A program made the translations under genes and the position numbers. A model generated the notes under the pieces. That model searched no databases. It was not told where the DNA came from and was given only the letters and a program-made list of their open reading frames with translations. Positions 1-64,000 of a stretch of DNA of 64,000 nt are shown piece by piece. The number at the start of each line of letters is the position of its first letter. Positions within the stretch are counted from its first letter, which is position 1. This DNA comes from a phage. The stretch is taken from the NCBI GenBank assembly GCA_036436775.1, contig GCA_036436775.1_3676.1. One strand, 5' to 3'.

Positions 1-2316
1 TTGATCACCAAGGTAATTAAAAGCAACGGATGTGAAGTGGCATTCGATCCAGAACGTTTAAATAAGGCAGCTATTTTCGGTGACGACGGTAACGGCAATT
101 GGTCACACATTGCACTGGATGCATACAAACGACTGTATGATGGATGTACGACCAAAGAAGTTAACCAAGCTATCATAGACTCCTGTGTTAGCCGTAAAGA
201 CGAAGCACATTCCCGTATGGCTGGTCGTGTTCTTATTGGTCAGATTTATAAAGAGGCTTTTGGAGGGTTTACAAAGATCCCTTCATTACCATCATTTTAC
301 AATACCATGGTTGAGAAAGGGTATTGGGAGGATATGGGTTATAGCTTTACCGAGCTAAATACTTTAGGCGCTGTTATTGACCACAGTAAAGATCTCGGTT
401 ACGGCTATGCAGTCCTTAAACAGTTTCGCGACAAATACGGGATCAAGGATACTCTTAAAGACACCCTGTTTGAATCTCCCCAGATGATGTTTATGGGGAT
501 AGCAATGGCTGTCATGAAGAATATGCCGAAAGAACGTCGTATCAACGATGTTGTAAAATTATACAATTATCTGTCCGACTTAAAGATCAATGCTCCGACA
601 CCGTACTTAAACGGGCTGCGCACAGGTAAGACAGGGTATGCATCTTGTTGTGTAATAAAAGCTGACGATACAGCAAAATCTATTGGTGTGGCACGTGAAG
701 TTGCGTACACAATGACGGTTAACCAAGCAGGTATCGGCTACTATTTATCATCAAGATCTGCAGGCGATGGTGTTCGTGGTAACACTATTAAACACATGGG
801 TAAGATTCCATATTATCGAGGTATTGATGCTGGGGTTAAGGAGAACAGACAACAATCACGTGGCGGTTCTGCAACAGTATCATTCCTTGCACTAGACCCG
901 CAGATTGATGAGCTAATCCGTTTGAGAAACCCTATGACTGTTGCTTCAAAAAGAATCAACACCATGGATTACTCTATAGGTATTAATAGGTCGTTTATCA
1001 ACCGTGTGGCTAAGAATTTAGATTGGATGCTTGTTTCTTATAAGCACGCGCCTCAACTGCATGAAGGTATCTTCACCATGTCTATGGAGGAGTTTGATGC
1101 AGAGGTTGATCGTATCGCTAAAGATGACAGTATTCCTAAAACATGGATCCGAGCTAGAGATCTTGCTGTGGAGCTGATCACGCAGCGTACCGAGGTGGGG
1201 AGACTGTACGTATACTGGACAGATGAGATGAATAGACATACACCTTTTAAAGATGTGATCTACTCAAGTAACCTGTGTGCAGAAATAGCCCTCCCGACAA
1301 AAGGCTATTCAGATATGCGTAATATCTTCAAGTACGATGCTGATGATGGCGAGGTTGCATTGTGCTTCCTGTCATCTCTTGTAGCTGGAAGGGTTAACCC
1401 AGAGGAGTATGAGGATGTTGCATACTACACGGTGCTTATGATTGACAATGTTATGGAAATCATGACATATCCGTATGAAAATATGGAGAGCACTGTTAAA
1501 AAACGCAGATCCATCGGGGTTGGCCTTACCAACGTTGCACATTTTATTGCCAGCCACAAGGTTACTTACGGATCTCCTGAAAGTAAACAGCTTGTTCACG
1601 ATCTTGCAGAACTTCACAGCTACAGCTTGCATAAGGCAAGTTTACGGTTGGCAAAAGAGCGTGGTGTCTGCGAGTGGATGCATAAAACAAAATATCCAGA
1701 AGGTTGGTTACCAATCGACACCTATAACAAAGAGGTCGATAGCGTGGTGAAAGATCCTTCTCTTAAACAGGATTGGGAAGGGTTACGTAAAGAAATCATT
1801 GAAAATGGTGGGCTACGTAATAGCGTTCTTGAAGCATATATGCCTAATGAAAGCTCTTCGCTGGCAACAAACACCACTAACGGGGTTTATCCTGTCCGTG
1901 AGCACATTATCTTTAAAAAATCTCCACAAGGGCAGGTGCTGTTTATCGTTCCTGAATACGATGCGCTGAAAGAGTATTACACTTCGGCTTGGGACGTTGA
2001 TACTAACGACATGATCGATATGTATGCTGTGATTCAAAAATTCACAGGCCAGGCAATCAGCGCGGATTTATACATAGACTACACCAAGTTGAAAGATGGT
2101 AAAATTTCAATGAAGGAGCAGCTAGGGTACCTTATCCGTGCCACTAAATTCGGGATGAAGACATGGTATTATTTAAACTCCAGGGTTGGTGCTGGTGACT
2201 CCTTGGCAGAGGAACTTCATGCCAAGAAACAAGCTGAAGATGAAACCAGAAAGAACTATCCTTTGATTGCAGATAGTTCAGTTGAAGATCCGTATTGCGA
2301 AAGCTGTGCACTGTAA
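1..2316 (+). CDS. nrdA: Ribonucleotide reductase class Ia large subunit NrdA (start at or just beyond window edge)
   Basis: 771-aa ORF; ATP-cone-like N-terminus, active-site motif SNLCAEIALPT, C-terminal Cys pair (CESCAL). Confidence 0.93.
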   Translation: MITKVIKSNGCEVAFDPERLNKAAIFGDDGNGNWSHIALDAYKRLYDGCTTKEVNQAIIDSCVSRKDEAHSRMAGRVLIGQIYKEAFGGFTKIPSLPSFYNTMVEKGYWEDMGYSFTELNTLGAVIDHSKDLGYGYAVLKQFRDKYGIKDTLKDTLFESPQMMFMGIAMAVMKNMPKERRINDVVKLYNYLSDLKINAPTPYLNGLRTGKTGYASCCVIKADDTAKSIGVAREVAYTMTVNQAGIGYYLSSRSAGDGVRGNTIKHMGKIPYYRGIDAGVKENRQQSRGGSATVSFLALDPQIDELIRLRNPMTVASKRINTMDYSIGINRSFINRVAKNLDWMLVSYKHAPQLHEGIFTMSMEEFDAEVDRIAKDDSIPKTWIRARDLAVELITQRTEVGRLYVYWTDEMNRHTPFKDVIYSSNLCAEIALPTKGYSDMRNIFKYDADDGEVALCFLSSLVAGRVNPEEYEDVAYYTVLMIDNVMEIMTYPYENMESTVKKRRSIGVGLTNVAHFIASHKVTYGSPESKQLVHDLAELHSYSLHKASLRLAKERGVCEWMHKTKYPEGWLPIDTYNKEVDSVVKDPSLKQDWEGLRKEIIENGGLRNSVLEAYMPNESSSLATNTTNGVYPVREHIIFKKSPQGQVLFIVPEYDALKEYYTSAWDVDTNDMIDMYAVIQKFTGQAISADLYIDYTKLKDGKISMKEQLGYLIRATKFGMKTWYYLNSRVGAGDSLAEELHAKKQAEDETRKNYPLIADSSVEDPYCESCAL

Positions 2317-2322
2317 TTTTAA

Positions 2323-2345
2323 AGGGGCTTCGGCCCCTGTCTTAG
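2323..2345 (+). terminator. GC hairpin after nrdA (GGGGC-TTCG-GCCCC), weak U tract
   Basis: Inverted repeat read directly; only a short T-rich tail, so may be an attenuator or stability element rather than a full terminator. Confidence 0.3.
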
Positions 2346-2355
2346 AGGTAGAATA

Positions 2356-3444
2356 ATGGCTGTATTTAATGCTGAGAACACTGCTCATAAAACTGGTGAC
2401 TATCCGCTGTTTTTAGGACAGCAAATGGGTATGTACGACTCTATTAACAAAAAATATCCACAACTGTTCGAACTGTACAAAAAACAAAAAGAACAAGACT
2501 GGGCAGAGGATGAAGTGGATTTGTCGCAATCTATTTCAGATTTTGTAACATGCTCCAAGTCAACTTATGACGTGATGGTGCAGACCTTGATGTGGCAATG
2601 GGAGGCTGATAGCGTTGCGGCAAGATCGATCATCTGCCTCTTTTCACCATTCATCACTAATAGTGAGCTTTTCACTCTATTGATGAAACAGTCAGAGATT
2701 GAAGTTCTTCACGCACTAACCTACTCAGAGATTGTTAGACAATGCCTTCCTAATGCTCGGGAGATTATAGAAGAGATTCAGGAAAACCAGAACGTACTGA
2801 GCAGATCTGGAGTTATTGTCAAATACATGCAAGAGCTTGAGATTATTGGTGCAAAATATCGACTGGATCCTTCTAGTGTTGAAGAAGATACTGTGCGGAA
2901 ATGCATTCTTAGAGCGCTTTTTGCACTTTTAGCTCTAGAAAGTATTGAGTTTATTGCAAGTTTTGCATGCACTTTCGCAGTAGCTGAACAGGGTATTTTT
3001 GTTCAGGTGGCGCAGCTTGTTCAAAAAATCATGCTTGACGAAATGCTGCATTCGAAAGGTGATTTTGCCATCATTGATATCCTGCTTAATGATCCAGCAT
3101 GGGAGAAAAGCTTCCTTGAGATAAAGGGAGAGTTAAAAGAGATTCTTGATGAAGTACGAACCAAGGAGTACGGTTGGAGTGACTATATTTTCAGCGAAGG
3201 AAGAGCGATTATAGGTCTTAACTCACCGTTGCTTAAAGAATGGGTTGACTATAACTGCTCACCGATTTATGATTACTACGACATCGACAAAGATTTTGTG
3301 CCGCCAACAAAGGACCCGCTACCGTTTATGCAGGTGTGGATGAAACCTTCATTGCAACAGACGGCTAACCAGGAAATGTCGAACACCGACTACCGAGTCA
3401 ACACAACTGTTAACGACGCTGAAGAAGAAATTTGGGAGTTTTAA
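2356..3444 (+). CDS. nrdB: Ribonucleotide reductase class Ia small subunit NrdB
   Basis: 362-aa ORF; ferritin-like motifs (EFIASFACTF...DEMLH), acidic C-terminal tail EEEIWEF. Confidence 0.93.
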   Translation: MAVFNAENTAHKTGDYPLFLGQQMGMYDSINKKYPQLFELYKKQKEQDWAEDEVDLSQSISDFVTCSKSTYDVMVQTLMWQWEADSVAARSIICLFSPFITNSELFTLLMKQSEIEVLHALTYSEIVRQCLPNAREIIEEIQENQNVLSRSGVIVKYMQELEIIGAKYRLDPSSVEEDTVRKCILRALFALLALESIEFIASFACTFAVAEQGIFVQVAQLVQKIMLDEMLHSKGDFAIIDILLNDPAWEKSFLEIKGELKEILDEVRTKEYGWSDYIFSEGRAIIGLNSPLLKEWVDYNCSPIYDYYDIDKDFVPPTKDPLPFMQVWMKPSLQQTANQEMSNTDYRVNTTVNDAEEEIWEF

Positions 3445-3447
3445 TAT

Positions 3448-3726
3448 ATGAGCTGTGAAAAATCTTTTTTCTTTATTATTTACGGTAAAGATAACTGCCC
3501 ACATTGTGTAAGAGCAAAAGAATTTGCAGTCAGTAAAGGTCTGCCTTTTGTATATAAGACACTTGGAGAGGGATACACAAAAGAAGAGCTTATTGAGAAG
3601 TGTAGTCCAATCGTCCCAAGAACGTTACCGCAGATCTTCTTAGAAAGCGATCTTGATAGTGTCCATGTAGGTGGTGCCGACGATTTCATCTCTTTTGTTA
3701 AGAATGATTTTGGAGAGAAAAAGTGA
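3448..3726 (+). CDS. Glutaredoxin-like redoxin (T4 NrdC-like)
   Basis: 92-aa ORF with CPHC redox motif and C-terminal LPQIF...VGG.DD pattern typical of glutaredoxins. Confidence 0.75.
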   Translation: MSCEKSFFFIIYGKDNCPHCVRAKEFAVSKGLPFVYKTLGEGYTKEELIEKCSPIVPRTLPQIFLESDLDSVHVGGADDFISFVKNDFGEKK

Positions 3727-5846
3727 AAGTTGTAAAACGGGACGGTAGAGAAGAGGTCTATAACGGAATTAAGGTGATCAAGGCGGCAGAGTCCGCCTTA
3801 CTTGAGTCTGGGCATACTGAAGAAGAAGCTTACCGGATCGCCTGCGCGGTTAATGAAGTTGTTGCTAACAATCTACCAACCGACCAGTGCACGATCTCTG
3901 TAAAAAATATCCATATCCTTGTTGAAGACGCTCTTATGGATATGGGTTTAAAATGTGCAGCCAGAGAATACATCCAGTATAGGCAGACAAGAGATAATAA
4001 CAGAGAGGCAGGTGGAAAACTGCTTGCAGATATTAGTGGCTTCCTGGATCGCACTTGTGATGAATTTACAAAAGAAAACGCAAATAAGCCTACCAATCAT
4101 GTACACACTCATCGTGACCTGCTTGCAGGCATCCTTAGCAAACACCTTGCATCGACACAGATCCTGCCAGACCGTGTCTCCGAAGAGCACAATAAAGGCT
4201 TCATCCATGTGCATGACCTTGACTATTTGATCAGTCCGTTAACAAACTGTTGTTTAGTAAATTATCCAGATATGTTGGAAAACGGATTCAACATTGGTAA
4301 CGCCCATGTCAGTAAGCCGAAGTCAATAGGGGTTGCAACAACAATCCTTAGCCAAATCTCTAGTGCGGTAGCTAGTGCTCAATATGGTGGTCAGACTATG
4401 AGCCATATTGATCATTATCTGGCACAGTATGCTGAAGCAACCTATGAGAAGAACCTTAAATTTTGCCAGGAACATTGGTTGCCAGATGCTGAGACTGTTG
4501 CAATGCAAATGACAGATAAAGACGTGTTTGACAGCATGCAGACGTTGCTTTATCAAATCAATACGTTAACTTCTGTCAACGGGCAAACTCCATTCATCAC
4601 ATTAAGTTTAGGACTGGATACCTCGGTCTTTGGTAGAATGATTACCAAAAACTACTTGAAAGTCCACAAAATGGGTCTTGGTGAAGAACGTATTACACCT
4701 GTGTTCCCTAAAGTGCTGTTCTTCCTAGAAGAGGGTGTCAACATGAACCCTGGAGATCCTAACTATGATTTGAAACGATTAGCTCTGGAATGCTCTGCAG
4801 AGCGGATTTATCCTGACTTTGTTTCTGTTCCACTAAATCGTAAAGTGACAGGCTCGACAGATGGTAAAGTAACGAGCATGGGTTGCCGGAGTTTTCTTAG
4901 CAAATACAATGACTTGGAAACAGGTGAGGAGAAATACCTTGGCAGATTTAACTTAGGCGTTGTTAGCCTTAACCTGCCAATGATTGCGGCAAAAGCTAAG
5001 ACGGAAGGTGTTGATTTCTTTGCCGTTCTTGACGAGTATCTGGATTTGGCATATGAAGCTCACCTTGTAAGAGTTAACCGTCTAAAAGGAACAAAGGCAG
5101 GGCAGAACCCTATCATGTGGTGTGAAGGCGCTCTTGCTCGCCTGGATCCTGAAGAGAGTATTGATAAACTCTTCTATGACGGGTACGCTTCCATCAGTAT
5201 TGGGTATATTGGTGTGTATGAAACCTGTCAGATTTTGGGCAGAGAGGGTGACAAGGCTTTGGCTCTTGGAATACTTCAGCACATGAGAGATGCTTGTGAG
5301 CGATACAAGAAGGAAAGTAGACTAGCGTTTAGCTTGTACGGCACCCCTTCTGAGAGTCTATGCTATAAAGCTGCAACCTGTCTGGATCGTGAATATCCTG
5401 AAGTGTTGAAGCATGAGCATGAATATCTCACCAACAGTTTCCATCAGCCAGTATGGATAAATAGCTCTCCTTTTGATAAGTGGGAATATGAGGAAGGTTT
5501 TGCTATAATCTCCTCTGGTGGCAACATCGGATACGTAGAGACACCAAATCTGAAAAACAACTTAGATGCTTTAGAGGCTCTTGTTGACTTCGGGTATAAA
5601 CACATTATGTATTTTGGTATTAACCAGCCTGTGGATAAATGTCTTAAGTGCGGATTCTCTGGCGAGTTTAGCGCAACAGCTAAAGGATTTGTATGCCCAG
5701 AGTGTGGAAACCATGAAGAGGGAACGATCAGTGTAATCAGACGTGTATCCGGGTACCTGTCTAGTCCAAACTCTCGTCCTTACAATAAAGGTAAGCAAGC
5801 GGAAGTTATAGAACGGGTTAAGCACTACGGAAGTTGTGGTTGCTGA
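3723..5846 (+). CDS. nrdD: Anaerobic ribonucleoside-triphosphate reductase NrdD (class III)
   Basis: 707-aa ORF; N-terminal ATP cone, Zn-ribbon CxxC...CxxC, C-terminal glycyl-radical motif RRVSGYL; GTG start with GGAGAG RBS. Confidence 0.9.
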   Translation: MKVVKRDGREEVYNGIKVIKAAESALLESGHTEEEAYRIACAVNEVVANNLPTDQCTISVKNIHILVEDALMDMGLKCAAREYIQYRQTRDNNREAGGKLLADISGFLDRTCDEFTKENANKPTNHVHTHRDLLAGILSKHLASTQILPDRVSEEHNKGFIHVHDLDYLISPLTNCCLVNYPDMLENGFNIGNAHVSKPKSIGVATTILSQISSAVASAQYGGQTMSHIDHYLAQYAEATYEKNLKFCQEHWLPDAETVAMQMTDKDVFDSMQTLLYQINTLTSVNGQTPFITLSLGLDTSVFGRMITKNYLKVHKMGLGEERITPVFPKVLFFLEEGVNMNPGDPNYDLKRLALECSAERIYPDFVSVPLNRKVTGSTDGKVTSMGCRSFLSKYNDLETGEEKYLGRFNLGVVSLNLPMIAAKAKTEGVDFFAVLDEYLDLAYEAHLVRVNRLKGTKAGQNPIMWCEGALARLDPEESIDKLFYDGYASISIGYIGVYETCQILGREGDKALALGILQHMRDACERYKKESRLAFSLYGTPSESLCYKAATCLDREYPEVLKHEHEYLTNSFHQPVWINSSPFDKWEYEEGFAIISSGGNIGYVETPNLKNNLDALEALVDFGYKHIMYFGINQPVDKCLKCGFSGEFSATAKGFVCPECGNHEEGTISVIRRVSGYLSSPNSRPYNKGKQAEVIERVKHYGSCGC

Positions 5847-5847
5847 T

Positions 5848-5877
5848 ACTTGACAAAAGCCACAAGGATGTGGCATA
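5848..5877 (+). promoter_or_regulatory. Sigma70-like promoter (TTGACA-N18-CATATT) with embedded 16-bp palindrome GCCACAAGGATGTGGC
   Basis: Hexamers and palindrome read directly; palindrome centre about 40 nt upstream of the ATG at 5908. Confidence 0.5.
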
Positions 5878-5907
5878 TTGTTGGCACAGTGAGCTAGGAG
5901 GTACAGT

Positions 5908-6024
5908 ATGTCTACAGGTATTTATAAAATTTGCAAGTGCGGATGTCGTTGCAATCTTCGTTGGTGCAAGGCACTGGACGATTTTATTTGGCATTGCCCT
6001 GAATGCGATGCGGAGTATCTATGA
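5908..6024 (+). CDS. Small Cys-rich (Zn-ribbon-like) protein, 38 aa, translationally coupled to nrdG
   Basis: AGGAGG RBS 7 nt upstream; 8 Cys (KICKCGCRC...CPEC); stop TGA overlaps nrdG ATG (ATGA); below ORF-track size cutoff. Confidence 0.5.
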   Translation: MSTGIYKICKCGCRCNLRWCKALDDFIWHCPECDAEYL

Positions 6025-6494
6025 ACATTGTCGGATACACAGAAATATCTTACACCGAAGGGCCAGGTATTAGAACCGCCTTGTGGGTATCTGGGTGCCC
6101 ACACGCTTGCCCTGGTTGCTTTAATCAGGCATTTTGGTCAAAAGATAAGGGGAGAGAGTTCACTGAAGAAGATTTACAAAAAATCTTGTCAGATTTAGAT
6201 AACCCATCTGTGTGCGGTATCTCTCTGCTGGGGGGAGAACCATTAGCATACTATAATGAGCCAGATATTATTAGCCTGATGGAGAAAATTAAGGAAAAAT
6301 TTGGTGACAAGAAAACTATTCTTGTATATACTGGGTTCACATTTGACCATATCTCTAGTGATGTTCTTAAACTGGCTGATATCATCATTGACGGTAAGTA
6401 TGTAAAAGATTTACCAACCAAGAAACCGTTCCGAGGCAGTGATAACCAAAGAATGTTTAAAAAAGTATCAGGCGGTTGGGTTCAGGTAGACTAG
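6021..6494 (+). CDS. nrdG: Anaerobic RNR activating enzyme NrdG (radical SAM)
   Basis: Cys cluster CPHACPGC (radical-SAM CxxxCxxC variant) near N-terminus; start moved to ATG 6021 (GGAG RBS); follows nrdD. Confidence 0.85.
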   Translation: MNIVGYTEISYTEGPGIRTALWVSGCPHACPGCFNQAFWSKDKGREFTEEDLQKILSDLDNPSVCGISLLGGEPLAYYNEPDIISLMEKIKEKFGDKKTILVYTGFTFDHISSDVLKLADIIIDGKYVKDLPTKKPFRGSDNQRMFKKVSGGWVQVD

Positions 6495-6497
6495 TTG

Positions 6498-6527
6498 TTG
6501 ACAAAGTTTTGTTTAGATAGGTATAAT
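6498..6527 (+). promoter_or_regulatory. Sigma70-like promoter TTGACA-N18-TATAAT
   Basis: Consensus hexamers read directly, upstream of a small ORF with a GAGGAGG RBS. Confidence 0.6.
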
Positions 6528-6558
6528 TATCGTAAAATGAAAGCAGAGGAGGTGCCAA

Positions 6559-6672
6559 ATGGCTAAAAAAGCCTTGAAGAAGGCGTACAAAAAAGAAATT
6601 GCGCTTGAGCTTAAGAAAAAACATAAGCGTGAAAAGAAACATCATGAGGATGAAGAGGGGGTGCAACAGTGA
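6559..6672 (+). CDS. Small lysine-rich basic protein (37 aa)
   Basis: ATG with GAGGAGG RBS directly after a consensus promoter; MAKKALKKAYKK...; not in ORF track (<60 aa). Confidence 0.45.
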   Translation: MAKKALKKAYKKEIALELKKKHKREKKHHEDEEGVQQ

Positions 6673-7019
6673 CACAAGAACGTATCGATTTGGCTAATAA
6701 GTTTGTAGATCTCATTTTGCCACGGTTAGTTACTCAACATGCAGACGCTATTTCTACTAATCTTGATGGCTTACGTCTAATGCTGAATCGCACAGATGAC
6801 CCTCGTATTCGGGCTGATTTAGAAGCCTCTGCCAACAAACTGGAAAAGTTCTTGCAAGTAGACACGCAAGAAGCCTTACACAAAATTATGGTGGAAGGTT
6901 TCTCTAAAGAATTTACCATTAAAGAGCTTAAGGAGCTGATCCACCAAGAAGAGATGAATATCCGAGTTCAGGCTGTTGCAAGCAGCATGGAAGCGGCTAT
7001 TGAAAAACTGTTGCAGTAA
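6669..7019 (+). CDS. Hypothetical protein
   Basis: 116-aa ORF, GTG start overlapping upstream stop. Confidence 0.5.
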   Translation: MTQERIDLANKFVDLILPRLVTQHADAISTNLDGLRLMLNRTDDPRIRADLEASANKLEKFLQVDTQEALHKIMVEGFSKEFTIKELKELIHQEEMNIRVQAVASSMEAAIEKLLQ

Positions 7020-7057
7020 ACGTACTTGGCACATCTCAATCTGAAAGGAGTCCCAAC

Positions 7058-7846
7058 ATGGGTCGAGCTAAAGAAACAAAACGCATGCGTGATGAAGCTA
7101 GAGAGGCTCGCAAATCTGATCGCCTGCGTAAGGCTGCTGAGAAATTTGCTGACGAACGAGAGCACACCGCTCCAGCTCTCCGACCAATGAATAAGAAGCA
7201 GCAAAAGTATCTTGATTATCTAGGGTCACGTAAGATTATTATTGTAAACGGTGTGTTTGGATCCGGTAAGACATTCATGGCATCTGCATATGCAGGTGAT
7301 CTTCTGCGTAAGAACGAGATTGATAAGATCATTGTTGCACGTCCTTACGTTCAGACAGGAAAGACTTCAGGATTTAAACCCGGGAATGCAATGCAGAAAC
7401 TGTGGCCTTATCTTCGAAGCATGATGGACACTATTTGTCGTCGTGTTGGCAAAGGTGCTTTTGCCGCAATGCTGGGAGATGGTCAGAACAGCCGTATCGA
7501 GATTTGTGAAGTTGAAAGCATTCGTGGTCGTAGTTTCGATGAGCGATGCTTTGTCCTGATTGACGAGGCACAGCAAACTAACCCTGAAGAAATGTTGTCA
7601 ATTATCACAAGGATCTCTGATCAGGCCACCCTTGTAATCATGGGCGATAATAGCCAACGTGACATCCCTGGTAAATCTGGACTTGCATGGGTGACGGATT
7701 TCTTTACTCGTCATCCAGATCCTGAGGTTGGAATGATCAGCTTTGATAGTCCAGACGATGTCGTTCGTTCCGGATTGGGTCGTCAGATTGCACTCAATCT
7801 TATTGAGGATCGTGCAAATCATATTTGGACTCCTGTTTCCGAGTAA
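7058..7846 (+). CDS. phoH: PhoH-like ATPase
   Basis: 262-aa ORF; Walker A GVFGSGKTF and PhoH-family motifs (ARPYVQTGK...GF.PG). Confidence 0.85.
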   Translation: MGRAKETKRMRDEAREARKSDRLRKAAEKFADEREHTAPALRPMNKKQQKYLDYLGSRKIIIVNGVFGSGKTFMASAYAGDLLRKNEIDKIIVARPYVQTGKTSGFKPGNAMQKLWPYLRSMMDTICRRVGKGAFAAMLGDGQNSRIEICEVESIRGRSFDERCFVLIDEAQQTNPEEMLSIITRISDQATLVIMGDNSQRDIPGKSGLAWVTDFFTRHPDPEVGMISFDSPDDVVRSGLGRQIALNLIEDRANHIWTPVSE

Positions 7847-7890
7847 TGCAGAAGGGTGGTTATTCCACCCTTAAATATCTAAAACAGTTG

Positions 7891-7920
7891 TTGACAAACA
7901 GGTAAAGCTTTAGATATTAT
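7891..7920 (+). promoter_or_regulatory. Sigma70-like promoter (TTGACA, AT-rich -10)
   Basis: TTGACA at 7891 followed 17 nt later by ATATTAT; preceded by hairpin AAGGGTGG/CCACCCTT. Confidence 0.5.
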
Positions 7921-7947
7921 TATTATTGGACAAGAGAAGGAGATAGT

Positions 7948-8259
7948 ATGGCTACAATACAAGAGAGACTGAATAAAATATACTGCCTGTTTGTCTATAA
8001 CGGCGAGACAATTTTGGCAAATAAAGGATACAAGAATGTGTGGATCAAGGATAGTGGTGGTAATATAATCAACTTAGCGTTGCTACGTGAGCGCCGACAC
8101 AGATTCTTTATCGAGTCTCGGATTATTGAAAGCAGCACCTGCTACAGAACAGGTGATAAAGTAATTGTTGACAATGATACGTGGTATGTGGTAGACTGGC
8201 AATCACTGAGCTGTGATGCTTCTGACAATCGTAAGTACTCTATAGTGATTGCTAAATAA
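7948..8259 (+). CDS. Hypothetical protein
   Basis: 103-aa ORF downstream of promoter with GAGAAGGAG RBS. Confidence 0.6.
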   Translation: MATIQERLNKIYCLFVYNGETILANKGYKNVWIKDSGGNIINLALLRERRHRFFIESRIIESSTCYRTGDKVIVDNDTWYVVDWQSLSCDASDNRKYSIVIAK

Positions 8260-8319
8260 AGGTAAATGTGAATCAGGTTTAAATAAATAGCTTTCAACTT
8301 CCAATATTAAGGATTTCTC

Positions 8320-9369
8320 ATGAATTTAACACCTCGCAGCACCATGGTACACGGCATGAAAGAAAAACAGAACGGTTTCGAACCTATGAGTAATAAAATG
8401 TTCGGTATGCCGGGTGGTATTATGGAAACATACAGCTACCCAACACCAGTTGTTGACCACGTTCTTTATATTGACGATTTGGAAGACTTACAAGATCATA
8501 TGTCTCGTCTGCAGACGATCCGTATGGCTCAGCCGGAAGAAAGCATTCGGGTGATCATCAATAGCCCTGGAGGTTGCGTGCACATTGCAATGGCTTATCT
8601 GCAGGCATTCCGCGAGTCTCAGGCAAGCGTTGTTGCACATGCTGAAGGGATGTGCTGCTCTGCTGGAACAATCTTATGGCTTGGTTGCAAAGAACGTACT
8701 GTGGCTCCGGACACAGAATTTATGTTCCACTACTATCAAGGTGGCACTTATGGTAACGGTGTGAACATGAATACTCAGGTCAGCTACTGGAAAAAACGTT
8801 TTGAACGCCTGATCGAAAAATACTACGGTGGGGTGCTGACAGAAGATGAGATCGCATCCATCACAGCTGGCGGTGAAGTGTGGTTAGATGGAGAAGAGCT
8901 GGCATCTAGAACTGGTGCTATCATTCTGGACGATGAAAACATTCAGCGCATTCAGAATGGACAGAAACCGAAAAAGCTTTTGGCAAAAAGTGATGAAGAA
9001 GGTGTGCTAGGCGAAGCAGGCCTGCCAGAGATTCACCAATGCACATCTCTGGACGAGCTGGTTCATGCTGTTGAGTCTGCAAAAGCAAATGGTATGAAAG
9101 ACGATGTTCACACTGTGTTCCTGAATCTGCAGATGGAAAGTGGTGAGACCGTCCGGATCGCCCTGGATGAAATTACTTCAGAAGATCTGCAGCGATTCTC
9201 TGTCGTCGAACTTCAGGATATTCTGTCTCAATTGAAGACTACTCTGAACGGCGGTGAAGAGGTTAAGGTGAAAGACAAGACCCGCAAGCGTCTGATGGAC
9301 AATATCATTAAAACAGCAAAAGAGCTCAATGAAAAAATCCTGGGTGCAGGAATTGTCGAAGAAGCTTAA
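8320..9369 (+). CDS. ClpP-family serine peptidase-like protein with ~150-aa C-terminal extension
   Basis: 349-aa ORF; INSPGG motif, catalytic-Ser context MCCSAGT, His context MFHYY, matching ClpP/S14 fold order. Confidence 0.7.
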   Translation: MNLTPRSTMVHGMKEKQNGFEPMSNKMFGMPGGIMETYSYPTPVVDHVLYIDDLEDLQDHMSRLQTIRMAQPEESIRVIINSPGGCVHIAMAYLQAFRESQASVVAHAEGMCCSAGTILWLGCKERTVAPDTEFMFHYYQGGTYGNGVNMNTQVSYWKKRFERLIEKYYGGVLTEDEIASITAGGEVWLDGEELASRTGAIILDDENIQRIQNGQKPKKLLAKSDEEGVLGEAGLPEIHQCTSLDELVHAVESAKANGMKDDVHTVFLNLQMESGETVRIALDEITSEDLQRFSVVELQDILSQLKTTLNGGEEVKVKDKTRKRLMDNIIKTAKELNEKILGAGIVEEA

Positions 9370-9381
9370 ACATTAATTCTA

Positions 9382-9406
9382 AAGCCCTCTTCGGAGGGCT
9401 TTTATG
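9382..9406 (+). terminator. Rho-independent terminator
   Basis: AGCCCTC-TTCG-GAGGGCT hairpin followed by TTTTAT. Confidence 0.7.
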
Positions 9407-9420
9407 ATCTGGAGATTTGC

Positions 9421-9954
9421 ATGACTTGTGCTAGAAAACCTGATGAACAACGTAACGCATACGATGAGTATGTGACACCGGAGTGGTGTGCAGAAGGACT
9501 GTATGACCTTATTCCGTTCCCAGAGGACTGGACCTACTTAGAGCCTTGCAGGAATAGTGCCTCAGGTGTGTTCTACTCCCGTATGCCGTTAGGATCTGCA
9601 TGGGGAGAAATCCAAGAAGGTGTTGACTATCTGAATACAGAATACAACCATGTTGACTGTATTATCACCAACCCACCATACAGTCTGGCCCGTGAGTTCG
9701 TAGACAAGGCGTTGAAAGATGCTGACGTAGTTATTATGCTTTTACGTCTTAATTTTCTGGAAAGCAAAGCCAGATTTGAATGGTGGCTTGATAATGCACC
9801 CACTACTGTGATCACAATATCTAAGCGTCCATCATTTCAATCAAATGGCAGAACTGACGGGCAAGCATATGCATATTTTGTGTGGGATAAGAAAAACCGT
9901 TTAGACTTGCCGCCGTTTATGTGGTTGGCACCTCCAGAGGTAGACCTGAAATGA
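9421..9954 (+). CDS. Small phage-type DNA N6-adenine methyltransferase
   Basis: 177-aa ORF with catalytic motif ITNPPYS (NPPY). Confidence 0.65.
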   Translation: MTCARKPDEQRNAYDEYVTPEWCAEGLYDLIPFPEDWTYLEPCRNSASGVFYSRMPLGSAWGEIQEGVDYLNTEYNHVDCIITNPPYSLAREFVDKALKDADVVIMLLRLNFLESKARFEWWLDNAPTTVITISKRPSFQSNGRTDGQAYAYFVWDKKNRLDLPPFMWLAPPEVDLK

Positions 9955-10235
9955 AAATGAGTGCTAAGGACAAATTACACCAGTTAGCGCTAAAACGTCC
10001 TGTAACGCTTCCTGACGAGCTTAACTCCATTTATGATGCGATTGTAGGGGAGATACAAAATAAAGCGTTAGCAGGCTTTCTGGGATGCGGATTTTCGATA
10101 AATCTACCCTCGCATCTCTCAGATTACTTCCCGCATATTGTTGGGGATTTGAGGGCAGGAGGTCTGCAGGTAGATGTTGTTGGCATCTCTCCAGAGAAAA
10201 ATAATACGGTTGCCTACTTGACAGTAACCTGGTAG
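9951..10235 (+). CDS. Hypothetical protein
   Basis: ORF; start moved to ATG 9951 overlapping upstream stop (TGAAATG), GAGGT RBS. Confidence 0.55.
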   Translation: MKMSAKDKLHQLALKRPVTLPDELNSIYDAIVGEIQNKALAGFLGCGFSINLPSHLSDYFPHIVGDLRAGGLQVDVVGISPEKNNTVAYLTVTW

Positions 10236-10269
10236 TTGTGTATTGTTGTTCTCAACAAGGGGGTCATTT

Positions 10270-10509
10270 ATGTACAAGTCATTTTCAATTTACTCAAGGC
10301 AGGCGAAACACTACACAGAGATCCTGATTACTCAGAAAAAATCTGTAGAAGGTGAGTGGGAATATCACCATAAAATGTTACGTCCAGATTGGGTTTTTGA
10401 TAGACTTATTGCCATGATTCCTCTTGGGGAAGTATACCCTCTGACAGGCGGGAGGGATGCTTGGGATTTAATTGATTACATAGATTCATTTAAGGAGCCC
10501 AGTGTATGA
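10270..10509 (+). CDS. Hypothetical protein
   Basis: ORF; start moved to ATG 10270 with AAGGGGG RBS. Confidence 0.55.
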   Translation: MYKSFSIYSRQAKHYTEILITQKKSVEGEWEYHHKMLRPDWVFDRLIAMIPLGEVYPLTGGRDAWDLIDYIDSFKEPSV

Positions 10510-10904
10510 AGATTGAGATCACTAAAGAAGGTAAGAAAGTGTCTGGAGACTATGCAACAGTAATTCGAGATTTAATGTTTGAAACCACCAAGTTCGGCAC
10601 ATCTAAAGTTGGTCAAACTGTTAGTGTGCAAGGCAATATCACCACAGGGGAGAAGATAATCATTGTAATCAAGGGGCAGGATCCTGTGGAAGGAACAGTG
10701 GGCCGAGGAGGATACCTGTGCATTTCTGAAGAGCCACGTATGCTGGTGGCTGACCACACTACAGGTGGGAAACGTGTGTGCGAGGCGGATGAGGTAATGA
10801 TTATTAAACCTGTTGATCCAGATGATCCAGCAACTTGGGTGGTAGGAAATGAAATCTTCTCCTTAGAAGAGTTATCCTTCCCAGCCCCACGCTCTGTTCA
10901 GTAA
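10506..10904 (+). CDS. Hypothetical protein
   Basis: 132-aa ORF, ATGA overlap with upstream gene. Confidence 0.6.
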   Translation: MKIEITKEGKKVSGDYATVIRDLMFETTKFGTSKVGQTVSVQGNITTGEKIIIVIKGQDPVEGTVGRGGYLCISEEPRMLVADHTTGGKRVCEADEVMIIKPVDPDDPATWVVGNEIFSLEELSFPAPRSVQ

Positions 10905-10943
10905 TAATTTATCTTGCCAGGGACGGTAGAAGCAGGAGGTAGC

Positions 10944-11177
10944 ATGAAAGTTAAATTTCTTACAGATTTAGGGTACCCTTCCTTGGTTGACTGCGTTGGT
11001 AAAATTGTGGAAGCAAAACGGCTATCTGCAAACGAGAATGTTGTCCTGGTTAAGGGAAAGGATTTACTAGCTGCAGGTGCAGAGTCTGGCAGGATCTCTC
11101 CTGACTATACATATTACCTATCTTTAAGTAATCTGCCAGAACGAGGCGGCAAAGGCCTTGAAGTTGTGGAGGAGTGA
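10944..11177 (+). CDS. Hypothetical small acidic protein (paralog family, ...LLAAGA...VEVVEE)
   Basis: ORF; start at ATG 10944 with GGAGGT RBS; shares motif with ORFs at 14607, 14821, 16697, 16965. Confidence 0.6.
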   Translation: MKVKFLTDLGYPSLVDCVGKIVEAKRLSANENVVLVKGKDLLAAGAESGRISPDYTYYLSLSNLPERGGKGLEVVEE

Positions 11178-11182
11178 CAGGT

Positions 11183-11707
11183 ATGCTTCTTATTAACTGG
11201 GAAGACCTCTATGGGGACAAAGACCCTGTTGCGTTTGTTGATCGTAGATGGAGATATACTGAAGAACAACTGGCTGCAAAAAATTTAACTGCGAAACGCA
11301 GAAAGATTATCCAGTGCAAGTACAAATACGCACAGTTTGCTGCAAAAGTGTCTCCACAAATCGAGAGCTTTGTACTTAAATTGTATGACGAGTATCTCAA
11401 ATTCAAATTGGATTTTGTGCAGGTATACCGTGCACAGGTACGCCCAGATACCAGCATTTGCAGATGGAAGGTTGTTTGTGACGGTAAAGCTTTGCCGATC
11501 AGCTTGACAATTGAGCAGCGTTGGGGGTATCATGAGTGTGGTCTGTATGAGACTTGGGATGTCATTGTAGATCCTGCTAAGTACCTGAACACAGAGGAGC
11601 TGGAATATATCAATAAGGTTATTCTAGATATGTTTTTCAACTACACCCGTGAAAACTCCGAGAAAGAACGAGATAATTTTCTTGACACCATCAGCAACCA
11701 TCTGTAG
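11183..11707 (+). CDS. Hypothetical protein
   Basis: ORF; start moved to ATG 11183 with GTGGAGGAG RBS. Confidence 0.6.
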   Translation: MLLINWEDLYGDKDPVAFVDRRWRYTEEQLAAKNLTAKRRKIIQCKYKYAQFAAKVSPQIESFVLKLYDEYLKFKLDFVQVYRAQVRPDTSICRWKVVCDGKALPISLTIEQRWGYHECGLYETWDVIVDPAKYLNTEELEYINKVILDMFFNYTRENSEKERDNFLDTISNHL

Positions 11708-11737
11708 TATATAATTTAACCTACAAAGGGAGGACTA

Positions 11738-11974
11738 ATGAGTATAGATGTTGCGCTAATAGGTTACCTGGTAATAGCCGTTATAACGGCAGTATTCTTG
11801 ACAGGTGTATGCATCGTGTCCACACGAAGGGTGAAGTTTGATGATTTTATCACTATCATCACTGCTGCACCTTTTTGGCCTGTTGTTATCTTCATCGTGA
11901 TAATGTGCCTGGTGGATTACTACAAGAATACCCGTAAGGAGAAAAAGGAGAGCAGGAATGGAGACTGCACCTAA
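11738..11974 (+). CDS. Small membrane protein
   Basis: 78-aa ORF with two hydrophobic segments; AGGGAGGA RBS. Confidence 0.6.
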   Translation: MSIDVALIGYLVIAVITAVFLTGVCIVSTRRVKFDDFITIITAAPFWPVVIFIVIMCLVDYYKNTRKEKKESRNGDCT

Positions 11975-12193
11975 AACTGTTTATACTGTTCTTAAAGAGA
12001 TTGCGTTCTACGCAGATCTTAGCCAGGCACCTTTATGGGAAAAGAGCATGTATTTAAAATGGTGCATTAATTTAGGGAGATCTTCCGGTGTTTCAAGCCA
12101 TGTTTATTGAAATGCTATCTGGGGTATTGTTACTGGTAACCATCTTAGGTGGTGCAGTTCTGATGTATAACTATCTTGAAAAAGGAGACAGCA

Positions 12194-12379
12194 ATGGTAA
12201 AAAATAAATCTTTAGAGCAGGCTGAAAACCTTCTCCACGAGCTGGTAAAGGAGTGGAAAGTTGAATACTCAGATTTTAATGCACGAGAGGGTGAAGATTA
12301 TTGGCCTACGGAGCGCTCAGAGGGTGAATGGTATCAAGATTTTATAGAGTGGTTATATCAGACGTGCGATGAGGGGTGA
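12194..12379 (+). CDS. Hypothetical protein
   Basis: ORF; ATG 12194 with AAGGAGA RBS. Confidence 0.55.
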   Translation: MVKNKSLEQAENLLHELVKEWKVEYSDFNAREGEDYWPTERSEGEWYQDFIEWLYQTCDEG

Positions 12380-12381
12380 CG

Positions 12382-12837
12382 ATGTTTGTTAAATATGTAA
12401 AAACGTGCCTCAATAGCCTTGGCAGAGAGCATTGGTATACCTTGCTTGAAAAAGGAGAAATTTTAACAAAATCTGGAAAGATAACTTTGGTGCCTCTTGA
12501 CAGTAAAGACCCGTCACTACTTGTTATAGATGATTACGTTACAGGTGTGACGTTCGAGGTATCTGTGGAGAGGTTAATACGCAGAGCTGGCGGCCCTTAT
12601 GACCGAAGAGAGTATGTTTTCGATTCCGTTACAGAGAGGGAGCATCCGTCTTTAATGTTCAGGATGGTAATCAGAGATATGAGGTCATCTATAGATAGGA
12701 TCGTAAAGGACATTAAGGAACCTTTTAGGGTAAAAGTTAAGAAGTTTTTTGATTCTAAGATTAACATACTTGCCGTTGTGCTGGGTGTAATTCAACTTCT
12801 GTTAATTTTGCACTATCTTGAACTGTTGTTTAAGTAG
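12382..12837 (+). CDS. Hypothetical protein with C-terminal hydrophobic segment
   Basis: ORF; ATG 12382 with GAGGGG RBS. Confidence 0.55.
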   Translation: MFVKYVKTCLNSLGREHWYTLLEKGEILTKSGKITLVPLDSKDPSLLVIDDYVTGVTFEVSVERLIRRAGGPYDRREYVFDSVTEREHPSLMFRMVIRDMRSSIDRIVKDIKEPFRVKVKKFFDSKINILAVVLGVIQLLLILHYLELLFK

Positions 12838-12847
12838 TGTACAATAA

Positions 12848-12864
12848 GGCACAAAGGATGTGCC
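12848..12864 (+). promoter_or_regulatory. Palindromic operator-like site GGCACAAAGGATGTGCC
   Basis: Second copy of the CACA-N4/5-TGTG palindrome seen at 5857-5872, same ~40-nt distance from the downstream ATG. Confidence 0.45.
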
Positions 12865-12897
12865 ATAACTAAATAAACTAAGAAAGAGGTAGAGAGA

Positions 12898-13245
12898 ATG
12901 CCAAAGATTAAATCGATATTAATGTGGGTAGCTGTTGTGGCTTTTATAGGGTACTGGGTTTGGGAAACTGAATTAAAAGATATCGGATATACCAGTCTTG
13001 AGAGCAAGGCGTGTATTGGCATAACCGATGCGTTCAGGCAAAACGCTATGGATCACGAATGTGTTGATGCAGATATAGATGAGAAACTGTCTAAGGACAA
13101 AGATTTTTACCATGGGCGTGCTTTGCTTGATAGTGGTGACACTGTAGAGTTCTGGTCGTGGTTCCGTGAAGATGGAACAATAAAAACAGCAGTAAAGATC
13201 TCTAACAAAGAGTTAATGCTGTTACAGCAGAAGGAGGCTCAATGA
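12898..13245 (+). CDS. Membrane-anchored hypothetical protein
   Basis: 115-aa ORF, N-terminal TM segment, AGAGGTAGAGAG RBS. Confidence 0.6.
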   Translation: MPKIKSILMWVAVVAFIGYWVWETELKDIGYTSLESKACIGITDAFRQNAMDHECVDADIDEKLSKDKDFYHGRALLDSGDTVEFWSWFREDGTIKTAVKISNKELMLLQQKEAQ

Positions 13246-13529
13246 TCTGGATATCCTATACTGATGGCACCATGCTGTATACTGCAGGTACCAGATATGA
13301 GGTTCAGGAGGACGATAAAAAATTTATCGTAAAAACATTTGACAAGGACGACAACCTTTTGCTAGAATTGGCTTACAAAGTGGGAGAGGTATCCAATATC
13401 CAATTGGATTGTGGTCATAAAGATAATCCACTCAAAAAACCTGGAATAGGAAAGGCTTCAGAAGAACGTTTGTCTCGTATTGCAGAAAGCGTTTCTCCCC
13501 AAAAATCTAAGAAGAGGATTAGAAAATGA
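13242..13529 (+). CDS. Hypothetical protein
   Basis: 95-aa ORF, ATGA overlap. Confidence 0.55.
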   Translation: MIWISYTDGTMLYTAGTRYEVQEDDKKFIVKTFDKDDNLLLELAYKVGEVSNIQLDCGHKDNPLKKPGIGKASEERLSRIAESVSPQKSKKRIRK

Positions 13530-13726
13530 GTGACAAAATTCTTAAATTTAATACCTACTATGAGAATGATTTGAACGATCTGTATTATATAGTGCGTAGC
13601 GAAAACCCAAATGTAGTACTGTTTTGCCGAGAACCTTTCAAAAAAGAGGAGATTGAATCTACCATGAATGTGGATCAGATTTCACACCTACTGCTCCTTG
13701 GATCATTAAAAGAGGCAGTATTCTAA
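13526..13726 (+). CDS. Hypothetical protein
   Basis: 66-aa ORF, ATGA overlap. Confidence 0.5.
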   Translation: MSDKILKFNTYYENDLNDLYYIVRSENPNVVLFCREPFKKEEIESTMNVDQISHLLLLGSLKEAVF

Positions 13727-13745
13727 ACCAAGGTAGAGGGTTTTT

Positions 13746-13931
13746 ATGAAGCACTATTGTCTATCTGGTAGAATGGGTGCAGATTGCGATTGGGTTTTCT
13801 TAAAACTTGTCAGCATTCGAGAGTGCATTCCAGAGGAAGAGCAAGAAAGCGAGCTGATGTCATGGATCAACCATTACGGTAACACTTTTCGGCATGTTAA
13901 GGTAGAAGAGTTGCCAAGCGAGGCTGATTGA
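13746..13931 (+). CDS. Hypothetical protein
   Basis: 61-aa ORF with GGTAGAGGG RBS. Confidence 0.5.
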   Translation: MKHYCLSGRMGADCDWVFLKLVSIRECIPEEEQESELMSWINHYGNTFRHVKVEELPSEAD

Positions 13932-13933
13932 CT

Positions 13934-14023
13934 ATGATTGCATCAATATTAACGTTTATGGGTGGCGTGGCATTCGGATTCATTGTTTGCCTGTTTATAG
14001 TGATTATGTCTATGCGAGGCTGA
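13934..14023 (+). CDS. Small hydrophobic peptide (29 aa)
   Basis: ATG with GAGG RBS; single predicted TM helix; fills gap between flanking genes; not in ORF track. Confidence 0.4.
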   Translation: MIASILTFMGGVAFGFIVCLFIVIMSMRG

Positions 14024-14026
14024 ATT

Positions 14027-14323
14027 ATGAAACTTTTTGAGTGGTTTAAAAAGTTTAAATATAAAGCTGTAGCCATCGTGCCGTGGTCCATTCAGTGGGT
14101 TGATGAAGGTGGTCTACCAATACCTGGTGACAAAGATACTGGGTACTGGATTATGATGGAGAACGGGTTTGGAAAGCGAAAGTATACGTGCACAAACTCT
14201 ACTCGATCTGCACTTAATAGAGTGCCTGGTTACAAACTTATGGTTGTGTGGAAAATGTCAGGTGTTCCTCCAGCTAATGCTCAATTTCTTACTGACAATC
14301 CGACCACGGTGGAGGGAGATTGA
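14027..14323 (+). CDS. Hypothetical protein
   Basis: 98-aa ORF. Confidence 0.55.
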   Translation: MKLFEWFKKFKYKAVAIVPWSIQWVDEGGLPIPGDKDTGYWIMMENGFGKRKYTCTNSTRSALNRVPGYKLMVVWKMSGVPPANAQFLTDNPTTVEGD

Positions 14324-14325
14324 TA

Positions 14326-14607
14326 ATGAAAAAGATTAACAGTGGTGAAGTCGAGTTTAAACTTGTCGGGAAAGGCACTTACTGGGAAGTTCGTCAAAAG
14401 GTATATTTGTTCGGTCTTATTCCCTATTGGTCTAAATTCTACTGGGGAGCTAACGAGTTGGGAAGATACGCCACCAAATCAATGGCACTTATTGGTATAG
14501 CAGAGTACATTGCAGCTAGAGATAGGGTTGGAGACACTTATTACTATACTGCGGACGATATTCGTAACAGTGTTTACGTCCCACAACCACCTGATGGAGA
14601 CCGTTGA
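14326..14607 (+). CDS. Hypothetical protein
   Basis: ORF; ATG 14326 with GGAGGGAG RBS. Confidence 0.55.
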   Translation: MKKINSGEVEFKLVGKGTYWEVRQKVYLFGLIPYWSKFYWGANELGRYATKSMALIGIAEYIAARDRVGDTYYYTADDIRNSVYVPQPPDGDR

Positions 14608-14831
14608 TGAAAGTTAGAGTTTTAGATTCAAGCTTCTATATTGGTCAGGAGCCTTTAGTAGGGAAAGTGTTTACTGCTGTCCCTAACGAAGATTACCCTG
14701 ACCTTTTAAAAATAAAAGGGGCAGATCTTATTGCCGCTGGTGCATCTCAGGAATGCTTTGACAGTCAGTGGACCTACAACTTTGCCCTAGGGGAGGATGT
14801 GGAGGTAGTGGAGGACGATCATGAAAGTTAA
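14607..14831 (+). CDS. Small acidic protein (paralog family A)
   Basis: MKVRVLD...GADLIAAGA...VEVVED; paralogous to 14821, 10944, 16697, 16965. Confidence 0.6.
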   Translation: MKVRVLDSSFYIGQEPLVGKVFTAVPNEDYPDLLKIKGADLIAAGASQECFDSQWTYNFALGEDVEVVEDDHES

Positions 14832-15075
14832 AATTCTTGACTCTAACGTCTACTTGGGACAATCCTTCCTGAAGGGAAAGGTCGTACCTGCTGTATACTT
14901 CGAAGAGTTGCCGTGGGATGATCCTGTGCGGCAAAATCACAGCTATGTAGGCCACAATGTGGTTTTCATCTTGGGATCAGACCTAATAGCGGCTGGTGCC
15001 CCGGAATATTATTTCGGAGAGGACTCGTATTATGCCTTTGGGGTAGGGTCAGATGCAGATATTTTAGAGCTGTGA
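14821..15075 (+). CDS. Small acidic protein (paralog family A)
   Basis: MKVKILD...GSDLIAAGA...; paralog of adjacent gene. Confidence 0.6.
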   Translation: MKVKILDSNVYLGQSFLKGKVVPAVYFEELPWDDPVRQNHSYVGHNVVFILGSDLIAAGAPEYYFGEDSYYAFGVGSDADILEL

Positions 15076-15485
15076 TGGGGACTGTTGTGAAAAATAAACT
15101 GTTCAAAGTTACAATGAAAATTCGCGGAGCTTGGAGCGTAAAGCAAGGGCGTATCCCGGAATTTGAGAAAGACTTCTACGTAGTCTCCACCTCTGAAGAG
15201 GCTGCATGCTGGCAGGCTGGCTATGCCTATGCAAGAACTTGGTACGAAGGATACCAGACTGGGGGCTATGACGGAGAAATTATCAGCAAGGGTGTAGAAG
15301 AAATTAATGTGTTGACAAGTGAAAAAGTTTTTGTTATAGTGCATCCAGATTCCAGAGTGAAGCATTATTGGAATGCCAGAACAAAAACTTGGACACCGTT
15401 TGCAGATTCTGCTACACCACTTTTAAACCAAAAAGCTCTTGACTCTGCCCCGAGCTATGGGGTTGTTGAAGAAAAGCTAAACTGA
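15075..15485 (+). CDS. Hypothetical protein (paralog family B)
   Basis: Shares HP.S...YW...TWTP...TPLL segment with ORF 17297-17692. Confidence 0.6.
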   Translation: MGTVVKNKLFKVTMKIRGAWSVKQGRIPEFEKDFYVVSTSEEAACWQAGYAYARTWYEGYQTGGYDGEIISKGVEEINVLTSEKVFVIVHPDSRVKHYWNARTKTWTPFADSATPLLNQKALDSAPSYGVVEEKLN

Positions 15486-15502
15486 AACAGTGAGGTGCCA
15501 CT

Positions 15503-15793
15503 ATGATGGATTTAGTTCTGAATATTGATAACGCAGGAGAGGTTAAAGACGATGGTGTAACAAGCATGGACCAACCATGCCCTGCAAAGATTGACTCAAA
15601 ATGGACATATAAGTTTGACGGAGAGATCTCTGCAAATGATGAAAAGGTTGTAGATGCTGCAGCCATTTTGAACGCTCTAGGGTACGACCCTGTGAATTCT
15701 TTGATCAAGGATCCTGTTGAGTTTGCAGAGTATGTTCGAAAAATGGCAGATCTTGCTGTAGATATTTTAAATACTATCGACAACAATCTGTAA
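15503..15793 (+). CDS. Hypothetical acidic protein
   Basis: 96-aa ORF with GAGGTG RBS. Confidence 0.6.
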   Translation: MMDLVLNIDNAGEVKDDGVTSMDQPCPAKIDSKWTYKFDGEISANDEKVVDAAAILNALGYDPVNSLIKDPVEFAEYVRKMADLAVDILNTIDNNL

Positions 15794-15799
15794 AAACTG

Positions 15800-15828
15800 T
15801 TGACACAACGCTTCAGCTATAGTATTAT
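15800..15828 (+). promoter_or_regulatory. Sigma70-like promoter TTGACA-N17-TATTAT upstream of HPF homolog
   Basis: Hexamers read directly. Confidence 0.55.
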
Positions 15829-15877
15829 TGTTTTCAAAGAGAGAGCTATATTCCCTCTTCTTTAAAAGGAACACGTT

Positions 15878-16195
15878 ATGCAAATTGAGATCACTGGCAA
15901 CGTAGAAATCACCGAAGGTATGGTGTCTTTCATTTCCCACAAAATGTCAAAACTGGAGCGTCTACATCCTTCTGTAAATCATGCACGTGTAAGTGTAAAA
16001 GTTGAAAATGATCACCAGGAAGTTATGGCGTTCATTTTTGACACTTCTGGAAAAGAAGTTATTGCCAAAGCTAAAGGCAGTGATGCTTACGAGGCAACTG
16101 ACCGTATGGTAGATGTTGCAGCACGTCAGCTGGCTAAATGCGGTGGAAAGAAAGGTAAAGGGAAAGGAAAAGTAAAGATTGACTTTGGAGAATGA
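15878..16195 (+). CDS. hpf: Ribosome hibernation promoting factor / RaiA (YfiA-HPF family) homolog with Lys/Gly-rich tail
   Basis: 105-aa ORF; MQIEITGNVEITE...KLE...VKVE...ARQL pattern matches bacterial HPF from memory. Confidence 0.7.
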   Translation: MQIEITGNVEITEGMVSFISHKMSKLERLHPSVNHARVSVKVENDHQEVMAFIFDTSGKEVIAKAKGSDAYEATDRMVDVAARQLAKCGGKKGKGKGKVKIDFGE

Positions 16196-16204
16196 GGTGC
16201 TACA

Positions 16205-16306
16205 ATGGGCGTGATTAAGAAATTAGTCCCAAGTGTAGAGATTGCATGCTTTGAAATTATGTTTGCAATCGCAGTTGTAGTTAATGTGTTAGGTTACGGC
16301 TATTAA
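16205..16306 (+). CDS. Small hydrophobic peptide (33 aa)
   Basis: ATG with GAGGTG RBS right after HPF stop; hydrophobic C-terminus; not in ORF track. Confidence 0.4.
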   Translation: MGVIKKLVPSVEIACFEIMFAIAVVVNVLGYGY

Positions 16307-16332
16307 TATCAAATAATTGAGGAGACCTCTAA

Positions 16333-16602
16333 ATGAAAATTAAATTATTCAAAACCGAGCTGGCAGACAAAAACTGTGGACTGGTTGAAGGCATGATCGT
16401 TGAAGCACAACCAGTAGACTACATGAAGGTAGTTCGTGATGCCTTGGGTGAAGGTTTTGATCTGATGGAACCAGCTCTGCGAGAAGATGTTATCGAGATG
16501 GCTAAAAAGCACACACCTGAAGGCATGGTGGTGTTTGTTGCACCGGGTAACGGAGAAGAGTTGATTGTAACCCCTGATGTGTATGAGATTGTAGAAGAAT
16601 AA
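16333..16602 (+). CDS. Small acidic protein
   Basis: 89-aa ORF with GAGGAG RBS; ends ...EIVEE. Confidence 0.6.
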   Translation: MKIKLFKTELADKNCGLVEGMIVEAQPVDYMKVVRDALGEGFDLMEPALREDVIEMAKKHTPEGMVVFVAPGNGEELIVTPDVYEIVEE

Positions 16603-16696
16603 TCCTGCTTGGATTGGCATGCTTCCTCAATAAAAAGAGAAGTTTGTAATTATTTGTGGGAAAGGAATCCCAATCTCTTACCAGAGGTGATACTAT

Positions 16697-16960
16697 ATGA
16701 TTGTTTATTTTAAAACTTCAGGTGGATACCCTGATTCTCAAAGCTTGATCGGAAAAACGTGCACAGCATACTCACCTCTTGATGAAGAGGTAGGTGATAT
16801 TCTACGAAATATGTATCGGATTGACCCCCAAGAAGCTTTTGATCAAAACCTTGTATTTGTCAAGGGCTCAGACATGAAGTCTTTGGGAGCATTCCCTGAA
16901 GCAGATGATGATGCCGTTTATTCGTTCATGACCCCTTTTGAAGCTATGGTTGTTGGGTGA
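16697..16960 (+). CDS. Small acidic protein (paralog family A)
   Basis: ...VKGSDMKSLGAFPE... resembles 14607/14821 products. Confidence 0.55.
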   Translation: MIVYFKTSGGYPDSQSLIGKTCTAYSPLDEEVGDILRNMYRIDPQEAFDQNLVFVKGSDMKSLGAFPEADDDAVYSFMTPFEAMVVG

Positions 16961-16964
16961 TAAT

Positions 16965-17297
16965 ATGAAAGTACGCTTTATTGGTGAAACAATTCCTGTG
17001 CATCTCCGGTCGCCTGAAGATTCTGCAGATCTTGCATCTCAGAAGGCGAGAGGTTATGATAAGAAAGTAATCTCAACCGATGTAGAACTTGAGGCCACTA
17101 GTCTACCTGACCCCGCTGCATTCTTTAATCATTATGGATACTATTTCAGCAATCTGATGAATATCGGTGAGCTTGTGTTTATTAATGGTGGAGAAATTGT
17201 TAGCAAGCTTGGCGGCGATCCGGATGTCTTTCATGAAACCTGTCCTTTTGCATTTGTTGTTGGTTCAGATGTGGAAGTTATTGAGGAGGTGCGGTAA
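16965..17297 (+). CDS. Small acidic protein (paralog family A)
   Basis: ATG 16965 with GGGTGA RBS; ends ...GSDVEVIEEVR. Confidence 0.55.
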   Translation: MKVRFIGETIPVHLRSPEDSADLASQKARGYDKKVISTDVELEATSLPDPAAFFNHYGYYFSNLMNIGELVFINGGEIVSKLGGDPDVFHETCPFAFVVGSDVEVIEEVR

Positions 17298-17692
17298 TGA
17301 TAAGCCTATACCGTGTCGAGTATAGCTCAGATACTGTATACAACGTAAGAAGCAAAGATCGCAGCGACAGAGTGCAAGAAATGTATGTTCTTGCCGACAG
17401 TCCTTTATCTGCAGCGTTCAAGGCAGGGGCTCTTGCATCTCGTTGGAAATTTGAAGGCGGATCTTTCTATGAAGAAACCCTTGAAGATTCTGTTGTTATT
17501 TCTTCTGTAGGGGTTTCAGATGATTACGAAGGGAAAAAGTTCGTAATGCGGCACCCACACAGCAACATTGCGTACTACTGGGATGTTCTGAACAACGAGT
17601 GGACCCCAGATCTTCAGAAGGCTACTGTGCTAACACCGTTTTTGGCAGATAAGTTCCCACCAGAAGGTAATTTATCCGCACTGTTTCAGTAA
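17297..17692 (+). CDS. Hypothetical protein (paralog family B)
   Basis: Paralog of 15075-15485 (RHPHSNIAYYW...EWTPDL...VLTPFL). Confidence 0.6.
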   Translation: MISLYRVEYSSDTVYNVRSKDRSDRVQEMYVLADSPLSAAFKAGALASRWKFEGGSFYEETLEDSVVISSVGVSDDYEGKKFVMRHPHSNIAYYWDVLNNEWTPDLQKATVLTPFLADKFPPEGNLSALFQ

Positions 17693-17710
17693 TTTTCTTG
17701 CACACAGGTG

Positions 17711-17739
17711 TTGACAACACCAACCCTGTGTGAAATAAT
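17711..17739 (+). promoter_or_regulatory. Sigma70-like promoter TTGACA-N17-AATAAT
   Basis: Hexamers read directly. Confidence 0.5.
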
Positions 17740-17771
17740 ACCTTCATCTTAACAAGACAGGAGACTGATTG

Positions 17772-18029
17772 ATGAAGATTAAACTGAAAAACCTTGAAAT
17801 GGCAGAGATTCAGGATGGTGTTGATTTCCGCTCTAAAGATGGTGACATCTTAGAGGTAAATCTTCCAACCTACAAGCTGATTAAAGGTTTTGGCAACGTT
17901 CCGGAAGAGGATATTCCAGAAATTCTTATGATGTTGATTCTTGACGGAACTGTGTTTGTAGGTGAAGGTGAGAACGCTATTGCAATCCCAGGCCATTTTT
18001 ATGAAGTAGTTGACGAAGAGGTGCTGTAA
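17772..18029 (+). CDS. Small acidic protein
   Basis: ORF; ATG 17772 with AGGAG RBS. Confidence 0.6.
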   Translation: MKIKLKNLEMAEIQDGVDFRSKDGDILEVNLPTYKLIKGFGNVPEEDIPEILMMLILDGTVFVGEGENAIAIPGHFYEVVDEEVL

Positions 18030-18380
18030 ATGAAAGTAGAAATTACTGGTTTTGATGTTAATGTGGTTCCGGAAGATATTTTAGCTAATCTTCCGGAAGG
18101 TTTTGGTAACGGTGTTGTGGTGGATGCTGTTCCTCCTACCAAAGACATTCTGCTGCAGTACGGTGTAGCAGAGGAAGATGTCGATAAAGTTCTTACAATG
18201 ATGGCAATCGATCGTGTTGTCGTTGTTAAAGGTCTTGATAATTTTGAGAGTGATCCCCTGATTATTCGTGGAGATGACTACCGAATCATTGATAATGAAG
18301 GCCAAGAGTTCTATGAACCTTGTGCAGAAGATATTCTTAACTTATTACTGGAAGCAGGCACCGAAGAGGAGGACGAATAA
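18030..18380 (+). CDS. Small acidic protein
   Basis: 116-aa ORF immediately after upstream stop. Confidence 0.6.
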   Translation: MKVEITGFDVNVVPEDILANLPEGFGNGVVVDAVPPTKDILLQYGVAEEDVDKVLTMMAIDRVVVVKGLDNFESDPLIIRGDDYRIIDNEGQEFYEPCAEDILNLLLEAGTEEEDE

Positions 18381-18709
18381 TGAAGATTGACCAGTTACTG
18401 AAAGCTCGTGCAGAAAAAGCGTACACCATTAAGCTGACCAACCTGGTTCCTACTTGTCATCCGGATGTAGGTTGGCCCGAAGGTCTGGTAGAGGGAACTG
18501 TAACAGCTGCATACCTTCCTAACATCAAGTATCTTATGGAGATCTTAGAGATGGATGAGGAAACTGCAGAACAGTTCCAGTTAGATATGAAACAGAGTGG
18601 GACTTTGGTTATTCACGGGTGGTATAATACTAAAGATGCAGAAGACCCTCTGGTAACTTCTAATCTGGCATATGAAATCTTAGGGCCTTTGAACCTGGAG
18701 GAAGCCTAA
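18380..18709 (+). CDS. Hypothetical protein
   Basis: 109-aa ORF, TAATG overlap. Confidence 0.6.
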   Translation: MKIDQLLKARAEKAYTIKLTNLVPTCHPDVGWPEGLVEGTVTAAYLPNIKYLMEILEMDEETAEQFQLDMKQSGTLVIHGWYNTKDAEDPLVTSNLAYEILGPLNLEEA

Positions 18710-18996
18710 TGAAAGATCTGGTTAAGATTAAGATTAAAGATACCAATGGAGAACTCAGCCATTTTGGAATTAATGATGGTGACGAGCTGATCGCACACCT
18801 GCCTACTAAGGAGGTTGTAAGCAAAGCAGTTGCCGGAGAAGAAGCTGCAATGCAGGCTGCAGGTGTGGATGAAAACTATGTAGCTATGTGCATGTGCCGA
18901 GATCAGGTTGTTCTGTATAAAGCGTATCGACCAAACGGATCCACGGAGTGGCTTGTATTCCGACCCGAAGGATATGAAATCTTAGAGGCACTATGA
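18709..18996 (+). CDS. Hypothetical protein
   Basis: 95-aa ORF, TAATG overlap. Confidence 0.6.
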   Translation: MKDLVKIKIKDTNGELSHFGINDGDELIAHLPTKEVVSKAVAGEEAAMQAAGVDENYVAMCMCRDQVVLYKAYRPNGSTEWLVFRPEGYEILEAL

Positions 18997-19085
18997 TAAA
19001 TCTTGCCAAGGTTGCAACGGCACTGTTAATTATTTGCTGGTCTGTAACCTTAACACTGTGTCTTGTATTTCAGTGAGGTGCTTGT

Positions 19086-19349
19086 ATGAACATCCTGATG
19101 TGGGTTATAGCAGTGGCGTTTGTTGCATGTTTTTGCTGCTGGGTTGCGGTGAGGATTTCTGTAGCTACCCTTCGGAAGTTGGGGTTCTCAGAATGGGATA
19201 TTAATATCCTTTCTTTTCGCAATGAAACAATCTCAGCCGCCCTGCTTTGTAAGAAATTCAAGTGGGAACCTTGTGAGGTCATGAGCTATCTAAGAACAGG
19301 TGATATCCCTGAAAGATTTAAAAAAGTTCTTGACGGCAAGGATAAATGA
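19086..19349 (+). CDS. Membrane-anchored hypothetical protein
   Basis: 87-aa ORF with N-terminal TM (MNILMWVIAVAFVACF...); GAGGTG RBS. Confidence 0.55.
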   Translation: MNILMWVIAVAFVACFCCWVAVRISVATLRKLGFSEWDINILSFRNETISAALLCKKFKWEPCEVMSYLRTGDIPERFKKVLDGKDK

Positions 19350-19504
19350 CAGTATAGTGACTAACAAGAGGTGAGGAGTGACTGATTTTACTGAAGCTTT
19401 AATGATGGCCTTGTCTGTTTTAGCGCTATCGGTGTGTTTTGGGGCGTTATTCACATCTCTGGTTAAAGTTTTACATACAGTATTAATACCCAAGGGGCGC
19501 AGTA

Positions 19505-19756
19505 ATGACGAAGATTGACTTGAATGCTGGCGATCATGTTGTTGTCAAATGCATTGGAGATTATCTTGGATTCACAATCGGCAATACTTACGAGGCGGTA
19601 GTGGCGAAGGTTTATCATGATAAAGTCCTCAGTCTTGTATTTGACTGCGATGATGATGGGGATGACCGATACGTCTGTGAGGTGCTGGCACGAGACGATA
19701 GTGAAGACCAGAAATTTCTGGTTATTGAACTGAACGGTATTTTTGTAGAACGTTAA
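19505..19756 (+). CDS. Hypothetical protein
   Basis: 83-aa ORF. Confidence 0.55.
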   Translation: MTKIDLNAGDHVVVKCIGDYLGFTIGNTYEAVVAKVYHDKVLSLVFDCDDDGDDRYVCEVLARDDSEDQKFLVIELNGIFVER

Positions 19757-19783
19757 TTTAAAACAACTAAGGAGACTCTTACT

Positions 19784-20089
19784 ATGGCTAAATCTAAAGT
19801 TGAACTGTTTACCTCTCTTCCTTCTGACACTGCAGAGCGTGATCGCCTTCGCAAAACAATCGAAGAACTGGTGGAACTCCAACTCCAGATTAAAGATCTG
19901 AAAGATGCCATTAAGGATATCATTCTCGTTGAGAAGCAGGATCATCTGTATTCTCCTAAATTCATCAAATCTCTGGTGGCTACCGAGTTCGATATTCGCT
20001 ATGAGGCTGAAAAACGTCGAGCTAAAATCGAAGAAGAGGTTGAGCACATGTCTGAGGCAGACATTCTGTTCAAACGCTCTGCAGAATAA
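19784..20089 (+). CDS. Hypothetical protein (coiled-coil-like)
   Basis: 101-aa ORF with AAGGAGA RBS. Confidence 0.6.
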   Translation: MAKSKVELFTSLPSDTAERDRLRKTIEELVELQLQIKDLKDAIKDIILVEKQDHLYSPKFIKSLVATEFDIRYEAEKRRAKIEEEVEHMSEADILFKRSAE

Positions 20090-20095
20090 TGACAA

Positions 20096-20119
20096 AGAGG
20101 GGCTTGGGCCCCTCTTTTT
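20096..20119 (+). terminator. Rho-independent terminator
   Basis: GAGGGGC-TTGG-GCCCCTC hairpin followed by TTTTT. Confidence 0.7.
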
Positions 20120-20142
20120 ACTATCTATGAAGGAGATTTGAG

Positions 20143-20475
20143 ATGGGTATGCCGATCACTGTAAAAGAATTGAATGAACGTGATGCAGGTGGTCTATGGC
20201 CTGCACGAAAAATCCGCTGCATCCGTATGAAAGAGAACCTTGAGCATCTTGAGCAACAGAAACGGATTGAGGTTGGTGATATTTTCGAAGTATTTTATTC
20301 TGATCGCCGTAACTGGGAAACCATTCAACCTTCCGGTTTTGTTCTTGCTAAGCTTGACACTGGAGAAGTGATTATCCCAGGGTTGGATATTATCTTCGAA
20401 ATTATCCAGGAGTGGGATCCGGACAAGATTAGATACGAAGAGTTATTCGGTGAAGGTATTATCAAACCTGTGTGA
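20143..20475 (+). CDS. Hypothetical protein
   Basis: 110-aa ORF with GAAGGAG RBS. Confidence 0.6.
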   Translation: MGMPITVKELNERDAGGLWPARKIRCIRMKENLEHLEQQKRIEVGDIFEVFYSDRRNWETIQPSGFVLAKLDTGEVIIPGLDIIFEIIQEWDPDKIRYEELFGEGIIKPV

Positions 20476-20483
20476 GGTGGATT

Positions 20484-20783
20484 ATGTCTACAAAGGCGGC
20501 TAAATACTCCTACATGCCATCAACCTCTGCAGAAACAAACTTCAGTTTCGATGTGTTTCCACTGTTTGAGGTGGTTCTGGCATACCCAACAATACTATCT
20601 ACTCCCGAATCACTTGTGCCTGTTAAGTTGCAGAACGCTATGCATTCTATGCACTACAACAATAAATGTAGGCACAGATGGTGTCAGGACGAGGAAAAAG
20701 ATCTGGATAGTTTGAGAGATTTTGACAATCACCTTTTGACACCTTTCCGCTACTCCAACCTTGATAAGCCCTCATGGGTATAG
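20484..20783 (+). CDS. Hypothetical protein
   Basis: ORF; ATG 20484 with GAGGTGG RBS. Confidence 0.5.
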   Translation: MSTKAAKYSYMPSTSAETNFSFDVFPLFEVVLAYPTILSTPESLVPVKLQNAMHSMHYNNKCRHRWCQDEEKDLDSLRDFDNHLLTPFRYSNLDKPSWV

Positions 20784-20807
20784 CAAAATATCAAATTTAA
20801 GACACCT

Positions 20808-20838
20808 AGGACGCTCTGTGGCGTCCTTTTCTTTATTT
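20808..20838 (+). terminator. Rho-independent terminator
   Basis: AGGACGC-TCTGTG-GCGTCCT hairpin followed by TTTTCTTTATTT. Confidence 0.7.
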
Positions 20839-20996
20839 AGTGCACGATTGCATACCTTGGACAGATAATCTCATTACAGAGCGTTTAAGAGCTTCCTACA
20901 AACAACTCCATATTTCGAGCGTAGCGAGAACGCACGCCCGTTTTGACCCAAATCACCATACGCTCGGATTTTAACCAAACCCTCGCGGCGTTTCTG

Positions 20997-21025
20997 TTGA
21001 CACATTACCGCTCCAGTGATAGTAT
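20997..21025 (+). promoter_or_regulatory. Sigma70-like promoter TTGACA-N17-TAGTAT
   Basis: Hexamers read directly. Confidence 0.5.
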
Positions 21026-21477
21026 CCACACATAGTCTGAAGAATATGGAGTGCACAATGAGAACATTGTCAGAGGTTTTTGTGGTGATCCTGATGATCA
21101 TTACGTCCATAGCGGCTGTTGCAGGAATACTCACGGGTGGAACATGATAAACACACATGCATCTGAAGAGACATCCAAAGGAGTGACTATATGTCCCTTG
21201 ACTGAGCCAGTGAAAGAGGAAAACTTCGATTCTGAAGACTCTCCATCTTCGCTCCAGGTAGATCCTGAGGCTGATGACCTGACGTGGGAGGACATTGTAG
21301 ATATCTGGTTCTCTATTATGCCTGAGCACGAAGAGTTCAGGGGTGGTAGACTATGAAGCACCGAGCCCACACAGGTTCCTCATGCTAAAGCATGGCCTGA
21401 AGAGGCAAACGTGCATAATTCCTGTGCATTGGGACATATAAAACCCTGTTCACACTCTCATTTACAGAGGAGATTTC

Positions 21478-21693
21478 ATGAAGATAGAAATATTTGGTGG
21501 AGCTGACAACACTCGTGGCCTGATTTACCTTGAATTCGATGAATCATACCTGCCAGAGGTGTTAAATATGGACTCTGTTGCTGATGCTTTGGGAGTAAGT
21601 CCTAAAGATCTCTACTCTGGTGCCGAGATTGATGGTTGGGAGGAGACCATGAACATTGATTTCAATGAAGTAGAGGATGAACCGCTGGACTGA
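21478..21693 (+). CDS. Small acidic protein
   Basis: 71-aa ORF with AGAGGAG RBS. Confidence 0.6.
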   Translation: MKIEIFGGADNTRGLIYLEFDESYLPEVLNMDSVADALGVSPKDLYSGAEIDGWEETMNIDFNEVEDEPLD

Positions 21694-21869
21694 CACACAA
21701 TTAGCTGCCCGGCTAAAGTGCTGGAAGCACCTATAACACATCTTTCAACTAAATTTCCCACCACCACAATCACTTACCTCCCACACATGACTGTTTGCTT
21801 GTTTAGTGAGCAGTCATGCCTTGACATTCTTGCCTATCCTGATAAAATTAAGTTCTTCTCTTTTCTTTT

Positions 21870-21895
21870 ACCGAGTAATTCGGGTTTTCTGTTCT
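21870..21895 (+). terminator. Candidate terminator ending the + strand block
   Basis: CCGAG-TAA-TTCGG hairpin followed by GTTTTCTGTTCTCTT. Confidence 0.4.
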
Positions 21896-23189
21896 CTTCG
21901 GTTTGAAGGGGTATGGAGATACACCTGAGTGAACAGGGTGAACAACCGAACCATTGGCTATGGCATTAGCATGGCGAAGCGGACGGGTGACGAAAGAGGG
22001 GCCGGAGGACACCAGTCACTGCCATATGATATATGGGTGATAACCTGAAGAGTCTGAATAAGTGTTTAAGTACCAGTCAGAGGAAAAGGTGAATGGTAGC
22101 CGAAGGGGGAGGGGGGGTTACCTGCTTCTGTAAACATGCATCTGAAATACTACTTTAGATAACCTGAACCTGCCTTTCTGACAAATATTCCCTATTAAAC
22201 TTGAATTATTTATAGAAAATACCACAACACCACTTAAGTCTTTGATTTTACACACAAATCCTACAGATATTCACCTTCCATATTTAACATACTTGTAACA
22301 TATCTATACCTAACCTGTCCGATCAACTCCCCCACCCACATCCTCCATATTTTCCCTGTCTGTACCACCCCTGCCCCGCCGGGAGTCCCGTCATATCTGG
22401 CTTTCCAGCAAATATCACACCCACAAATATCATTGCCTGAAGAGGGTTTCATCCCATAATACATGCCTTACCTGAAGAGCGCTTCATATACCCAGTAAAT
22501 TTTTTAATTGACCCCCCTCCCAGCCGCCGGAGGGGTTGGCTTTTCCCACACAGACCTGAAGAGTCAGCCAGAAATATCTGAAGAGGTCCAGTTATGCCAC
22601 GATTTTGTGCTTGTCCTACAGGAGTGCTTCCCTGTCAGGAGCCGGTAGCGACTGGAGTGCTGCCAGGCGGACGAAATGGGAATCATTCTCATTCTTATAA
22701 CAATTCTCAAATATCGAGGCAGTGAGGCAAATTAATAGGTGAGGCCGTTCACACAGTGGCACAACATTTGCAACCTATCTTTTATGGGTGAATGAGAATA
22801 CCTATCATTGTGAGAATAGTTATCATTACGGGCAATTTAACATAATACCCATTATGCGCACCACTGGCGATACATACAGGGATTGATAACATGAGTTACT
22901 GTTTACACACATAACAATTATATTTCTTACTATTTGTGTGGGATATAGTTAGCAGCCGATAGATTAGATATTGACCTGCAGGCTTCCAACCGTCCAGACG
23001 TCTAAACGCCCACACAACAAGGATTATACATACAACACTGAATGTAAACAGGGCCGCAAAAATGCTACCATACAAGCTTGTAAATTTTTCATGCAGCACT
23101 TGACAAAGAGGAGAAAAACTTGTCTGACACAATATGACTTAATTGCCACAACATGACACTTTTGCACACCTGATTGTTTGCATGTCTAA

Positions 23190-23554
23190 TAGTTTACATA
23201 GATAACTGTTCACATACTTATCATTTACATGATTGACTGTTTACACAAAGATGATAAGCCATGCCATTCGTTTGCATGACAATAATTAACTGGTTTGCAA
23301 TTAACAAGTTAATAATCTTTCACTGGCTATGCCAGGTGACCTTTGGTCACACCTTCGGGTGTTTCTATGACATAATATAAAAGCAGGGCAACTATTAGCA
23401 GATATATAGTTGCCTTGCTTGTTATGTCATGATTAACTAAATACAAGGCAACTATGATCTGGTTAATAGTTTGCAGACAAACTATCACGGGGGTGATGGT
23501 TACTGCTTTTATATTATGTCGCGACTCCGTCGCGCCATGCCATTCGTTTGCATA
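23190..23554. repeat. Iteron/palindrome cluster (candidate origin or regulatory region)
   Basis: TGTTTACA-type iterons 23193-23250; 20-bp direct repeat GCCATGCCATTCGTTTGCAT at 23258 and 23535; 18-bp perfect inverted repeat at 23369-23386 / 23504-23521; GGCAACTAT palindromes between. Confidence 0.6.
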
Positions 23555-24172
23555 GTTGCCTTATTGTTACATATAAAATAATTGTATTGTTAATTATTTC
23601 TTATCTTTCTCTTAGTCATCTAATGATTCCAGTCAGTATAGTAATGTACAGTAAACATTAGACGACTAAAGATTTATATGCTTATAATAACTTACAGTGA
23701 CAATTTCGGACTGTTTACGAAAAATGTTGACACCTGAGCTGATTTATGTTATGCAGTTTACACGAATAATTATTTTATGCAGGTATTGACTATTCCGTTA
23801 TTCTATGGTCGGAATAAATACTTAGCAGACTATAGAATGGTGACGCTACGTGAATTCTGGAATTTAGTGGCTATAGTTATACCCGATTTTTCACGTAGAA
23901 CACGCTTTTGTGGTTATGTAAGTGTATGACTTATAAAGATTTTTAGTTGTTGACAAGACACTGAAGATATGCATCAGGTTAAATTTTGTGCAATAGCGGC
24001 ATTACGTGCAATTTTGGAAGGAAAAACGTGTAAAAATGGCCCTGCTACCACACAATGAAAGATTATGCAATAGCTATTTTACATGTATATTTGTACAGTG
24101 TGTGGGATTGATGGCTAGTCAATTATTCCACTTGCAGGCTGGGCCGTTTGTGGTAGGAGAAATACAGACAAA

Positions 24173-24207
24173 AAGAAAGGGGCCTTTTAAAGCCCCTGAT
24201 AGTTTAG
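24173..24207 (-). terminator. Rho-independent terminator ending the - strand small-gene island
   Basis: On - strand AGGGGC-TTTAAAA-GGCCCCT followed by TTCTTTTTGTCTG. Confidence 0.65.
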
Positions 24208-24215
24208 TTAAGAAA

Positions 24216-24635
24216 TTATAATGATTCGTATATTTGATAGATTCGATTTGCCAGGTCATTACGATAGCGGAATTTTTCATCACGCTTGATCATCAGATCT
24301 TTGAAGCCATATTCTTTAAGCACTTCATTAACTTTATAGCGGCATACCTTCATATTATCTTGCGCGTCACCGATAAATTTGTTGCTATGATGCATGGCTT
24401 TGATCTCTTCCTCCAGAGCCAGGGCAACTACGCGGACCGGATCAAGCTGATATGCGGTAACATCAATGCGGCATTGTAAACGGCTTTTAACGTCTGCCAC
24501 CGGATATACTGCAACCTCTTCCCCGTCAACATTCACAATAACCAGTTTACCATCAATTTCAAAACCTTTTGCGGCTGGGCCGTGACAAAAAGCGTTATCA
24601 AAGCTGTATGCGGGATTGTTAGATTTAATATTCAT
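24216..24635 (-). CDS. Hypothetical protein
   Basis: 139-aa ORF; upstream promoter and AGAGG RBS. Confidence 0.65.
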   Translation of the reverse strand: MNIKSNNPAYSFDNAFCHGPAAKGFEIDGKLVIVNVDGEEVAVYPVADVKSRLQCRIDVTAYQLDPVRVVALALEEEIKAMHHSNKFIGDAQDNMKVCRYKVNEVLKEYGFKDLMIKRDEKFRYRNDLANRIYQIYESL

Positions 24636-24682
24636 GGTGTTTACCTCTTAGATAATTTTCTTACAACTTCCTTCTGAAAAAG

Positions 24683-24711
24683 AATATAGCAAAACTGCCG
24701 ATCCTTGTCAA
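24683..24711 (-). promoter_or_regulatory. Sigma70-like promoter TTGACA-N17-TATATT (- strand)
   Basis: Hexamers read on reverse complement. Confidence 0.55.
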
Positions 24712-24773
24712 TAAGGATAGCATTATTTTTCAGAATCAAGGGGCTTTCGCCCCTGGTTGTATGGCTTGCTGTA

Positions 24774-25037
24774 TTACTTGTTATTCATCCAGTATTCCCA
24801 ACTTGCCTGATATTCTGCTTCATCACGGCGGATCTCTTCTTGCTCGGCAAGGCGGATCTCTTCTTCCAGGTATCCCAAGATATCGCCCTTTTTAGTCTGG
24901 CGTAACATCCAGTCGTCCTTTTTGCGGGTGAAAATTTTGTAAGCTTTTTCACAAACTTCTTTTTTGCTGCCTTTTTGAACTTCAAGGATACGGTAAGCCA
25001 TATGTTGAACTACTTTAAGCTGATCGATGCGTTTCAT
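24774..25037 (-). CDS. Hypothetical protein
   Basis: 87-aa ORF; RBS AGAGAGGAAAACATT. Confidence 0.6.
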   Translation of the reverse strand: MKRIDQLKVVQHMAYRILEVQKGSKKEVCEKAYKIFTRKKDDWMLRQTKKGDILGYLEEEIRLAEQEEIRRDEAEYQASWEYWMNNK

Positions 25038-25097
25038 AATGTTTTCCTCTCTATGTGGTCTTGATTAGTGGGCCTTTCGGCCCGTGTCATTATCTTA

Positions 25098-25370
25098 TTA
25101 CTTACGGCGGCAGAATTCAAGCGTTTTTAATTGATAATCTTCTTCGGCCTGGAGAACAACCGCCTCGATCATTTGGTTGGCGTTATCGAATCCGTATCCT
25201 CTGGCGAACTCATCAGCACCGCCTTTATGGTTGTATTCTGCGTTCATCGCTTCCACAAAATGGAATTCAAGATTATTGAGGTAAGGGCTTGATGTTCCGT
25301 CCTCTTTTTCGATGAGATCCCAAATAGCATTAAAACGTGATTCGACTTCTTGATTAATCCAGCTTGACAT
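25098..25370 (-). CDS. Hypothetical acidic protein
   Basis: 90-aa ORF; RBS AGAGAGGAAAACATC. Confidence 0.6.
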   Translation of the reverse strand: MSSWINQEVESRFNAIWDLIEKEDGTSSPYLNNLEFHFVEAMNAEYNHKGGADEFARGYGFDNANQMIEAVVLQAEEDYQLKTLEFCRRK

Positions 25371-25589
25371 GATGTTTTCCTCTCTTCTGGTTGTTGTGTT
25401 GGCACTTTTGCCCCTTCAAGATAATGTTACCCCACCCCCCTGGCAGATGTCAACGGTTTTTATAGTTCCTATATGACAGGCAGGTCCGGTGGTTGTCTCC
25501 CCCTGTTCCCAAGTGCCGCCCGTTTAATAAGAATAGCAAAAGGGGCCGAACAAGTCAACCCCCAAAATAAGTACCAAAACACTTTTTAT

Positions 25590-25901
25590 TTATACGGTCC
25601 GATCATTGGCCTTTGTCCAGGACCTGGCGATCCGTTTCCCGGTCACCTGGAACGGAGACTGCATTGTGTGTAAGGAGTCCAGCGTAAGGGAGGACCGTTT
25701 ACGGCGTATCTTCAGGATCGCTAACGTATTGTCCATCTCACGGCCAGGCCCTAGGCGGTATGGTGTGCCTCCAGCGTTAAGGTTGATGATCTCATGTATT
25801 GAGATCCGGCGTTGTTTTGCTTCCGCATCTTTGAAGATAGCCAGCGGGGGAGCTATGCGTTGCCGATACCAATCTAAAACGGTTGGCGTAATAGCGATCA
25901 T
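25590..25901 (-). CDS. Hypothetical protein
   Basis: 103-aa ORF with AGGGGG RBS; C-terminal extent uncertain. Confidence 0.4.
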   Translation of the reverse strand: MIAITPTVLDWYRQRIAPPLAIFKDAEAKQRRISIHEIINLNAGGTPYRLGPGREMDNTLAILKIRRKRSSLTLDSLHTMQSPFQVTGKRIARSWTKANDRTV

Positions 25902-26089
25902 ATTTTACCCCCTATGTAGTCAGGTCGGTTTTTCTCTGTCATGCGCTTAAGCAATTCTTGCATATGGCTGATAGCTTGTAGCGTGTCTTCTTCCAGGCTT
26001 GAATCTACATAATCAGGATCGTCTATGACCTTTCTATGATTATGATAACGCAGTACCGCCAATACCTTTCTAACTTGTTCAGTATTCAT
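25898..26089 (-). CDS. Hypothetical protein
   Basis: 63-aa ORF with AAGGGAGATG RBS. Confidence 0.55.
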   Translation of the reverse strand: MNTEQVRKVLAVLRYHNHRKVIDDPDYVDSSLEEDTLQAISHMQELLKRMTEKNRPDYIGGKI

Positions 26090-26105
26090 TTTACATCTCC
26101 CTTAC

Positions 26106-26396
26106 TTATTGTTGGCGGTTTACGTAAGCTTTACCGTTTACCGTCATCGGCAAATCTTCCAGGTCTGGATCTTCCTTAAGGTCGCGAGCAAGTTCACCGC
26201 ACCGGATACCCTCGAATCCGTAGTACTCTGTTGTGCCGTCCTTAAAAGTTTTAGCGGCAAGGCATAAGCGATAAGTAACCCCGATTCGATTGACGGCATG
26301 AATATCCGTTAGATTAACCTCTTTTGCCAGCTCTTTAGCCATTACAGGCGCATTAAGTCCAACAACCAGGGCAACTACTGCGATCATCTTTTTCAT
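26106..26396 (-). CDS. Secreted/periplasmic small protein (signal peptide)
   Basis: 96-aa ORF; N-terminus MKKMIAVVALVVGLNAPVMA resembles a Sec signal peptide. Confidence 0.6.
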   Translation of the reverse strand: MKKMIAVVALVVGLNAPVMAKELAKEVNLTDIHAVNRIGVTYRLCLAAKTFKDGTTEYYGFEGIRCGELARDLKEDPDLEDLPMTVNGKAYVNRQQ

Positions 26397-26487
26397 TGTG
26401 TCTAGCCTCTTTCTGCTACGTTTAAGGCGGCGGTAACCGCCTGTTTATGCTTTGTTGGTTAATTTTCGGGTATCGGTATAAATTAAA

Positions 26488-26703
26488 CTATGCTGTACGC
26501 TCAACTATAACAACGGTTTGAGGAATCTCACCTTCCACCACTAGCAAGGCCTTTTTCTGCGTGATGGATATCTTTACCCGTTGTAGCGTGGCGGTGAAGT
26601 CTTTCATTTCGTCACGTGGTGTTTTAGTGCAATGCCAGATCTCAGGCTTACCTATTTGCAAGCCGCGTAAAAATTCTGTTTTCCCTGTTTTGTTAGTGAT
26701 CAT
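26488..26703 (-). CDS. Hypothetical protein
   Basis: ORF; start moved to ATG with AAGGTGGAG RBS. Confidence 0.5.
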   Translation of the reverse strand: MITNKTGKTEFLRGLQIGKPEIWHCTKTPRDEMKDFTATLQRVKISITQKKALLVVEGEIPQTVVIVERTA

Positions 26704-26713
26704 TTGCTCCACC

Positions 26714-26818
26714 TTAACCGATACCGTTGGAAGATAGGATCATGTTAGCCAGAGTCGCAACCACTCCAACCGATAACACCAGGCCCACTATTACAACCGT
26801 GAAAATTTTCTCTAACAT
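26714..26818 (-). CDS. Small hydrophobic peptide (34 aa)
   Basis: ATG with GAGGGT RBS; single TM helix; not in ORF track. Confidence 0.4.
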   Translation of the reverse strand: MLEKIFTVVIVGLVLSVGVVATLANMILSSNGIG

Positions 26819-26860
26819 GATTCTACCCTCATTGATGGGCGTTACTGCCCCGCTTATGGT

Positions 26861-27097
26861 TTATTGATTGATGTTATAATGAAAGTTATTTTCTTCAGTA
26901 GCTTTTAAAATAAAAGCCGTGATCGCTTTCGTGTCTACTTGTTCGAACGTATCAGAATAGCACCAATAATAATCATCCCCTACTTTCGGCGGGTAAACCT
27001 GGACAAGGAGATCGCCACTTGGTTGATCTATAATCTCAACATGCAAGCCGGATGATTCAGCGGTTTTAACGGCGGTTAATACTGTTGCAATACTCAT
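26861..27097 (-). CDS. Hypothetical protein
   Basis: 78-aa ORF with AAAGGAAAAG RBS. Confidence 0.55.
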   Translation of the reverse strand: MSIATVLTAVKTAESSGLHVEIIDQPSGDLLVQVYPPKVGDDYYWCYSDTFEQVDTKAITAFILKATEENNFHYNINQ

Positions 27098-27177
27098 AAT
27101 CTTTTCCTTTCCGATGTGGGGGCGTTGCCTTATTGCCCCGCCCTACGAAATACATTCTATCAGATAACAAATTATCG

Positions 27178-27324
27178 TTAAGATTTATTTTTTACTTCCC
27201 AAACGGAAAATTCACTACCTATCGGGAGCATTCTTTTAATCTTGTTTGCTGCCGCTACCAGATCCACGGCTTGCACTGTAATAATATAGCCAATTGTCGA
27301 GGCTGTTGCGTTGAAAGTTTTCAT
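27178..27324 (-). CDS. Hypothetical small protein (48 aa)
   Basis: Start moved to ATG with AGAGGATAAT RBS; promoter TTGACA-N17-TAAGAT at 27362-27390. Confidence 0.5.
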   Translation of the reverse strand: MKTFNATASTIGYIITVQAVDLVAAANKIKRMLPIGSEFSVWEVKNKS

Positions 27325-27396
27325 TATATTATCCTCTAATCTAGGCCGCCCTACGTGATACATCTTACACTATTTGAAAATGTTGTCAAACTATTT

Positions 27397-27576
27397 TAAC
27401 GATAATCATCATATGCTTTATTTACCTGGCGAATATAACATTCAAAAGCCAGATCAATAGATTCATATTCACGGATATATTCACCATAGGAAACCACGTA
27501 CATCTTTATAGCTTCCTCATATGCTAGGAGAATAGAATCTAACCCTACGATCTCAGTCTTTGCAATAATAGCCATG
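27397..27576 (-). CDS. Hypothetical small protein (59 aa)
   Basis: ATG with AAGAGGATAAAAATC RBS; not in ORF track. Confidence 0.5.
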
Positions 27577-27650
27577 ATTTTTATCCTCTTTGTGGTTGGT
27601 GGGGCTTGTTGCCCCCTTTGATTTATATATTACAGTCTTATATGGTCATG

Positions 27651-27884
27651 TCAACTATTTTCAAAAAATTTTTCTGCTGTGATATTCTTCCCGGTGGGGT
27701 TAGCTACTTTTAAAATTTTATCATGCACTGGACGCCCAAAAGAATAAGATCCGTATGCAGTAAACCAATAATCGCCGTCAGGTTGTACTATTACCGCCGC
27801 ATATGGTACGCCTTTTTCGTTTTTGCTGACAAAATAGATCACATTGCCATTAATAGCCTCAGCGCGTTTAATTTGTTCCATCAT
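27651..27884 (-). CDS. Hypothetical protein
   Basis: 77-aa ORF with AGAGAGG RBS; GC hairpin in 5'UTR. Confidence 0.6.
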   Translation of the reverse strand: MMEQIKRAEAINGNVIYFVSKNEKGVPYAAVIVQPDGDYWFTAYGSYSFGRPVHDKILKVANPTGKNITAEKFFENS

Positions 27885-27938
27885 GATGATTTACCTCTCT
27901 TTATTTTCATAATTGGGGCCTTTTCGGCCCCGCCAGGT

Positions 27939-28223
27939 TTATTTATTGATAGCGTGCAGCGGGAAAGGTACGCCAGGTTGATAAATAACTTTTACAACCT
28001 CATCCGGGCAAAAGTAGTTGCAGAATTCACCCTGGTAGGCTTCTTCTTCTTTCAATTCGTCATCAACATACTCAAAAAAGTAGTCAACACTTGGATAATC
28101 TTGACCGGAGTTATAATCAACCATAGTGAGGACCAGTTCAAGATCATTGCGGATGATATGCATACCAGCTTTTAAATACTTCGCTTCCATTTTTACTACA
28201 TCGCCAGCGGTAACAATAGCCAT
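27939..28223 (-). CDS. Hypothetical acidic protein
   Basis: 94-aa ORF with TAGGAG RBS. Confidence 0.6.
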   Translation of the reverse strand: MAIVTAGDVVKMEAKYLKAGMHIIRNDLELVLTMVDYNSGQDYPSVDYFFEYVDDELKEEEAYQGEFCNYFCPDEVVKVIYQPGVPFPLHAINK

Positions 28224-28351
28224 GATTTTAACTCCTATCTATCTGGTTAATGATTGGGGGCCTCCCCCTCGACAACTCTTATTATCCATATTGTCGGGAA
28301 TGATGCAAGTACTTCTTTAAAAATTTTTTAAGCGCCCCGTATGCCGTTGTA

Positions 28352-28390
28352 ACGCCAAAATAATAAAGGCCATGCAACCGCATGGCCTTT
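28352..28390 (-). terminator. Rho-independent terminator (- strand)
   Basis: On - strand GGCCATGC-GGTT-GCATGGCC followed by TTTATTATTTTGG. Confidence 0.6.
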
Positions 28391-28448
28391 ATGTGATTAT
28401 ATTGCTGCAGGCCCTGCTAGGGGCCTTATTTTGCACCATTTGCCGGAA

Positions 28449-28757
28449 TTATTCAGAGAAAACATCGTTCACAATAGCGATCACAATGCCGCCCACCTTG
28501 TCACGGTCAACAATGCACAAATCACCATAAATCATGTGGTAGTCTGGATGATCTTTCACGGAATAGTCAATGAGTGTTTTCTTATCGTCCAGCTTCGTAA
28601 CTTCCATTCTCATAACGATATGAGAATCATCAAAGGCATTATTCCGAAAAGTCATAGCCTGACCGCCAGGGCACCCGGTGATCTCCACTTCCACACCATC
28701 TACAATCTGACCATCAAAGAAATAAAGATTATTAGCCTGGATAAACATGTCTATCAC
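28449..28757 (-). CDS. Hypothetical protein
   Basis: 102-aa ORF with AAGGAG RBS. Confidence 0.6.
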   Translation of the reverse strand: MIDMFIQANNLYFFDGQIVDGVEVEITGCPGGQAMTFRNNAFDDSHIVMRMEVTKLDDKKTLIDYSVKDHPDYHMIYGDLCIVDRDKVGGIVIAIVNDVFSE

Positions 28758-28794
28758 TCCTTGTTAACTGCGTGGTATTTTAACAGGGTTTAAA

Positions 28795-28839
28795 TTTACT
28801 TTATTGATGGCCCTGGAGTCAAGGCCATCTAAAAATAAA
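28795..28839. repeat. 45-bp exact repeat, copy 1 (TTTACTTTATTGATGGCCCTGGAGTCAAGGCCATCTAAAAATAAA)
   Basis: Identical to copies at 32521 and 33141; starts 2 nt after a - strand stop codon; contains palindrome GATGGCC...GGCCATC with TTGACT in the loop. Confidence 0.9.
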
Positions 28840-28841
28840 TT

Positions 28842-29042
28842 TTACAGGCCTACAATCTCTTTGATTCGTTTAACCGCTGCCTCAGCGCCTTGGGGGTAAA
28901 AATTATGGTAACCAATCACGCGAGTGATACTAATCGCCGTTTGATGATCTTCATAATCGCCCTTGAAGATTTCTTGACCATCGACCAGAACAGCCAGTTT
29001 TTCATCTTTTTTAAAATTGATAACGCGAATATTCTTGCTCAT
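28842..29042 (-). CDS. Hypothetical protein
   Basis: 66-aa ORF with GAAGAGGAGAAAG RBS. Confidence 0.6.
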   Translation of the reverse strand: MSKNIRVINFKKDEKLAVLVDGQEIFKGDYEDHQTAISITRVIGYHNFYPQGAEAAVKRIKEIVGL

Positions 29043-29144
29043 TTTCTTTCTCCTCTTCAGGCTTTTGTTTGTGTGGTGGGGATGTTTCCCCGTTGATTGT
29101 TATTATCCATATTGCGGACCAGATTGCAACACCCTGGAAGAAAA

Positions 29145-29180
29145 ATTTTTTGAAAAAGATAAGCCCCCATGATTGGGGGC
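29145..29180 (-). terminator. Rho-independent terminator (- strand)
   Basis: On - strand GCCCCCA-ATCA-TGGGGGC followed by TTATCTTTTTC. Confidence 0.55.
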
Positions 29181-29185
29181 CGTTC

Positions 29186-29305
29186 TTAGTTACTTACAGC
29201 GATAAAGTACATCCCTACGCCTAACAATATTTCAAGGGCGATGATCTCCAGCCATACCATAACCCGGCGCACCTTATCGGTGCTGGGCTTATCCTTGGTT
29301 GTCAT
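29186..29305 (-). CDS. Small membrane peptide (39 aa)
   Basis: ATG with GGGGAGACG RBS; TM helix; not in ORF track. Confidence 0.4.
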   Translation of the reverse strand: MTTKDKPSTDKVRRVMVWLEIIALEILLGVGMYFIAVSN

Positions 29306-29341
29306 CGTCTCCCCCTTTCCTTCTGGTAGTAGTGACGTGGT

Positions 29342-29548
29342 TTACAATGGCCCCCCAGGAGTACCATCACCACGCACATCACAAGAAAAATTATCTCTGT
29401 CGTTGTTCGATCCATTGTTATAAAATTCCTCAAGATCAGGCCTGAAAATAAAGCGTTCGTTATTGAATCCGTCACGCCAAGCGGCTGGCTTCAAATCTTC
29501 ACTAAAGGGATTAATTAACGTGGCATTATTTAAACGGTTGGCCCACAT
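29342..29548 (-). CDS. Hypothetical protein
   Basis: Start moved to ATG with GAGAGGAA RBS. Confidence 0.45.
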   Translation of the reverse strand: MWANRLNNATLINPFSEDLKPAAWRDGFNNERFIFRPDLEEFYNNGSNNDRDNFSCDVRGDGTPGGPL

Positions 29549-29900
29549 ATTTTCTATTCCTCTCAAATAAGCGATCCGCCTCAGTTAAACATATCTCATG
29601 GGCTTGATCTCTGGTTTTAGCTTCATCAAAAACTTGTTGCGCCAGGCTGCAGCGCAAGGAGACCGGAAGATCACTATAATAGGCGTTAACAAAAGTTTGA
29701 GCGTCATACAGGTCGGAAAATACTTTACCCTTATTATTATTATTATCCTTGTCAACAATTGCAAGGATAACTAGTACAATGGTTGCAACCACTCCCAGGA
29801 AAATAGATATAACAAACCATAGAAAAGCGGATCTACCTATTTTGCCAGCTATCCAGGCGTTGAACAAGGCAACTACTACAGCCAAAATAATAAATTCCAT
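29526..29900 (-). CDS. Membrane protein (2 predicted TM helices)
   Basis: Start moved to ATG with AAAGAGGTACATAGA RBS. Confidence 0.6.
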   Translation of the reverse strand: MEFIILAVVVALFNAWIAGKIGRSAFLWFVISIFLGVVATIVLVILAIVDKDNNNNKGKVFSDLYDAQTFVNAYYSDLPVSLRCSLAQQVFDEAKTRDQAHEICLTEADRLFERNRKYVGQPFK

Positions 29901-29964
29901 TCTATGTACCTCTTTTGCAGTTCTGTTTAACAATAAGGCGGCAAATATGCCGCCTGTTACCTGA

Positions 29965-30345
29965 TTAAAAATTATCGCCGTAAATCTTTCCGCTTTCTGC
30001 CCACACTACCACGCGGGGCATGTTATCCCATACATCTTGTTTTAGATTTAACGCGTGCAATTCTTCGGTGGTGCTCATACCAGGCACGGGCTGATTGTAT
30101 ACTGCAAAACGACCACCTGCATAATCATAGGCCAGAGTTAAATCACACTGGATCATCTTTTTGATCATGGCGTTGAGCATAGCGTTAGCCGCATACTGGT
30201 CACGTTTTAAAGGCAACTCTTTGATTAGTTTGCGATAGTTTTCAATGTGATCACACACTGTTTCACGTGGAAGATCTTTCATATCCTCGCGAAAGGTAAC
30301 CAGGTTAAACATAACGGTGTCAATAGCTTTAGTAGTGTTTTTCAT
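29965..30345 (-). CDS. Hypothetical protein
   Basis: Start moved to ATG with AAAGAGGAAAACATC RBS; promoter TTGCAA-N16-TATATT and hairpin in UTR. Confidence 0.6.
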   Translation of the reverse strand: MKNTTKAIDTVMFNLVTFREDMKDLPRETVCDHIENYRKLIKELPLKRDQYAANAMLNAMIKKMIQCDLTLAYDYAGGRFAVYNQPVPGMSTTEELHALNLKQDVWDNMPRVVVWAESGKIYGDNF

Positions 30346-30435
30346 GATGTTTTCCTCTTTGTTTTGTGTGGGGGGCAAACGTCTTGCCCCTTGAGTTTTA
30401 ATATAGCAGGTTTTTAGGTTATTGCAACACTTTAT

Positions 30436-31059
30436 TTATGAAAAAGTCATCTCACCATATTCATCGACATCAAACCGCCAATCATTGGCCTCGATAAGGC
30501 CGATCAAGTTTTCAGATGTGAATTGCTCCAAATAGGCCGCTTCCAAGTCTACGTAAACCTTGCGAGATAGTTCACGTACAGTCTCGGTGATCAGCTCTTC
30601 CAGATCTTCCACTTTGTTTTCTTGCTTGGTGGTCAGGTCCAGCCATGTAGTATCGATGTATCCGTTTACAGTGTTTTCGTGACTATATCGGCTGTATGTG
30701 TCACGTTCAACACTTGCGGATAGCTCGCCATCGTGCATTGTGCCGAACAAGTGACGAATTGAGCGGAATTTAGTCAGAGACTTGACTTTACGCAAGAATT
30801 TTTCTAAATCCACGTTTTCAGCACTGATTGACGCGCCGTCACCCTGGCACCAAAAGCCGGACCAATGTACATCTGTATCTTCAAGCCCGTACTCTGGAAA
30901 AACATATTCTTTATAGTATTCAATTACACTTTCTGCGAAAAAGTTATCGCCGCTGTTTTCTTCTCTTTCGCGGACCATTTCAACGGCTTTTTCTTTTTGT
31001 TCATCAGTCAGCACGTCGAAAGATAAATTGTAACCTGCGGTAATGTTAACGGTAGTCAT
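30436..31059 (-). CDS. Hypothetical protein (207 aa)
   Basis: ORF with AGGAGAAAATATC RBS; own promoter and 5'UTR hairpin GGCGGGAA-AAA-TTCCCGCC. Confidence 0.65.
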   Translation of the reverse strand: MTTVNITAGYNLSFDVLTDEQKEKAVEMVREREENSGDNFFAESVIEYYKEYVFPEYGLEDTDVHWSGFWCQGDGASISAENVDLEKFLRKVKSLTKFRSIRHLFGTMHDGELSASVERDTYSRYSHENTVNGYIDTTWLDLTTKQENKVEDLEELITETVRELSRKVYVDLEAAYLEQFTSENLIGLIEANDWRFDVDEYGEMTFS

Positions 31060-31116
31060 GATATTTTCTCCTATTTTCTTCGGTGGTGGCGGGAATTTTT
31101 CCCGCCTATGTGGTTA

Positions 31117-31144
31117 AGTATACTTGTCTAATCTTACTTGTCAA
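31117..31144 (-). promoter_or_regulatory. Sigma70-like promoter TTGACA-N16-TATACT (- strand)
   Basis: Hexamers read on reverse complement. Confidence 0.55.
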
Positions 31145-31394
31145 CACTATTTTTTAAATTGTTGTAGCGTAAAACGTTCAAGATATCTTTGATATCATCA
31201 GCACGGCGGCAATTTTTAAACGCTACCAATTGCCCCAGGATTTTAATCACCGGGCGGCCTTGCCAGTGCCCTTGAAGAAAGCGCGCCTTAACCTTATCGG
31301 TGGAACTATCACGCCACCAAACGGCTTTATTATTGCAGTAGTAAAAATTATTTAGGACAACATCGACTTTATCAAAATTTTTCAATTTACGCAT
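31134..31394 (-). CDS. Hypothetical basic protein
   Basis: 86-aa ORF with AAGGGG RBS; promoter TTGACA-N18-TATACT at 31430-31459. Confidence 0.55.
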   Translation of the reverse strand: MRKLKNFDKVDVVLNNFYYCNNKAVWWRDSSTDKVKARFLQGHWQGRPVIKILGQLVAFKNCRRADDIKDILNVLRYNNLKNSVDK

Positions 31395-31616
31395 GGCGTT
31401 TACCCCTTACTTCTCGCTTTGATGTGATTAGTATATCTAGAGTATTTTTAGATGTCAACAATATTTTTAACGCTTTAAAACAGCCTTTGACGATGTTTTC
31501 AGGTTAAGAAAGGGGATTGCATGGGTAGGGGGCCTTTAGGGCGTTGTGGGGCCAACCAGGGGCGCTATTCGTAGGATAGAAATAAAAAGCCCCGCACGAT
31601 GGCGGGGCGTTGGTTG

Positions 31617-31814
31617 TTAGTTGCCTTTGTGGCGGTATCGTTCCGCCTGCCGTTCACGTTCCAAAAGGAGGCCCGGCAATTTACGATCATAATGATTCCG
31701 CCAGATCTTCCCAAATCTTTTTGGCTTATTCAGTTTATTGTTACGCTGGCGGCGTTCCGGCAGCTCTTCGGAATCATGAGATCGCTTTACAATCTTCTCA
31801 AAATTAATCTTCAT
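31617..31814 (-). CDS. Hypothetical basic protein
   Basis: Start moved to ATG with AAGGGGGGAATAT RBS. Confidence 0.5.
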   Translation of the reverse strand: MKINFEKIVKRSHDSEELPERRQRNNKLNKPKRFGKIWRNHYDRKLPGLLLERERQAERYRHKGN

Positions 31815-32157
31815 ATATTCCCCCCTTGCTAACTTCAATATTGGCCTGAATAGCCCTGATACGTCGCTTTATAGCTTCCTGATTTGTGTGATCGTATCCC
31901 CAAAAGTCTACAATTTTTGCGCCACCAGCCTCCAGGCGGTATAGTGTTTCCTGCATCTTGTAAGCTGGGATCGGTCGCGGTGTTACTTGGTCACCTTCTT
32001 TATTTTTATACTTTACAATATAATCTTCGTTATCGTTGAATATCCAAAATGGATATTCTGCAAGGGCGGTACTTCCTCTTTCCTTTTTATCCTGGATCTT
32101 GTTTACAATTAAAGCCGTAGCAATAGCGCCAATAATAAAACTAGCCCCGCTGATCAT
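31804..32157 (-). CDS. Membrane-anchored hypothetical protein
   Basis: Start moved to ATG with AAAGGAGAAAG RBS; N-terminal TM helix. Confidence 0.55.
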   Translation of the reverse strand: MISGASFIIGAIATALIVNKIQDKKERGSTALAEYPFWIFNDNEDYIVKYKNKEGDQVTPRPIPAYKMQETLYRLEAGGAKIVDFWGYDHTNQEAIKRRIRAIQANIEVSKGGIYED

Positions 32158-32234
32158 GTTACTTTCTCCTTTCATGGTGTTAGTAAATTATCTTTACAGA
32201 TGTGGCCCTGCAGCCAGGACCACCGAAAAAATAA

Positions 32235-32480
32235 CTATTTCACAATGCCTACAAAACAGATCCCGCCTTCACCTATATAAGCAATGTCGGTAATTTTATA
32301 ATTTGTTAAGATCCGCGTATTCAGCTCGTTAATAAAATCGGTCATCGCGTTGGTGTAGTTGTCTTCCATGTCTAGGGAATAATCCCAGGTGTAAACCTTT
32401 TTACGTCCGAAGCCTTTTACCATGATCCGGGCGCTTTTGGTGTTGGTGGGCGCATAGTATTTGGTAATTAGTGCTGCCAT
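32235..32480 (-). CDS. Hypothetical protein
   Basis: 81-aa ORF with TGAGGAG RBS. Confidence 0.6.
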   Translation of the reverse strand: MAALITKYYAPTNTKSARIMVKGFGRKKVYTWDYSLDMEDNYTNAMTDFINELNTRILTNYKITDIAYIGEGGICFVGIVK

Positions 32481-32520
32481 GGTTTTAACTCCTCATTAGT
32501 TCAGTGTTAACAGTGTAAAG

Positions 32521-32565
32521 TTTACTTTATTGATGGCCCTGGAGTCAAGGCCATCTAAAAATAAA
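32521..32565. repeat. 45-bp exact repeat, copy 2
   Basis: Identical to 28795-28839; starts 2 nt after the stop of the 32567-32908 gene. Confidence 0.9.
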
Positions 32566-32566
32566 T

Positions 32567-32908
32567 TTATTCGTTTTCTTCCAGTTCTGAAAGCTCTTCT
32601 TTCACTTCCTCAAGCTCTGTCTGCAATTCCTGGTATTCTTCATCGTCCTCAATATCCAGGCTGTCGATGTAGTCGCTAAATCCGCAGCGGTAAGCGATAG
32701 GATCTAGCTCCTTGAGGATACGCGACGGAAGAAAAGAAATGTTTCCGATCATAATTTCGCCGTAGATCTCGTCTAACCATTCATCATAGTTTTCGTCGTA
32801 CTTGTCCTCGTCGATTTCAAAGTTATCGATCTTATTCTCAAGGTCTGCGATCTGTTTTTTCAGCGCGGCGATCTGCATGGCTTTTTCTGCGGCGGTCATA
32901 GTAGTCAT
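32567..32908 (-). CDS. Highly acidic coiled-coil-like protein
   Basis: 113-aa ORF, strongly D/E-rich, AAAGGAGAAAACAC RBS. Confidence 0.6.
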   Translation of the reverse strand: MTTMTAAEKAMQIAALKKQIADLENKIDNFEIDEDKYDENYDEWLDEIYGEIMIGNISFLPSRILKELDPIAYRCGFSDYIDSLDIEDDEEYQELQTELEEVKEELSELEENE

Positions 32909-32957
32909 GGTGTTTTCTCCTTTTGTGTGTTCTGGGAAGTTTTCCCGTTGATGTGCT

Positions 32958-32986
32958 TAGTATATCGATCTAAGTTAGCTTGTCAA
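32958..32986 (-). promoter_or_regulatory. Sigma70-like promoter TTGACA-N17-TATACT (- strand)
   Basis: Hexamers read on reverse complement; followed by hairpin CGGGAA-AACT-TCCCAG. Confidence 0.55.
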
Positions 32987-33106
32987 TTAAAAATTTAAGA
33001 AAAATTTTGCAAAACTGTTAGCGCTACTCATCAACATTTGCGCCAGGATGTACCCAATGATGCAAACGATGATGGTTACCTTTGTGTGCTGGCGTGTAGT
33101 GCTCAT
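32987..33106 (-). CDS. Small membrane peptide (39 aa)
   Basis: ATG with AAAAAGGAGG RBS; TM helix; not in ORF track. Confidence 0.45.
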   Translation of the reverse strand: MSTTRQHTKVTIIVCIIGYILAQMLMSSANSFAKFFLNF

Positions 33107-33140
33107 CTTCAAGCCTCCTTTTTAGCTTAACTGGGATTAG

Positions 33141-33185
33141 TTTACTTTATTGATGGCCCTGGAGTCAAGGCCATCTAAAAATAAA
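33141..33185. repeat. 45-bp exact repeat, copy 3
   Basis: Identical to 28795-28839; starts 2 nt after the stop of the 33187-33582 gene. Confidence 0.9.
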
Positions 33186-33186
33186 C

Positions 33187-33582
33187 TTAGTAAGTTTTCA
33201 GTACTTTCCCGTCCAGTCTGTCAAGCTGGATCTCGATAGCTGCAGAAAACCTATTATAAACCACATCGCCCATGGAGTCCAGCCAATCTATGACGTTATA
33301 CACCTGCTCTTTGTTCTTGCAAGTCCGGATCCGTTTCATTACGTAAGACGGATCAATATTAGTGCTCTCGTTGTTGTGGTCATGCGCCTGGCCTGCTGCA
33401 TTAGTTATAGATTTTACAACCACCTGAAAGGGCTTTAAGGTGCCTTTTGCGTTCATCTCACGCGCTTTTGCGGCGCGGTTGTTATATGTTACACAACGGC
33501 GGCAAATGTTGACTAAATGCATATCAATAATTTTTTCATCGTTTGCCAGTTCGTTCATGATGCGGCGTACGTTCTTATTCAT
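33187..33582 (-). CDS. Hypothetical protein
   Basis: 131-aa ORF with AAAGGAAAAAGATC RBS; 5'UTR hairpin GGCGGGAA-TGT-TTCCCGCC. Confidence 0.6.
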   Translation of the reverse strand: MNKNVRRIMNELANDEKIIDMHLVNICRRCVTYNNRAAKAREMNAKGTLKPFQVVVKSITNAAGQAHDHNNESTNIDPSYVMKRIRTCKNKEQVYNVIDWLDSMGDVVYNRFSAAIEIQLDRLDGKVLKTY

Positions 33583-33630
33583 GATCTTTTTCCTTTGTGT
33601 TGGCGGGAAACATTCCCGCCTTTTGTGCCT

Positions 33631-33659
33631 AGTTTACTTTAATTTTGCAGCGTGTCAAT
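33631..33659 (-). promoter_or_regulatory. Sigma70-like promoter TTGACA-N17-TAAACT (- strand)
   Basis: Hexamers read on reverse complement. Confidence 0.5.
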
Positions 33660-33668
33660 AATTTTTTT

Positions 33669-34067
33669 TTATTCGTGGGCGCATGTCACAATGTGCTTTT
33701 TATACCCCAGGTGGGCAGCAAGTGCTGACAAAAACTCATCCTCATAGATCCAGCCGTTGGCAGTGATCCCCATAGCATTTAACGCGCTTTCAAGTGCTGC
33801 ATTGGCCTTATCATAACCGTGACCGCTCGCCTTGCCACCAGTATAACCGTACTTGTTGTTCTTGCTGTCGTGCATCCAAAAGACGCAATAATGAGTGTTA
33901 CCGCTGGAGGCGGCATAATACCGGATCTCGGCTACTTCGTGTAAATTATTATCATCGTCTAGGCCAACCAGATTATAAGCCTTGTAGAATCCCCGCTCAC
34001 GGCGGCAGTTCTTAACATCAGAAAAAGAGAAGTCAGCATTATCAAAATTAAAGGTTGTAGTTTTCAT
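33669..34067 (-). CDS. Hypothetical protein
   Basis: 132-aa ORF with AAGAGGATAAAATC RBS. Confidence 0.6.
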   Translation of the reverse strand: MKTTTFNFDNADFSFSDVKNCRRERGFYKAYNLVGLDDDNNLHEVAEIRYYAASSGNTHYCVFWMHDSKNNKYGYTGGKASGHGYDKANAALESALNAMGITANGWIYEDEFLSALAAHLGYKKHIVTCAHE

Positions 34068-34131
34068 GATTTTATCCTCTTAGTGTCTTTTGTGATTTAA
34101 GTATATTTTGTGTCAGACTACATGTCAATAT

Positions 34132-34329
34132 TTATTTTTTATTAAACCAGTGGTTGATCTGACCTTTTGTCAGGGCGCAACGGTTAAGCTGTTGCAGGGT
34201 ATAGCTATGACCGCGACGAAATTTATAAAGGCCTTGCCCGTTGTTGATGGTTACATCCACCAGGCAAACCACTTGATCGGTGACCACCTGGCGAGTGTTG
34301 CGACGTACTTTGATTCCGTATGCGTTCAT
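34132..34329 (-). CDS. Hypothetical basic protein
   Basis: 65-aa ORF with AAAGAGGATAAAAAATC RBS; promoter TTGACA-N16-TATTCT at 34382-34409. Confidence 0.55.
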   Translation of the reverse strand: MNAYGIKVRRNTRQVVTDQVVCLVDVTINNGQGLYKFRRGHSYTLQQLNRCALTKGQINHWFNKK

Positions 34330-34412
34330 GATTTTTTATCCTCTTTACTAGTTAGTGTGGTGTTGTTCACCTTGTAGGATAAGAATAGCAGGACTCCCCC
34401 GGTTGTCAACAA

Positions 34413-34591
34413 TTATTTTAAATTATTTTTATGATAGAATCCACCTGCCGCCGCCCCTACCAGGTTAACCATCATTTTTTCGTACTCTTCTTTATGTTCC
34501 AACGCTCCCGCCATAGCCTTTTCAACCAGGGCGATAGCCTCAGCGTCATTAATAGCTACATTTTCCAGGGGGGATCATATTACCTTTCATT
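34413..34591 (-). pseudogene. Small gene interrupted by frameshift at a C6/G6 homopolymer
   Basis: Strong RBS GAAGAGGAGG + ATG; frame breaks after 13 codons at CCCCCC; a 1-nt change would give a continuous ~59-aa ORF. Confidence 0.35.
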
Positions 34592-34748
34592 TTTGTACCT
34601 CCTCTTCAATTGTTACCTATCCTACAGTATAGGCCCACCAGGTTTACAAGCCTTCATTCTCTCCTACCTGGTCAGTTAGGTCCTGCCAGGCTGGCCCACC
34701 AGGTTGCAGCGGTTAGTGCATCAGGTTAGAAAAATTTTTTGAAAAGTG

Positions 34749-35010
34749 TTGACAGCGGCCCCGCCAGGTGGCACAATATACCTATCGAAAGGACGGAAGG
34801 CACCGGTGACGGGGGAGACAACCACCGGGGATGGGCGCTGCATAAAATGAGAACGGTTATCATTATCATTTAAAAGTTTATGCAAAAAATCCTTGCTCTC
34901 TTTGTCCTGTGTGATACTATAATAACAAGCCGGGGCAACAGGGGCCGGGAGACAACCACCGGGCCTGCCCGTTATTCTGCAAACGAGAATGATTATCATT
35001 CAAAATTCTA
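34749..35010 (+). ncRNA. Two tandem promoter-associated structured units (candidate small RNAs)
   Basis: Each unit has GC stem-loop with identical 17-nt core GGGAGACAACCACCGGG (34813-34829, 34946-34962) and downstream GAGAAYGRTTATCATT palindrome; first preceded by TTGACA and AT-rich UP-like stretch. Confidence 0.35.
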
Positions 35011-35079
35011 AATGAGAACTCCTCGCATTTAATAAATTTAATTAGCATGCTAATTACCCTCCGTAACAATTTCCTATAA

Positions 35080-35560
35080 AACAATACACCATAAAATTTC
35101 CATATAGAAATTTTAAAAATCCATTTCTGAAAACGAAAAATCGATTTCGTCCCAAAAAATTTCAGGCCGAGAGCCGGAACGATTCCCAGAAAATCCGATT
35201 CAGAAAACGAAAAACAGATCGAGTACTGAGAAATTTATCGAGAAAAGTTTTCAGAAAATCAGAGCCCTGAAATGAAAAGTAGATCGAGTACCTGGAAATC
35301 CGCACCGTGACTTCAAGATAGTGGTTAGATTGTTACCATAGAAGGTCAAGGGTAAGTGGAGGAAGTTCTAGTAGAGGGATGTTAGCATGTGCGAGAAATC
35401 TGTAATGGTGGCCTGGAATATGGTGCAAACGATAGGATGGGTGATTCAGCTTGTCGCGCCCACTCTGAAAAAAATCCATTTTAGTTTTCGATCTATTTTC
35501 TGATTTTCTAAGAATTTTAAAATATCTGGCCCGGTGAAATATCAAAAGGAGGAAATCCAT
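35080..35560. repeat. AT-rich tandem/inverted repeat region
   Basis: About 40-45-bp units around CAGAAAAYGAAAAA...GATCGAGTAC repeated 3x at 35100-35300; AAATCCATTTT at 35100, 35467, 35549. Confidence 0.6.
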
Positions 35561-35605
35561 TTTAGAAATCCCCCTTACACTTGATATGCCAGGAATTTTC
35601 AAGTA

Positions 35606-35935
35606 TCAGCTGTCTTTGTTTTTAGGTTTGTACATGCGCAGAGGTATGGTCTTTGTAACATTCCATTTCCTCAATCCTTCCCAGCTCCAGTTGTGGGCGT
35701 GGTATCCGGTTATGCATGCACTACTGGAGTGATCGTAAGCATAAGAGAACGCTAAGCGCACTAGGTGAGGCCAGTCCTTCCACGGTTGTGGTCCGTAAGC
35801 TTTTCTCCAACACCGACACAAACTAAATGTCTCAAGAATAGGCAGGATAACAAATCCATACACCGCCACCAGAATAGCCAGCGCAATGATTGTCAGGAAT
35901 ACATACCCTGCAGTTGAAACGATGATCTCCGTCAT
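35606..35935 (-). CDS. Membrane-anchored hypothetical protein
   Basis: 109-aa ORF, N-terminal TM, AAGGGG RBS, ATGA overlap with upstream gene. Confidence 0.6.
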   Translation of the reverse strand: MTEIIVSTAGYVFLTIIALAILVAVYGFVILPILETFSLCRCWRKAYGPQPWKDWPHLVRLAFSYAYDHSSSACITGYHAHNWSWEGLRKWNVTKTIPLRMYKPKNKDS

Positions 35936-36129
35936 TTGTCATCCCCTTTCTTATGAATATAGATGTGTGAGCCTGCCTGTATATAAATTTCTCGACCATC
36001 TTCTGAAAAGATGTGGAATACACGGTCACCTTCATACTCGATACGAGATATCTTCATAATAGTTTTTCCACCTGGAATACGGATCTCGTCACCTACAGCA
36101 ATGTTCCATGCGGATTTAAGCTTAAACAT
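35932..36129 (-). CDS. Hypothetical protein
   Basis: Start moved to ATG with AAAGGAGGGTG RBS. Confidence 0.55.
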   Translation of the reverse strand: MFKLKSAWNIAVGDEIRIPGGKTIMKISRIEYEGDRVFHIFSEDGREIYIQAGSHIYIHKKGDDK

Positions 36130-36367
36130 CAGCACCCTCCTTTGGGAACTTAAACTCTGGCATAGCCATATACGCCACAACAGGGTTGTGATCAAAGTAG
36201 AACTGACCGTTAATTATCCCGGTTTTACTCACATAGTTACCAGATCCTGCAAGAACAACCTCGCAAGCTCCGAAATCTACATTGCCATCCTCATCAGCCA
36301 TGGCTACGATATACTTTCCAAGAGGCATGTTTTTAACGCCGTCTACAAATGTCCACTCTGTGTTCAT
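36122..36367 (-). CDS. Hypothetical protein
   Basis: 81-aa ORF. Confidence 0.55.
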   Translation of the reverse strand: MNTEWTFVDGVKNMPLGKYIVAMADEDGNVDFGACEVVLAGSGNYVSKTGIINGQFYFDHNPVVAYMAMPEFKFPKEGADV

Positions 36368-36376
36368 ACTTTACCC

Positions 36377-36709
36377 TTAAGGTAGCCAGTAAACAATCTC
36401 GCCTTTCAGCTTCATGTCGTTTCCAACATAAATTTCCCAGCCATCCATCTTAGCAACTGTAGGCCCAAAGTCATCAGCACCCCTTACCTCTTTCCAGGCT
36501 CCGTAGTCAGGTTGCCAGATATAGAATCCACCTTCTTTGTCCCATGCTCCGTACACTACGTTTAACAGGTTTCCCATTGCAACAATGGTGGGCCGTGGGA
36601 ATAATACATCTACAGATGCGCCACAATTTCGGGTATCTTTTAAGTTGCAATCCCAAAAGATATCTGCCAGTGTGGCGGCGATAGCTTTACGTCTTTCTAA
36701 TGTTACCAT
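36377..36709 (-). CDS. Hypothetical protein
   Basis: 110-aa ORF. Confidence 0.6.
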   Translation of the reverse strand: MVTLERRKAIAATLADIFWDCNLKDTRNCGASVDVLFPRPTIVAMGNLLNVVYGAWDKEGGFYIWQPDYGAWKEVRGADDFGPTVAKMDGWEIYVGNDMKLKGEIVYWLP

Positions 36710-36718
36710 ATATCATAC

Positions 36719-36910
36719 TCACTTGTTGTTAATAAGTTCTAAAACTTTCTGTCTTACTTTGTCAAGGTCTGTTGATTCAAAAACTGTGCGATATCCCCAA
36801 CTTTGCCCATAGGAGTGACTGCAATCTCCGTAACACCATTGCTCAATTTGATAGTATTCAAGGAACGGGTGCTGCCTGACTATGATACCGTCTCGATTAA
36901 AAATTACCAT
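36719..36910 (-). CDS. Hypothetical protein
   Basis: 63-aa ORF with GAGAGGGATAT RBS. Confidence 0.55.
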   Translation of the reverse strand: MVIFNRDGIIVRQHPFLEYYQIEQWCYGDCSHSYGQSWGYRTVFESTDLDKVRQKVLELINNK

Positions 36911-36941
36911 AATATATCCCTCTCTGCTAGTTTATGTTTGT

Positions 36942-36970
36942 ATTATACACCGCAGTTTTCAGATGTCAAC
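36942..36970 (-). promoter_or_regulatory. Sigma70 consensus-like promoter TTGACA-N17-TATAAT (- strand)
   Basis: Both hexamers perfect on reverse complement. Confidence 0.6.
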
Positions 36971-36973
36971 CTC

Positions 36974-37168
36974 TTACAGATTGCTCCAGTACAATCGGCA
37001 TTTACATTTTGGGCAATGAGGTTCTTTTATGTAATAACCGTCAGTCTTTGGAACACTTTTTGGTGCAGTTTTAACATTGTACCTGGTAAAACATCGGAAG
37101 CAGGTTACCTCTCCGATCTGTTGATCGTTGATCCACTCGCCAGAGTAAAGCTCTTTCTTGTTTCTCAT
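36974..37168 (-). CDS. Small Zn-ribbon-like protein
   Basis: Start moved to ATG with GGGAGAGAATT RBS; CFRC...CPKC Cys pairs. Confidence 0.5.
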   Translation of the reverse strand: MRNKKELYSGEWINDQQIGEVTCFRCFTRYNVKTAPKSVPKTDGYYIKEPHCPKCKCRLYWSNL

Positions 37169-37419
37169 AATTCTCTCCCAAATCCTCTGCAATCTTATAC
37201 CAAAATCTCCAGCCAGAAAGCACACGGGAACACTTTGAGGATTGAATCTTTACTTGGCTCGGAAGTTCTTTTTCCGTATGGCAGGTAGAAATACCCTCCT
37301 GCAGATTCGAATATAGCTCCTTCGGTTGTATCTACCACAGCAAGAATTAAGATTTTAGTCTCCACAGTGCTCTCCTCTCTCAGTTGTTGTGGAAACTATA
37401 TCACCTCAGAAGATGGTCG

Positions 37420-37959
37420 TCAACACTTTTTGTACCCCACCACGATCACATCAATGTCTGTGGTGGCAAGATTAATGACGTCTTCCACGTGTTCCCACTT
37501 TAGACCACCAATACCGCATCCGATTTTAGGAATGTAGAACGGTAATGACATACCTTTGAATACCTCGTTGACTCGCTCAAAGCCTTTCATGATTGAGAAG
37601 TATTCAGCATTTGGCCCTGGGTAGAACTGGGTATACAGGTTGATTCCATATACGACCCTGTTCTTGGCAAAATGCTCCCAACAAGAAAACATGCCCAGCT
37701 TGTCTAGATTACCATAAGCAGTCTCTTTGTCGGCTGCCAGTGCTTGAGGGAACTCACGGGCAATATCTTTCGCTATACCTGCACCCATTGTGTGAAAGCA
37801 GTTACAACCGTGGATCATGTGGCCTGACCCTTTCTTGAAAATGGAGATTAGATCTCCACCTATAGTATCAATAATCACGGTATGCCAGCTCCTCTTCCGC
37901 AATTTCAAAAAACTCAGTCCAGCACTGTGGCATATTGGAGTTACCGAAGTGGCTTTCAT
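37420..37959 (-). CDS. Macro-domain protein (ADP-ribose binding/hydrolase fold)
   Basis: GDL...HGCNCFHTMGAGIAKDIAR and IPKIGCGIGG resemble macro-domain Gly-rich motifs; start uncertain, overlaps upstream gene. Confidence 0.55.
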   Translation of the reverse strand: MKATSVTPICHSAGLSFLKLRKRSWHTVIIDTIGGDLISIFKKGSGHMIHGCNCFHTMGAGIAKDIAREFPQALAADKETAYGNLDKLGMFSCWEHFAKNRVVYGINLYTQFYPGPNAEYFSIMKGFERVNEVFKGMSLPFYIPKIGCGIGGLKWEHVEDVINLATTDIDVIVVGYKKC

Positions 37960-38293
37960 AGTAAAGGTTCTCACCACTCGGAAGATAGAAATCTGTTACC
38001 TCGTAGAATCCACAATCGTCGCACTCACCTTCTTCAAACTTGGCCTCAACCTTAATACCGAGGAAGGTGAAAAGTTTATGGATATCTTCAGTTTCGAACT
38101 CCCAGTGAATGTTGTTTTCCGCATCGGTGTAGAACTGGATCAGCAGACCATTGTCCAGTTTACCAAAATACTCTGTGAAGTAACTTCCTTCCCAGAAATC
38201 TTTATGACAAATAATATCCATGCGTTTGCCCATAATAATGGTGTGAGCGTTTTGGGCATCGTCACGAATCAGTTTTGGCATTTCATAGATCAT
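37868..38293 (-). CDS. Hypothetical acidic protein
   Basis: 141-aa ORF; 3' end overlaps macro-domain ORF by ~90 nt. Confidence 0.55.
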   Translation of the reverse strand: MIYEMPKLIRDDAQNAHTIIMGKRMDIICHKDFWEGSYFTEYFGKLDNGLLIQFYTDAENNIHWEFETEDIHKLFTFLGIKVEAKFEEGECDDCGFYEVTDFYLPSGENLYYESHFGNSNMPQCWTEFFEIAEEELAYRDY

Positions 38294-38361
38294 CTTAGTT
38301 CTCCGGGTTCAACAGGTGGTGGTGCTACAGGAAGATCATAAAACATGGCTATCACAGTCTC

Positions 38362-38559
38362 TTACACAGGAATTGCTTCAAATAGACCGTTATCTATACC
38401 GTCCTTCAGATAGAGATTATATTCTATGTCGGTATCTGTATAAAGGGCAGCATCCAGCATTCTATCTGTGAGTCCATCCATCGGGTGGAGAAACCACCAC
38501 CCACGCCAGTCAAAGTAACAGCCTGGTGCATCTTCTCTTACACGGATTCGATAAATCAT
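38362..38559 (-). CDS. Hypothetical protein
   Basis: 65-aa ORF with AGGAGG RBS. Confidence 0.55.
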   Translation of the reverse strand: MIYRIRVREDAPGCYFDWRGWWFLHPMDGLTDRMLDAALYTDTDIEYNLYLKDGIDNGLFEAIPV

Positions 38560-38655
38560 GGGCAGTGGCCTCCTGTTAGCTATACATCCCAGTTTTCTTC
38601 GTTCATCGCGTCCTCCCGTTATATGAAGTTATAATTGCACACCTTTCAACCTGTG

Positions 38656-39072
38656 TCAACAGAAAACTTCAACAAATTCTTCCACAGTTTTAATGTCGTG
38701 GGAAAAAGGTTTACGGCTATAACGGGCAATAGCACTATCAACCACCGCCCGGTACTCAAGATCTTCAGAGTATTTCATGAAGCATTGTAGTGTTTCTGGA
38801 CAGATAGCCAGATAGCTCCACCACCCTTCATCAGATTGATAGTCAAATCCCATACTCTCCAACCATGAAGCATATACTCCAGCACCCTCAAGCCAGTGAG
38901 TATTTTCATCCAGAAACTTGTTAACAGACATGTGAGCTTCTAAGCACTTGTCCAGCTCTTTTCCGTTAACCAGCCACGCACTAACTGTGGCGCATCCAAG
39001 GTCTACAGATTGAGTTGACAGGTTGTATTGGTCATAGTTCTCAGGTTTAACAATGATATCTTCTAATGTCAT
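38656..39072 (-). CDS. Hypothetical protein
   Basis: 138-aa ORF with AAGGAGATCTG RBS. Confidence 0.6.
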   Translation of the reverse strand: MTLEDIIVKPENYDQYNLSTQSVDLGCATVSAWLVNGKELDKCLEAHMSVNKFLDENTHWLEGAGVYASWLESMGFDYQSDEGWWSYLAICPETLQCFMKYSEDLEYRAVVDSAIARYSRKPFSHDIKTVEEFVEVFC

Positions 39073-39134
39073 TTTTCAGATCTCCTTATGCAAAAATGCC
39101 CCACCCTTTCGGGCAGGGCTATGTTAACTAATTG

Positions 39135-40361
39135 TTAAAAAGGGATGTCATCATCAAAGGAGTACTGTGCTGGATTCTGATCCATTGGGTCATCTTCCTC
39201 ATCATTTACAGGAGGAGCGTCTACAGTGTTTTGCTGTGGAGCTGCTTCCTGTTTGGCAGCCTGAGGTTCTTGATGGTCAGTTGACCCAGCACCGTTCTTG
39301 ATCCAATCGTACAACGGCTCAGCCAGATTAGTCAAGACATCTTTTGCTTCTGCAGTAATTGCCGCTGCAAAATCATCAACTTTCGTTTTCTTGTCAATAC
39401 GGCGACAAGCGTTCAACACCGCATTACCGACACTGGCACCTACTTCATCTTCAGTTCGGTTGGTGGCTTGAGCATACTCTTTCTTAAGCTCAATGGTGAC
39501 TACGTGCAGTGTTTTAGCCACGCCTAGTGGGTCGTCTACCTTAAACCCGCGATCCAGGATGATCTGCAACGCATTGATGCTATGCCCCGTCTCCACACCA
39601 ATAGGGTCGTAAGAGGATTTACGCTTGCCACCAGAACCTTGGGTGCCGTTCTCTGCCTTAGGTGGATAGGCTTTGAAACCACTGATAATGTTTCCGGTGT
39701 CTTTGTCAACAATGGCTGCAACACGACCACCTACCACCAGGTCTTTAAGCTGCTCATCCGTGACAACCATAGCACCTTCGCCGATCTTGTGGTCATTAAC
39801 AGTAACCACGTTGCCAACAATCTGAGTCACATCGCCATAGATGCGTAAAACGTCCTGATTGGCATTCTGCTGAGGTTTCTGCTTCTGACCTTGTGATTGT
39901 GCACCTTGTTGCTGTTTTTGCTGCTGAGTCGCTGCTGGAGCCTCTCCTGCACCCAGTTTGACCATCTTAGCCAGTGAGCCTTTGTAATAGGTCTTACCGT
40001 TATGCTCGTTTGCCTTCAAAGGAATATTTACGATCCATCCTGGCGTTACGGTTTCCCACTTGTCATCAATCTTAACAGAGACAGAGTCTTGATGACCAGG
40101 TTTAAGCAGCTTATCACCCATGCTGATCCAGACTTCTTCACCGCCTTGAAGCAGGTTATCAGAGGAATCCAGTTCAGAAATCAGTAAAGAGATGGTGTGG
40201 CTGGATTCAATTTTCTTACCTTGCCACACAGTGGTTTTAATACCTGTTGCAGGATCAGCCCCTTTAATAGGTTTGATGCTAACACGCTTGATCATACCGT
40301 GAGCCAGTAAAACAGTTTCACGCGGATTCATCGGGTTAGCGAATTGTTGAATAACGCTCAT
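39135..40361 (-). CDS. Putative ssDNA-binding protein with SSB-type acidic C-terminal tip
   Basis: 408-aa ORF; Q/G-rich linker and terminal DDDIPF identical to bacterial SSB C-terminal motif; AAGGAGACAAATA RBS. Confidence 0.5.
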   Translation of the reverse strand: MSVIQQFANPMNPRETVLLAHGMIKRVSIKPIKGADPATGIKTTVWQGKKIESSHTISLLISELDSSDNLLQGGEEVWISMGDKLLKPGHQDSVSVKIDDKWETVTPGWIVNIPLKANEHNGKTYYKGSLAKMVKLGAGEAPAATQQQKQQQGAQSQGQKQKPQQNANQDVLRIYGDVTQIVGNVVTVNDHKIGEGAMVVTDEQLKDLVVGGRVAAIVDKDTGNIISGFKAYPPKAENGTQGSGGKRKSSYDPIGVETGHSINALQIILDRGFKVDDPLGVAKTLHVVTIELKKEYAQATNRTEDEVGASVGNAVLNACRRIDKKTKVDDFAAAITAEAKDVLTNLAEPLYDWIKNGAGSTDHQEPQAAKQEAAPQQNTVDAPPVNDEEDDPMDQNPAQYSFDDDIPF

Positions 40362-40726
40362 TATTTGTCTCCTTGTTCTTCGTTAGTGTTTGCCGTGTGT
40401 GCAAACCCTGCTTGAATTAATTTGTCCTGAACTTGAGCCAACAGGCCCATTGCAAAACTTGTGGTCCCAGAGAGGGCCATCAACATATCTCGTTGTTGAG
40501 CTACCCAACCTAAGGCATAGTCCAAACGACGATATTTTTCTTCTTCACGCAGAGCCTGAAATAATTGTTCAGCCTCCGGTTGTTGTGTGAGCTCCTGAAG
40601 TCTTCCCATGAAAGAAGAAAGCACTAGCAAAAGAGACACTTGATCTTTACTTAACCCTAAGAAAAATTCTTGAGGTTGTTCTTGCTCGTTCATCGCAACC
40701 GACTCTTGATCGTTCATTTGTTCCAT
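40361..40726 (-). CDS. Hypothetical protein
   Basis: 121-aa ORF, ATGA overlap with SSB-like gene. Confidence 0.6.
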   Translation of the reverse strand: MEQMNDQESVAMNEQEQPQEFFLGLSKDQVSLLLVLSSFMGRLQELTQQPEAEQLFQALREEEKYRRLDYALGWVAQQRDMLMALSGTTSFAMGLLAQVQDKLIQAGFAHTANTNEEQGDK

Positions 40727-40809
40727 TATGGAATCTCCGATTTTATTTGAACAACATAGAAGGAGACACTATTTTAGCATCCCCTTCTGTAAATTACAAT
40801 AGGTATTTG

Positions 40810-41055
40810 TTAGCCAATCACTTCGAAAGTTCCCCAATTCCCGTCCAGCAGGCAGGTGATCGGATCCCCATCGTCGTCAAAGATTTCAAAGTTTTCAGCA
40901 TCCAGGATGTGGCCCTCGAACACAATACTTTCGTCGCCACCACCAGAGATAACAGCGTATTCCTTACCTTGAGTCAAGTTTTGACACCCTTTGCCACCAA
41001 AACCTACTTCAACACAACGTACTTTCTGTCCTGCGCGAGCAACTGCTTCAGCCAT
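40810..41055 (-). CDS. Hypothetical protein
   Basis: 81-aa ORF with AGGAGACC RBS. Confidence 0.55.
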   Translation of the reverse strand: MAEAVARAGQKVRCVEVGFGGKGCQNLTQGKEYAVISGGGDESIVFEGHILDAENFEIFDDDGDPITCLLDGNWGTFEVIG

Positions 41056-41072
41056 CTTAAGGTCTCCTGATA

Positions 41073-41393
41073 TTAATCGTTAAGTTCAAAATAGATTTTA
41101 ACAGCTTCATCGAAGATTGGAATCCCGATGTTGTTGATAAGCTGCCAAACTACCATATCTTTACCTGGATCTGGGAGAATGTCAACCTTTCTCCATGCGC
41201 TGTATACCCAGTTCGGACCGCCTTCTGCACTAACTGGCAGATTTTCACCAGCTTCCTGTAGATACTTATGCAGCAAAAGATATTCTGGATACTCTAGAAC
41301 ACTGTCCTCTGTAGTATATAGCAGTTCACGGTATACTTTTAAGAACCCTGCTGGGGTAATGTTTTCAGTCTTCATTTGCCGCTTCTCCTGCAT
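41073..41393 (-). CDS. Hypothetical protein
   Basis: 106-aa ORF with AGGAGAAG RBS. Confidence 0.55.
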   Translation of the reverse strand: MQEKRQMKTENITPAGFLKVYRELLYTTEDSVLEYPEYLLLHKYLQEAGENLPVSAEGGPNWVYSAWRKVDILPDPGKDMVVWQLINNIGIPIFDEAVKIYFELND

Positions 41394-41757
41394 TCATCAG
41401 ATCTGCCATAGCGTCACCAACGAAGAGGACAACCACATCGTTGACAGCGTCAGCATCATCTTTGTTGACGTTGCTGAATTTAGGACACACAGCAATGATC
41501 ATGTAAACACCATTACCAACCTGAACTGTCCGTGTGGTGCACATCATGGCGGTATTTGTACCTTCTTTGAAAGCGAAGCCTTGAAGACGCTCCTCCAAAG
41601 TGTTACCGGTAGATTTCAGAAGCGCCAGCTCGTCCAGGGCATAGATGATATCTCCGGAAGTTAGTGTTGCCTTGCCATCAGACACCATAATCACTCCATC
41701 AGCGCCATCAAGCTTAGAGGCTTCAAAGATATCAATATCCCAAATATTTTTCATCAC
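41365..41757 (-). CDS. Hypothetical protein
   Basis: 130-aa ORF. Confidence 0.55.
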   Translation of the reverse strand: MMKNIWDIDIFEASKLDGADGVIMVSDGKATLTSGDIIYALDELALLKSTGNTLEERLQGFAFKEGTNTAMMCTTRTVQVGNGVYMIIAVCPKFSNVNKDDADAVNDVVVLFVGDAMADLMNAGEAANED

Positions 41758-42026
41758 GCTTCCTCATCATCTAAGTAATCATCAAGAGAGGTGAAGATTT
41801 CACCGAAGTATTCTAAGATTTCTAGCTCACGTGTGGTGCAGCAAACATAATCGCCTTGGTCGTCCTTAATAGTGGCCTCTTTACCCAGAATATCTACTTC
41901 AAGTTCATCGTTCAACAGGACGGCCCCTGTGTAAACTTTGTCAGCTGTGCAGTCACGAAAAGCAGAGTCCTTCTCCAGATAGCCTGGCTTAACCTTGGCT
42001 TTAATTCGTTGGTATTGTTTGGTCAT
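41754..42026 (-). CDS. Hypothetical protein (paralog of 42091-42345)
   Basis: Shares D.AFRDCT...KDD.GD.V.CT segments with neighbour. Confidence 0.55.
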   Translation of the reverse strand: MTKQYQRIKAKVKPGYLEKDSAFRDCTADKVYTGAVLLNDELEVDILGKEATIKDDQGDYVCCTTRELEILEYFGEIFTSLDDYLDDEEA

Positions 42027-42090
42027 TGCTGTGGTCCCCCTTTCGTTTTGATAGGGCCATTATATTAGGCCATATCACTGTTGTCAAGTA

Positions 42091-42345
42091 TTAATGTTCA
42101 GTTTTTACAAAAACTACTTCGTTAACAGTGCACCAGACAGAGTCTCCTTCATCATCTTTAAAGGTAAGGCACTGTGCTGAGTTTTCCAGCTCATCAAGCT
42201 CTTCTTGTGATAGAGGGGCCCCTTCTTCCAAAAGGGCTTTTACCAAAGGGTTATCACAAAACTCTGCTTCATAAATAGCGCCAAGTGTGCAATCTTTAAA
42301 AGCTCGGTCGTTTGCAACGCATTCTGGTTTCAACATGATTTTCAT
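42091..42345 (-). CDS. Hypothetical protein (paralog of 41754-42026)
   Basis: 84-aa ORF with AAGGAGACC RBS. Confidence 0.55.
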   Translation of the reverse strand: MKIMLKPECVANDRAFKDCTLGAIYEAEFCDNPLVKALLEEGAPLSQEELDELENSAQCLTFKDDEGDSVWCTVNEVVFVKTEH

Positions 42346-42421
42346 CTTGGAGGTCTCCTTAATTATTTAACAATCAATGCTCTGTTTGTGGGAAGTATCT
42401 TACATCTAACCTTACTTCTTG

Positions 42422-42793
42422 TCAACGACTATTTTCAATCATCCACCAAGGATCAAGGTAGGTTTGTTGACTTTTTGCCCACTGGCAAACATCTTCGTAC
42501 ATCTGAACTTCGTTTTCAGTCAGTTCGCGAATAGGCTCATCTATACCCTCATTTTTGTGGTAATCCCAGCTGGCATCGATTTCCCATAGCCACGGTTTGT
42601 TATTTCCACGTTTACGCACACAGAAGTCACCAGGACGGCCTGCCAATGCATTTAAGAACTCGTTCTCCGCTCGCTCCTGAAGAATACTAAGGAGCAAAAC
42701 GTTGGAGCATGACCGTAAAATATGCTTCAGCTCGCAGTCATCAATCTCAACTTCAATACGTTGTTTGACTGTGTGGGTACCTTTTACTAACAT
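42422..42793 (-). CDS. Hypothetical protein
   Basis: Start moved to ATG with GAGGAGG RBS. Confidence 0.55.
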   Translation of the reverse strand: MLVKGTHTVKQRIEVEIDDCELKHILRSCSNVLLLSILQERAENEFLNALAGRPGDFCVRKRGNNKPWLWEIDASWDYHKNEGIDEPIRELTENEVQMYEDVCQWAKSQQTYLDPWWMIENSR

Positions 42794-42803
42794 CCTACCT
42801 CCT

Positions 42804-42998
42804 CTAAACGAACTCTGCAAGAGTTGTGTTGTTCACTGCACCGCAGTAAATGGAGTATCCCAGCCCATTAGAGTGCAGAAACCACGGCGTGCCGAAATTA
42901 TCTTTCACGTAGACATCGCCGTTGTTTGTAAAGGGCCAATATTCTTCACCAAGGGTAAAATACCTATTCATACCTTCAGCAAGATACTTTACTTTCAT
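42804..42998 (-). CDS. Hypothetical protein
   Basis: 64-aa ORF. Confidence 0.5.
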   Translation of the reverse strand: MKVKYLAEGMNRYFTLGEEYWPFTNNGDVYVKDNFGTPWFLHSNGLGYSIYCGAVNNTTLAEFV

Positions 42999-43222
42999 AG
43001 GTCCTCTTCAACAACTACAAACTTGGCAAGCAAAGTGGTTCCGTAGATATGATACTCACCGTTTGCCAGGTGAGAGATATACCAGGCAACCCCTTCCTCG
43101 TCTTTAATCATTTTGTTTGCACGAGCTTTATCGTAATAAACCTCGTAGGTCTTTCCTTCTTTAAAGAATGACAGGTCTGTCATCTTTTCTTCTACAAAGG
43201 TAGCTTTAACCAAAGTCGTCAT
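42995..43222 (-). CDS. Hypothetical protein
   Basis: 75-aa ORF. Confidence 0.5.
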   Translation of the reverse strand: MTTLVKATFVEEKMTDLSFFKEGKTYEVYYDKARANKMIKDEEGVAWYISHLANGEYHIYGTTLLAKFVVVEEDL

Positions 43223-43503
43223 TGATCGGTCTCCCTCTTGTTAAGTCTGAATACTGCAATAATAGCATTCCCAAGGTGCAGTGTCAAGTCATTTCCAAGA
43301 TACCACAGCATCCCACGGTCATCTTTAATGAAAGGGTAACAATCTGGTGCCTTCCAGACATTGTACACTTTCCCAACCTGAAAGAAATCAGGCCCTGTTG
43401 GGATTTTGGTACCAGGCCACACTTGAGATACCTGAACACACTCCACCTGCATAATAACAGGAATAGTCATGGATGTAAATGTTTTTGTTGGTTCTACTAC
43501 CAT
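43219..43503 (-). CDS. Hypothetical protein
   Basis: Start moved to ATG with AAAGAGGAAACTTTT RBS. Confidence 0.5.
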   Translation of the reverse strand: MVVEPTKTFTSMTIPVIMQVECVQVSQVWPGTKIPTGPDFFQVGKVYNVWKAPDCYPFIKDDRGMLWYLGNDLTLHLGNAIIAVFRLNKRETDQ

Positions 43504-43552
43504 AAAAGTTTCCTCTTTGCTTAACAGCACCTCCCTGTGCTGATAGTTTACA

Positions 43553-43906
43553 TTAGTGACAATCACCCCAGTTACGACCACACAAGTATTCACCTGTGAT
43601 CTGGAACGGGACTCCCATCATTTTAGAAGCTTGCCAGAAGCAATGCACCACCATTTCACCTACAGGGCTCCAGATAAGTTCAAGCTTTCCGTCATCGTTC
43701 AGGATAGGATCGTACACCGTGTTTCCGTCTCTGTCAACCACTTCGTTTCCGTCCTCATCCTTGCGTGCTTTTTTGTACTTATGACCGTCGAACACATGAA
43801 GTTTGGCCTCCTGCTCTGCCTTAAATGCTTCCAGTTCTTCAATTGTGTCGAAGGTGTACACAGTCTTATACTTCGGTGTGTCAGGGACTTGAAGTTGGTA
43901 CTCATC
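43553..43906 (-). CDS. Family-A DNA polymerase, C-terminal segment (candidate exon 2, motif C onward)
   Basis: Frame begins DEYQLQV...; ends GRNWGDCH, matching the G.NW..H terminus of Pol I/T7 gp5 as recalled; no ATG or RBS of its own. Confidence 0.7.
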   Translation of the reverse strand, partial: DEYQLQVPDTPKYKTVYTFDTIEELEAFKAEQEAKLHVFDGHKYKKARKDEDGNEVVDRDGNTVYDPILNDDGKLELIWSPVGEMVVHCFWQASKMMGVPFQITGEYLCGRNWGDCH

Positions 43907-44182
43907 CAATAGTTCAGGTAGGTCGTTAAGCTACCCCGCACCATTACGTGCATAGCCATACGTTTTCACGTAGGATCGGACCATCTCATATTCCTATGAT
44001 AAGCAACCACAGGAATCCTCCCATTTCGACCGCACTTGCTGGTCTACTTCCTTTCGGAATGGCCTCTGAGCGTTCGCTCTTTTGAGCGCTTCGTTGCGGA
44101 TTACCTTGCCATAAGGTTTAGGCTTCCCGCAGTTAAAGAGGTTATTCGACATAGATTACTCTATGAAGCCACAATGTTATTT
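43907..44182 (-). ncRNA. Candidate 276-nt group I intron splitting the DNA polymerase at motif C
   Basis: Upstream exon ends in U (codon CAT=His); intervening sequence ends in G before GAT GAG; joining gives YHDEYQLQV; internal GACCA/UGGUC pairing; contains stop codons. Confidence 0.5.
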
Positions 44183-46606
44183 ATGGTAATAAATAATACG
44201 GCGAACACCTTCATCGTACCACCCACGCTTCACCATTTGGTGGTGCATGAGTATCCCAACTAAGTCACACAGCGATGCACCACCATTCTGTTGGTATGCA
44301 TTAAGTAAAGAGTGTTTAGATCGGGTCCAGATAGCATGACCATCAAAAGAGTAGATAAACTTCTTACCAGTTGCTTCCCAGAATTTCTCCAGATCCTCTT
44401 TGCGCCCCTTAAGACCGGGGTTGGCATCCCAAAGCGCATCGATTACCCTTTGTCCCAACTCTGGAGAGATGTCCAGCATATCTGCAACTTTATCTTTTTG
44501 TGCCCCGTACATAACCCCATACGTGATAGGTTTACCGTCGTTACGGGACACCTCTCTACCTGCTACTTTCGTATATGCCTCAGCATTGTTTTGGTGTGCA
44601 TCTCCGTTACTTACAACATCGTAATACAGGCCGTTGTCGAACTCAAAGGCACCCCAAGCCCCGATAAGCTGCTCTAAGTTGGACCCGTCAATACCGATCT
44701 CAAAGTATCCTGGAGGAACACCCCACAAGCTACGCATCTCTTTACCCATAACCACTTTAGGAGATGGTTTAGGCATGTTTGCACAAATACTGTGTTTCTG
44801 TCTGGAAGTGTTTGTCAGCCCAGAACTTTTAGCAGGAAGCTTATGGTCAATCTTCAAACGTGGGTGATTAAGAAGACCAGTATCAACCTTATCCTCCTTG
44901 ATTGGATCAAGGACCGATCTGCGGTTTCGCAATGATAACCACAAGACGATATCTTTAGCCATCTCTCCGTTCAATTTTTCAAGATTCGGACACAGGTGTC
45001 CAAACGTATCTTTCAGTTGCGGAGAAGTAATAAGTGCTCTGGCTTTTCTACGTATTTTCCCGAATACTTCCTTTTTAATCCTTTCAGAGTTAGGAAAGCT
45101 TCGGAACTTGTGCACAGTTGTCTGGAACTTGGCATCAGTTTTGTTCCAGAAGTTGATAATCAGGTCACAATACTCTGACTCTAAAAGCTCGTCCATATAT
45201 GCATATACTCGTGCATCAACATCCGCATCAGGTAGAGCTTTCTTCTTGCTATCTTTAGTTACATCTTTAGTTCTCCACATTGTCGGTAGCCAGCCAGCAC
45301 TGATCAGATACCGCTTAATGTCGTCCTGATTGCTGATTTTCATAGGTATCTTGCAGTCCGGCATTCGCTTCTGCTGTAGATCACTTATTGCCTGATCCAT
45401 CAGCTCTTTAGGCAAAGGGTGGGGTGTGGAAGTGCCCTTAATATAGCCTCTCAAGAAATCAGCCATCTTATCGGGGTCTTTGCAGCCCATCTCTTCACAC
45501 CATTTTATCCCTATCTTGCTGACATCCCCTGTAGAGGTAAATGCTCGCTTAGGCGGGGCTTTGAACTCTAAAGCGCTCATGTCTACAGGATAGCCAAGCT
45601 TATCTTTTAACCATTTCCAACCATTATTAGAGATTGTCCCGTCTTGGTTAAACGGCTTTTCAGGGAACTTGGGCCGCTGAGACATTGACAGCTCTTTTAA
45701 AGGCAGCTGTGGTTCAACACGATCAGCGATTTCTTTCATCCACGCATCGCAACGGTCACGTAAAGCAATAGCTCCATCTATGTCGAAGTATACACCCTGA
45801 CGGGCCTGCAGCTCCATCAGGAAGTGCTGCAGCATGCCTCGACGTAGTGCGTTCTTCCAGGTGATCTTCTTGAACCCTTTCGGCTTCTCTTTGGCTGGAT
45901 CGTACATAAAGTTCTGCATGTCAGATTTGCCGTAGAATACACCTTTTGATTCCGCTACCAGCTCTTTCCAGAGCAGCTCCTGGATGATAACGTCCTCGAA
46001 TACACGATCCACATACTTCCACAACGGAAGATCGCGCCAGTCATCAATTTGAACTTTCTGGTTACCAAGGGCGTAGCCCCATGCCATAAGGCCGTGAGGA
46101 CCAACGGGCTGCATTTTCTTAGTAACCGGGTTGAATACAGAATCCGGACAACCTTTTGGTAAAGGGCGATCAGGCCACAAGATTCGGCTCATCGCCAACG
46201 TATCAAACAGATTAACCTGGTGGTCGTTGATAGTCCCCATACACTTAGGGTCACGGAACATATCAAAATGAATACCGGATAATCTTTCCATCAGCATAAA
46301 GTCATAACTGTAGCAGTTATGGCAGTTCAAAGCTGTTGGTGACCAGTCAGAATTTCCTGTAAGCCAACCTTCCAACTCCGAAAAATCTGCTATGCGAACT
46401 TCAAAATCTTTATAAAGAGTTTTCTTTGCCAGAATAAAGTTCTTAGCCTTCTCTATATCCTCTTCAGAGTAGTGTGTGCGGTCATTTAGAGGAAGGAACA
46501 GCATAAAACGGTTCTTATTCAGCTCTTTAAACAAGCCGCAGTGATAATAAAGATCTAGGTCTTCTAGTAAACCAGAGGCCTCAAGGTCGAAAGACCACAT
46601 ACTCAT
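44183..46606 (-). CDS. Family-A DNA polymerase, N-terminal segment (3'-5' exo domain, palm/fingers, motif B)
   Basis: FDLEASGL exo motif; Pol-A motif B KPITYGVMYGAQ; ORF runs into stop 8 codons past the point where motif C is expected; AAGGAGAACTGTAT RBS. Confidence 0.85.
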
Positions 46607-46664
46607 ATACAGTTCTCCTTAAAGGGGAGGCGGTTGTACTACCCCTCCCACTCTTGGTTAAACA

Positions 46665-48743
46665 TTAAAAAGGTGTTTCATCGTCTTCAAAACCTGGAAC
46701 AGGGTCAGAGGACGGATCATCATACGGAAGGTCTTCCTGTGTGTCAACAGGGTTAACAGTAGGAGTTACAACCTTATCAGCCACAACCCTACCTACAGGT
46801 GTTTCTACAACTGCGTGCTCTTGATCCTCGAACATAGCTTGAGGTCTCCAAACAACCTCCCCACCTTCGCCGTCTGTGAACATCTGCATTTCTTTGTCCC
46901 AGTACCAGTTGCTGGCATCGTGGAACTTACCTGTGTGGGGATCCATAACTAAGGTATCCGCAATGCCTAACGTTTTTGCTGGGCGGTTTTTAAGACCTAC
47001 CAGTCGGACACGTCCACGGGAACGATCCACCATCTCTTCTGCCTCCACCCCAACAACTACCCAGCTAAGTTGCTCCAATCCGGCACTACCCCGAAGGTTC
47101 TCTTTTCGTACAGGATACCAGAAAGGTAACGGATTCCCATCCTTGTCCTTTGGAGGCACAATCTCTGTGCGTTTCAGGTGAGCGATCACCAAGATAAATA
47201 CATTAAACTGCTTACAGAACGCGGCTAGTTGCGTCATAGCCATGTCAAGTTCTTTGCGCTCATCCTTAACATTAAGCCCTGAAATTACCATGGACAGGTG
47301 ATCCAGCACAATGTAACGGCAGTGATACAGACACACCATTTGTTTAAGCTTAGTGATCAACTCATCTACAGGAATAGACCCAAAATGCTTGAACACTTTG
47401 ATTTTTCCCGCCTTGGCCCAAGATTGGTGAATCTCGGCATGCTCCTGATCAGTCAGGAACTGACTAGGGTCTTCAACAAACTCTTTAACATCAAACCCCA
47501 ACTGGTTGGCGTATAGAGAGTTAATTGCTTCCTCAGGGTCCTCTTCAAGGTGAATCAGACACAGGCGATCATCCTCTTCATAATCATCGGCTTTAGGGCA
47601 TGTCGGATCCATCAAGTATTTTGCAATGCAATGTTCTAGTTTCTTGGCTACAGTTGTTTTACCACCGCCAGATGGGCCTGTCAGCATCATCAAGGTGCCT
47701 TTGTGGAGTCCTTTCAGCATCTTCTGCAATTTAGGGAACTCCGCGCTGATATCTACGCCATTAGAAGTCTTCTTACGAAGAGATTCAATGGAGAAGTCTT
47801 CTAAATCAGATACAGCATCGGGCACATATTTGACTGGGTGACGGAACATGTTGACAATATCTTCCAGCTTTTTAGCCTTCAGCATGTCACGGATATCTTT
47901 TACACCGTCAGGGTCGTTTACCTCACTGGGGTATTCCACGTGGTAAACGTTATCAGCCATCAAAAATGCCGCGATATTATGTGTGGCTTCAACACCTTTG
48001 ATAACGTGTTTTTGCTTCTCTACCTCGTTAGCTGCATCGTTGTCCATTGCAAGGACCACTGTTCCGTAGCTACGGATAAATTTCTCATTGTTTGCAAAAG
48101 TATCTACTGCGTTTGCACATCCACAGTTAATTCCAACAAAAGGTAGACAGGGTTTTCCTGCCAGATCACCTCCGTTGATAACTGCATCGATCCCGTCCTG
48201 GACCTCTTTAGCCCACTGCTTAACCTTTGCTGGGGCCTTGGCATTAGTGAGAATCCCTTTTACTTGTATCTGATATGCAGCCTGCCACGCTGCAATAACA
48301 TCACCTTCCCCCTCACAAACGTTAATTTGCTTACGGTTGTTGGAAGATGCACACAGCTTTTGACCAAACATCTGGGAGTTAGCCTTCACGATCCCAACCG
48401 TCGTAAAGTGCCCACGTTGCTCTTTAGGAATCGTCCAGTCACGCTTTTTGAAACCGGATAGATTTCCGTAGCGGTCGTAATATGGGAAATATGTTGCAGT
48501 GACTGTCACACCGTCTTCTTGGGACAATGCTGATCGCACACCAAAATATTGTGCAGCCATCAGACCGATGTTTTGTTGCGGGACAGGGACAATTTTAGTA
48601 TTTTCTAAAACAGTCTCTACAGTTTCAACTTCTTTTTCATCACGATAGTCTCGTTTCACACTTCCCCCACTTTTATACTTAGTTGCTTTCGGGTTTGGCT
48701 CACCGAAACGGTTGTATGCAGATGCCATAAATTTACTTCCCAT
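46665..48743 (-). CDS. DNA primase-helicase (TOPRIM primase + DnaB-like helicase)
   Basis: 692-aa ORF; TOPRIM acidic motifs (VCEGEGD, LAMDNDAAN), Walker A GPSGGGKTT, Walker B VLDHLS. Confidence 0.75.
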   Translation of the reverse strand: MGSKFMASAYNRFGEPNPKATKYKSGGSVKRDYRDEKEVETVETVLENTKIVPVPQQNIGLMAAQYFGVRSALSQEDGVTVTATYFPYYDRYGNLSGFKKRDWTIPKEQRGHFTTVGIVKANSQMFGQKLCASSNNRKQINVCEGEGDVIAAWQAAYQIQVKGILTNAKAPAKVKQWAKEVQDGIDAVINGGDLAGKPCLPFVGINCGCANAVDTFANNEKFIRSYGTVVLAMDNDAANEVEKQKHVIKGVEATHNIAAFLMADNVYHVEYPSEVNDPDGVKDIRDMLKAKKLEDIVNMFRHPVKYVPDAVSDLEDFSIESLRKKTSNGVDISAEFPKLQKMLKGLHKGTLMMLTGPSGGGKTTVAKKLEHCIAKYLMDPTCPKADDYEEDDRLCLIHLEEDPEEAINSLYANQLGFDVKEFVEDPSQFLTDQEHAEIHQSWAKAGKIKVFKHFGSIPVDELITKLKQMVCLYHCRYIVLDHLSMVISGLNVKDERKELDMAMTQLAAFCKQFNVFILVIAHLKRTEIVPPKDKDGNPLPFWYPVRKENLRGSAGLEQLSWVVVGVEAEEMVDRSRGRVRLVGLKNRPAKTLGIADTLVMDPHTGKFHDASNWYWDKEMQMFTDGEGGEVVWRPQAMFEDQEHAVVETPVGRVVADKVVTPTVNPVDTQEDLPYDDPSSDPVPGFEDDETPF

Positions 48744-49527
48744 TAATTCTGCTCCTTACTACAGGCTCGTTTGCTAAGAATACGGCTTTTGCCCAGCCAC
48801 GGGGTGTGAGGCTTCGGATCATCTTCGTCCTTGCACTTTTTCCACCTAGCTTAGCGTGTTGCATGGAATAACCGCTAACCACATCAACTATTTGCGGGAC
48901 AGGTTTTGTGGCCGGGATTATAAATCCATTACCTATCCATCCGCAAGTTATTTTTGGATAGGCATCGCGTGGAGCTATAAATTCAGGAAACCATGGGTTT
49001 ACATCATCTTCCGGTAAATACCCGCCATAATCAGAAGGGTGAAAACGGTAGTCAGGTTTGCGCCACAATGTGGACATAACTCCAACAGGGTTCTCTACAT
49101 GCCACGGGCAATCGTAAATCTCTCCCAACTCTTCTGCAACCCGAGCATCCTTTACAGCATTAATTTGGATCAGCGGATCCTTAGCCAGTTTCTTCTTAAA
49201 GTGTGCAGCACCGGACACCGCTAAGTGAGTGCACGGAGGAAATGCAAGAACAAAGTCCGGAGCTGGGTACATGCAGAAAGTTTCCTGAGGAAACCATGGA
49301 TCAATCCAATAATCTACATAGTGAATATTTGGATGATCGGTTATCACCTCTGCATAACTGCCGTGGTCAGCACCTTCTGCGTTAAAGCACAGGCACAGAT
49401 ACCCAGCTTTTGCCCAGTCAATGACTGCACCTCCAGACCCGTCAAATAGACTCCACACAACACCTTTGTGGTAGTGCTCTTTATAGATAAATTTCAATTT
49501 GCTGTCTCCTAATGCAAAAAGCCCCAC
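48733..49527 (-). CDS. DNA cytosine-C5 methyltransferase-like protein (atypical)
   Basis: Motif I-like SLFDGSGG, motif IV-like PPCTH (not canonical PCQ), motif VI-like HVENPVG; short at 264 aa. Confidence 0.45.
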   Translation of the reverse strand: MGLFALGDSKLKFIYKEHYHKGVVWSLFDGSGGAVIDWAKAGYLCLCFNAEGADHGSYAEVITDHPNIHYVDYWIDPWFPQETFCMYPAPDFVLAFPPCTHLAVSGAAHFKKKLAKDPLIQINAVKDARVAEELGEIYDCPWHVENPVGVMSTLWRKPDYRFHPSDYGGYLPEDDVNPWFPEFIAPRDAYPKITCGWIGNGFIIPATKPVPQIVDVVSGYSMQHAKLGGKSARTKMIRSLTPRGWAKAVFLANEPVVRSRINGK

Positions 49528-49548
49528 CCTTTCGGGCAGGGCCTAGTG

Positions 49549-50031
49549 TTAAACCCGGATACCTATTGTATACTCGGTGGATACCAATGTCAAATCTAAA
49601 TTTAAAATTTCTTGCATCTCATAATATGCGTCCAGGGTTAGATACATTTCCCCATCCTTTTCTACATACTTGTCCAAGTGCTTGAGGCATTTCGGATAAC
49701 TATCAAGTGCAGCTTTCAGGCACTCAAACTCTGTGCTGTTGATGAATCCTTCCATCTTGGCTACCCGTTCTGGGGTAATGATAGCACTGTAGTGAGATTT
49801 AGCTTCCTGAATGCAATGGGTCCAAGCATCAACCTTCTCTTCGAAAAGTCCAAAGAACTTCTTTTTGGTGAGCTTCAGATTCTTTAAGTGCTTAAGCACT
49901 CGGTTGCCGATTACAGCCACATCACGAAACTTAAGAATCACTTTGTCGATATCTTCGCGACCTATTTTCACAAAACAGGCCTTACACATTTCAGGGGAGG
50001 AATAACCAACTTTCCACATAAAATCTGACAT
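49549..50031 (-). CDS. Hypothetical protein
   Basis: 160-aa ORF with GGAGAAGG RBS. Confidence 0.6.
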   Translation of the reverse strand: MSDFMWKVGYSSPEMCKACFVKIGREDIDKVILKFRDVAVIGNRVLKHLKNLKLTKKKFFGLFEEKVDAWTHCIQEAKSHYSAIITPERVAKMEGFINSTEFECLKAALDSYPKCLKHLDKYVEKDGEMYLTLDAYYEMQEILNLDLTLVSTEYTIGIRV

Positions 50032-50043
50032 ACTACCTTCTCC

Positions 50044-50439
50044 TTATTCCTGAAAAGCAACGATATCATATGAACTTGCAGACGATCCTAGTGAAGAATG
50101 ACTCCAGTCTAGGTTATCAGAGTAGTCAGCGTACTGTGCACCACTACGTAGTTTATATTTTACCCACTTACCTGGTGCAGGGTTTTCACCACCTTCCCAT
50201 ACTTCCCAGTCTTCTGGCAGGCCGTCCTGAGGGTAGTCATCCACCTCACTAATAATCTTAGGGTTTGGCACCAAGACCCATGCAGGCTCTTCCTTCCGGG
50301 TAAGTGTCCACACAGCGTAGGTATCTGAGCAGGCGCATGATAGCAAAGTATATCCACTATTCAGAACTTCTGCAAGCTCTTTTTCAGCATCTTCCAATTT
50401 GGTTAAGTGGTATTGGATAATCTTCACACCTGTAATCAT
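50044..50439 (-). CDS. Hypothetical protein
   Basis: 131-aa ORF with GGAGG RBS. Confidence 0.6.
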   Translation of the reverse strand: MITGVKIIQYHLTKLEDAEKELAEVLNSGYTLLSCACSDTYAVWTLTRKEEPAWVLVPNPKIISEVDDYPQDGLPEDWEVWEGGENPAPGKWVKYKLRSGAQYADYSDNLDWSHSSLGSSASSYDIVAFQE

Positions 50440-50741
50440 CAGAAACCTCCAACTTCTTCAGCAAATGCAGCTGCTGTCGTCGCTGCATCCAGATAGGACT
50501 CTAGTTCACGGGCTGCACGTTTGTAAATTGAGTGGCGCATATCGTTTGGTAGTTGGTGGAAGTCCACCTCTTCACCGTTGTGGTAAACACGCACATCGGT
50601 AATTTGTCTAAATCCGTAATAGTCAACATCAGAGTCACGGCACTCCGAGTCTGGCAACTGGACAACTGCTTGAGCTTCCACAGTAAACATATCGTCAAGT
50701 TCGAAATCGATTTCAAAAGTGTATGGTTTATAACGTTTCAT
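50439..50741 (-). CDS. Hypothetical protein
   Basis: 100-aa ORF with AAGGAAGCAC RBS. Confidence 0.6.
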   Translation of the reverse strand: MKRYKPYTFEIDFELDDMFTVEAQAVVQLPDSECRDSDVDYYGFRQITDVRVYHNGEEVDFHQLPNDMRHSIYKRAARELESYLDAATTAAAFAEEVGGF

Positions 50742-50801
50742 CGTTTAGTGCTTCCTTAGTTTTTGTGGGGAGGAGTGCCTCCCCTTTAGACTAACATCTT
50801 A

Positions 50802-51143
50802 CTACTGAAGGTCTTCAGAGTCAAGCTCAAAAAGAATCAAACTGTGCATGCTTGCAGAGAGATCAACGCACCCTGCAATAATAAGGGTCTGATAGTAAGG
50901 TTCAGCACCCTCAATGTCTTCGTTAAAATCTACAACAAGATAGTCACCTTTGTTAAAGGTGTATTTGTCCGATGTAAACGCAAAACCTGCCCAGTCCCCT
51001 ACTGCAGGATCTTTATCAGTCACCTTTGTTAGCAGTAGGTCTTTTTCACGAGATCTTTTAGTAAAATCGTGAATCACAACATCCTTCTCTTCAGGAGTTG
51101 GACTACCACACACGTAGTTAACTATATTTCTCCACAAACTCAT
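50802..51143 (-). CDS. Hypothetical protein
   Basis: 113-aa ORF overlapping helicase stop. Confidence 0.6.
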   Translation of the reverse strand: MSLWRNIVNYVCGSPTPEEKDVVIHDFTKRSREKDLLLTKVTDKDPAVGDWAGFAFTSDKYTFNKGDYLVVDFNEDIEGAEPYYQTLIIAGCVDLSASMHSLILFELDSEDLQ

Positions 51144-52510
51144 ACGTCCCCCTCTTCTGCTCTGGTTTCAAAATCTTTCCTGACAATTTTGTCTAAGTCA
51201 GGGAATGTTGTATTGTAAAACTCTACGACTCGCGGGTCAACAATAATATCAACTTCTCTTAGTGGACGCAACAAGTTTATCCCTTGTATTGTCTTAACTC
51301 GACTCAAAGCAACATACGTCATCCCAGGAGAGAAAGCTCCGTTCTTTCCAAGGTCTAGGTTGTAACAATCTAGCGTAAGTCCTTGACTTTTATGAGATGT
51401 TACGGCGTACCCAGATTTTAGAGGAAGTTGCTTGTATGACCCAATCACCACCCTCTCTATAAACTTCTCCATCTTCCTTTCTGCAATGTTGTATCTTTGA
51501 GATGGCTTATACTCGTTATTCTCCCACAACCTTTGCTCTATGTCAACCTGTGTTCCATCTTCAAGCTCCACCACCACCGCCTTGTTCTTAAATTTAACAA
51601 TTGTGGCACGTGTTCCGTTAACATAATAAGGTACTTTGTGCGTCGGGTCAACATCGTTGGCGGTTATCATAACCTTCATGCCAATTTTCAACTTCATCTC
51701 CTGCTCAACTGGCAGGGTGGAGGGAAACTTACCTTTCATTTCACCAGTGTATACCTTTTCTGGGGCGTTGATGGCATCATAGAACCTTCTGTTCACTTCC
51801 TCCGCTTGTTTGTTGGTGGCGCAAATTGTGAGAGCGTCTGTTGGTACACCGCCTTTGTAACAACGAGCATTAAGTTCTGCTACAACCTCTTTTATGCGAC
51901 GACCCTCACGAACACAGTTGAGCATTGTGGCAAATCGAATAGACTCCTGTCGGAACTGATCTACTAGGGCTATGTTGTGGAGGTCAAGCTCTTTCCAAGA
52001 TTCGGTATAGCAACACAGGTCCGTATGGTAGAAGTTGAAGTAGGCTTCCTTCTCCATAGAAGAGACAACAGGAGGTGCTTGGTAAAAATCGCCAAACAAT
52101 ATGACCTGTATGCCTCCGAAAGGTTTGTCATTTTTTCGAAGGAAGCGGAGTTTCCTATCCATCTCTATAAACTTATCAGCACGAATCATAGAGATTTCAT
52201 CGATAATTAGGATGGTAAATGCCTTGCTTTTCAAAGGCTTTGCTGTTTTTGCCCTTATTGCAGTCCAGTCTGACTCCATGCTCACACCTGCTGCAAGATC
52301 GAATGTTCGGTGTGCTGTTGCTCCATTAACGTTTAATGCGGCTACCCCTGTCGGGGCAACCGTTATGCAAGAGTCTCCATACATGGACTGGATCATGTTG
52401 ATGAGATACGTCTTCCCACAACCTGCGGGTCCTGAAACGAAGACATTCTCACCGCTCATGATTGCAATGAGGGCAGCATCTGTGCCTACGTCATACTGCC
52501 CTTTTTCCAT
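51140..52510 (-). CDS. SF1 DNA helicase (Dda/RecD-like)
   Basis: 456-aa ORF; Walker A SGPAGCGKTY, Walker B ILIIDEISM, C-terminal TSHKSQGLTLD motif. Confidence 0.65.
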   Translation of the reverse strand: MEKGQYDVGTDAALIAIMSGENVFVSGPAGCGKTYLINMIQSMYGDSCITVAPTGVAALNVNGATAHRTFDLAAGVSMESDWTAIRAKTAKPLKSKAFTILIIDEISMIRADKFIEMDRKLRFLRKNDKPFGGIQVILFGDFYQAPPVVSSMEKEAYFNFYHTDLCCYTESWKELDLHNIALVDQFRQESIRFATMLNCVREGRRIKEVVAELNARCYKGGVPTDALTICATNKQAEEVNRRFYDAINAPEKVYTGEMKGKFPSTLPVEQEMKLKIGMKVMITANDVDPTHKVPYYVNGTRATIVKFKNKAVVVELEDGTQVDIEQRLWENNEYKPSQRYNIAERKMEKFIERVVIGSYKQLPLKSGYAVTSHKSQGLTLDCYNLDLGKNGAFSPGMTYVALSRVKTIQGINLLRPLREVDIIVDPRVVEFYNTTFPDLDKIVRKDFETRAEEGDV

Positions 52511-53715
52511 TACGCCTCCTCGTAGATAATGTCGATGATGTTACCATCACGGTCAACTACGTATTCAATCGGATCGCCATCTTTGCGTGATTCCGGTGCT
52601 GCTACGATTTCGTAGCGGCATGCACGGCACTTAGCACTGTTGTGTTGGTATGGCACACTAACCACATCCGCAGGGTCAACCATAACCATCATTACGGTGC
52701 CATAGCCAGCTGCATACTCTTTGCTGGCGCAGTGCAGGCCATAAGAACACGCAGCTTCCGGATCATCTTCTACAAAGTTACGAGGCATGGATACAAAAGC
52801 ACCCTGGTATTGTGGAACTTTACCGCTGTGCCAATCCACCCACTTGCCTCCGTTAAACTGAACCCCTTTATAGCAAATGATTCGACCATCTTCTGCAACC
52901 TGGATGTCATTAGCCTGCATGAAATCGTAGAGCATGTTCACAGATTTTGCAGACGGGTTGCGTAGCAGACGGACAAGGAATTTAACATATCGGTCGTCCA
53001 GTGTTCCATCTACATAATCTTCCTCAATTTTCTTTGCAATGGTAGATTGCATCTCTACACCGTAGTAATAGAGCTTACCATCTTTCATAATCAGGTTGTC
53101 TGCAAGTGTAGTGAACTCATTCTTGCGTTCCAACCAGACAAGGATTTCACCAATTGCCTCGTCATATTTCTGAACAGAGATATGGTCGAAGACTTTCTGG
53201 TAAACTTCCTCACTTTCACTGCGGCGAATTTCAAAAATACCTTCGTTGCAGGTGATCTGGAGAAGTTCTCCACAAATAACTACTAAAGGCTCTATGCTTC
53301 GAGTCTGTTGTTGAGACACACTGCTTACCACCTCCAGCACCGGATCTTTGACTTCTACTGAAGGTTCTTCTGACTTGATTGCTACTCCAGTGAACCCCAC
53401 ACCGTGAACAACGCACAGTGGGTATACCACACTCCAACGTTTAACGGAACCTTCTCCTGAATCTAAGATCATGGCGTACTTACCGTTGTCTTCCAGTCCG
53501 TAGCGGAATAAACGGGCCTCTTCGCGGGTTTCAAAATCCTCACGGGTATAGCAGACACTATCTCGGTCAGGATCAAACAGCTCTGGGGCACCCACTGCCA
53601 GTGTCCATGTTGTAGTACCTTTCTCAATAGCACATGTGAAACCCTTCTTCTCAAGTTCTGCACGGCGGTCGCGTGCTTCTTTACGAGTTTTGAAATGTTC
53701 GTAGATGAAAATCAT
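52510..53715 (-). CDS. rIIB-like protein (tentative, by adjacency to rIIA-like gene)
   Basis: 401-aa ORF immediately downstream of GHKL-ATPase gene; no diagnostic motif recognised. Confidence 0.35.
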   Translation of the reverse strand: MIFIYEHFKTRKEARDRRAELEKKGFTCAIEKGTTTWTLAVGAPELFDPDRDSVCYTREDFETREEARLFRYGLEDNGKYAMILDSGEGSVKRWSVVYPLCVVHGVGFTGVAIKSEEPSVEVKDPVLEVVSSVSQQQTRSIEPLVVICGELLQITCNEGIFEIRRSESEEVYQKVFDHISVQKYDEAIGEILVWLERKNEFTTLADNLIMKDGKLYYYGVEMQSTIAKKIEEDYVDGTLDDRYVKFLVRLLRNPSAKSVNMLYDFMQANDIQVAEDGRIICYKGVQFNGGKWVDWHSGKVPQYQGAFVSMPRNFVEDDPEAACSYGLHCASKEYAAGYGTVMMVMVDPADVVSVPYQHNSAKCRACRYEIVAAPESRKDGDPIEYVVDRDGNIIDIIYEEA

Positions 53716-53725
53716 AGCTGTCTCC

Positions 53726-55708
53726 TTATTTGGTGTTATTCTTTGCGTCGATCAGTTCACGGTATTCAATCATAGCAGGAGTGTCCCAATATTTCAAGCC
53801 TGCATGCTTCAAAAGTGGATATTTCTTTTCCAATCTTGCAATATAGGCCTTCCCGCACTTGACTCGGTTGGCGATTAAGATTTTGGCACGATGATTTAGC
53901 TCACTGTGCTTCCACGTGGTGTTACCTTCCCACTTGTGGAAATGTGGCCGATAATTTCCAAAATCTTGCATGGGAATAATTTTCCCTAATTGTCTATACA
54001 GGCTGTCATAAGAAGTCTCATTTGCTGCACGGGTCAGTAAGAATTTCCAAGCATCCTCTTTCAACAGGTGCTCCACATTCTTCTCTGTAACATACTGGCA
54101 ATCAGGATCAGTCCAAAGCAGACGAGATTCAGATACCAGATACAGATCTTCACCTTCAGGAATCTGAAGTGCCGCACGCACACGGTCATAATCTTGCTGG
54201 TAGATGTTACTCATCTGCCCCAGCCAACAACTTCCACGTTGGATATCACCCTCATAAGGGATGCAGTGTTTAATCTTCCGGAACTCTGCCTTAGTAATAC
54301 GCTCACGGCGGAAGTAACCATCCTTTTCAAGTTTTTTAACCCAATAACCTGGCTCATAACGAGTTTTTGTTTCACCTTTCTTGACAGGTCGGCGAGGGAG
54401 CTCTGATAACAATTTGACCGTATCTGCAAAGAACGGGTGGTGTGCCGCTTCTTTAAACTCTTCCACCAGATCCGTGTTCCGGCAATAGAAAACGTTGCGT
54501 CCGGTGATCTCGCTTAAATAGTTGCACTTATTTCGGTTATATTTGCCGTCTCCGTCGTTAAATACTAAATAGACTCCCCGTAAGAACTCTGACTTTCCGT
54601 AACGAGCATAGCCTATGCGGCCCTTATTTAAGCCGCCAGCGAAAATTTCACAATCGCCTAAGTCACCAAGCCCTGTTTCTTCCCAACGGTTCCACATAAA
54701 GTTTTTGCCGAAGATGTGTCCGAACACACCACTATTCTTCATCATTTCACGTGCTTCTGCGGAGGTTTTTGCCGTCTCCAGTTCTGCAACAACTTCTGCC
54801 CCGCGAAGACGTATACCTTCTTTGACAAAGGCCTCCAGGCGATCCTGGAATCCACCGTCGTCATGGCCCTCTATGGTCCATTCGCGCCCAGGGTTAATAT
54901 TGCAATCCCCGATAGGGATCTCTACACAGATTGCAGGGTAGTCTGTCAATGTTTCCAGAAACTTAGAGCGGTAAGGTTGGTGTCCCATCACCACACGGCT
55001 CTCATCAGAGCTGGTATAACCTTTCAGGATAGTCATTTTCCAACCATCTTTCTCGTAGCGATACTGCGCCTCAACCTTGTCACCTTCCAGCATCTTACTG
55101 GTCATAGGGTCGGTAACGGTAAACGGAAACTTTGCATAGCGTAGGCATGACGCAATAGCAGTGCGATATTTCAGAACATGCTCTTTCTTAACATGGAACT
55201 GAACTTTTACCCCGTTGTGCTCTTCAGTCTTCCGCTCGCGGATCTTGGTAACGTTTGGGATACCCTGATCCAAGAACAACAGATATGTGCTTTCAACACC
55301 GTTGTGCACACTGATCACATCGAAAGTGTCCACCATGCTGAACGGGGCCTTTGAACCTACACCTTTATTACCTACCAGAGCGTTGCTGTTGCGCTTGGTT
55401 GACTCCCCGAGGTTCATGAAAGTGTTGCGGACCATCTCTTCTGACATGCCCAATCCAACATCCTGCACAAAGAAGTATGGTTCAAGGTCTGTAGGAGAGT
55501 GAATGATGATCGGTACATCACCCCGTCCAGACTCAACATGGGAGTCCACAGCATTGAAGATTGGTTCACGGCAGCTTGCCAGCACCTTATCTTCGTAAAT
55601 CCCTTTAATGATTAGCCCAAAAGTCTCTTTGTTCAGAGAAATTGAGCCCCTGGTGACCTCCATATTTCCGGTCAGTACTGCTTTAGTTTCATTACTGTTT
55701 ACAATCAT
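53726..55708 (-). CDS. rIIA-like protein with N-terminal GHKL (Bergerat-fold) ATPase domain
   Basis: 660-aa ORF; N-box EPIFNAVDSH, G1 box VQDVGLGMS, G2 box GNKGVGSKAPF. Confidence 0.55.
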   Translation of the reverse strand: MIVNSNETKAVLTGNMEVTRGSISLNKETFGLIIKGIYEDKVLASCREPIFNAVDSHVESGRGDVPIIIHSPTDLEPYFFVQDVGLGMSEEMVRNTFMNLGESTKRNSNALVGNKGVGSKAPFSMVDTFDVISVHNGVESTYLLFLDQGIPNVTKIRERKTEEHNGVKVQFHVKKEHVLKYRTAIASCLRYAKFPFTVTDPMTSKMLEGDKVEAQYRYEKDGWKMTILKGYTSSDESRVVMGHQPYRSKFLETLTDYPAICVEIPIGDCNINPGREWTIEGHDDGGFQDRLEAFVKEGIRLRGAEVVAELETAKTSAEAREMMKNSGVFGHIFGKNFMWNRWEETGLGDLGDCEIFAGGLNKGRIGYARYGKSEFLRGVYLVFNDGDGKYNRNKCNYLSEITGRNVFYCRNTDLVEEFKEAAHHPFFADTVKLLSELPRRPVKKGETKTRYEPGYWVKKLEKDGYFRRERITKAEFRKIKHCIPYEGDIQRGSCWLGQMSNIYQQDYDRVRAALQIPEGEDLYLVSESRLLWTDPDCQYVTEKNVEHLLKEDAWKFLLTRAANETSYDSLYRQLGKIIPMQDFGNYRPHFHKWEGNTTWKHSELNHRAKILIANRVKCGKAYIARLEKKYPLLKHAGLKYWDTPAMIEYRELIDAKNNTK

Positions 55709-56205
55709 TTATTGCGCTCCTTGTAGTAGATATGGCTCCCGAATTGAGCTGTCCTCTGCATCTTTTTTGCCCATTTCGGTCGTACTTTGGTTGTATGGTA
55801 GTGTGTTGCTCCACATGTTATATCCATAGCCATGTATGCAACATGGTTGTTATTATAGACCTTTAGAAGCATCTTTGCAAGACTTTTAGCGTGATCCCAT
55901 GAATCTTTTTCTGTCACCTTAAAAGTTTTGCCGTAGTTTGTCCACGAAAACTGATTAGGTTGGTAGACAATCTTTCTTATAGTGTCTGGGTATTTGGGAT
56001 GAGATTTCCTGTTTAGGGTGGCAAACCCAGATGCCAGCATACCCATCGTGCCATCCCCTCTAGCTTCCCTGTAGATATTGCATGCTAGAATGTTTTCCTT
56101 AGTATCTGATGGCTTGCAAGTATGGTATACTTTTTGTTTTGGTGCTGCAACAACAGGCAGCGATAAAAATGCGCTCAAAATAATAGCAAAGATCTTAATT
56201 TTCAC
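55705..56205 (-). CDS. Secreted cell-wall hydrolase (SleB/CwlJ-like) with signal peptide
   Basis: 166-aa ORF; N-terminal signal peptide MKIKIFAIILSAFLSLPVVAAP; motif IYREARGDG...ATLNR...YPDTIRKIVYQPNQFSW. Confidence 0.6.
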   Translation of the reverse strand: MKIKIFAIILSAFLSLPVVAAPKQKVYHTCKPSDTKENILACNIYREARGDGTMGMLASGFATLNRKSHPKYPDTIRKIVYQPNQFSWTNYGKTFKVTEKDSWDHAKSLAKMLLKVYNNNHVAYMAMDITCGATHYHTTKVRPKWAKKMQRTAQFGSHIYYKERNK

Positions 56206-56253
56206 AATAACTCCAAATAGAAAATCCCCGCCGAAGCGGGGTGGTCTTAGAAA

Positions 56254-56634
56254 TTAATCGTAGTGTGCCAAAATCTCTCCGTCGTTGCAAGTTCCCTCTA
56301 CAAAGTTATGAAGATTCATGCACTCATCTTGATAGAAGAATTTACCGCTTTTCAGCCGTAAGCCAAACAACTCCGCATCTCCACGATGGCAAGCCTCTAC
56401 AAGTTCATAGATTTCATACGGCAACTCTCCGTCGTCATGGAAGAACCCAGCCTTATCGTTGACATAGATGAAGAAATAATCACTGCTATCGCAAGCGTCC
56501 AATATTTTAAACCAGATTTCATCTACATCTTTTTCTCGGATATCGATCACGCAAGTGGAGCTGCATTCGTACTCCTTCTCCGGCTCCTCGGTCAATACCA
56601 CCAGGTAGTTTCCCCGCTTACCTACTTTAGCCAT
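56254..56634 (-). CDS. Hypothetical Cys-rich acidic protein
   Basis: 126-aa ORF with GGAGG RBS. Confidence 0.6.
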   Translation of the reverse strand: MAKVGKRGNYLVVLTEEPEKEYECSSTCVIDIREKDVDEIWFKILDACDSSDYFFIYVNDKAGFFHDDGELPYEIYELVEACHRGDAELFGLRLKSGKFFYQDECMNLHNFVEGTCNDGEILAHYD

Positions 56635-56643
56635 ACAACCTCC

Positions 56644-57828
56644 TTAAGCTTTAGCCAAAATGGCGCTAAACTCTTCACCAAACTCTTTTACAATCTTCAT
56701 CAGGTTTGGGTATGCTTTGATCAGCTGAGCAACAATCTTGTCACGACCTTTACCGATAAGCAAGGCATTTCCTAAGGCATTAGGTTTCATCATCGCCATA
56801 AAGACTGAGAATACAAAATCTCGGTTCTCGTCCTTGAAGTTTTCCCAAAGGAAATCGAGGAAGTTTGCCACGCAGCTGACAAGATCTTCGTCTGAGATAC
56901 TTGCATTTTCCATCATATTACGAATAGCGATACAACCTTCAGATCCAAGAATCCACAAGATGTCTGGCTGTTTAGGACCTACGTATTCTTTGCAACCTCC
57001 TGCCATAATCCGACCGATTTCCGGTAAGTTGCGTTTCTTGGTGTGGTAAGTCCAGATCTCTACCGCTGCAGTGTGACCAATAGCGCCTTGCAGAAGAACA
57101 CGGGCCATAGCGTCAGAAATAATACCACTGTCAAAATCGTGCAAAATATCAGATGCAGCAACCCAAGATCGCGGTGTGGCAAAAGATGGACAATTAATCT
57201 CAGCCATGGCCTCATAATTATCGATAGCTGATGGAACTCTTTTCAGATATCCAATTACAGAGGAGTGCACCCCATTAAGGAATGCGTAGTCCTCAATAAA
57301 CACCTCTGCATTGCTTGTAACTTCTACAATGATAAAACGGTTAGCCAGAGGGGCTTCGAGCGCCGAAAGAACCGCACCATCTGTAGAACGGTTACCAGCA
57401 GCCACAAAAACAGAGCCTTTAGGGAATGCATAGGTGCCGCACTTGTGGTCGAGCATAATTTGCATTGCAACCTTTTGCAGGTAGTTATCTGCATGAGTGA
57501 GCTCATCAAGAAAGATAATTCCGCTCCAGTCAGGATCCGCAGGCCAAAATTCTGGAATTGCAAACACTGTACGTGTAGTTCCATCCGCTTCTACAGGGAT
57601 AGGTAGCCCAGATAAGTCGGCAGGATCTTTATCTGACAGCCGCACGTCAACTAGGTTGTCATCTCGCTCACCGAACATATTGTCGGCGATCTGCTTCATC
57701 ACCTGGCTCTTTCCCACGCCCATTGGTCCTAAAATCAGGACAGATCGGTTATGACGCTGGGCAAACTGAATGATAGCTGGCAACTCACGGACAGTGATTT
57801 GACCACTTTCAAATACGTTTCTTGACAT
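56644..57828 (-). CDS. MoxR-type AAA+ ATPase
   Basis: 394-aa ORF; Walker A LILGPMGVGKSQ, Walker B IIFLDELTHAD. Confidence 0.7.
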   Translation of the reverse strand: MSRNVFESGQITVRELPAIIQFAQRHNRSVLILGPMGVGKSQVMKQIADNMFGERDDNLVDVRLSDKDPADLSGLPIPVEADGTTRTVFAIPEFWPADPDWSGIIFLDELTHADNYLQKVAMQIMLDHKCGTYAFPKGSVFVAAGNRSTDGAVLSALEAPLANRFIIVEVTSNAEVFIEDYAFLNGVHSSVIGYLKRVPSAIDNYEAMAEINCPSFATPRSWVAASDILHDFDSGIISDAMARVLLQGAIGHTAAVEIWTYHTKKRNLPEIGRIMAGGCKEYVGPKQPDILWILGSEGCIAIRNMMENASISDEDLVSCVANFLDFLWENFKDENRDFVFSVFMAMMKPNALGNALLIGKGRDKIVAQLIKAYPNLMKIVKEFGEEFSAILAKA

Positions 57829-58097
57829 TAGTAAAAGTCCTCTACTTGTGTGTAAGTGTTTTCAAAGTTTTCCAAAACAGATATCACATCGGATATGTCA
57901 ATATCATACGTGACTCTCCAGTTGTACGCAACCCTTTCTGCTGTTGCCTCTTCTGGCGCTAGTCGTCTGCTGGCATAAAAGAGTGTTGGAGTACACTTTC
58001 TTGCTTGCCCTCTAACTTTCCCATAATAATATCTGTGAATATCTTTGTCAAAATTTAACTCTTTTTCTGCACGAAGTTCATATTGCTGGTATAACAT
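57828..58097 (-). CDS. Hypothetical protein
   Basis: 89-aa ORF, TAATG overlap, GGAGTAGTAGAG RBS. Confidence 0.55.
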   Translation of the reverse strand: MLYQQYELRAEKELNFDKDIHRYYYGKVRGQARKCTPTLFYASRRLAPEEATAERVAYNWRVTYDIDISDVISVLENFENTYTQVEDFY

Positions 58098-58141
58098 CTC
58101 TACTACTCCTTAAGCAGCATCCTTGCCGCCATTCCTGCCCA

Positions 58142-58522
58142 CTAAAATGCAGTCCGAATCCAGACAAGGTTCTTATCTGCCCAATCATAGAGGCAAGTCA
58201 TTGCACTATTGAATTGCTCACACGGAGGATAATCTTCTTCCATCTGGCGCATAGCAGAGCCTTGTGGGTAAAGCTCCCGTGCTGCAAACCACGCGTCGTA
58301 GTCATCAACGGTGTCGAAGTAGTATACAACATCCTCCAACTCAGGATCGAACTTTGAACTATCAGGATCCAGTTGTTCAGGGAACTTGGAGCGTAACTTA
58401 CCAGCCACAATACTTGCCAACTCGCTAACATGCTTATTGTCCCACTCCACTAGCTTCCCGTCTTCAGTGATGCGTCCTAACCACTGATCATGAAGGTCAA
58501 CTGTTGTCTTCCACTGAGCCAT
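58142..58522 (-). CDS. Hypothetical protein
   Basis: 126-aa ORF with GAGGTGGACTGATA RBS. Confidence 0.6.
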   Translation of the reverse strand: MAQWKTTVDLHDQWLGRITEDGKLVEWDNKHVSELASIVAGKLRSKFPEQLDPDSSKFDPELEDVVYYFDTVDDYDAWFAARELYPQGSAMRQMEEDYPPCEQFNSAMTCLYDWADKNLVWIRTAF

Positions 58523-58524
58523 TA

Positions 58525-58782
58525 TCAGTCCACCTCTTCTTCTCGTTGTAGTTCAAGGTACCCGTAGGTCTGGACATCTTGAAGGGTGTGGAACTCCCCA
58601 TCTGCCGCTAAGGCACGAACAACTTGGCACAAAACCTTATGAGGAACTTCATCCAGACCCAGATTCAGTGCAGGGAACACCTTATCTAAGTCAACAAAAT
58701 AAACGAACTGTAGCTCACCAGCTTCAAAAGGTGTATCTTCAATAAACATCTTCTCGGCATTAGTCAAGATCTGCACTTTCAT
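58525..58782 (-). CDS. Hypothetical protein
   Basis: 85-aa ORF with GAGGAGGTAGA RBS. Confidence 0.6.
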   Translation of the reverse strand: MKVQILTNAEKMFIEDTPFEAGELQFVYFVDLDKVFPALNLGLDEVPHKVLCQVVRALAADGEFHTLQDVQTYGYLELQREEEVD

Positions 58783-59138
58783 TATTCTACCTCCTCTTCT
58801 TTTTCTTCGGCATTAGTTTCATGGCTACCCCACTCTGGAGTTTCCACCTCGATAGTAAACTCACGCACTACACGGTAATTGCCCATGAAGCGCTCCACTT
58901 CGTCAAGGCTTACGGAGAAGCCATTGGCAACCAGGTCTGCAGCACCCTCTTCTACCAGGTAGTCCAGATTGGCTTCCAAAGCTTCAGGCTCAAACCCTGT
59001 TAATGCAATCAGATAACCTTCCCCTTCATCAGGGAGGACAATACATCCCAACTGATTTTCTTTGAAAAGGCAGTGACCATCATTGTTGATTGGGTGTTCA
59101 TTGCAGTAAATAGCTGCACGATAAGTAACTTTAGACAT
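58782..59138 (-). CDS. Hypothetical acidic protein beginning MSKVTYRA
   Basis: Start set at ATG with AAGGAGACC RBS; first 8 codons lie in a 27-bp inverted repeat shared with the + strand gene at 60979. Confidence 0.55.
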   Translation of the reverse strand: MSKVTYRAAIYCNEHPINNDGHCLFKENQLGCIVLPDEGEGYLIALTGFEPEALEANLDYLVEEGAADLVANGFSVSLDEVERFMGNYRVVREFTIEVETPEWGSHETNAEEKEEEVE

Positions 59139-59141
59139 CGG
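59115..59141 (-). repeat. 27-bp perfect inverted repeat, copy A (CCGATGTCTAAAGTTACTTATCGTGCA on - strand)
   Basis: Reverse complement of + 59115-59141 is identical to + 60979-61005; covers a start codon and first 8 codons. Confidence 0.9.
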
Positions 59142-59151
59142 CAAGGTCTCC

Positions 59152-59430
59152 TTAGGCAATTGTCATTTTACATTCTTGAAATTTTAGCACAAGACGGTGA
59201 TTGTGTCTAGTGTCTAAAAAGGTTTTTTCAACCATCAGGCACACGGTATAACCGTCCATCTTGTTGACAACAAAATCTCCAGGGTGAGGGAGGATGTCCC
59301 CCGGATTGGGGAAACATAGTCCACTCAGAAAGGCATCGTCAGTGGTGGACTTAATAGATTTCCACACATTGTCTGCCTGAACATGTTCACCGACGTAATA
59401 TACATTACCACATGCCTTCATCATAGTCAA
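59152..59430 (-). CDS. Hypothetical protein
   Basis: 92-aa ORF, ATGA overlap with upstream gene. Confidence 0.55.
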   Translation of the reverse strand: MTMMKACGNVYYVGEHVQADNVWKSIKSTTDDAFLSGLCFPNPGDILPHPGDFVVNKMDGYTVCLMVEKTFLDTRHNHRLVLKFQECKMTIA

Positions 59431-60326
59431 ACCCTCGCATAAATTAAACTTGTATCAGTATACTTCTTTAATGGACAGATATCCGGCCCGTAGATGTAGT
59501 CATTGAACACCTCATCTATCCAAAGACTGCTCTTATACCCCATCATCTCCAAGACATCCATCTCTTCTTTAGTGAATTTATCACCGCTCTTGCAAGATGT
59601 CAATACCTCATTCTGTACTCTTGCTACCTCGAAGCGGTTATTGGCAATATCACTATTGGCGATCAAATACTCACCCAAAGGGTGTGCAGCATCAAAGATG
59701 CACAAAGGTCGGTTGACGTAATAGTCCCCGGGTGTGTAGAAATTATTCAGGTCCTTCACCAGAACATTCTTATCCGTCACCTCATTTATAACATCATGCA
59801 TACCGCACATCTTTATATGCTTGAGGATTCCATCTCCCATCACAAAATAAAAACTTGCTGAGATACCCTCGACATAGATCTTACTAGATCCGTTGTAGTT
59901 GTATTTTACGCGAATACTCACGGGGGTTTTTCCTGTCGCGTTAGCCATCATCCAAAGAAATGGCAGCTCATACTTCTCCTCTGAGGAAACAAAAGGTGAA
60001 GTTGCCAGAGATCGAAAACCTCCAGAGAAGTTGAAAGTTACAGAACCGCTCCGGCGGTATGATACTGCGTATTCTACTTTTATATCAACATATCCGTTGG
60101 AGTAAGTATGCCCTCCATTATCAAGGTATGTCCACTTATCAGACCCGGATACCAATCTACGCTCAATAACCTTCATCACTACAGGAATTAGCGGGTTGGT
60201 ACAAACCGCTTTTGAAGTAGCTTTAGCATCTAAAGCCTCGTAAATTGCAGAAAGGATGTCCCCAGCTGAAAGATTTGTTGTTATGTCCTGTTTCCACCGC
60301 GTACTAAAACTGTTAAGATTTGCCAT
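59427..60326 (-). CDS. Hypothetical protein (299 aa)
   Basis: ORF with AGGAGCACCCCC RBS; first gene of the - strand block, divergent from promoter at 60409. Confidence 0.6.
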   Translation of the reverse strand: MANLNSFSTRWKQDITTNLSAGDILSAIYEALDAKATSKAVCTNPLIPVVMKVIERRLVSGSDKWTYLDNGGHTYSNGYVDIKVEYAVSYRRSGSVTFNFSGGFRSLATSPFVSSEEKYELPFLWMMANATGKTPVSIRVKYNYNGSSKIYVEGISASFYFVMGDGILKHIKMCGMHDVINEVTDKNVLVKDLNNFYTPGDYYVNRPLCIFDAAHPLGEYLIANSDIANNRFEVARVQNEVLTSCKSGDKFTKEEMDVLEMMGYKSSLWIDEVFNDYIYGPDICPLKKYTDTSLIYARV

Positions 60327-60408
60327 GAGGGGGTGCTCCTATGTTAGTTTTATTTCTAATGGGTGCACTATATCGGAGATTCAGAGTAAAGTCAACACGT
60401 TTTTGATG

Positions 60409-60437
60409 TTGACATCTATTGAAACAATTGATACGAT
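60409..60437 (+). promoter_or_regulatory. Sigma70-like promoter TTGACA-N17-TACGAT
   Basis: Hexamers read directly; 30 nt upstream of ATG 60469. Confidence 0.55.
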
Positions 60438-60468
60438 TTCTTCACTTACAGAGCACGAGAGACAACTC

Positions 60469-61446
60469 ATGAATCTTGAAAAATATTATACACCAGAAGA
60501 GTTAGAGCGCCTGCTCAAAAAATATAGACGCAAACAGAATAATGCACGGAAACGAGATATAGAGTTCGACCTGTCATGGGAAGAATACCTCCTATTTGGT
60601 AAAAAACTTTTAGGAGATGGAGTATGCGACTATACCCTTATACCTTTTGACATGCACACAGATGAAAACGGGCTGGGAAATCCTTTCTACCCATCTCTGG
60701 AGCGGATAGATGATGAAGGTCCTTATGCGGTTGATAACTGTTGTGTGGTGGGATTGAGATGCAACTCTCTAAAGGACTGTCTGGTAGATAAAAAGACTGC
60801 AGTCTCGATTAAAGACGAAACTGATCGAAAAATTGTCCAGCAGATGATGCTCCACCTGAGCGAAGAGCGTATGGAGAAATTGAAAGGTGATTATACTTTT
60901 GAAGATTTCATCTTGCAATATGGAACGGAAGAGGATAAACTAGCACTCTTTGACGAAGAAGAGGAGGAAGATATGCTACCGATGTCTAAAGTTACTTATC
61001 GTGCACCCAAGAAGCACATTTCCGACATTGTAAACGAGCCTATCACAGAAGAGATTGAAGAAATGACGCAACAGGTGCATGAAGAGGAAAAAGAGACTCA
61101 GTGGGTCGAAGAGGAGCTTACAGAAGAGGTTCCTGCACTACCTGATGATGTTGAGATTGCCAAAGCTTACACTTTCTATTGTCAAGCGTTCTACGATGTA
61201 GGTATGAAAGTTGATCTGTCGTTCAGCCAATTTAAGAGTTCGTATATTCGCAAATGCTGTGCTTTAACTGGTGAACGTCTTGGAGCTGGACTTAAACCCC
61301 TGTTGGTGACCGACTGGAATAAAGGTTTCACTAAAGGAAACTTTATGGTAGTATCTCCAATTATGGAGAAAGCTATGACAGATCTCATGAAGACCACCCG
61401 CATGACAATGACCGAGTTGGCAGGTATTTTCAAACACGTTAAATAA
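60469..61446 (+). CDS. Hypothetical protein, possibly two in-frame cistrons (second start near 60975-60987)
   Basis: Continuous ORF from ATG 60469; internal strong GAGGAGG RBS + ATG at 60975 followed by MSKVTYRA inside the 27-bp repeat. Confidence 0.55.
   Translation: MNLEKYYTPEELERLLKKYRRKQNNARKRDIEFDLSWEEYLLFGKKLLGDGVCDYTLIPFDMHTDENGLGNPFYPSLERIDDEGPYAVDNCCVVGLRCNSLKDCLVDKKTAVSIKDETDRKIVQQMMLHLSEERMEKLKGDYTFEDFILQYGTEEDKLALFDEEEEEDMLPMSKVTYRAPKKHISDIVNEPITEEIEEMTQQVHEEEKETQWVEEELTEEVPALPDDVEIAKAYTFYCQAFYDVGMKVDLSFSQFKSSYIRKCCALTGERLGAGLKPLLVTDWNKGFTKGNFMVVSPIMEKAMTDLMKTTRMTMTELAGIFKHVK
60979..61005 (+). repeat. 27-bp perfect inverted repeat, copy B
   Basis: Identical to the reverse complement of 59115-59141. 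Confidence 0.9.
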
Positions 61447-61479
61447 TGACAGGGGCCAATGGCCCCTTCTGGAGTTTTA

Positions 61480-62940
61480 ATGGATAGCAGAAGTTCAGAA
61501 ATCATTGCCTCACAGAAAGATGATGCCTTGAGAATGTTGCAGGCTGCACGTATGTATCTCCTTGAAAAGCTGCCGTTTTATGGCACACTACTGTCAGGGT
61601 TGCAGTTCGTAGAAAACCACACATGGTGCTCCACCATGGCAACCGACCATAAACGCATCTATTACAGTCCTGAGTTCATTATGGGATTGGCTGATGAACG
61701 CAAGGCTATTCTTAAGGCTTCTCTGACTGACGAGCAGTTTGAGATGGCTGAAGTTTTCTATTCCCCAAAATCTGTGAAAGAGGTGGCCTTCCTTCTGTCA
61801 CATGAGGTGGGGCATATTATCTGTGATCACCTAGTCCGTGGTAAAAGCTTTGAGCCGGAACTGTTCAATATTGCTTGTGATCACGTTATCAACACAGGTC
61901 TTGTGGTTGACTTTAGCAAGCCTCCTTGTGTTTTCTTCCCGAAGGGGAAAAGCACTACGTTCGTGAAAGGTAAACCTTTTGGCTTCTTAGCCAGCTGCTA
62001 CTGCGATATGAAGTTTCATGGATGGATTGCTGAGAACGTTTATGCAGTTCTTGATAAGCAAAGAGATCAGAATAACGGTAAAAGTAAGAACGGTAAAGGT
62101 GAGAACTCTCAAGGGGATAAGCGACAAACAGATGATCACATGAGTGGGAACGGTGGCACCAGTGATGATCTTGGAAAAGCTATGGGGTATGATCAGCCAC
62201 AACCTGTAATCAGCCAATCTGATAAAGATCAGGCCATGCAGGACTCTGGTGATATGCTGGAGGCAGCAATGCAAGCGTCCGGAGGCCGTTGCCCTGAGGC
62301 GGTGCGTGAGTTTGTCAAGAACAGAGGTAAGCCTGTAATCAACTATATAGACATCATTAAGCAACGCATGTTGTCTAAACGAAAGGCTGAACTGACCTAC
62401 AGAAAACCTGGTCGCCGATCTGGGTCTTTGACCAGCACAATGCGAAAAGTTGGGGCTATAAACAAGAACCAGCACGTTATTGTTCCTGGTCGTAATCCGG
62501 AAAACACTATAGATATTGTGGTGGCTTTAGACGTTTCTGGCTCGATCTCTCAAAGAACTTTAAAGAAAATGTTCAATGAAATCACCGGATTGTGCAATCT
62601 GTATAAAGAGTTTAAGGTTACAATGTTCTGTTGGTCAACTGAGGTTGGAGAGGTTAAAGTATACACTCGCGGCAACATAGACGAGATGATTAACTATGAG
62701 GTCCACTCAACATGGGGCACAACAGCTGCTTGCGTGTTCGAGTATCTGGATGCCAACATACCGAATGCAAAAGATGTCATCGTCCTGACCGACCTATACT
62801 TTGAGCATAACTTTGAACAAAAGGCTGTTGACAACAAGTGGAAAAAGTACGATACTTTATGGGTTCTCACTGAAGGGTATAATAAAAATTATATCCCGAG
62901 CTTTGGGAAAACTGTGGAATTAATCGAGTACGCTAAGTAA
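61480..62940 (+). CDS. HExxH metallopeptidase-like N-domain fused to vWA (MIDAS) domain protein
   Basis: N-terminal SHEVGHIICDH (HExxH) and C-terminal VVALDVSGSIS (DxSxS) vWA motif; start set at ATG 61480 (first ATG lies in a hairpin). Confidence 0.65.
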   Translation: MDSRSSEIIASQKDDALRMLQAARMYLLEKLPFYGTLLSGLQFVENHTWCSTMATDHKRIYYSPEFIMGLADERKAILKASLTDEQFEMAEVFYSPKSVKEVAFLLSHEVGHIICDHLVRGKSFEPELFNIACDHVINTGLVVDFSKPPCVFFPKGKSTTFVKGKPFGFLASCYCDMKFHGWIAENVYAVLDKQRDQNNGKSKNGKGENSQGDKRQTDDHMSGNGGTSDDLGKAMGYDQPQPVISQSDKDQAMQDSGDMLEAAMQASGGRCPEAVREFVKNRGKPVINYIDIIKQRMLSKRKAELTYRKPGRRSGSLTSTMRKVGAINKNQHVIVPGRNPENTIDIVVALDVSGSISQRTLKKMFNEITGLCNLYKEFKVTMFCWSTEVGEVKVYTRGNIDEMINYEVHSTWGTTAACVFEYLDANIPNAKDVIVLTDLYFEHNFEQKAVDNKWKKYDTLWVLTEGYNKNYIPSFGKTVELIEYAK

Positions 62941-62955
62941 GAGAGGAGGTTATTT

Positions 62956-63219
62956 ATGGCAACAGAGTTAAAATTTGCATCAAACCGTAAAACTAAGAAG
63001 TATCTGTCCTCAGTGGCTCCAGGCACTGTGGTGATGTTTATTGATGAACTTGGGGATGTGAATACAGCACTTGTTGTAAAATCACATCCTGCAAACATAT
63101 ATGTTGGGGTATTTGACCTGTTCAGAAAGGTGTTTGTAGAACTACCTCACAGTTTGGTTGTTACAGAAATGGATGCCTGCATAGAAATTCTTGGCGAAGT
63201 TATGGTGGAGGAACAATAA
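62956..63219 (+). CDS. Small protein, tandem paralog 1 of 4
   Basis: 87-aa ORF with AGAGGAGG RBS; pattern ...GTVV...V.E...ILGE shared with next three ORFs. Confidence 0.6.
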   Translation: MATELKFASNRKTKKYLSSVAPGTVVMFIDELGDVNTALVVKSHPANIYVGVFDLFRKVFVELPHSLVVTEMDACIEILGEVMVEEQ

Positions 63220-63482
63220 TGGCTACTAGCATTGTATTCAATTCTAAGGTGAAGAACAAAAAGCGTGCAGACAGTTTTCCGTGTGGGACCGTGGTAAGTT
63301 GCGACGGAGACGGCATTCAAAACATAGTTATGATTGTCAAAACAGGAGAACATTGTGTGTGGGGGTTCGATTTAGAAAATAATGAGTTGTACGATCTGCC
63401 GCCAAACATGAAAGTTACAGAGCTTGACACCAAAATTACCATCCTTGGAGAGACAAGCTATTCAAAAGAAGGAGGAGAATAA
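63219..63482 (+). CDS. Small protein, tandem paralog 2 of 4
   Basis: 87-aa ORF, TAATG overlap. Confidence 0.6.
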   Translation: MATSIVFNSKVKNKKRADSFPCGTVVSCDGDGIQNIVMIVKTGEHCVWGFDLENNELYDLPPNMKVTELDTKITILGETSYSKEGGE

Positions 63483-63745
63483 TGACCACAAAAATCACTA
63501 TCGCAGAGCCGAAAGCTAACACTCAGCCTATCGAAAAGTTTAAGTGCGGTGAGGTGGTAACATTCACACCAGATAATGAAGATGCTAAGATTTTCGCAAT
63601 GGTCACAGCTGAGTGGATGTGTGACAACACCACACAAGTACTACGTTTCGATACCTACCTCACAGATGAGATCCGAAACGATAAGATCGTGACAGGTGTG
63701 GACACTGAAATTATTTTCTACAAGAGCTTTTTAGAGGGTTTCTGA
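63482..63745 (+). CDS. Small protein, tandem paralog 3 of 4
   Basis: 87-aa ORF, TAATG overlap. Confidence 0.6.
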   Translation: MTTKITIAEPKANTQPIEKFKCGEVVTFTPDNEDAKIFAMVTAEWMCDNTTQVLRFDTYLTDEIRNDKIVTGVDTEIIFYKSFLEGF

Positions 63746-63746
63746 T

Positions 63747-63980
63747 ATGGCAAAAATTCGTAAATTATCCAGCAATCAGGTTGTGAAAGACTTTGAATCT
63801 GGAGAGATTCTGTATGTTCGTGATGCAGATGACGAAGGTGAAGATCTTGTTATGTTGGTGGGGCACGCTGAGGACGGATGCATCCAAGCTGTTTTTCTTG
63901 AAACAGCTATGGTGCACTGGATAGAGCTGGACTTGAAAGCACGAAAACCTAAAGCAGAAATCCTGATCTACGAAGACTAG
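63747..63980 (+). CDS. Small protein, tandem paralog 4 of 4
   Basis: 77-aa ORF. Confidence 0.55.
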   Translation: MAKIRKLSSNQVVKDFESGEILYVRDADDEGEDLVMLVGHAEDGCIQAVFLETAMVHWIELDLKARKPKAEILIYED

Positions 63981-64000
63981 TAACTAAAGGAGAGAGCCGT

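Follow-up and report, generated by a model that had tools for sequence, protein, structure and literature searches.

A promoter-proximal leader element shared by large lytic phages and its possible role in a transcription-coupled origin or control module of an rV5-like coliphage

In the stretch of 64,000 nucleotides analysed here (the window), which belongs to an rV5-like coliphage (Vequintavirus), two tandem units in the island at 34.6-35.6 kb (units 1 and 2) and a solo unit at 25.5 kb (unit 3) are copies of one promoter-proximal leader element. Judged from sequence comparison, the units are copies of a widely conserved element located just after predicted strong early promoters in many large lytic phages and usually directed into a repeat array that resembles a replication origin. 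The best reading of the island, put forward tentatively and with less than even confidence, is that it holds a transcription-coupled origin or control module. It is more probable that units 1 and 2 belong to such a module than that they are free-standing small RNAs; a preliminary description of this DNA had proposed them as candidate small RNAs.

The region 34400-35700 is 92-96% identical to the corresponding regions of rV5-like coliphages (Vequintavirus: FFH2, EdH4, rV5, and others). The ORF-poor island within it (34600-35600, approximately 1 kb) is flanked by small genes that are all on the minus strand, and the short ORFs placed over it differ between annotators. The longest ORF annotated over the units is antisense and encodes 92 amino acids (rV5 ORF198, FFH2 ORF179, phrog_14993). 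In comparisons with relatives, its differing codons are mostly non-synonymous (3/4, 9/10, and 8/10) and no third-position bias is observed, and the ORF is disrupted in a close relative, L070. Because of these observations, the island is regarded as non-coding, and ORF198 is not under coding selection. The gene-free character assigned to the region at the outset therefore stands, the overlying ORF failing a test for purifying selection, and a coding explanation for the units is rejected. The PHROG match of ORF198 (phrog_14993) is a mere copied annotation. A search of IMG/VR with a flanking protein gave two close relatives only.

The 17-mer GGGAGACAACCACCGGG is found at 34813-34829 and, in identical form, at 34947-34963. 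The identity of the two copies and the first position agree with the preliminary description, whereas the second copy had been placed 1 nt too early (34946-34962). A third copy, GGGAGACAACCACCGGA, with one mismatch is present at 25485-25501 on the minus strand. Three matches with up to three mismatches are thus found in the window, against 0.05 expected, and a profile search by nhmmer detected no further copies in the window. All three copies lie downstream of sigma70-type promoters on the same strand, each at approximately +20 to +45 relative to the promoter. The features of the island and of unit 3 are listed in Table 1.

Table 1. Positions of sequence features around the three leader units in the window
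Feature	Position	Strand	Basis or detail
CCAGGT box 1	34632..34644	+	GGCCCACCAGGTT; direct-repeat family D3
CCAGGT box 2	34693..34705	+	GGCCCACCAGGTT; direct-repeat family D3
A/T-rich UP-like tract before P1	34727-34748	+	sequence
Promoter P1	34749..34777	+	TTGACA-17-CACAAT with TG, 10/12 matches (promoter scan)
CCAGGT box 3, in P1 spacer	34758..34770	+	GCCCCGCCAGGTG; repeat family D3, promoter scan
Unit 1 leader (core 34813-34829)	34785..34848	+	nhmmer E = 0.0096, partial match
Fur-box-like sequence 1	34849..34871		GAGAACGGTTATCATTATCATT; 15/19 matches to GATAATGATAATCATTATC (4 mismatches)
Promoter P2	34893..34920	+	TTGCTC-16-TACTAT, read from sequence; overlapping TATAAT at 34918-34923
Unit 2 leader	34928..34984	+	nhmmer E = 6.8e-7
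Unit 2 parts	core 34949-34960; tail 34966-34971		core GAGACAACCACC, N5 GGGCC, tail TGCCCG, then TTATTCTGCAAAC
Fur-box-like sequence 2	34985..35003		GAGAATGATTATCATTCAA; 14/19 matches (5 mismatches), perfect 7-1-7 dyad
AT-rich trough right after unit 2	35000..35150		27% GC; composition profile
Degenerate third Fur-like box	35010..35029		AAATGAGAACTCCTCGCATT; repeat family D2
Palindrome in AT-rich trough	35039-35056		TAATTAGCATGCTAATTA; sequence
Three iteron-like units	35113-60, 35187-234, 35252-299	+	repeat family D1
Iteron core	35219 and 35284	+	TCGAGTAC; 3 occurrences in 64 kb
Inverted partial iteron copies	35483..35527	-	inverted repeats I3-I5
Second promoter, between unit 3 and gene 25098-25370 (-)	25424..25453	-	TTGACA-18-TAACAT, CCAGG in spacer
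Unit 3, solo "C-type" copy	25461..25532	-	nhmmer E = 5.3e-7
Unit 3 parts	core 25499-25488	-	core GAGACAACCACC, N5 GGACC, tail TGCCTG
Terminator-like hairpin overlapping unit 3 promoter	25530..25563	-	promoter TTGACT-17-TATTCT

The promoter of unit 1, with its TTGACA hexamer, is recovered by the promoter scan and is preceded by an AT-rich UP-like stretch, as had been described. P2 is weaker than P1 and falls under the threshold of the scan; in relatives, the sequences aligned with it are clear promoters (TTGCAA/TTGATC...TATATT/TATTAT, e.g. TTGCAA-17-TATATT). The promoter association claimed for both units is thereby confirmed, for P1 by the scan and for P2 by this alignment. The three units differ in completeness and setting. 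Unit 1 is a partial family member that covers the first part of the profile only, without the TGCSYG tail, and its homologues are confined to Vequintavirus relatives. Units 1 and 2 are directed away from all genes, and read-through from them would give only antisense RNA from 35606 onwards. Unit 3 lies in an early operon rich in terminator/promoter cassettes. Such cassettes are known from T4-type phages as PeSLs, and unit 3 resembles them in that a terminator hairpin located between small early genes contains its promoter, whereas PeSLs, to our knowledge, lack the GAGACAAnCACC leader.

The consensus of the family is GAGACAAnCACC-N5 (N5/6)-TGC(C/G)(C/T)G, with a variable G-rich 5' arm and a C-rich N5. 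Unit 2 and its downstream box are 72-86% conserved across distant genera in BLAST comparisons, namely Phapecoctavirus, Justusliebigvirus, Seunavirus (PVP-SE1, GAP31), Mydovirus, Certrevirus, Henunavirus, Aeromonas phage 2L372D, and phage Av-05. The distribution of unit 3 is comparable, with homologues in rV5, phAPEC8-like and phi92-like phages, Certrevirus, and A5-4. A scan of IMG/VR with the consensus pattern added promoter-proximal copies in Pseudomonas Nankokuvirus (Ab03, KPP10, PAK_P3) and in unrelated viral contigs of 27, 42, 84, 87, 94, 183, and 328 kb; the invariance of the pattern positions in these members is partly by construction, as they were chosen by pattern, and the upstream promoter and downstream repeats lie outside the query. 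The family is thus present downstream of promoters in Vequintavirinae, Stephanstirmvirinae, and PAK_P3-like Pseudomonas phages, and the conserved segment is found in phages of Escherichia, Klebsiella, Erwinia, and Pseudomonas. Absence of the hairpin from relatives, together with a lack of stable transcripts, had been named as an outcome that would refute the small RNAs; the core is kept across subfamilies and hosts. Across members, approximately 25 to 47 nt separate the core from the -10 hexamer, and this variability fits a transcribed element rather than a phased operator. In an uncultured phage, L163, two tandem promoter-plus-element units precede the iterons, as in the window.

No account of the element, of its association with iterons, or of Fur-box arrays in lytic phages was found in Rfam or the searchable literature. 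Searches of Rfam gave no relevant match for 33000-37000 at E <= 10, no match for the loci of seven relatives at E <= 1, no match near unit 3, and, at the gathering threshold for the whole window, a group I intron elsewhere only. A known RNA family is rejected on the basis of these searches of the window and the relatives' loci. No homologue of the element was found in 5,426 E. coli genomes, and the sole "plasmid" match is an rV5-like genome, so that a host copy or mimic is also rejected. Searching the literature for Fur boxes in lytic phages, for transcriptomes of Vequintavirus, and for iterons or origins of rV5-like phages gave nothing relevant.

The surroundings of the element should also be noted, since their order is shared. 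CCAGG(T) boxes, promoter, leader, Fur-box-like palindromes (in enterobacterial phages), an AT-rich tract, and iterons TCGAG(T/A)ACC follow one another in Vequintavirus, Seunavirus, Certrevirus, Henunavirus, Nankokuvirus, and the uncultured phages L163 and L186. The last upstream CCAGG(T) box of this recurrent module sits inside the promoter spacer, and the module is oriented against the flanking genes. HNH endonuclease genes adjoin it in PVP-SE1, Hena1, and Aeromonas phage 2L372D. In the window, CCACCAGGT boxes occur at 34632-44, 34693-705, and 34758-70, with a weaker one at 34454-66, and 4 of the 22 occurrences of the motif CCAGGT in the 64 kb fall in 305 nt. The repeated upstream motifs (CCACCAGGT) seen at the outset are therefore real, and CCAGG is found upstream of family members at 1.16 compared with 0.28 per 260 nt. 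PAK_P3 has equivalent GCCAGGT boxes and a promoter spacer arranged alike, TTGACAcgCCAGGTccgtCCTGGCATTCT.

Downstream of the leaders, GAGAACGGTTATCATT is located at 34849-34864 and GAGAATGATTATCATT at 34985-35000, the latter holding the perfect 7-1-7 palindrome GAATGAT-T-ATCATTC; a palindrome-like sequence after each unit (GAGAAYGRTTATCATT) had been pointed out correctly. These sequences resemble the Fur box, whose E. coli consensus is GATAATGATAATCATTATC and which is represented by the iucA site GATAATGAGAATCATTATT. The likeness lies in the AATGAnnATCATT core, the dyad symmetry, and the arrangement of one to four overlapping or adjacent boxes in arrays. Arrays of 1-4 such sequences with the consensus AAATGAGAATGATTATCATT occur in enterobacterial lineages and L169, whereas the boxes are absent from non-enterobacterial family members. 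Downstream of family members, Fur-like boxes reach 4.9 per kb compared with a background of 0.02 per kb, an approximately 250-fold enrichment. Unlike Fur boxes over -35/-10 hexamers, the predicted phage boxes do not overlap the promoters and lie at approximately +60 to +80 and beyond, that is, 60-80 nt or more downstream of the -10 hexamer. They are putative sites for host Fur or, conceivably, for a phage protein of similar specificity.

The iterons are the most distal part of the module. TCGAG(T/A)ACC repeats lie at +160 to +450 and are absent from nearly all upstream controls, and the iteron core follows the element in PVP-SE1, Certrevirus, PAK_P3-like phages, L163, and L186, TCGAGTACC being common to the window coliphage and PAK_P3. 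Repeat arrays downstream of B-type members contain 5-8 copies compared with approximately 3 in controls. The TCGAG core is absent from the Stephanstirmvirinae members. Solo copies (unit 3 and the copy in L181) have no iterons and lead to short repeats or palindromes followed by a second promoter and a gene; the element is therefore not origin-specific.

The preliminary description had placed the identical core in the loop of a hairpin with covarying stems. This does not hold for the stems, since the 3' arms CACCGG and CCGGGCC fall inside the identical core or directly border it. The difference between the units is confined to the 5' arms, each of which pairs with the conserved segment in its own register, so there is no compensatory change at homologous pairs. 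Each member can be folded with the G-rich 5' arm paired to the C-rich N5 and tail and with GAGACAAnCA in the loop, and the minimum free energy structures are less regular than the simple hairpins first drawn. The predicted folds of unit 1 (-15.6 kcal/mol, z -0.75) and unit 2 (-20.4 kcal/mol, z -0.31), like that of unit 3 (z -0.35), are no better than those of dinucleotide shuffles. RNAalifold gave no consensus stem for a MAFFT alignment of 25 elements because the 5' halves fail to align. A permutation analysis, which asked whether the upstream region of each lineage prefers its own N5, gave no significant covariation, as 355 of 2000 permutations reached the observed value. The folding and covariation analyses suggested as checks on the hairpin thus give z-scores of -0.3 to -0.75 and a non-significant permutation result. 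No strand asymmetry in fold stability is observed, the sense strand being better in 12 of the 28 lineages (p = 0.8). On the other hand, the core is enclosed by its real flanks to a greater extent than by shuffled ones in 22/28 lineages (mean z 0.64), and it is unpaired more than in shuffles in 21/28. On the promoter strand, several substitutions among relatives lead to G-U pairs instead of mismatches, such as GGG/CCC to GGG/CCU and, opposite CGCTAT, ATAGCG to ATGGCG in the alignment. What survives of the conserved-loop hairpin is a tendency of the core to lie between complementary G-rich and C-rich flanks. The hairpin potential around the conserved loop is real; the folding, covariation, and strand-asymmetry tests do not establish a structure of the leader at the RNA level.

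PAK_P3 is the one relative with published transcriptomes. Its module lies between gp80 and gp81 on the minus strand at approximately 50.6-51.0 kb. The RNA-seq-based annotation contains an early antisense RNA of low coverage, as16, immediately upstream on that strand, and no small RNA at the element. PAK_P3 sRNA1, sRNA2, and the ncRNA in the primase 5'UTR were considered as the element and rejected, as they are unrelated sequences and none contains it.

Several explanations of these observations have to be weighed. If the units encoded trans-acting small RNAs, a short RNA from each promoter would expose the loop GAGACAAnCA(CC) as a seed or protein-binding site for a conserved host RNA or protein. 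The strong promoter ahead of each unit, which is conserved in relatives, and the presence of several copies per genome suit such RNAs, as does the conservation of the loop-like segment across phages of four host genera, which is expected for a conserved host target. The core is also predicted to be unpaired more than in shuffles in most lineages, as given above, and the tail is often followed by a U-rich sequence (CUUUUC, UCUUUUG, UUAUUCU), making weak termination or processing conceivable. However, the terminator scan detects no intrinsic terminator on the plus strand in 34300-35700; with none after either unit, a discrete small RNA would therefore have no defined 3' end. Complementary targets in the window are at chance level, E. 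coli lacks a homologue, and the fixed linkage to downstream iterons or Fur boxes is left unexplained. The reading is weakened by the missing terminator and by the absence of an annotated transcript at the element in PAK_P3, a phage whose ncRNAs were annotated from RNA-seq. The candidate small RNAs retain their promoters and their conservation but find no support in the terminator scan, the structure tests, or the PAK_P3 annotation, and we consider them unlikely. A DNA-level element such as an origin, which had been named at the outset as an outcome that would refute them, is at least as likely, because of the conserved downstream AT-rich tract and iteron array. A cis-acting leader RNA, that is, an attenuator or pause site or a put/nut-like antiterminator that sets read-through of downstream repeats or terminators, is likewise improbable. 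It would account for the position of the element, which is always promoter-proximal and on the transcribed strand, for the location of unit 3 among terminator/promoter cassettes, and for possible roadblocks after every copy (Fur boxes, TGATAG-N7-CTATCA, iterons); a GC-rich hairpin followed by a moderately U-rich tract also fits. Lambda nut and HK022 put are antitermination sites, and the three copies per window after early promoters recall them as short structured elements present several times per genome just downstream of early promoters. Yet no boxA/boxB or two-stem put architecture is recognisable in the phage element, and two of the three copies in the window lead into no genes; read-through from units 1 and 2 would give only antisense RNA. 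No Rfam family matches, the structure tests are weak, and the scan finds no intrinsic terminator or attenuator (GC hairpin plus U-tract), the tract after the tail being only moderately T-rich.

A purely DNA-level site, such as a variant iteron, an operator for an iteron-binding protein, or a nick or priming site in a hairpin loop, is judged quite unlikely. Models for such a loop are the double-strand origins of rolling-circle replication and the G4-type primase sites, and CTG directly follows the hairpin on its 3' side. The former (pMV158, geminivirus, circovirus) carry a conserved loop in a GC-rich hairpin with adjacent iterons, and the phage element shares with this anatomy a conserved loop between variable complementary arms and nearby direct repeats. 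The equal fold stability of the two strands is what a DNA inverted repeat would show, the start of the core, (C/G)GAGAC, resembles the iteron core CGAG(T/A)AC(C), and the HNH endonuclease genes beside the module in the three phages named above would also be compatible. In contrast to rolling-circle origins, however, the element is tied to a promoter, its stems are irregular, and no HUH Rep gene is identified; the stems are so short and irregular that cruciform extrusion is unlikely, and the strict orientation and variable but always short promoter distance indicate that transcription is part of the function. Finally, non-functional duplicated intergenic sequence, or a remnant of a tRNA or other gene, is extremely improbable. 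One public record, OY978796.1, annotates tRNA-Met and tRNA-Ile on the homologous block, but ARAGORN finds no tRNA, and no cloverleaf, in the window, OY978796.1, or relatives, and a tRNA remnant is rejected. Divergence of the flanks contrasts with conservation of the element in different subfamilies and hosts, and this pattern effectively refutes a non-functional sequence.

A transcription-coupled origin or control module remains our preferred, if tentative, reading. Two features expected of an origin are observed: a promoter that reads into an AT-rich tract (P1 by the promoter scan, the tract by the composition profile) and a direct-repeat array conserved in relatives. A switch in compositional skew at the module is not observed; the GC skew of the window has no turn at 35 kb and turns only at approximately 21 and 60 kb, together with gene orientation. 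The paper describing rV5 names no origin and reports skew changes that coincide with changes in gene orientation. Against an origin, the hairpin is thermodynamically unremarkable and strand-neutral.

In the preferred module, host RNA polymerase would fire from the module promoters, against the neighbouring genes, into the AT-rich tract and the iterons. The leader, as nascent RNA or as displaced non-template strand, would fold, with the conserved segment ending up looped and CTG following it. The folded leader may then be a recognition or processing point that couples transcription to the initiation or control of replication, and it might serve as a primer or an R-loop, or work by transcriptional activation, in the manner of T4 oriE/oriF or the T7 primary origin. 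In enterobacterial lineages, host Fur may gate or block the transcript at the Fur-like boxes. At the solo copy, the leader would act as a 5' cis-element before the short repeats and the second promoter.

This scheme has counterparts among known origins. At T4 oriF and oriG, promoter transcripts serve as R-loop primers, and oriE combines an early promoter with evenly spaced iterons, which themselves have no proven role (PMC3016281). The module is similar to oriE, oriF, and oriG in that an early-recognised promoter sends a non-coding transcript into the (here putative) origin (PMC3016281). It differs from them in that there is no sequence similarity and that the leader motif, the CCAGG boxes, and the Fur-like boxes are added. 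The T7 primary origin consists of the tandem promoters phi1.1A/1.1B followed by an AT-rich region, and two tandem promoters are likewise aimed at an AT-rich tract in the module. As with the ColE1 RNA II primer, the fate of the transcript as a primer could depend on the structured leader. Unlike T7 and ColE1, the module has host sigma70 promoters together with iterons, and a primer role is only a candidate. By analogy, the module would work like known promoter-driven, iteron-bearing origins, with its own leader motif and accessory boxes.

A more specific proposal, which is possible though rather doubtful on sequence grounds, is that the module is the lytic replication origin or the master early control locus common to rV5-like, PVP-SE1-like, and PAK_P3-like phages as well as several uncultured large phages. 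The hand-off from RNA to DNA would be marked by the leader, and in enterobacterial phages recruitment of host Fur would link initiation to iron status, or amplified phage DNA would titrate Fur. For rV5-like, PVP-SE1-like, and PAK_P3-like phages, which are widely used in phage therapy and biocontrol, neither an origin nor an early control locus has yet been defined, and the module gives a concrete place for mapping replication initiation. With the element, RNA and DNA motif libraries gain a new sequence family, and spurious ORF and tRNA annotations carried through more than 100 genomes are removed. The module may also provide an engineering handle, for origin-dependent plasmid amplification or conditional replication, and it suggests a possible tie between host iron regulation through Fur and phage development.

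A second conserved promoter-driven block, here called RNA-A (GCCACCCCACGGCGAAAAGGCGGGGCTAAC...GCCAGGTCGGAAGGTGGATCGCCGGTAGTTCG), is observed in relatives (L003, locus-internal positions 1290-1430, and loci L144, L145, L146, L147, and L148), where some 100 nt separate it from the downstream element that corresponds to unit 2, the second of the tandem promoter-leader elements. A small plus-strand CDS (DUF7170 in PVP-SE1 gp201) comes before RNA-A. Rfam gave no match for RNA-A. In the window, there is at most a diverged counterpart, if any, at approximately 34655-34725. The annotations of tRNA-Ile and tRNA-Met in OY978796.1 (10891-11044; L002 1420-1573) coincide exactly with RNA-A plus the unit-2-type block, and ARAGORN detected no tRNA in this segment.

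The CCACCAGGT boxes upstream of unit 1 (34632-34644 and 34693-34705) correspond to AACCTGGTGGGCC on the minus strand. The minus-strand reading, CCTGGTGG, differs by one base from the Chi octamer GCTGGTGG.

The labels of some related records should be noted. CP057073.1 (17159-17761; PLSDB), deposited as a 137.5-kb E. coli 'plasmid', shares 92% identity with window 34740-35340 over the full length and most likely represents the genome of an rV5-like phage entered as a plasmid. Some 16-22 GenBank records (MG0656xx) titled 'Campylobacter phage' (host C. jejuni) show 93-98% identity to this coliphage region, and are probably mislabelled or contaminant assemblies.

Upstream of unit 3, the solo copy of the leader element, a sigma70 promoter has its −35 hexamer within the loop and 3' arm of a terminator hairpin (25530-25563, minus strand). 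This terminator/promoter cassette, which separates small early genes, is conserved and also present in L140, L152, L154, and L155. It recalls the PeSL cassettes of T4-type phages. Elsewhere, a group I catalytic intron (Rfam RF00028) is found at 43957-44192 on the minus strand (E = 4e-14; 64.7 bits, with the gathering threshold at 50).

A 2.4-kb stretch without ORFs (21830-24210), at which both GC skew and gene orientation switch, is the counterpart of the 'non-coding' block 104013-106618 in the rV5 paper, which gives no explanation for it. The PVP-SE1 counterpart (L150, ~3760-3900) carries a promoter, a GAAACAAACACC...GTGCC element, and a Fur-like box.

Repeats and Fur-like boxes in the ORF-free stretch and in other viruses
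Feature	Location	Remark
CTGAAGAG repeats	window 21830-24210	five copies
TTGACA/TTTACA-type motifs	window 21830-24210	many
Fur-like boxes (putative)	window 22672-22696 and 22794-22830	inside ORF-free 21830-24210
GAGAATGATTATCATTC arrays	IMG/VR loci L014/L041, L025, L066/L098, L092, L104, L106, L169	

The Fur-box-like 17-mer GAGAATGATTATCATTC forms tandem arrays with a period of ~29-45 nt in unrelated viral contigs. Since such arrays recur there, Fur-box arrays may be a general and hitherto undescribed trait of phages of Proteobacteria.

What the first reader, a model, noticed from the sequence alone, without database searches (positions are those of the whole stretch)
37420..37977. Macro-domain protein in the replication module: candidate reverser of ADP-ribosylation
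The product carries the glycine-rich motifs typical of macro domains (HGCNCFHTMGAGIAKDIAR and IPKIGCGIGG). Macro domains bind or hydrolyse ADP-ribose, so a phage copy could remove ADP-ribose marks deposited by host ADP-ribosylating toxins or defence systems; that role is inferred. The start is uncertain because the ORF overlaps the upstream gene by about 90 nt.
Basis: partly seen in the sequence, partly recalled or inferred. Interest (0 to 1): 0.58.

Follow-up and report, generated by a model that had tools for sequence, protein, structure and literature searches.

The report
Phage macrodomain, likely anti-DarT2 eraser
This rV5-like coliphage gene encodes a small ADP-ribose-removing enzyme related to phage T4's Tk.4/AdfM, which protects T4 from the bacterial DarTG2 defence, so it is a real but ordinary and largely explained anti-defence gene.

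Summary
The ORF and both quoted motifs are real. The true gene is shorter than reported: GTG at 37878, stop at 37420, 152 aa. It overlaps the upstream gene by 11 nt, not about 90.

The window is a Vequintavirus (rV5/FV3-like) genome, 96-97% identical to many records. The exact protein is already in NCBI as "macro domain-containing protein".

The macro assignment holds:
- Pfam Macro scores above its gathering threshold.
- The AlphaFold2 model has mean pLDDT 93.5.

It is a full-length homologue of T4 Tk.4 (39% identity, E 2e-42). It is 65.6% identical to the match at the same locus of a T4-like Krischvirus. A 2025 preprint shows that deleting tk.4 (named adfM) sensitises T4 to DarTG2.

The catalytic lysine of DarG and TARG1 is an invariant glutamine here (117 of 117 relatives). 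SCO6735 has the same arrangement and cleaves thymidine-linked ADP-ribose from DNA.

Best reading: a stand-alone eraser of DarT2-made ADP-ribose on phage DNA. This rests on homology and has not been tested for this protein. It is a new member of a known kind, of low to moderate interest.

The parts
37420..37878 (-). Coding sequence of the 152-aa stand-alone macrodomain protein (GTG start, TGA stop included)
   Evidence: Translation was checked. Pfam Macro scores above its gathering threshold. It is 39% identical over its full length to T4 Tk.4. tblastn of Tk.4 hits only 37878..37429 in the window. A51.2 and FV3 annotate the same 459-nt CDS. The exact sequence is in NCBI.
37889..37895 (-). Shine-Dalgarno-like AGAGGAG, 10 nt upstream of the GTG start; it lies inside the 3' end of the upstream gene
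   Evidence: Read directly from the sequence. Phage Mangalyan has an annotated ribosome-binding site at the equivalent spacing.
37868..37878 (-). 11-nt overlap GTGATTATTGA between the macro start codon and the stop codon of the upstream 141-aa gene (37868..38293); suggests co-transcription and translational coupling
   Evidence: The coupling itself is inferred.
37771..37812 (-). Residues 23-36, HGCNCFHTMGAGIA. This is the first glycine-rich ADP-ribose-binding loop, preceded by H23 and N26, which correspond to H24 and N27 of SCO6735.
   Evidence: N26, G24, C27, G34 and A36 are invariant and H23 is present in 116 of 117 relatives.
37627..37641 (-). Residues 80-84, NLYTQ. Q84 occupies the position of the catalytic lysine of DarG (K80) and TARG1 (K84), and of Gln85 of SCO6735.
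   Evidence: Profile alignments to solved structures. N80, Y82, T83 and Q84 are invariant in 117 of 117 relatives. T4 Tk.4 has the same NLYTQ.
37504..37533 (-). Residues 116-125, IPKIGCGIGG. This is the second glycine-rich (diphosphate-binding) loop. The position of TARG1 Asp125 is Gly here.

Best explanation
The gene encodes a stand-alone, 152-aa macrodomain ADP-ribosylhydrolase of the TARG1/DarG/SCO6735 (ALC1-like) class. It belongs to the T4 Tk.4 (AdfM) family.

Proposed mechanism. When the phage infects a cell carrying a DarTG2 toxin-antitoxin defence, the freed DarT2 toxin attaches ADP-ribose to thymidines in single-stranded phage DNA, which blocks replication. The phage enzyme binds the ADP-ribose through its two glycine-rich loops and hydrolyses the ribose-thymine bond, restoring the DNA. 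It acts as an orphan antitoxin mimic.

Its active site is not the lysine type of DarG. It is the glutamine type described for SCO6735: Q84 is held by N26 and positions the distal ribose, with water doing the chemistry. Binding and inhibition of DarT2 itself may also contribute.

Shown here: the macro fold, the class, the homology to Tk.4, and the conserved residues. Inferred: the substrate, the catalysis and the anti-DarTG2 role in this phage.

For: 2. Same family as T4 Tk.4.
- 39% identity over the full length, E 2e-42, with all motifs shared.
- It is the only match to Tk.4 in the window.
- 65.6% identity to the tblastn match in the T4-like Krischvirus Brandy, which lies downstream of regB at the position tk.4 holds in T4.
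- 48% identity to the protein encoded between vs and tk in Providencia phage PSTCR6.

3. T4 tk.4 was the single significant transposon-screen hit on a DarTG2 host, and a clean knockout sensitised T4 to DarTG2 (10.1101/2025.11.20.689424). T4 lacking adfA and adfN stays resistant to DarTG2 (PMC11825919).

4. Q84, N26 and H23 match SCO6735 Gln85, Asn27 and His24 and are conserved in 116-117 of 117 relatives. SCO6735 cleaves thymidine-linked ADP-ribose from DNA and rescues cells from DarT. Its Q85A mutant is dead and N27S nearly so (PMC9411070). That paper calls thymidine de-ADP-ribosylation a unifying activity of this macro class.

5. A macrodomain anti-DarT2 enzyme is biochemically proven in another phage clade, PhiKZ AdfM (PMC13309987).

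6. No partner ADP-ribosyltransferase was detected next to the gene or among the 20 ORFs of 139-493 aa that were scanned. This fits an eraser aimed at a host enzyme.
Against: - No biochemistry exists for this protein or for T4 Tk.4. The T4 evidence is genetic and comes from a preprint.
- Identity to T4 Tk.4 is only 39%, so specificity could differ.
- The protein lacks the five-residue-longer mobile loop with Lys89 and Lys94 that SCO6735 uses for DNA. It has Gly where SCO6735 has Val25.
- Relatives in this class also act on protein Glu/Asp-ADP-ribose, O-acetyl-ADP-ribose, ADP-ribose-1''-phosphate or uracil-ADP-ribose in RNA, so the physiological substrate cannot be read from sequence.
- I found no data on whether Vequintaviruses resist DarTG2.
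- Only 64 kb of the genome was examined for a phage-encoded transferase.
Confidence: 0.68

Rival explanations
1. Protein de-mono-ADP-ribosylase. The enzyme removes ADP-ribose from Glu/Asp (or other) side chains of host or phage proteins. It would reverse host transferase-based defences, or tune phage-directed ADP-ribosylation as T4 does with Alt, ModA and ModB.
For: TARG1 and SCO6735, both close structural neighbours, remove Glu/Asp-linked ADP-ribose from PARP1 in vitro (PMC8120803; PMC9411070).
Against: The TARG1 Lys84/Asp125 dyad used for protein substrates is absent, replaced by Gln and Gly. No transferase was detected near the gene or in the scanned ORFs of the window. The only phenotype known for a family member is sensitivity to DNA-modifying DarTG2.
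Confidence: 0.1
2. Processor of soluble ADP-ribose derivatives, for example an ADP-ribose-1''-phosphate phosphatase or an O-acetyl-ADP-ribose deacetylase. This is the sense of the database label 'phosphatase'. A variant is a degrader of ADP-ribose-derived immune signals or toxic metabolites.
Against: The 'phosphatase' label is a historical transfer from a generic macro-domain activity, not a test. No source of ADP-ribose-1''-phosphate was found in the window: none of the ORFs scanned gave a KptA/Tpt1, 2H-phosphoesterase or RNA-ligase match, though only 30 of its ORFs were scanned. This reading does not explain the T4 tk.4 phenotype on DarTG2.
Confidence: 0.1
3. RNA de-ADP-ribosylase. The enzyme removes ADP-ribose from uracil bases or phosphate ends of RNA, protecting phage transcripts from RNA-targeting transferases.
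For: TARG1, DarG and SCO6735 reverse uracil-linked ADP-ribosylation of ssRNA in vitro (PMC13036486). TARG1 also acts on phosphate-end ADP-ribosylated RNA (PMC11833690).
Against: No bacterial anti-phage system making uracil-ADP-ribose is known from the papers read. SCO6735 was inactive on 2'-OH-modified RNA in the assays described. On phosphate-end substrates the same paper is inconsistent: its results call SCO6735 inactive, while its discussion calls it active on RNA phosphate ends. CmdT adenine modification is described as irreversible.
Confidence: 0.05
4. Mainly a stoichiometric inhibitor or ADP-ribose binder. It would neutralise DarT2 (or sequester an ADP-ribose-containing ligand) by binding, with catalysis being secondary.
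For: Catalytically dead SCO6735 Q85A still inhibits DarT by interaction, more strongly than DarG or TARG1 mutants. The ICP1 factor AdfB works by binding DarT (PMC11481870).
Against: The residues needed for catalysis in SCO6735 (Gln, Asn, His) are invariant or nearly so across 117 relatives at 35-97% identity. That argues for selection on enzymatic activity. The protein lacks the C-terminal DarT-binding domain of DarG: it is 152 aa, and DarG profile positions 9-143 of 338 are the only ones matched.
Confidence: 0.05

Closest known systems
T4 Tk.4 = AdfM (anti-DarT factor Macrodomain), HIDEN-SEQ preprint 10.1101/2025.11.20.689424
   Same: Stand-alone macrodomain of about 152-155 aa in a lytic coliphage. 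39% identity over the full length with the same start residue. Identical motifs: HGCNCFHTMG-G-A, ADK, KLG, NLYTQ, PGPN-EY and P-IG-GIG. Gln sits at the catalytic-lysine position. The tblastn match at the same locus of the T4-like Krischvirus Brandy is 65.6% identical.
   Different: Different phage subfamily and genomic context. Here the gene is coupled to an unrelated 141-aa gene, not to vs and tk.3. The anti-DarTG2 phenotype was shown only for T4.
Streptomyces coelicolor SCO6735 (PDB 5E3B) and Bacteroides BT1257 (2FG1/2AFC)
   Different: About 20-22% identity. The phage protein lacks the 5-6-residue-longer mobile loop carrying Lys89 and Lys94. It has Gly for Val25 and Ala for Lys34. These are cellular, not viral, proteins.
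DarG antitoxin of DarTG2 (T. aquaticus / M. tuberculosis macrodomain, PDB 5M3E / 5M3I)
   Different: The catalytic Lys80 is Gln here. There is no C-terminal DarT-binding domain and no adjacent darT. The score of 43.8 bits is far below the 250-bit equivalog cut-off.
Chimallivirus AdfM (PhiKZ gp104), PMC13309987
   Same: A phage-encoded stand-alone macrodomain shown to remove DarT2-made ADP-ribose from DNA. It works as the same kind of counter-defence.
   Different: Only 22% identity (E 5e-5 pairwise). It is Lys-type (FPTK, K78) and imported into the phage nucleus. It is a separate clade that happens to bear the same name.
Human TARG1/OARD1 and yeast Poa1p
   Different: The TARG1 Lys84/Asp125 dyad is absent. 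Poa1p acts on soluble ADP-ribose-1''-phosphate. These are eukaryotic proteins at about 21-24% identity.

Membership tests
Macro domain superfamily (Pfam PF01661) | Profile match above the curated gathering score | tested here: met
   25.2 bits against a cut-off of 22, E 1.6e-5, covering profile positions 1-117 of 118. The family profile hits solved macrodomains at about 4e-14.
Macro domain superfamily (Pfam PF01661) | Three-layer alpha/beta/alpha macro fold | tested here: met
Macro domain superfamily (Pfam PF01661) | Two glycine-rich ADP-ribose/diphosphate-binding loops | tested here: met
   M31-G32-A33-G34-I35-A36 and G120-C121-G122-I123-G124-G125. G32, G34, G120 and G122 are invariant or nearly so in 117 relatives.
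Macro domain superfamily (Pfam PF01661) | Actual binding or hydrolysis of ADP-ribose | not testable with these tools
   Needs purified protein.
T4 Tk.4 / AdfM family (Gln-type phage macrodomain) | Full-length sequence homology to T4 Tk.4, as the only such gene in the region | tested here: met
   39% identity, E 2e-42, residues 1-150 against 1-152. tblastn of Tk.4 finds only 37878..37429 in the window. T4-like records show a single match, next to vs. 65.6% identity to the Krischvirus Brandy match at the equivalent locus.
T4 Tk.4 / AdfM family (Gln-type phage macrodomain) | Shared family motifs HGCNC, ADK, KLG, N-x-YTQ and P-x-IG-x-G | tested here: met
T4 Tk.4 / AdfM family (Gln-type phage macrodomain) | Protects the phage from DarTG2 | not testable with these tools
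   Shown genetically for T4 only.
DarG antitoxin (NCBIfam NF048014 equivalog) | Score above the equivalog cut-off | tested here: not met
   43.8 bits against 250. Only the N-terminal macro part, profile positions 9-143 of 338, is matched.
DarG antitoxin (NCBIfam NF048014 equivalog) | Catalytic lysine (Lys80 of T. aquaticus DarG) | tested here: not met
   Q84 aligns with the TK lysine of DarG and TARG1. Gln is present in 117 of 117 relatives.
DarG antitoxin (NCBIfam NF048014 equivalog) | C-terminal DarT-binding domain and an adjacent darT gene | tested here: not met
   The protein is 152 aa and consists of the macro domain only. Its neighbours are unknown-function PHROGs with no transferase.
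TARG1-type hydrolase | Lys84/Asp125 catalytic dyad | tested here: not met
   Gln and Gly occupy the aligned positions.
SCO6735-type (Gln) ALC1-like macrodomain | Gln at the lysine position, with the Asn that holds it and the neighbouring His | tested here: met
   Q84, N26 and H23 align with Gln85, Asn27 and His24. All three are conserved.
SCO6735-type (Gln) ALC1-like macrodomain | Extended mobile loop with Lys89 and Lys94, and Val25 | tested here: not met
   The profile alignment shows a 5-residue insertion in SCO6735 (6 in BT1257) that the phage family lacks. Gly24 replaces Val25.
Chimallivirus AdfM (PhiKZ gp104 type) | Close homology to gp104 and a Lys-type active site (N23/K78) | tested here: not met
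   22% identity, E 5e-5. gp104 has FPTK where this protein has YTQ.
Poa1p-type ADP-ribose-1''-phosphate phosphatase | Equivalents of Poa1p His23 and Ser30, and phosphatase activity | tested here: inconclusive

The most novel reading that the evidence does not exclude
Phage anti-DarT macrodomains may comprise two mechanistically different clades that now share the name AdfM. One is a Lys-type, DarG-like clade (PhiKZ). The other is a much larger Gln-type clade (T4 Tk.4, this rV5-like protein, and homologues in about 5% of sequenced phages).

The Gln-type clade would use the lysine-free, water-mediated chemistry proposed for SCO6735. It could be a broad-spectrum eraser acting on thymine-ADP-ribose in DNA, uracil-ADP-ribose in RNA and perhaps protein adducts. 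If so, it would protect against several ADP-ribosyltransferase defences rather than DarTG2 alone.
Probability: 0.3. Interest if true: 0.45.

Novelty: new member of a known kind. Interest (0 to 1): 0.27.

Why it matters
If the inference holds, rV5-like (Vequintavirus) phages carry a ready-made counter to DarTG2. These phages are broad-host-range and are often considered for therapy. An anti-DarTG2 gene would help explain and predict their host range on E. coli strains carrying that defence.

The result also adds a data point that the T4-type AdfM family is widespread: 2807 of 50,697 phage records and 1377 50%-identity clusters at E no greater than 1e-10. The family appears to have moved between T4-like and rV5-like phages.

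The family uses a glutamine rather than a lysine active site. That matters to anyone dissecting the mechanism or designing inhibitors. Beyond this, the finding is an expected accessory gene, not a new kind of system.

Tried and rejected
1. The long 185-aa ORF starting at GTG 37977 was rejected. Its first 33 residues are an out-of-frame read of the upstream gene's 3' end. No homologue extends there, and annotated records and NCBI use the 152-aa form.

2. A phage-encoded transferase partner (a toxin-antitoxin-like pair) was considered. Pfam and PHROGs found nothing on the ten neighbouring ORFs, and Pfam found nothing relevant on 20 further ORFs of 139-493 aa. That second scan returned only a ribonucleotide reductase small subunit, an Fe-S/radical-SAM protein, PhoH, a Clp protease, a cell-wall hydrolase and a metallopeptidase. 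Small ORFs elsewhere and the rest of the genome were not scanned.

3. A functional pair with the translationally coupled upstream 141-aa gene was considered. That gene has no Pfam or PADLOC match. It is not similar to the gene upstream of the macro gene in phage PSTCR6, and different genes flank the macro gene in Brandy and T4. There is no support for a conserved two-gene module.

4. A bona fide DarG was rejected on score, domain content, catalytic residue and context.

5. Membership of the PhiKZ AdfM clade was rejected: 22% identity and Lys-type.

6. I checked whether bacterial members sit next to darT. The one examined, from Pelagimonas, is a lone chromosomal gene.

7. Promoter and terminator scans of 35.5-41 kb were not enriched over shuffles: 13 promoter-like sites against 10 expected, and 2 terminator-like sites against 4.5. 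They give only weak hints.

8. A search for published DarTG tests on Vequintavirinae found none.

Full report
**What is in the sequence**

On the minus strand there is an open frame 37420..37977 (185 aa from a GTG). It lies in a long array of co-directional small genes.

The upstream ORF, 37868..38293 (141 aa), ends with TGA at 37868-37870. A GTG at 37876-37878 is in the macro frame, and AGAGGAG lies 10 nt before it. Translation from that GTG gives a 152-aa protein beginning (M)IIDTIGGD.

Every relative begins at this residue. This holds for 50 aligned homologues, for T4 Tk.4, and for the tblastn match of Tk.4, which runs 37878..37429. The same 459-nt CDS is annotated in phages A51.2 and FV3. 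The exact 152-aa sequence is in NCBI as MEE6793624.1, "macro domain-containing protein".

The gene is therefore 37420..37878. It overlaps its upstream neighbour by 11 nt, which suggests translational coupling.

**Where it comes from**

The 3-kb region around the gene is 96-97% identical to more than 100 Vequintavirus (rV5/FV3-like) genomes, including several BASEL phages. Some of these records are labelled as Campylobacter phages.

In those genomes the gene is called "macro domain protein", "phosphatase" or "hypothetical protein". It lies about 6.3 kb downstream of the DNA polymerase gene (window 44177..46606), within a block of small genes of unknown function.

The ten neighbouring ORFs match only unknown-function PHROGs, apart from one phage zinc-binding domain. 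Pfam scans of 20 further ORFs of 139-493 aa found no ADP-ribosyltransferase, NADAR, Nudix or KptA-like protein.

**Is it a macro domain?**

Yes.
- Pfam Macro scores 25.2 bits against a gathering score of 22.
- PHROG 335 matches at 1e-58.
- The only notable NCBIfam and PADLOC matches are DarG, through the macro part only and far below the equivalog cut-off.
- A profile of 50 relatives hits solved macrodomains at about 4e-14 to 8e-12: BT1257, M. tuberculosis and T. aquaticus DarG, SCO6735, TARG1 and Poa1p.
- The AlphaFold2 model is confident, with mean pLDDT 93.5 and pTM 0.88.

This places the protein in the TARG1/DarG/SCO6735 (ALC1-like) class.

**Active site**

In the profile alignments, the family's invariant N-x-Y-T-Q motif (residues 80-84) aligns with "N-F-P-T-K" of DarG and "L-I-T-K" of TARG1. 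Q84 therefore takes the place of the catalytic lysine, DarG K80 or TARG1 K84. The position of TARG1 Asp125 is Gly.

SCO6735 and BT1257 also have Gln at this position ("N-M-I-G-Q"), preceded by the same His-x-Cys-Asn motif. Here that motif is H23-G24-C25-N26.

Across 117 relatives at 35-97% identity, Q84, N26, N80, Y82, T83, D50, G24 and C27 are invariant, and H23 is present in 116 of 117.

SCO6735 hydrolyses thymidine-linked ADP-ribose on ssDNA and rescues cells from DarT. Its Q85A and Q85E mutants are dead, and N27S is nearly dead. A water-mediated mechanism has been proposed in which Gln85 positions the distal ribose (PMC9411070).

The phage family differs from SCO6735 in three ways:
- It lacks the 5-6-residue-longer mobile loop carrying Lys89 and Lys94.
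- It has Gly where SCO6735 has Val25.
- It has Ala where SCO6735 has Lys34.

**Link to a tested protein**

The family is very common in phages. tblastn finds it in 2807 of 50,697 phage records. These include T4-like phages, where the hit lies next to the vs gene, as well as Felixounavirus, Pakpunavirus, Acinetobacter, Vibrio and other phages.

That T4 locus is tk.4. T4 Tk.4 is 39% identical to the window protein over its whole length (E 2e-42), with all motifs including NLYTQ.

Two closer relatives tie the window protein to this group. The match in the Krischvirus Brandy is 65.6% identical and lies downstream of regB, where tk.4 lies in T4. The protein of Providencia phage PSTCR6 is 48% identical and is encoded between vs and tk. 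This points to gene exchange between T4-like and rV5-like phages.

A 2025 preprint reports that tk.4 was the single significant hit when a T4 transposon library was grown on a DarTG2 host. A clean tk.4 knockout became sensitive to DarTG2, and the authors named the gene adfM (10.1101/2025.11.20.689424). Earlier work showed that T4 lacking adfA and adfN remains resistant to DarTG2, and predicted a further factor (PMC11825919).

Independently, a macrodomain of chimalliviruses (PhiKZ gp104, also named AdfM) was shown biochemically to remove DarT2-made ADP-ribose from DNA (PMC13309987). That protein is Lys-type ("FPTK") and only 22% identical to the window protein. It is a different clade.

**Most likely function**

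The protein is most likely a stand-alone eraser of thymidine-linked ADP-ribose placed on phage ssDNA by host DarT2. In effect it is an orphan antitoxin mimic of the T4 AdfM type, using a Gln-type active site like SCO6735.

Shown here: the gene model, the macro fold and class, the conserved residues and the homology to Tk.4. Taken from the literature: the T4 phenotype and the SCO6735 chemistry. Inferred: that this protein has the same substrate and role. I put this at about 0.68.

Four rivals cannot be excluded from sequence:
- A protein de-mono-ADP-ribosylase.
- A processor of soluble ADP-ribose derivatives, which is the old "phosphatase" label.
- An RNA de-ADP-ribosylase. TARG1, DarG and SCO6735 act on uracil-ADP-ribose (PMC13036486).
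- A mainly stoichiometric DarT binder. SCO6735 Q85A still inhibits DarT.

The invariance of the catalytic constellation argues against a pure binder. The absence of the Lys/Asp dyad and of any nearby transferase argues against a protein-directed role.

**Context elsewhere**

The one bacterial member examined, from Pelagimonas, is a lone chromosomal gene without a darT neighbour. This is like the orphan SCO6735.

The upstream 141-aa gene is not conserved next to the macro gene in the other phages examined, so there is no evidence for a two-gene module.

An exhaustive phmmer search finds 1377 50%-identity clusters at E no greater than 1e-10, mostly stand-alone proteins of about 150 aa.

**Novelty and verdict**

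Macro domains are reported in about 41% of myoviruses (PMC9503650). This exact protein is already annotated as a macro-domain protein, and its T4 homologue already has a published (preprint) anti-DarTG2 role. It is therefore a new member of a known kind, of low to moderate interest.

One nuance deserves note. The T4/rV5-type AdfM family is Gln-type, mechanistically closer to SCO6735 than to DarG. It is distinct from the Lys-type PhiKZ AdfM that shares its name. Its substrate range could be wider than DarT2 products.

Noticed in passing
window 36942..36969 (minus strand): A perfect sigma-70 consensus, TTGACA-16 nt-TATAAT (12 of 12), lies just upstream of the small ORF 36719..36910 and downstream of the macro gene block. 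It may be a strong early promoter inside the leftward gene array.
   Followed up: no
window 39098..39119 (minus strand): A GC-rich hairpin followed by a T-run (terminator-like) lies directly after the 408-aa glutamine-rich gene 39135..40361 (PHROG 4477, unknown function). It would separate that gene from the transcription unit that may contain the macro gene.
   Followed up: no
window 37868..38293 (minus strand): A 141-aa gene of unknown function (PHROG 8157, no Pfam or PADLOC hit) overlaps the macro gene start by 11 nt. It is not found next to the macro gene in the T4-like phages examined.
   Followed up: partly
window 36974..37225 (minus strand): A small protein carrying the Pfam 'Phage zinc binding domain' (PF23903, E 5e-22) lies two genes downstream of the macro gene.
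   Followed up: no
L006 (PhiKZ gp104) versus L004:4923-5390 (T4 tk.4): Two independently published anti-DarT2 macrodomains are both named AdfM but belong to different clades. PhiKZ gp104 is Lys-type (FPTK). T4 Tk.4 is Gln-type (YTQ). The window protein, which belongs with Tk.4, is only about 22% identical to gp104.
   Followed up: partly
L011 (Krischvirus phage Brandy, MZ504876) 2501..2956: The macro match in a T4-like Krischvirus is 65.6% identical to the Vequintavirus protein. That is much closer than T4's own Tk.4 at 39%, and suggests fairly recent exchange of this gene between T4-like and rV5-like phages.
   Followed up: partly
one search hit list (MG065654, MG065666, MG065659 and others): Sixteen records named 'Campylobacter phage' are 96-97% identical to this E. 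coli Vequintavirus region. The host labels of those records look doubtful.
   Followed up: no
protein cluster of P0001: The 90%-identity cluster of the macro protein also lists 141-aa members that are the product of the upstream, differently framed gene. This looks like a clustering artefact in the collection.
   Followed up: no
window about 23100..25350: By coordinate transfer from FV3, this stretch corresponds to the roughly 2-kb gene-free gap between divergently transcribed blocks. The HIDEN-SEQ preprint reports that this gap took no transposon insertions in Bas54. No tRNA was found in the window, and the only tandem repeat in the 22000..27000 scan is a weak one at 22793..22827, just upstream of this stretch.
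   Followed up: partly

Follow-up and report, generated by a model that had tools for sequence, protein, structure and literature searches.

A predicted ORF-less group I intron at motif C of the family A DNA polymerase gene in an rV5-like coliphage

In phage T4, the td, nrdB and nrdD (sunY) introns interrupt genes of nucleotide metabolism in their conserved catalytic parts, and alleles with and without the intron coexist in close relatives. At least the td intron is of subgroup IA2, with the P7.1 and P7.2 hairpins. They differ from the intron described here in their host genes, and in td and sunY the intron contains an ORF for a GIY-YIG endonuclease. Conserved regions of the family A polymerase genes of phages SPO1, SP82, Bastille and Pf-WMP3 have also been reported to contain group I introns, several of them IA2; all of these, in contrast to the present case, lie at Pol I position 674 in the fingers subdomain and encode nicking HNH endonucleases (I-HmuI, I-HmuII, I-BasI and I-PfoP3I) (PMC3428280). 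As summarized in the same paper, IA2 introns of the T7-like phages ΦI and W31 occupy Pol I site 881 (PMC3428280). A further described system is Pectobacterium phage vB_PatM_CB7 (CB7; Certrevirus, Vequintavirinae), in which the intron CB7_50 lies between the polymerase exons CB7_51 and CB7_49 and was reported, from RT-PCR and Sanger sequencing, to splice in vivo (PMC7344957).

We analyzed a window of 64 kb (the whole stretch of phage DNA under study), which is DNA of an rV5-like coliphage (Vequintavirus) with approximately 97% identity to both LL12 and rV5. An earlier note had proposed that its polymerase gene is split at motif C by a 276-nt group I intron, a proposal now supported by the Rfam model RF00028, by covariation, and by alignment with T7 DNA polymerase and PHROG profiles. 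The CB7 intron shares with this one the insertion point (…YYH/DEYQ…, the slash marking the splice junction here and below), the 5' start AAGUAACAUUGUGGC and the 3' end …UUUG, with about 75% identity over the alignable core, but it contains an HNH endonuclease ORF, whereas the window intron has a 5-bp P6a hairpin instead. The likeness to ΦI and W31 (intron sequences AY769989 and AY769990) is one of type and place: these enterobacterial phages, too, have an IA2 intron in a family A polymerase gene of the T7 type, and its HNH ORF lies in P6a, where relatives of the window intron have theirs; they differ in that the endonuclease is encoded and that self-splicing has been shown in vitro (PMC3428280). 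Moreover, their hosts are podoviruses, whereas the window belongs to an rV5-like myovirus.

All features of the locus lie on the minus strand. Exon 1 (44183..46606, 808 codons), delimited by the ORF list, PHROG profiles and the T7 DNA polymerase alignment, encodes the exonuclease domain together with motifs A and B and ends on the His of motif C. It is followed by the intron (43907..44182, 276 nt) and by exon 2 (43553..43906, 117 codons plus stop), whose first residues are the Asp-Glu of motif C and whose C-terminus is GRNWGDCH. The intron thus interrupts motif C (HDE) after its His codon and before its Asp codon. Site 881 of E. coli Pol I is the His of QVH881-D882-E883. The two ORFs given in the earlier note were recovered unchanged: an 809-aa ORF (44177..46606) ending in ...RRIIYYHK, and a 118-aa ORF (43553..43909) without ATG, the sole 'start' of which is a TTG formed by the last three intron bases. 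The in-frame stop, in contrast, had been placed eight codons past the expected point of motif C and is in fact the second codon after the His; a K codon and then TAA follow exon 1, that is, UAA is the second codon of the intron. Excision of the 276 nt joins ...TAC CAT to GAT GAG... in frame, giving YYH/DEYQLQV, and it is only after this removal that motif C is complete. The predicted ligated exon junction reads UAUUACCAU/GAUGAGUAC, the predicted spliced protein across it reads …IIYYHDEYQLQVPDTPK, and the product after in-silico splicing has 925 aa. The restoration of YHDEYQLQV anticipated earlier agrees with T7 DNA polymerase, the PHROG profiles and intron-less alleles.

The predicted gene product is a family A (T7 gp5-like) DNA polymerase with motifs A, B and C. 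It matches T7 DNA polymerase chains (E 3e-16), with residues 633-813 aligned to T7 468-658 in a region that takes in GIDxSxLE, the K…YG…YG motif and HDE; across the junction, yyHDEyql is aligned to wvHDEiqv (VHDEIQV), HDE on HDE. Exon 1 matches PHROG 17 (E 4.8e-90), and the match to PHROG 8888 (DNA polymerase) falls into two pieces, with profile positions 1-185 on the tail of exon 1, ending at residue 808, and positions 186-295 on exon 2 (E 4.5e-58). These pieces abut, and the step from 185 to 186 is the exon boundary. Comparison of the spliced protein with polymerase profiles, as suggested in the earlier note, thus confirmed motif C through T7 DNA polymerase and PHROG, but Pfam DNA_pol_A alone scored 31.8 bits, slightly under its cut-off of 34.3, whereas the PHROG and PDB matches were strong.

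The intron is already known, as an identical copy has been annotated in public genomes of close relatives, and there is nothing conceptually new in the locus. In LL12 (MH491969) and RudolfGeigy (MZ501102; a BASEL phage), the polymerase gene is annotated as a two-piece join, and the LL12 record carries the note 'intron-interrupted gene'. The LL12 paper describes a polymerase gene 'disrupted by predicted intron sequences', with predicted introns in both the polymerase and terminase genes (PMC6658697). In both phages the intron was predicted by homology only, and the records hold neither structure nor splicing data. An identical intron is present but unannotated in rV5 (DQ832317), whose record lists separate ORFs. 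The main value of the present analysis lies in annotation: the polymerase should be treated as one 925-aa protein, and the 809-aa 'polymerase' as well as the 118-aa and intron-internal 'hypothetical proteins' of older rV5-type records are artefacts of ignoring the intron.

Altogether, at least 19 independent GenBank phage records have the same 276 nt in the same place and at 100% identity, with 0 of 276 differences even from phages whose polymerase exons diverge by 2.7-3.6% at the DNA level. Intron-less alleles occur as well. In nomo, V18, JohannBauhin, B9-1 and HdK5, the identical protein runs uninterrupted across the junction, a 125-aa stretch over it being present in one piece at 100% identity, and the DNA of JohannBauhin equals the predicted ligated junction exactly. 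In four of these five intron-less alleles, exon 2 begins with GAC rather than GAU, and four linked synonymous changes are located within its first 12 nt in four of the five.

At the RNA level, RF00028 matches 44192..43957 with 64.7 bits (E 4e-14; model positions 1-253 of 253). The covariance-model search proposed in the earlier note thus yielded a score over the gathering score of 50 bits; homologous introns score 72-91 bits. Besides this match, an Rfam scan of the 64 kb detected no other structured RNA or intron, even with hits accepted up to E<=1, and the window contains no tRNAs. Exon 1 ends in U44183 (T in the DNA); the 5' splice site lies directly after this base, and within P1 U44183 is wobble-paired (U·G) with G44172. 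The 5' strand of P1 (CCAU/AA, 44181..44186, from the Rfam alignment) pairs with UUGUGG (44174-44169) of the internal guide sequence CAUUGUGG (44169..44176), which was assigned from its P1 and P10 pairing. All six P1 pairs, including the U·G, are present in nine of nine homologues, and this invariance means no covariation. A second part of the guide, CAUU (44176-44173), forms a 4-bp P10 with GAUG (43903..43906), with which exon 2 begins; three of these pairs are unchanged in all nine homologues and the fourth is formed in six, again with no covariation. At the 3' splice site, the terminal G (omega-G, 43907) is invariant in the ten related introns examined. The exon U and intron-terminal G pointed out in the earlier note are therefore both accounted for, by U44183·G44172 in P1 and by G43907.

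In the core, P3 is formed by CCUCUU (44136..44141) and GGGAGG (44017..44022), with 100% of cells paired and compensatory changes in two pairs. The P4-P5 domain (44095..44131; UGCGGG...UCCGCA with P5 inside) was delimited by RNAalifold and covariation. It is followed by P6 and P6a (44070..44094), in which P6a is, in the minimum free energy (MFE) fold, a CGCUC-AAAA-GAGCG hairpin of 5 bp with an AAAA loop; the HNH endonuclease ORF occupies the same element in relatives. P6 has an A·C mismatch in the window versus G·U in eight relatives. P7 pairs GGCCA (44060..44064) with UGGUC (43979..43983), with 100% of cells paired and one pair changed from U-A to C-G in the window and in SSE121. The P7-like pairing of the earlier note, GACCA (44044-44040) with UGGUC, had to be discarded: its fourth pair is formed in only one of nine homologues, and GACC covaries with GGUC as part of P7.2. 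Covariation and the MFE fold place P7.1 (UUCC-GAAA-GGAA), a GUA linker and P7.2 (GACCAGC…GCGGUC) at 44028..44059; two P7.2 pairs show compensatory changes, and GUAG at the linker is invariant in the alignment. Such changes also occur in four of six counted pairs of the P8 hairpin (43990..44016) and, for the P9, P9.1 and P9.2 hairpins (43916..43974), in 5/8, 1/4 and 4/6 pairs, respectively. Subgroup IA2 is recognized by two extra hairpins, P7.1 and P7.2, joined by G-U-A, which follow the 5' strand of P7 and precede the 3' strand of P3 (PMC3428280), and the predicted architecture of this intron is that of IA2, a full P1–P9.2 with P7.1 and P7.2. The homologues in Vibrio phages do not have P7.1.

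Covariation was assessed in nine homologous introns, all at the H/DE site. The 65 pairs examined have 99.1% of their cells paired, and changes on both sides are seen in 26 of the 65 (n=9); none of 500 shuffles scored as high, and slid controls gave 32-41% paired. RNAalifold independently found P1, P2, P3, P4, P5, P7.2, P8, P9, P9.1 and P9.2, and the single-sequence MFE fold (z = -2.62) contains the same helices, with the P7.1 and P7.2 hairpins present. Two further RNAalifold elements, one a helix joining the distant columns 298-303 and 372-377, the other a small hairpin (columns 174-183), were rejected as artefacts, as the tool cannot draw the P3/P7 pseudoknot. These patterns support the view that the group I catalytic core has been kept by compensatory changes in the homologues.

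We therefore regard it as highly probable that a group I intron of subgroup IA2, 276 nt long and without an ORF, interrupts the polymerase gene and that splicing restores the 925-aa polymerase. The anatomy, the fold backed by covariation, the precise junction and the restored protein are shown here; catalysis itself we infer. The whole gene would be transcribed into one pre-mRNA, in which the intron RNA would adopt the P1-P9.2 ribozyme fold. Exogenous guanosine bound in P7 would attack after U44183, held in P1 as the U·G wobble, and the freed 5' exon, aligned to exon 2 via P10, would then attack after G43907, so that ligation (...UAC CAU/GAU GAG...) would yield the mRNA for the 925-aa protein. 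Unspliced RNA would run into the stop two codons into the intron and give an 809-aa protein without the catalytic Asp-Glu. In published sources, we found no splicing experiment on the ORF-less 276-nt intron.

The insertion could also be read as a decayed, splicing-dead remnant, with an 809-aa and a ~117-aa polypeptide assembling after translation like the split NrdA of Aeromonas phage Aeh1. Endonuclease-associated insertions that split genes and do not splice are indeed documented, for Aeh1 NrdA and for one CB7 intron (PMC7344957), and the original rV5 record, with its separate ORFs, would fit two polypeptides. However, compensatory changes have kept all core helices intact, exon 2 lacks an ATG and takes its 'start' TTG from intron bases, and the split would part the motif C His from the catalytic Asp. 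In addition, the intron is invariant while the exons of relatives differ by ~3%, which is the opposite of decay, and we consider this reading very unlikely.

Still less credible is that the insert arose in sequencing or assembly, or that the gene is inactivated by an insertion other than an intron, such as a small mobile element. Nothing specific favours this reading, which includes the assembly error fusing the ORFs differently that the earlier note had raised, and it is effectively refuted: at least 19 independently sequenced phage genomes have the identical 276 nt in the same place, related introns occupy the same codon boundary in other genera, and RF00028 matches the insert. Translational hopping over the 276 nt without RNA splicing, as in T4 gene 60, would fit the stop codon directly after the take-off region, but the gap is several-fold above the 50-nt gap of gene 60, and a complete ribozyme fold, unneeded for bypass, is present; its probability appears to be equally minute.

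As regards the origin of the predicted group I intron, related introns at the same codon boundary were observed in Avunavirus, Seunavirus, Certrevirus and Vibrio phages. Among close relatives, the site may hold the ORF-less 276-nt form, a 317-329-nt form or an HNH-bearing form of 771-842 nt, or it may be empty, and the introns of APECc02, SSE121 and CB7 have the HNH ORF in P6a. The codon boundary inside motif C is thus an intron 'hot spot', which could be useful for studying intron gain, loss and endonuclease cassette exchange. The window intron probably shares its lineage with the HNH-bearing introns at this site, either having lost the endonuclease cassette from P6a or representing the form before its gain, and recombination between co-infecting phages would let it spread or persist. 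The earlier note had called it very small and essentially ORF-less. The latter holds: no homing endonuclease ORF lies inside the intron, its only ORF (52 aa, 43994-44152) has no Pfam match, and this ORF was rejected as a gene, having no family match and overlapping the P2-P8 core helices. The size, on the other hand, is ordinary, as homologous introns of Vibrio phages are 252-254 nt long.

A tblastn search of the 64-kb window with seven HNH proteins, which came from introns of relatives and from genes next to them, revealed no HNH gene, and a free-standing gene of the type found in navn is likewise absent. It is possible, although rather unlikely, that the ORF-less intron is still mobile by 'collaborative homing', in which an endonuclease acting in trans would cut the empty site, into which the intron would then be copied; the enzyme might come from a free-standing gene or from a sibling HNH intron of a co-infecting phage. 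This mobility is entertained because the invariance of the intron, the linked changes in exon 2 and the adjacent HNH genes of relatives fit it. Collaborative homing has been described for cyanophage psbA; to our knowledge, it has not been described for coliphage polymerase genes. Free-standing HNH genes adjoin the polymerase gene downstream in Vibrio phages K470 and IBT_VpB-34 and upstream in navn. The second 'piece' in navn was also considered as a second intron and rejected, since it is this free-standing HNH gene, located upstream of the start codon.

The family A DNA polymerase gene of this rV5-like coliphage is interrupted by a group I intron of 276 nt (43907..44182, minus strand), which separates the His and Asp codons of motif C (HDE). 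The interpretation given in the earlier note was right apart from minor details. The feature is already known: public records list the identical sequence as an intron, and splicing has been demonstrated for a homologue at this site. Its value is for correct annotation and as an illustration that motif C is a hot spot for introns. Exon 1 (46606..44183, minus strand) is contained in an 809-aa ORF (44177..46606, minus strand) that ends with RRIIYYHK and a stop codon. As previously described, the downstream 118-aa ORF (43553..43909, minus strand), which includes exon 2 (43906..43553), has no ATG and ends with GRNWGDCH; its formal start, TTG, is made up of the three bases at the 3' end of the intervening sequence. 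Excision of the 276 nt fuses TAC CAT in frame to GAT GAG and yields a 925-aa protein with the junction YYH/DEYQLQV, restoring motif C as had been proposed. The stop in the unspliced frame is the second codon past the His (AAA UAA), not eight codons beyond the motif. Since the flanking bases differ, neither boundary can be shifted by one base, which fixes the splice sites at 44183/44182 and 43907/43906. A 52-aa ATG-initiated ORF inside the intron (43994-44152, minus strand), listed as a hypothetical protein in the rV5 annotation, is probably not a gene, because it spans helices P2-P8 and a search for a family match to it found none.

The covariance scan proposed in the earlier note gave a match of the Rfam model RF00028 to 44192..43957 (minus strand) over the full model length (64.7 bits against a gathering score of 50; E 4e-14), and relaxing the cut-off to E ≤ 1 gave no further Rfam match anywhere in the 64 kb. 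P1 is formed by CCAU/AA and UUGUGG and contains a U·G wobble between U44183, at the end of exon 1, and G44172; the last intron base is G43907, so both terminal bases are those originally reported. A possible P10 pairs the guide sequence CAUU (44176-44173) with GAUG, bases 1-4 of exon 2. P7 and the 3' strand of P3 are separated by two hairpins with a GUA linker (UUCC-GAAA-GGAA, GUA, GACCAGC…GCGGUC), the P7.1/P7.2 arrangement by which subgroup IA2 is assigned (criterion quoted in PMC3428280). The single-sequence minimum-energy fold (z = -2.62) reproduced P1, P2, P3, P4, P5, P6a, P7.1, P7.2, P8, P9, P9.1, and P9.2. P6a is only a short hairpin here (CGCUC-AAAA-GAGCG), and 276 nt, earlier considered very small, is an ordinary length for a phage group I intron that carries no ORF.

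Related intervening sequences were found by blastn in many phage genomes, and all ten that were extracted from these matches are inserted at the same point of the same motif, after CAT (His) and before GAT/GAY GAR (Asp-Glu). Among Vequintavirus phages, the site holds 276 nt identical to the window in rV5 (DQ832317), LL12 (MH491969), RudolfGeigy (MZ501102), and navn, 329 nt in JLBYU08, 328 nt in HMD-6, and 842 nt with an HNH ORF in APECc02. It holds 317 nt in 18-1-2 (Avunavirus), 771 nt with an HNH ORF in SSE121 (Seunavirus), an HNH-bearing insert in CB7 (Certrevirus), and 252-254 nt in four Vibrio phages. Nine homologous introns were aligned with their ORFs excised, and a structure of 65 pairs was derived (P1, P2, P3, P4, P5, P6, pseudoknotted P7, P7.2, P8, P9, P9.1, and P9.2). 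Standard pairing was observed in 99.1% of cells and changes on both sides in 26 pairs, values reached by none of 500 column shuffles; control structures slid by 1-3 columns showed just 32-41% pairing. RNAalifold, run blind to this structure, recovered every one of these helices apart from P7, which is pseudoknotted. In the comparative structure, P7 pairs GGCCA (44064-44060) with UGGUC (43983-43979) on the minus strand, with a compensatory U-A to C-G change in the window and SSE121, most relatives having GACUA/UAGUC. The GACCA/UGGUC pairing suggested before is not P7: its fourth pair holds in one of nine homologues (the window only), and its bases belong to P7.2, which itself covaries. At the base of P6 (44094 and 44070; alignment columns 126/175), the window has A·C and eight homologues have G·U, a change on both sides with a non-standard result.

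Beyond the observed anatomy, fold, junction, and restored protein, we infer that the pre-mRNA self-splices, presumably by the standard two-step guanosine-initiated pathway. With UAA as the second codon of the intron, unspliced RNA would yield the 809-aa protein, which lacks the catalytic Asp-Glu. That the gene is simply split and works without splicing is unlikely: exon 2 lacks a start codon, residues of a single catalytic motif fall on either side of the break, and the covarying ribozyme core is intact and better conserved than the exons. The spliced protein matched T7 DNA polymerase chains (E 3e-16) in an alignment that covers motif A (GIDGSNLE vs GIDASGLE) and motif B (K…YG…YG) and crosses the junction (yyHDEyql vs wvHDEiqv, T7 residues 651-658). 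PHROG 8888, a DNA polymerase profile of 295 positions, aligned through positions 1-185 to the tail of exon 1, ending at its last residue, and through positions 186-295 to exon 2 from its first residue. The expectation that Pol A profiles would confirm motif C was borne out by the T7 HDE and by PHROG 8888 abutting at the junction; Pfam DNA_pol_A alone scored marginally below its cut-off (31.8 vs 34.3 bits).

Intron-less alleles were also observed: an uninterrupted 125-aa stretch across the junction occurs at 97.6-100% identity in close relatives (nomo, V18, JohannBauhin, B9-1, HdK5, JES2013, and others), and the JohannBauhin DNA is exactly the predicted ligated junction. The first 12 nt of exon 2 (43895-43906) read GAC GAA TAT CAG in four of five intron-less alleles and GAT GAG TAC CAA in intron-bearing ones, four changes that are all synonymous. 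JohannBauhin carries the intron-type flank, JLBYU08 has the hybrid GAT GAA TAT CAG, and the third base of the first exon 2 codon lies within P10; the pattern resembles either a co-conversion tract or variation in the target site. The intron is more conserved than the surrounding polymerase coding sequence, with 0/276 differences from rV5, RudolfGeigy, LL12, and navn and exon differences of 2.7-3.6% (probability of no intron difference at the exon rate, about 4e-5 to 5e-4 for each comparison). This invariance and the flank changes are consistent with a recent horizontal spread accompanied by co-conversion, a behaviour known from other introns of phages.

Where relatives carry the HNH ORF, it sits in P6a. 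There the 3' end of the ORF pairs with sequence that lies just upstream of its start codon or includes it, forming the stem (intron nt ~120-137 with ~632-650 in APECc02, ~118-132 with ~607-620 in SSE121). Because of this pairing, the endonuclease start region would be sequestered in the folded intron. The HMD-6 328-nt form has the same core as the APECc02 842-nt form and differs in its short P6a, so the endonuclease behaves as a cassette. In the 64-kb window, tblastn with seven HNH proteins from relatives found no HNH homologue, and the helicase-polymerase gap is only 58 nt. Free-standing HNH genes adjoin polymerase genes with ORF-less introns, directly upstream in navn (locus L019, 289-1023) and directly downstream in Vibrio phages (K470, locus L008, 1694-2341; locus L012, 1089+). 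A free-standing endonuclease such as these might mobilise the intron in trans.

H881 of E. coli Pol I is the His of QVHDE. The T7-like phages ΦI and W31 are reported to have self-splicing IA2 introns at Pol I site 881, with an HNH ORF in P6a (PMC3428280). These introns resemble the present one in subgroup, host gene, and site. For the homologous intron of Pectobacterium phage CB7, which has the same H/DE boundary but carries an HNH ORF, RT-PCR and Sanger sequencing were reported to show splicing in vivo (PMC7344957).

Over the polymerase region, identity to LL12, rV5, RudolfGeigy, and other Vequintavirus phages is 96-97.5%, and the intron occurs at 100% identity in at least 19 records. The paper on LL12 also mentions predicted introns in its polymerase gene (PMC6658697). 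The LL12 record joins the exons, with the note 'intron-interrupted gene; intron splice site predicted based on homology', and that of RudolfGeigy, a BASEL phage, has a two-piece join; BASEL intron boundaries are described as set by comparative genomics (PMC8594841). The polymerase intron is unrecognised in the rV5 record and paper, which give a 775-aa polymerase and hypothetical ORFs and discuss introns for the terminase only. At this rV5 locus (DQ832317; locus L001, 698-3649), the polymerase from a later start and ORFs 225-227, three 'hypothetical proteins' placed within the intron and exon 2, are annotation artefacts of overlooking the intron, as is the 'DNA polymerase' entered twice in RefSeq NC_011041. 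In Escherichia phage Av-05 (KM190144), an Avunavirus, 120740-120872 in the terminase large subunit gene is 73% identical to intron nt 8-148, a hint of a related group I intron outside the polymerase gene. Sixteen 'Campylobacter phage' records (GenBank MG0656xx), many with the identical intron, share about 96-97% identity with E. coli Vequintavirus over this 3.3-kb region; their stated host, C. jejuni, looks doubtful.
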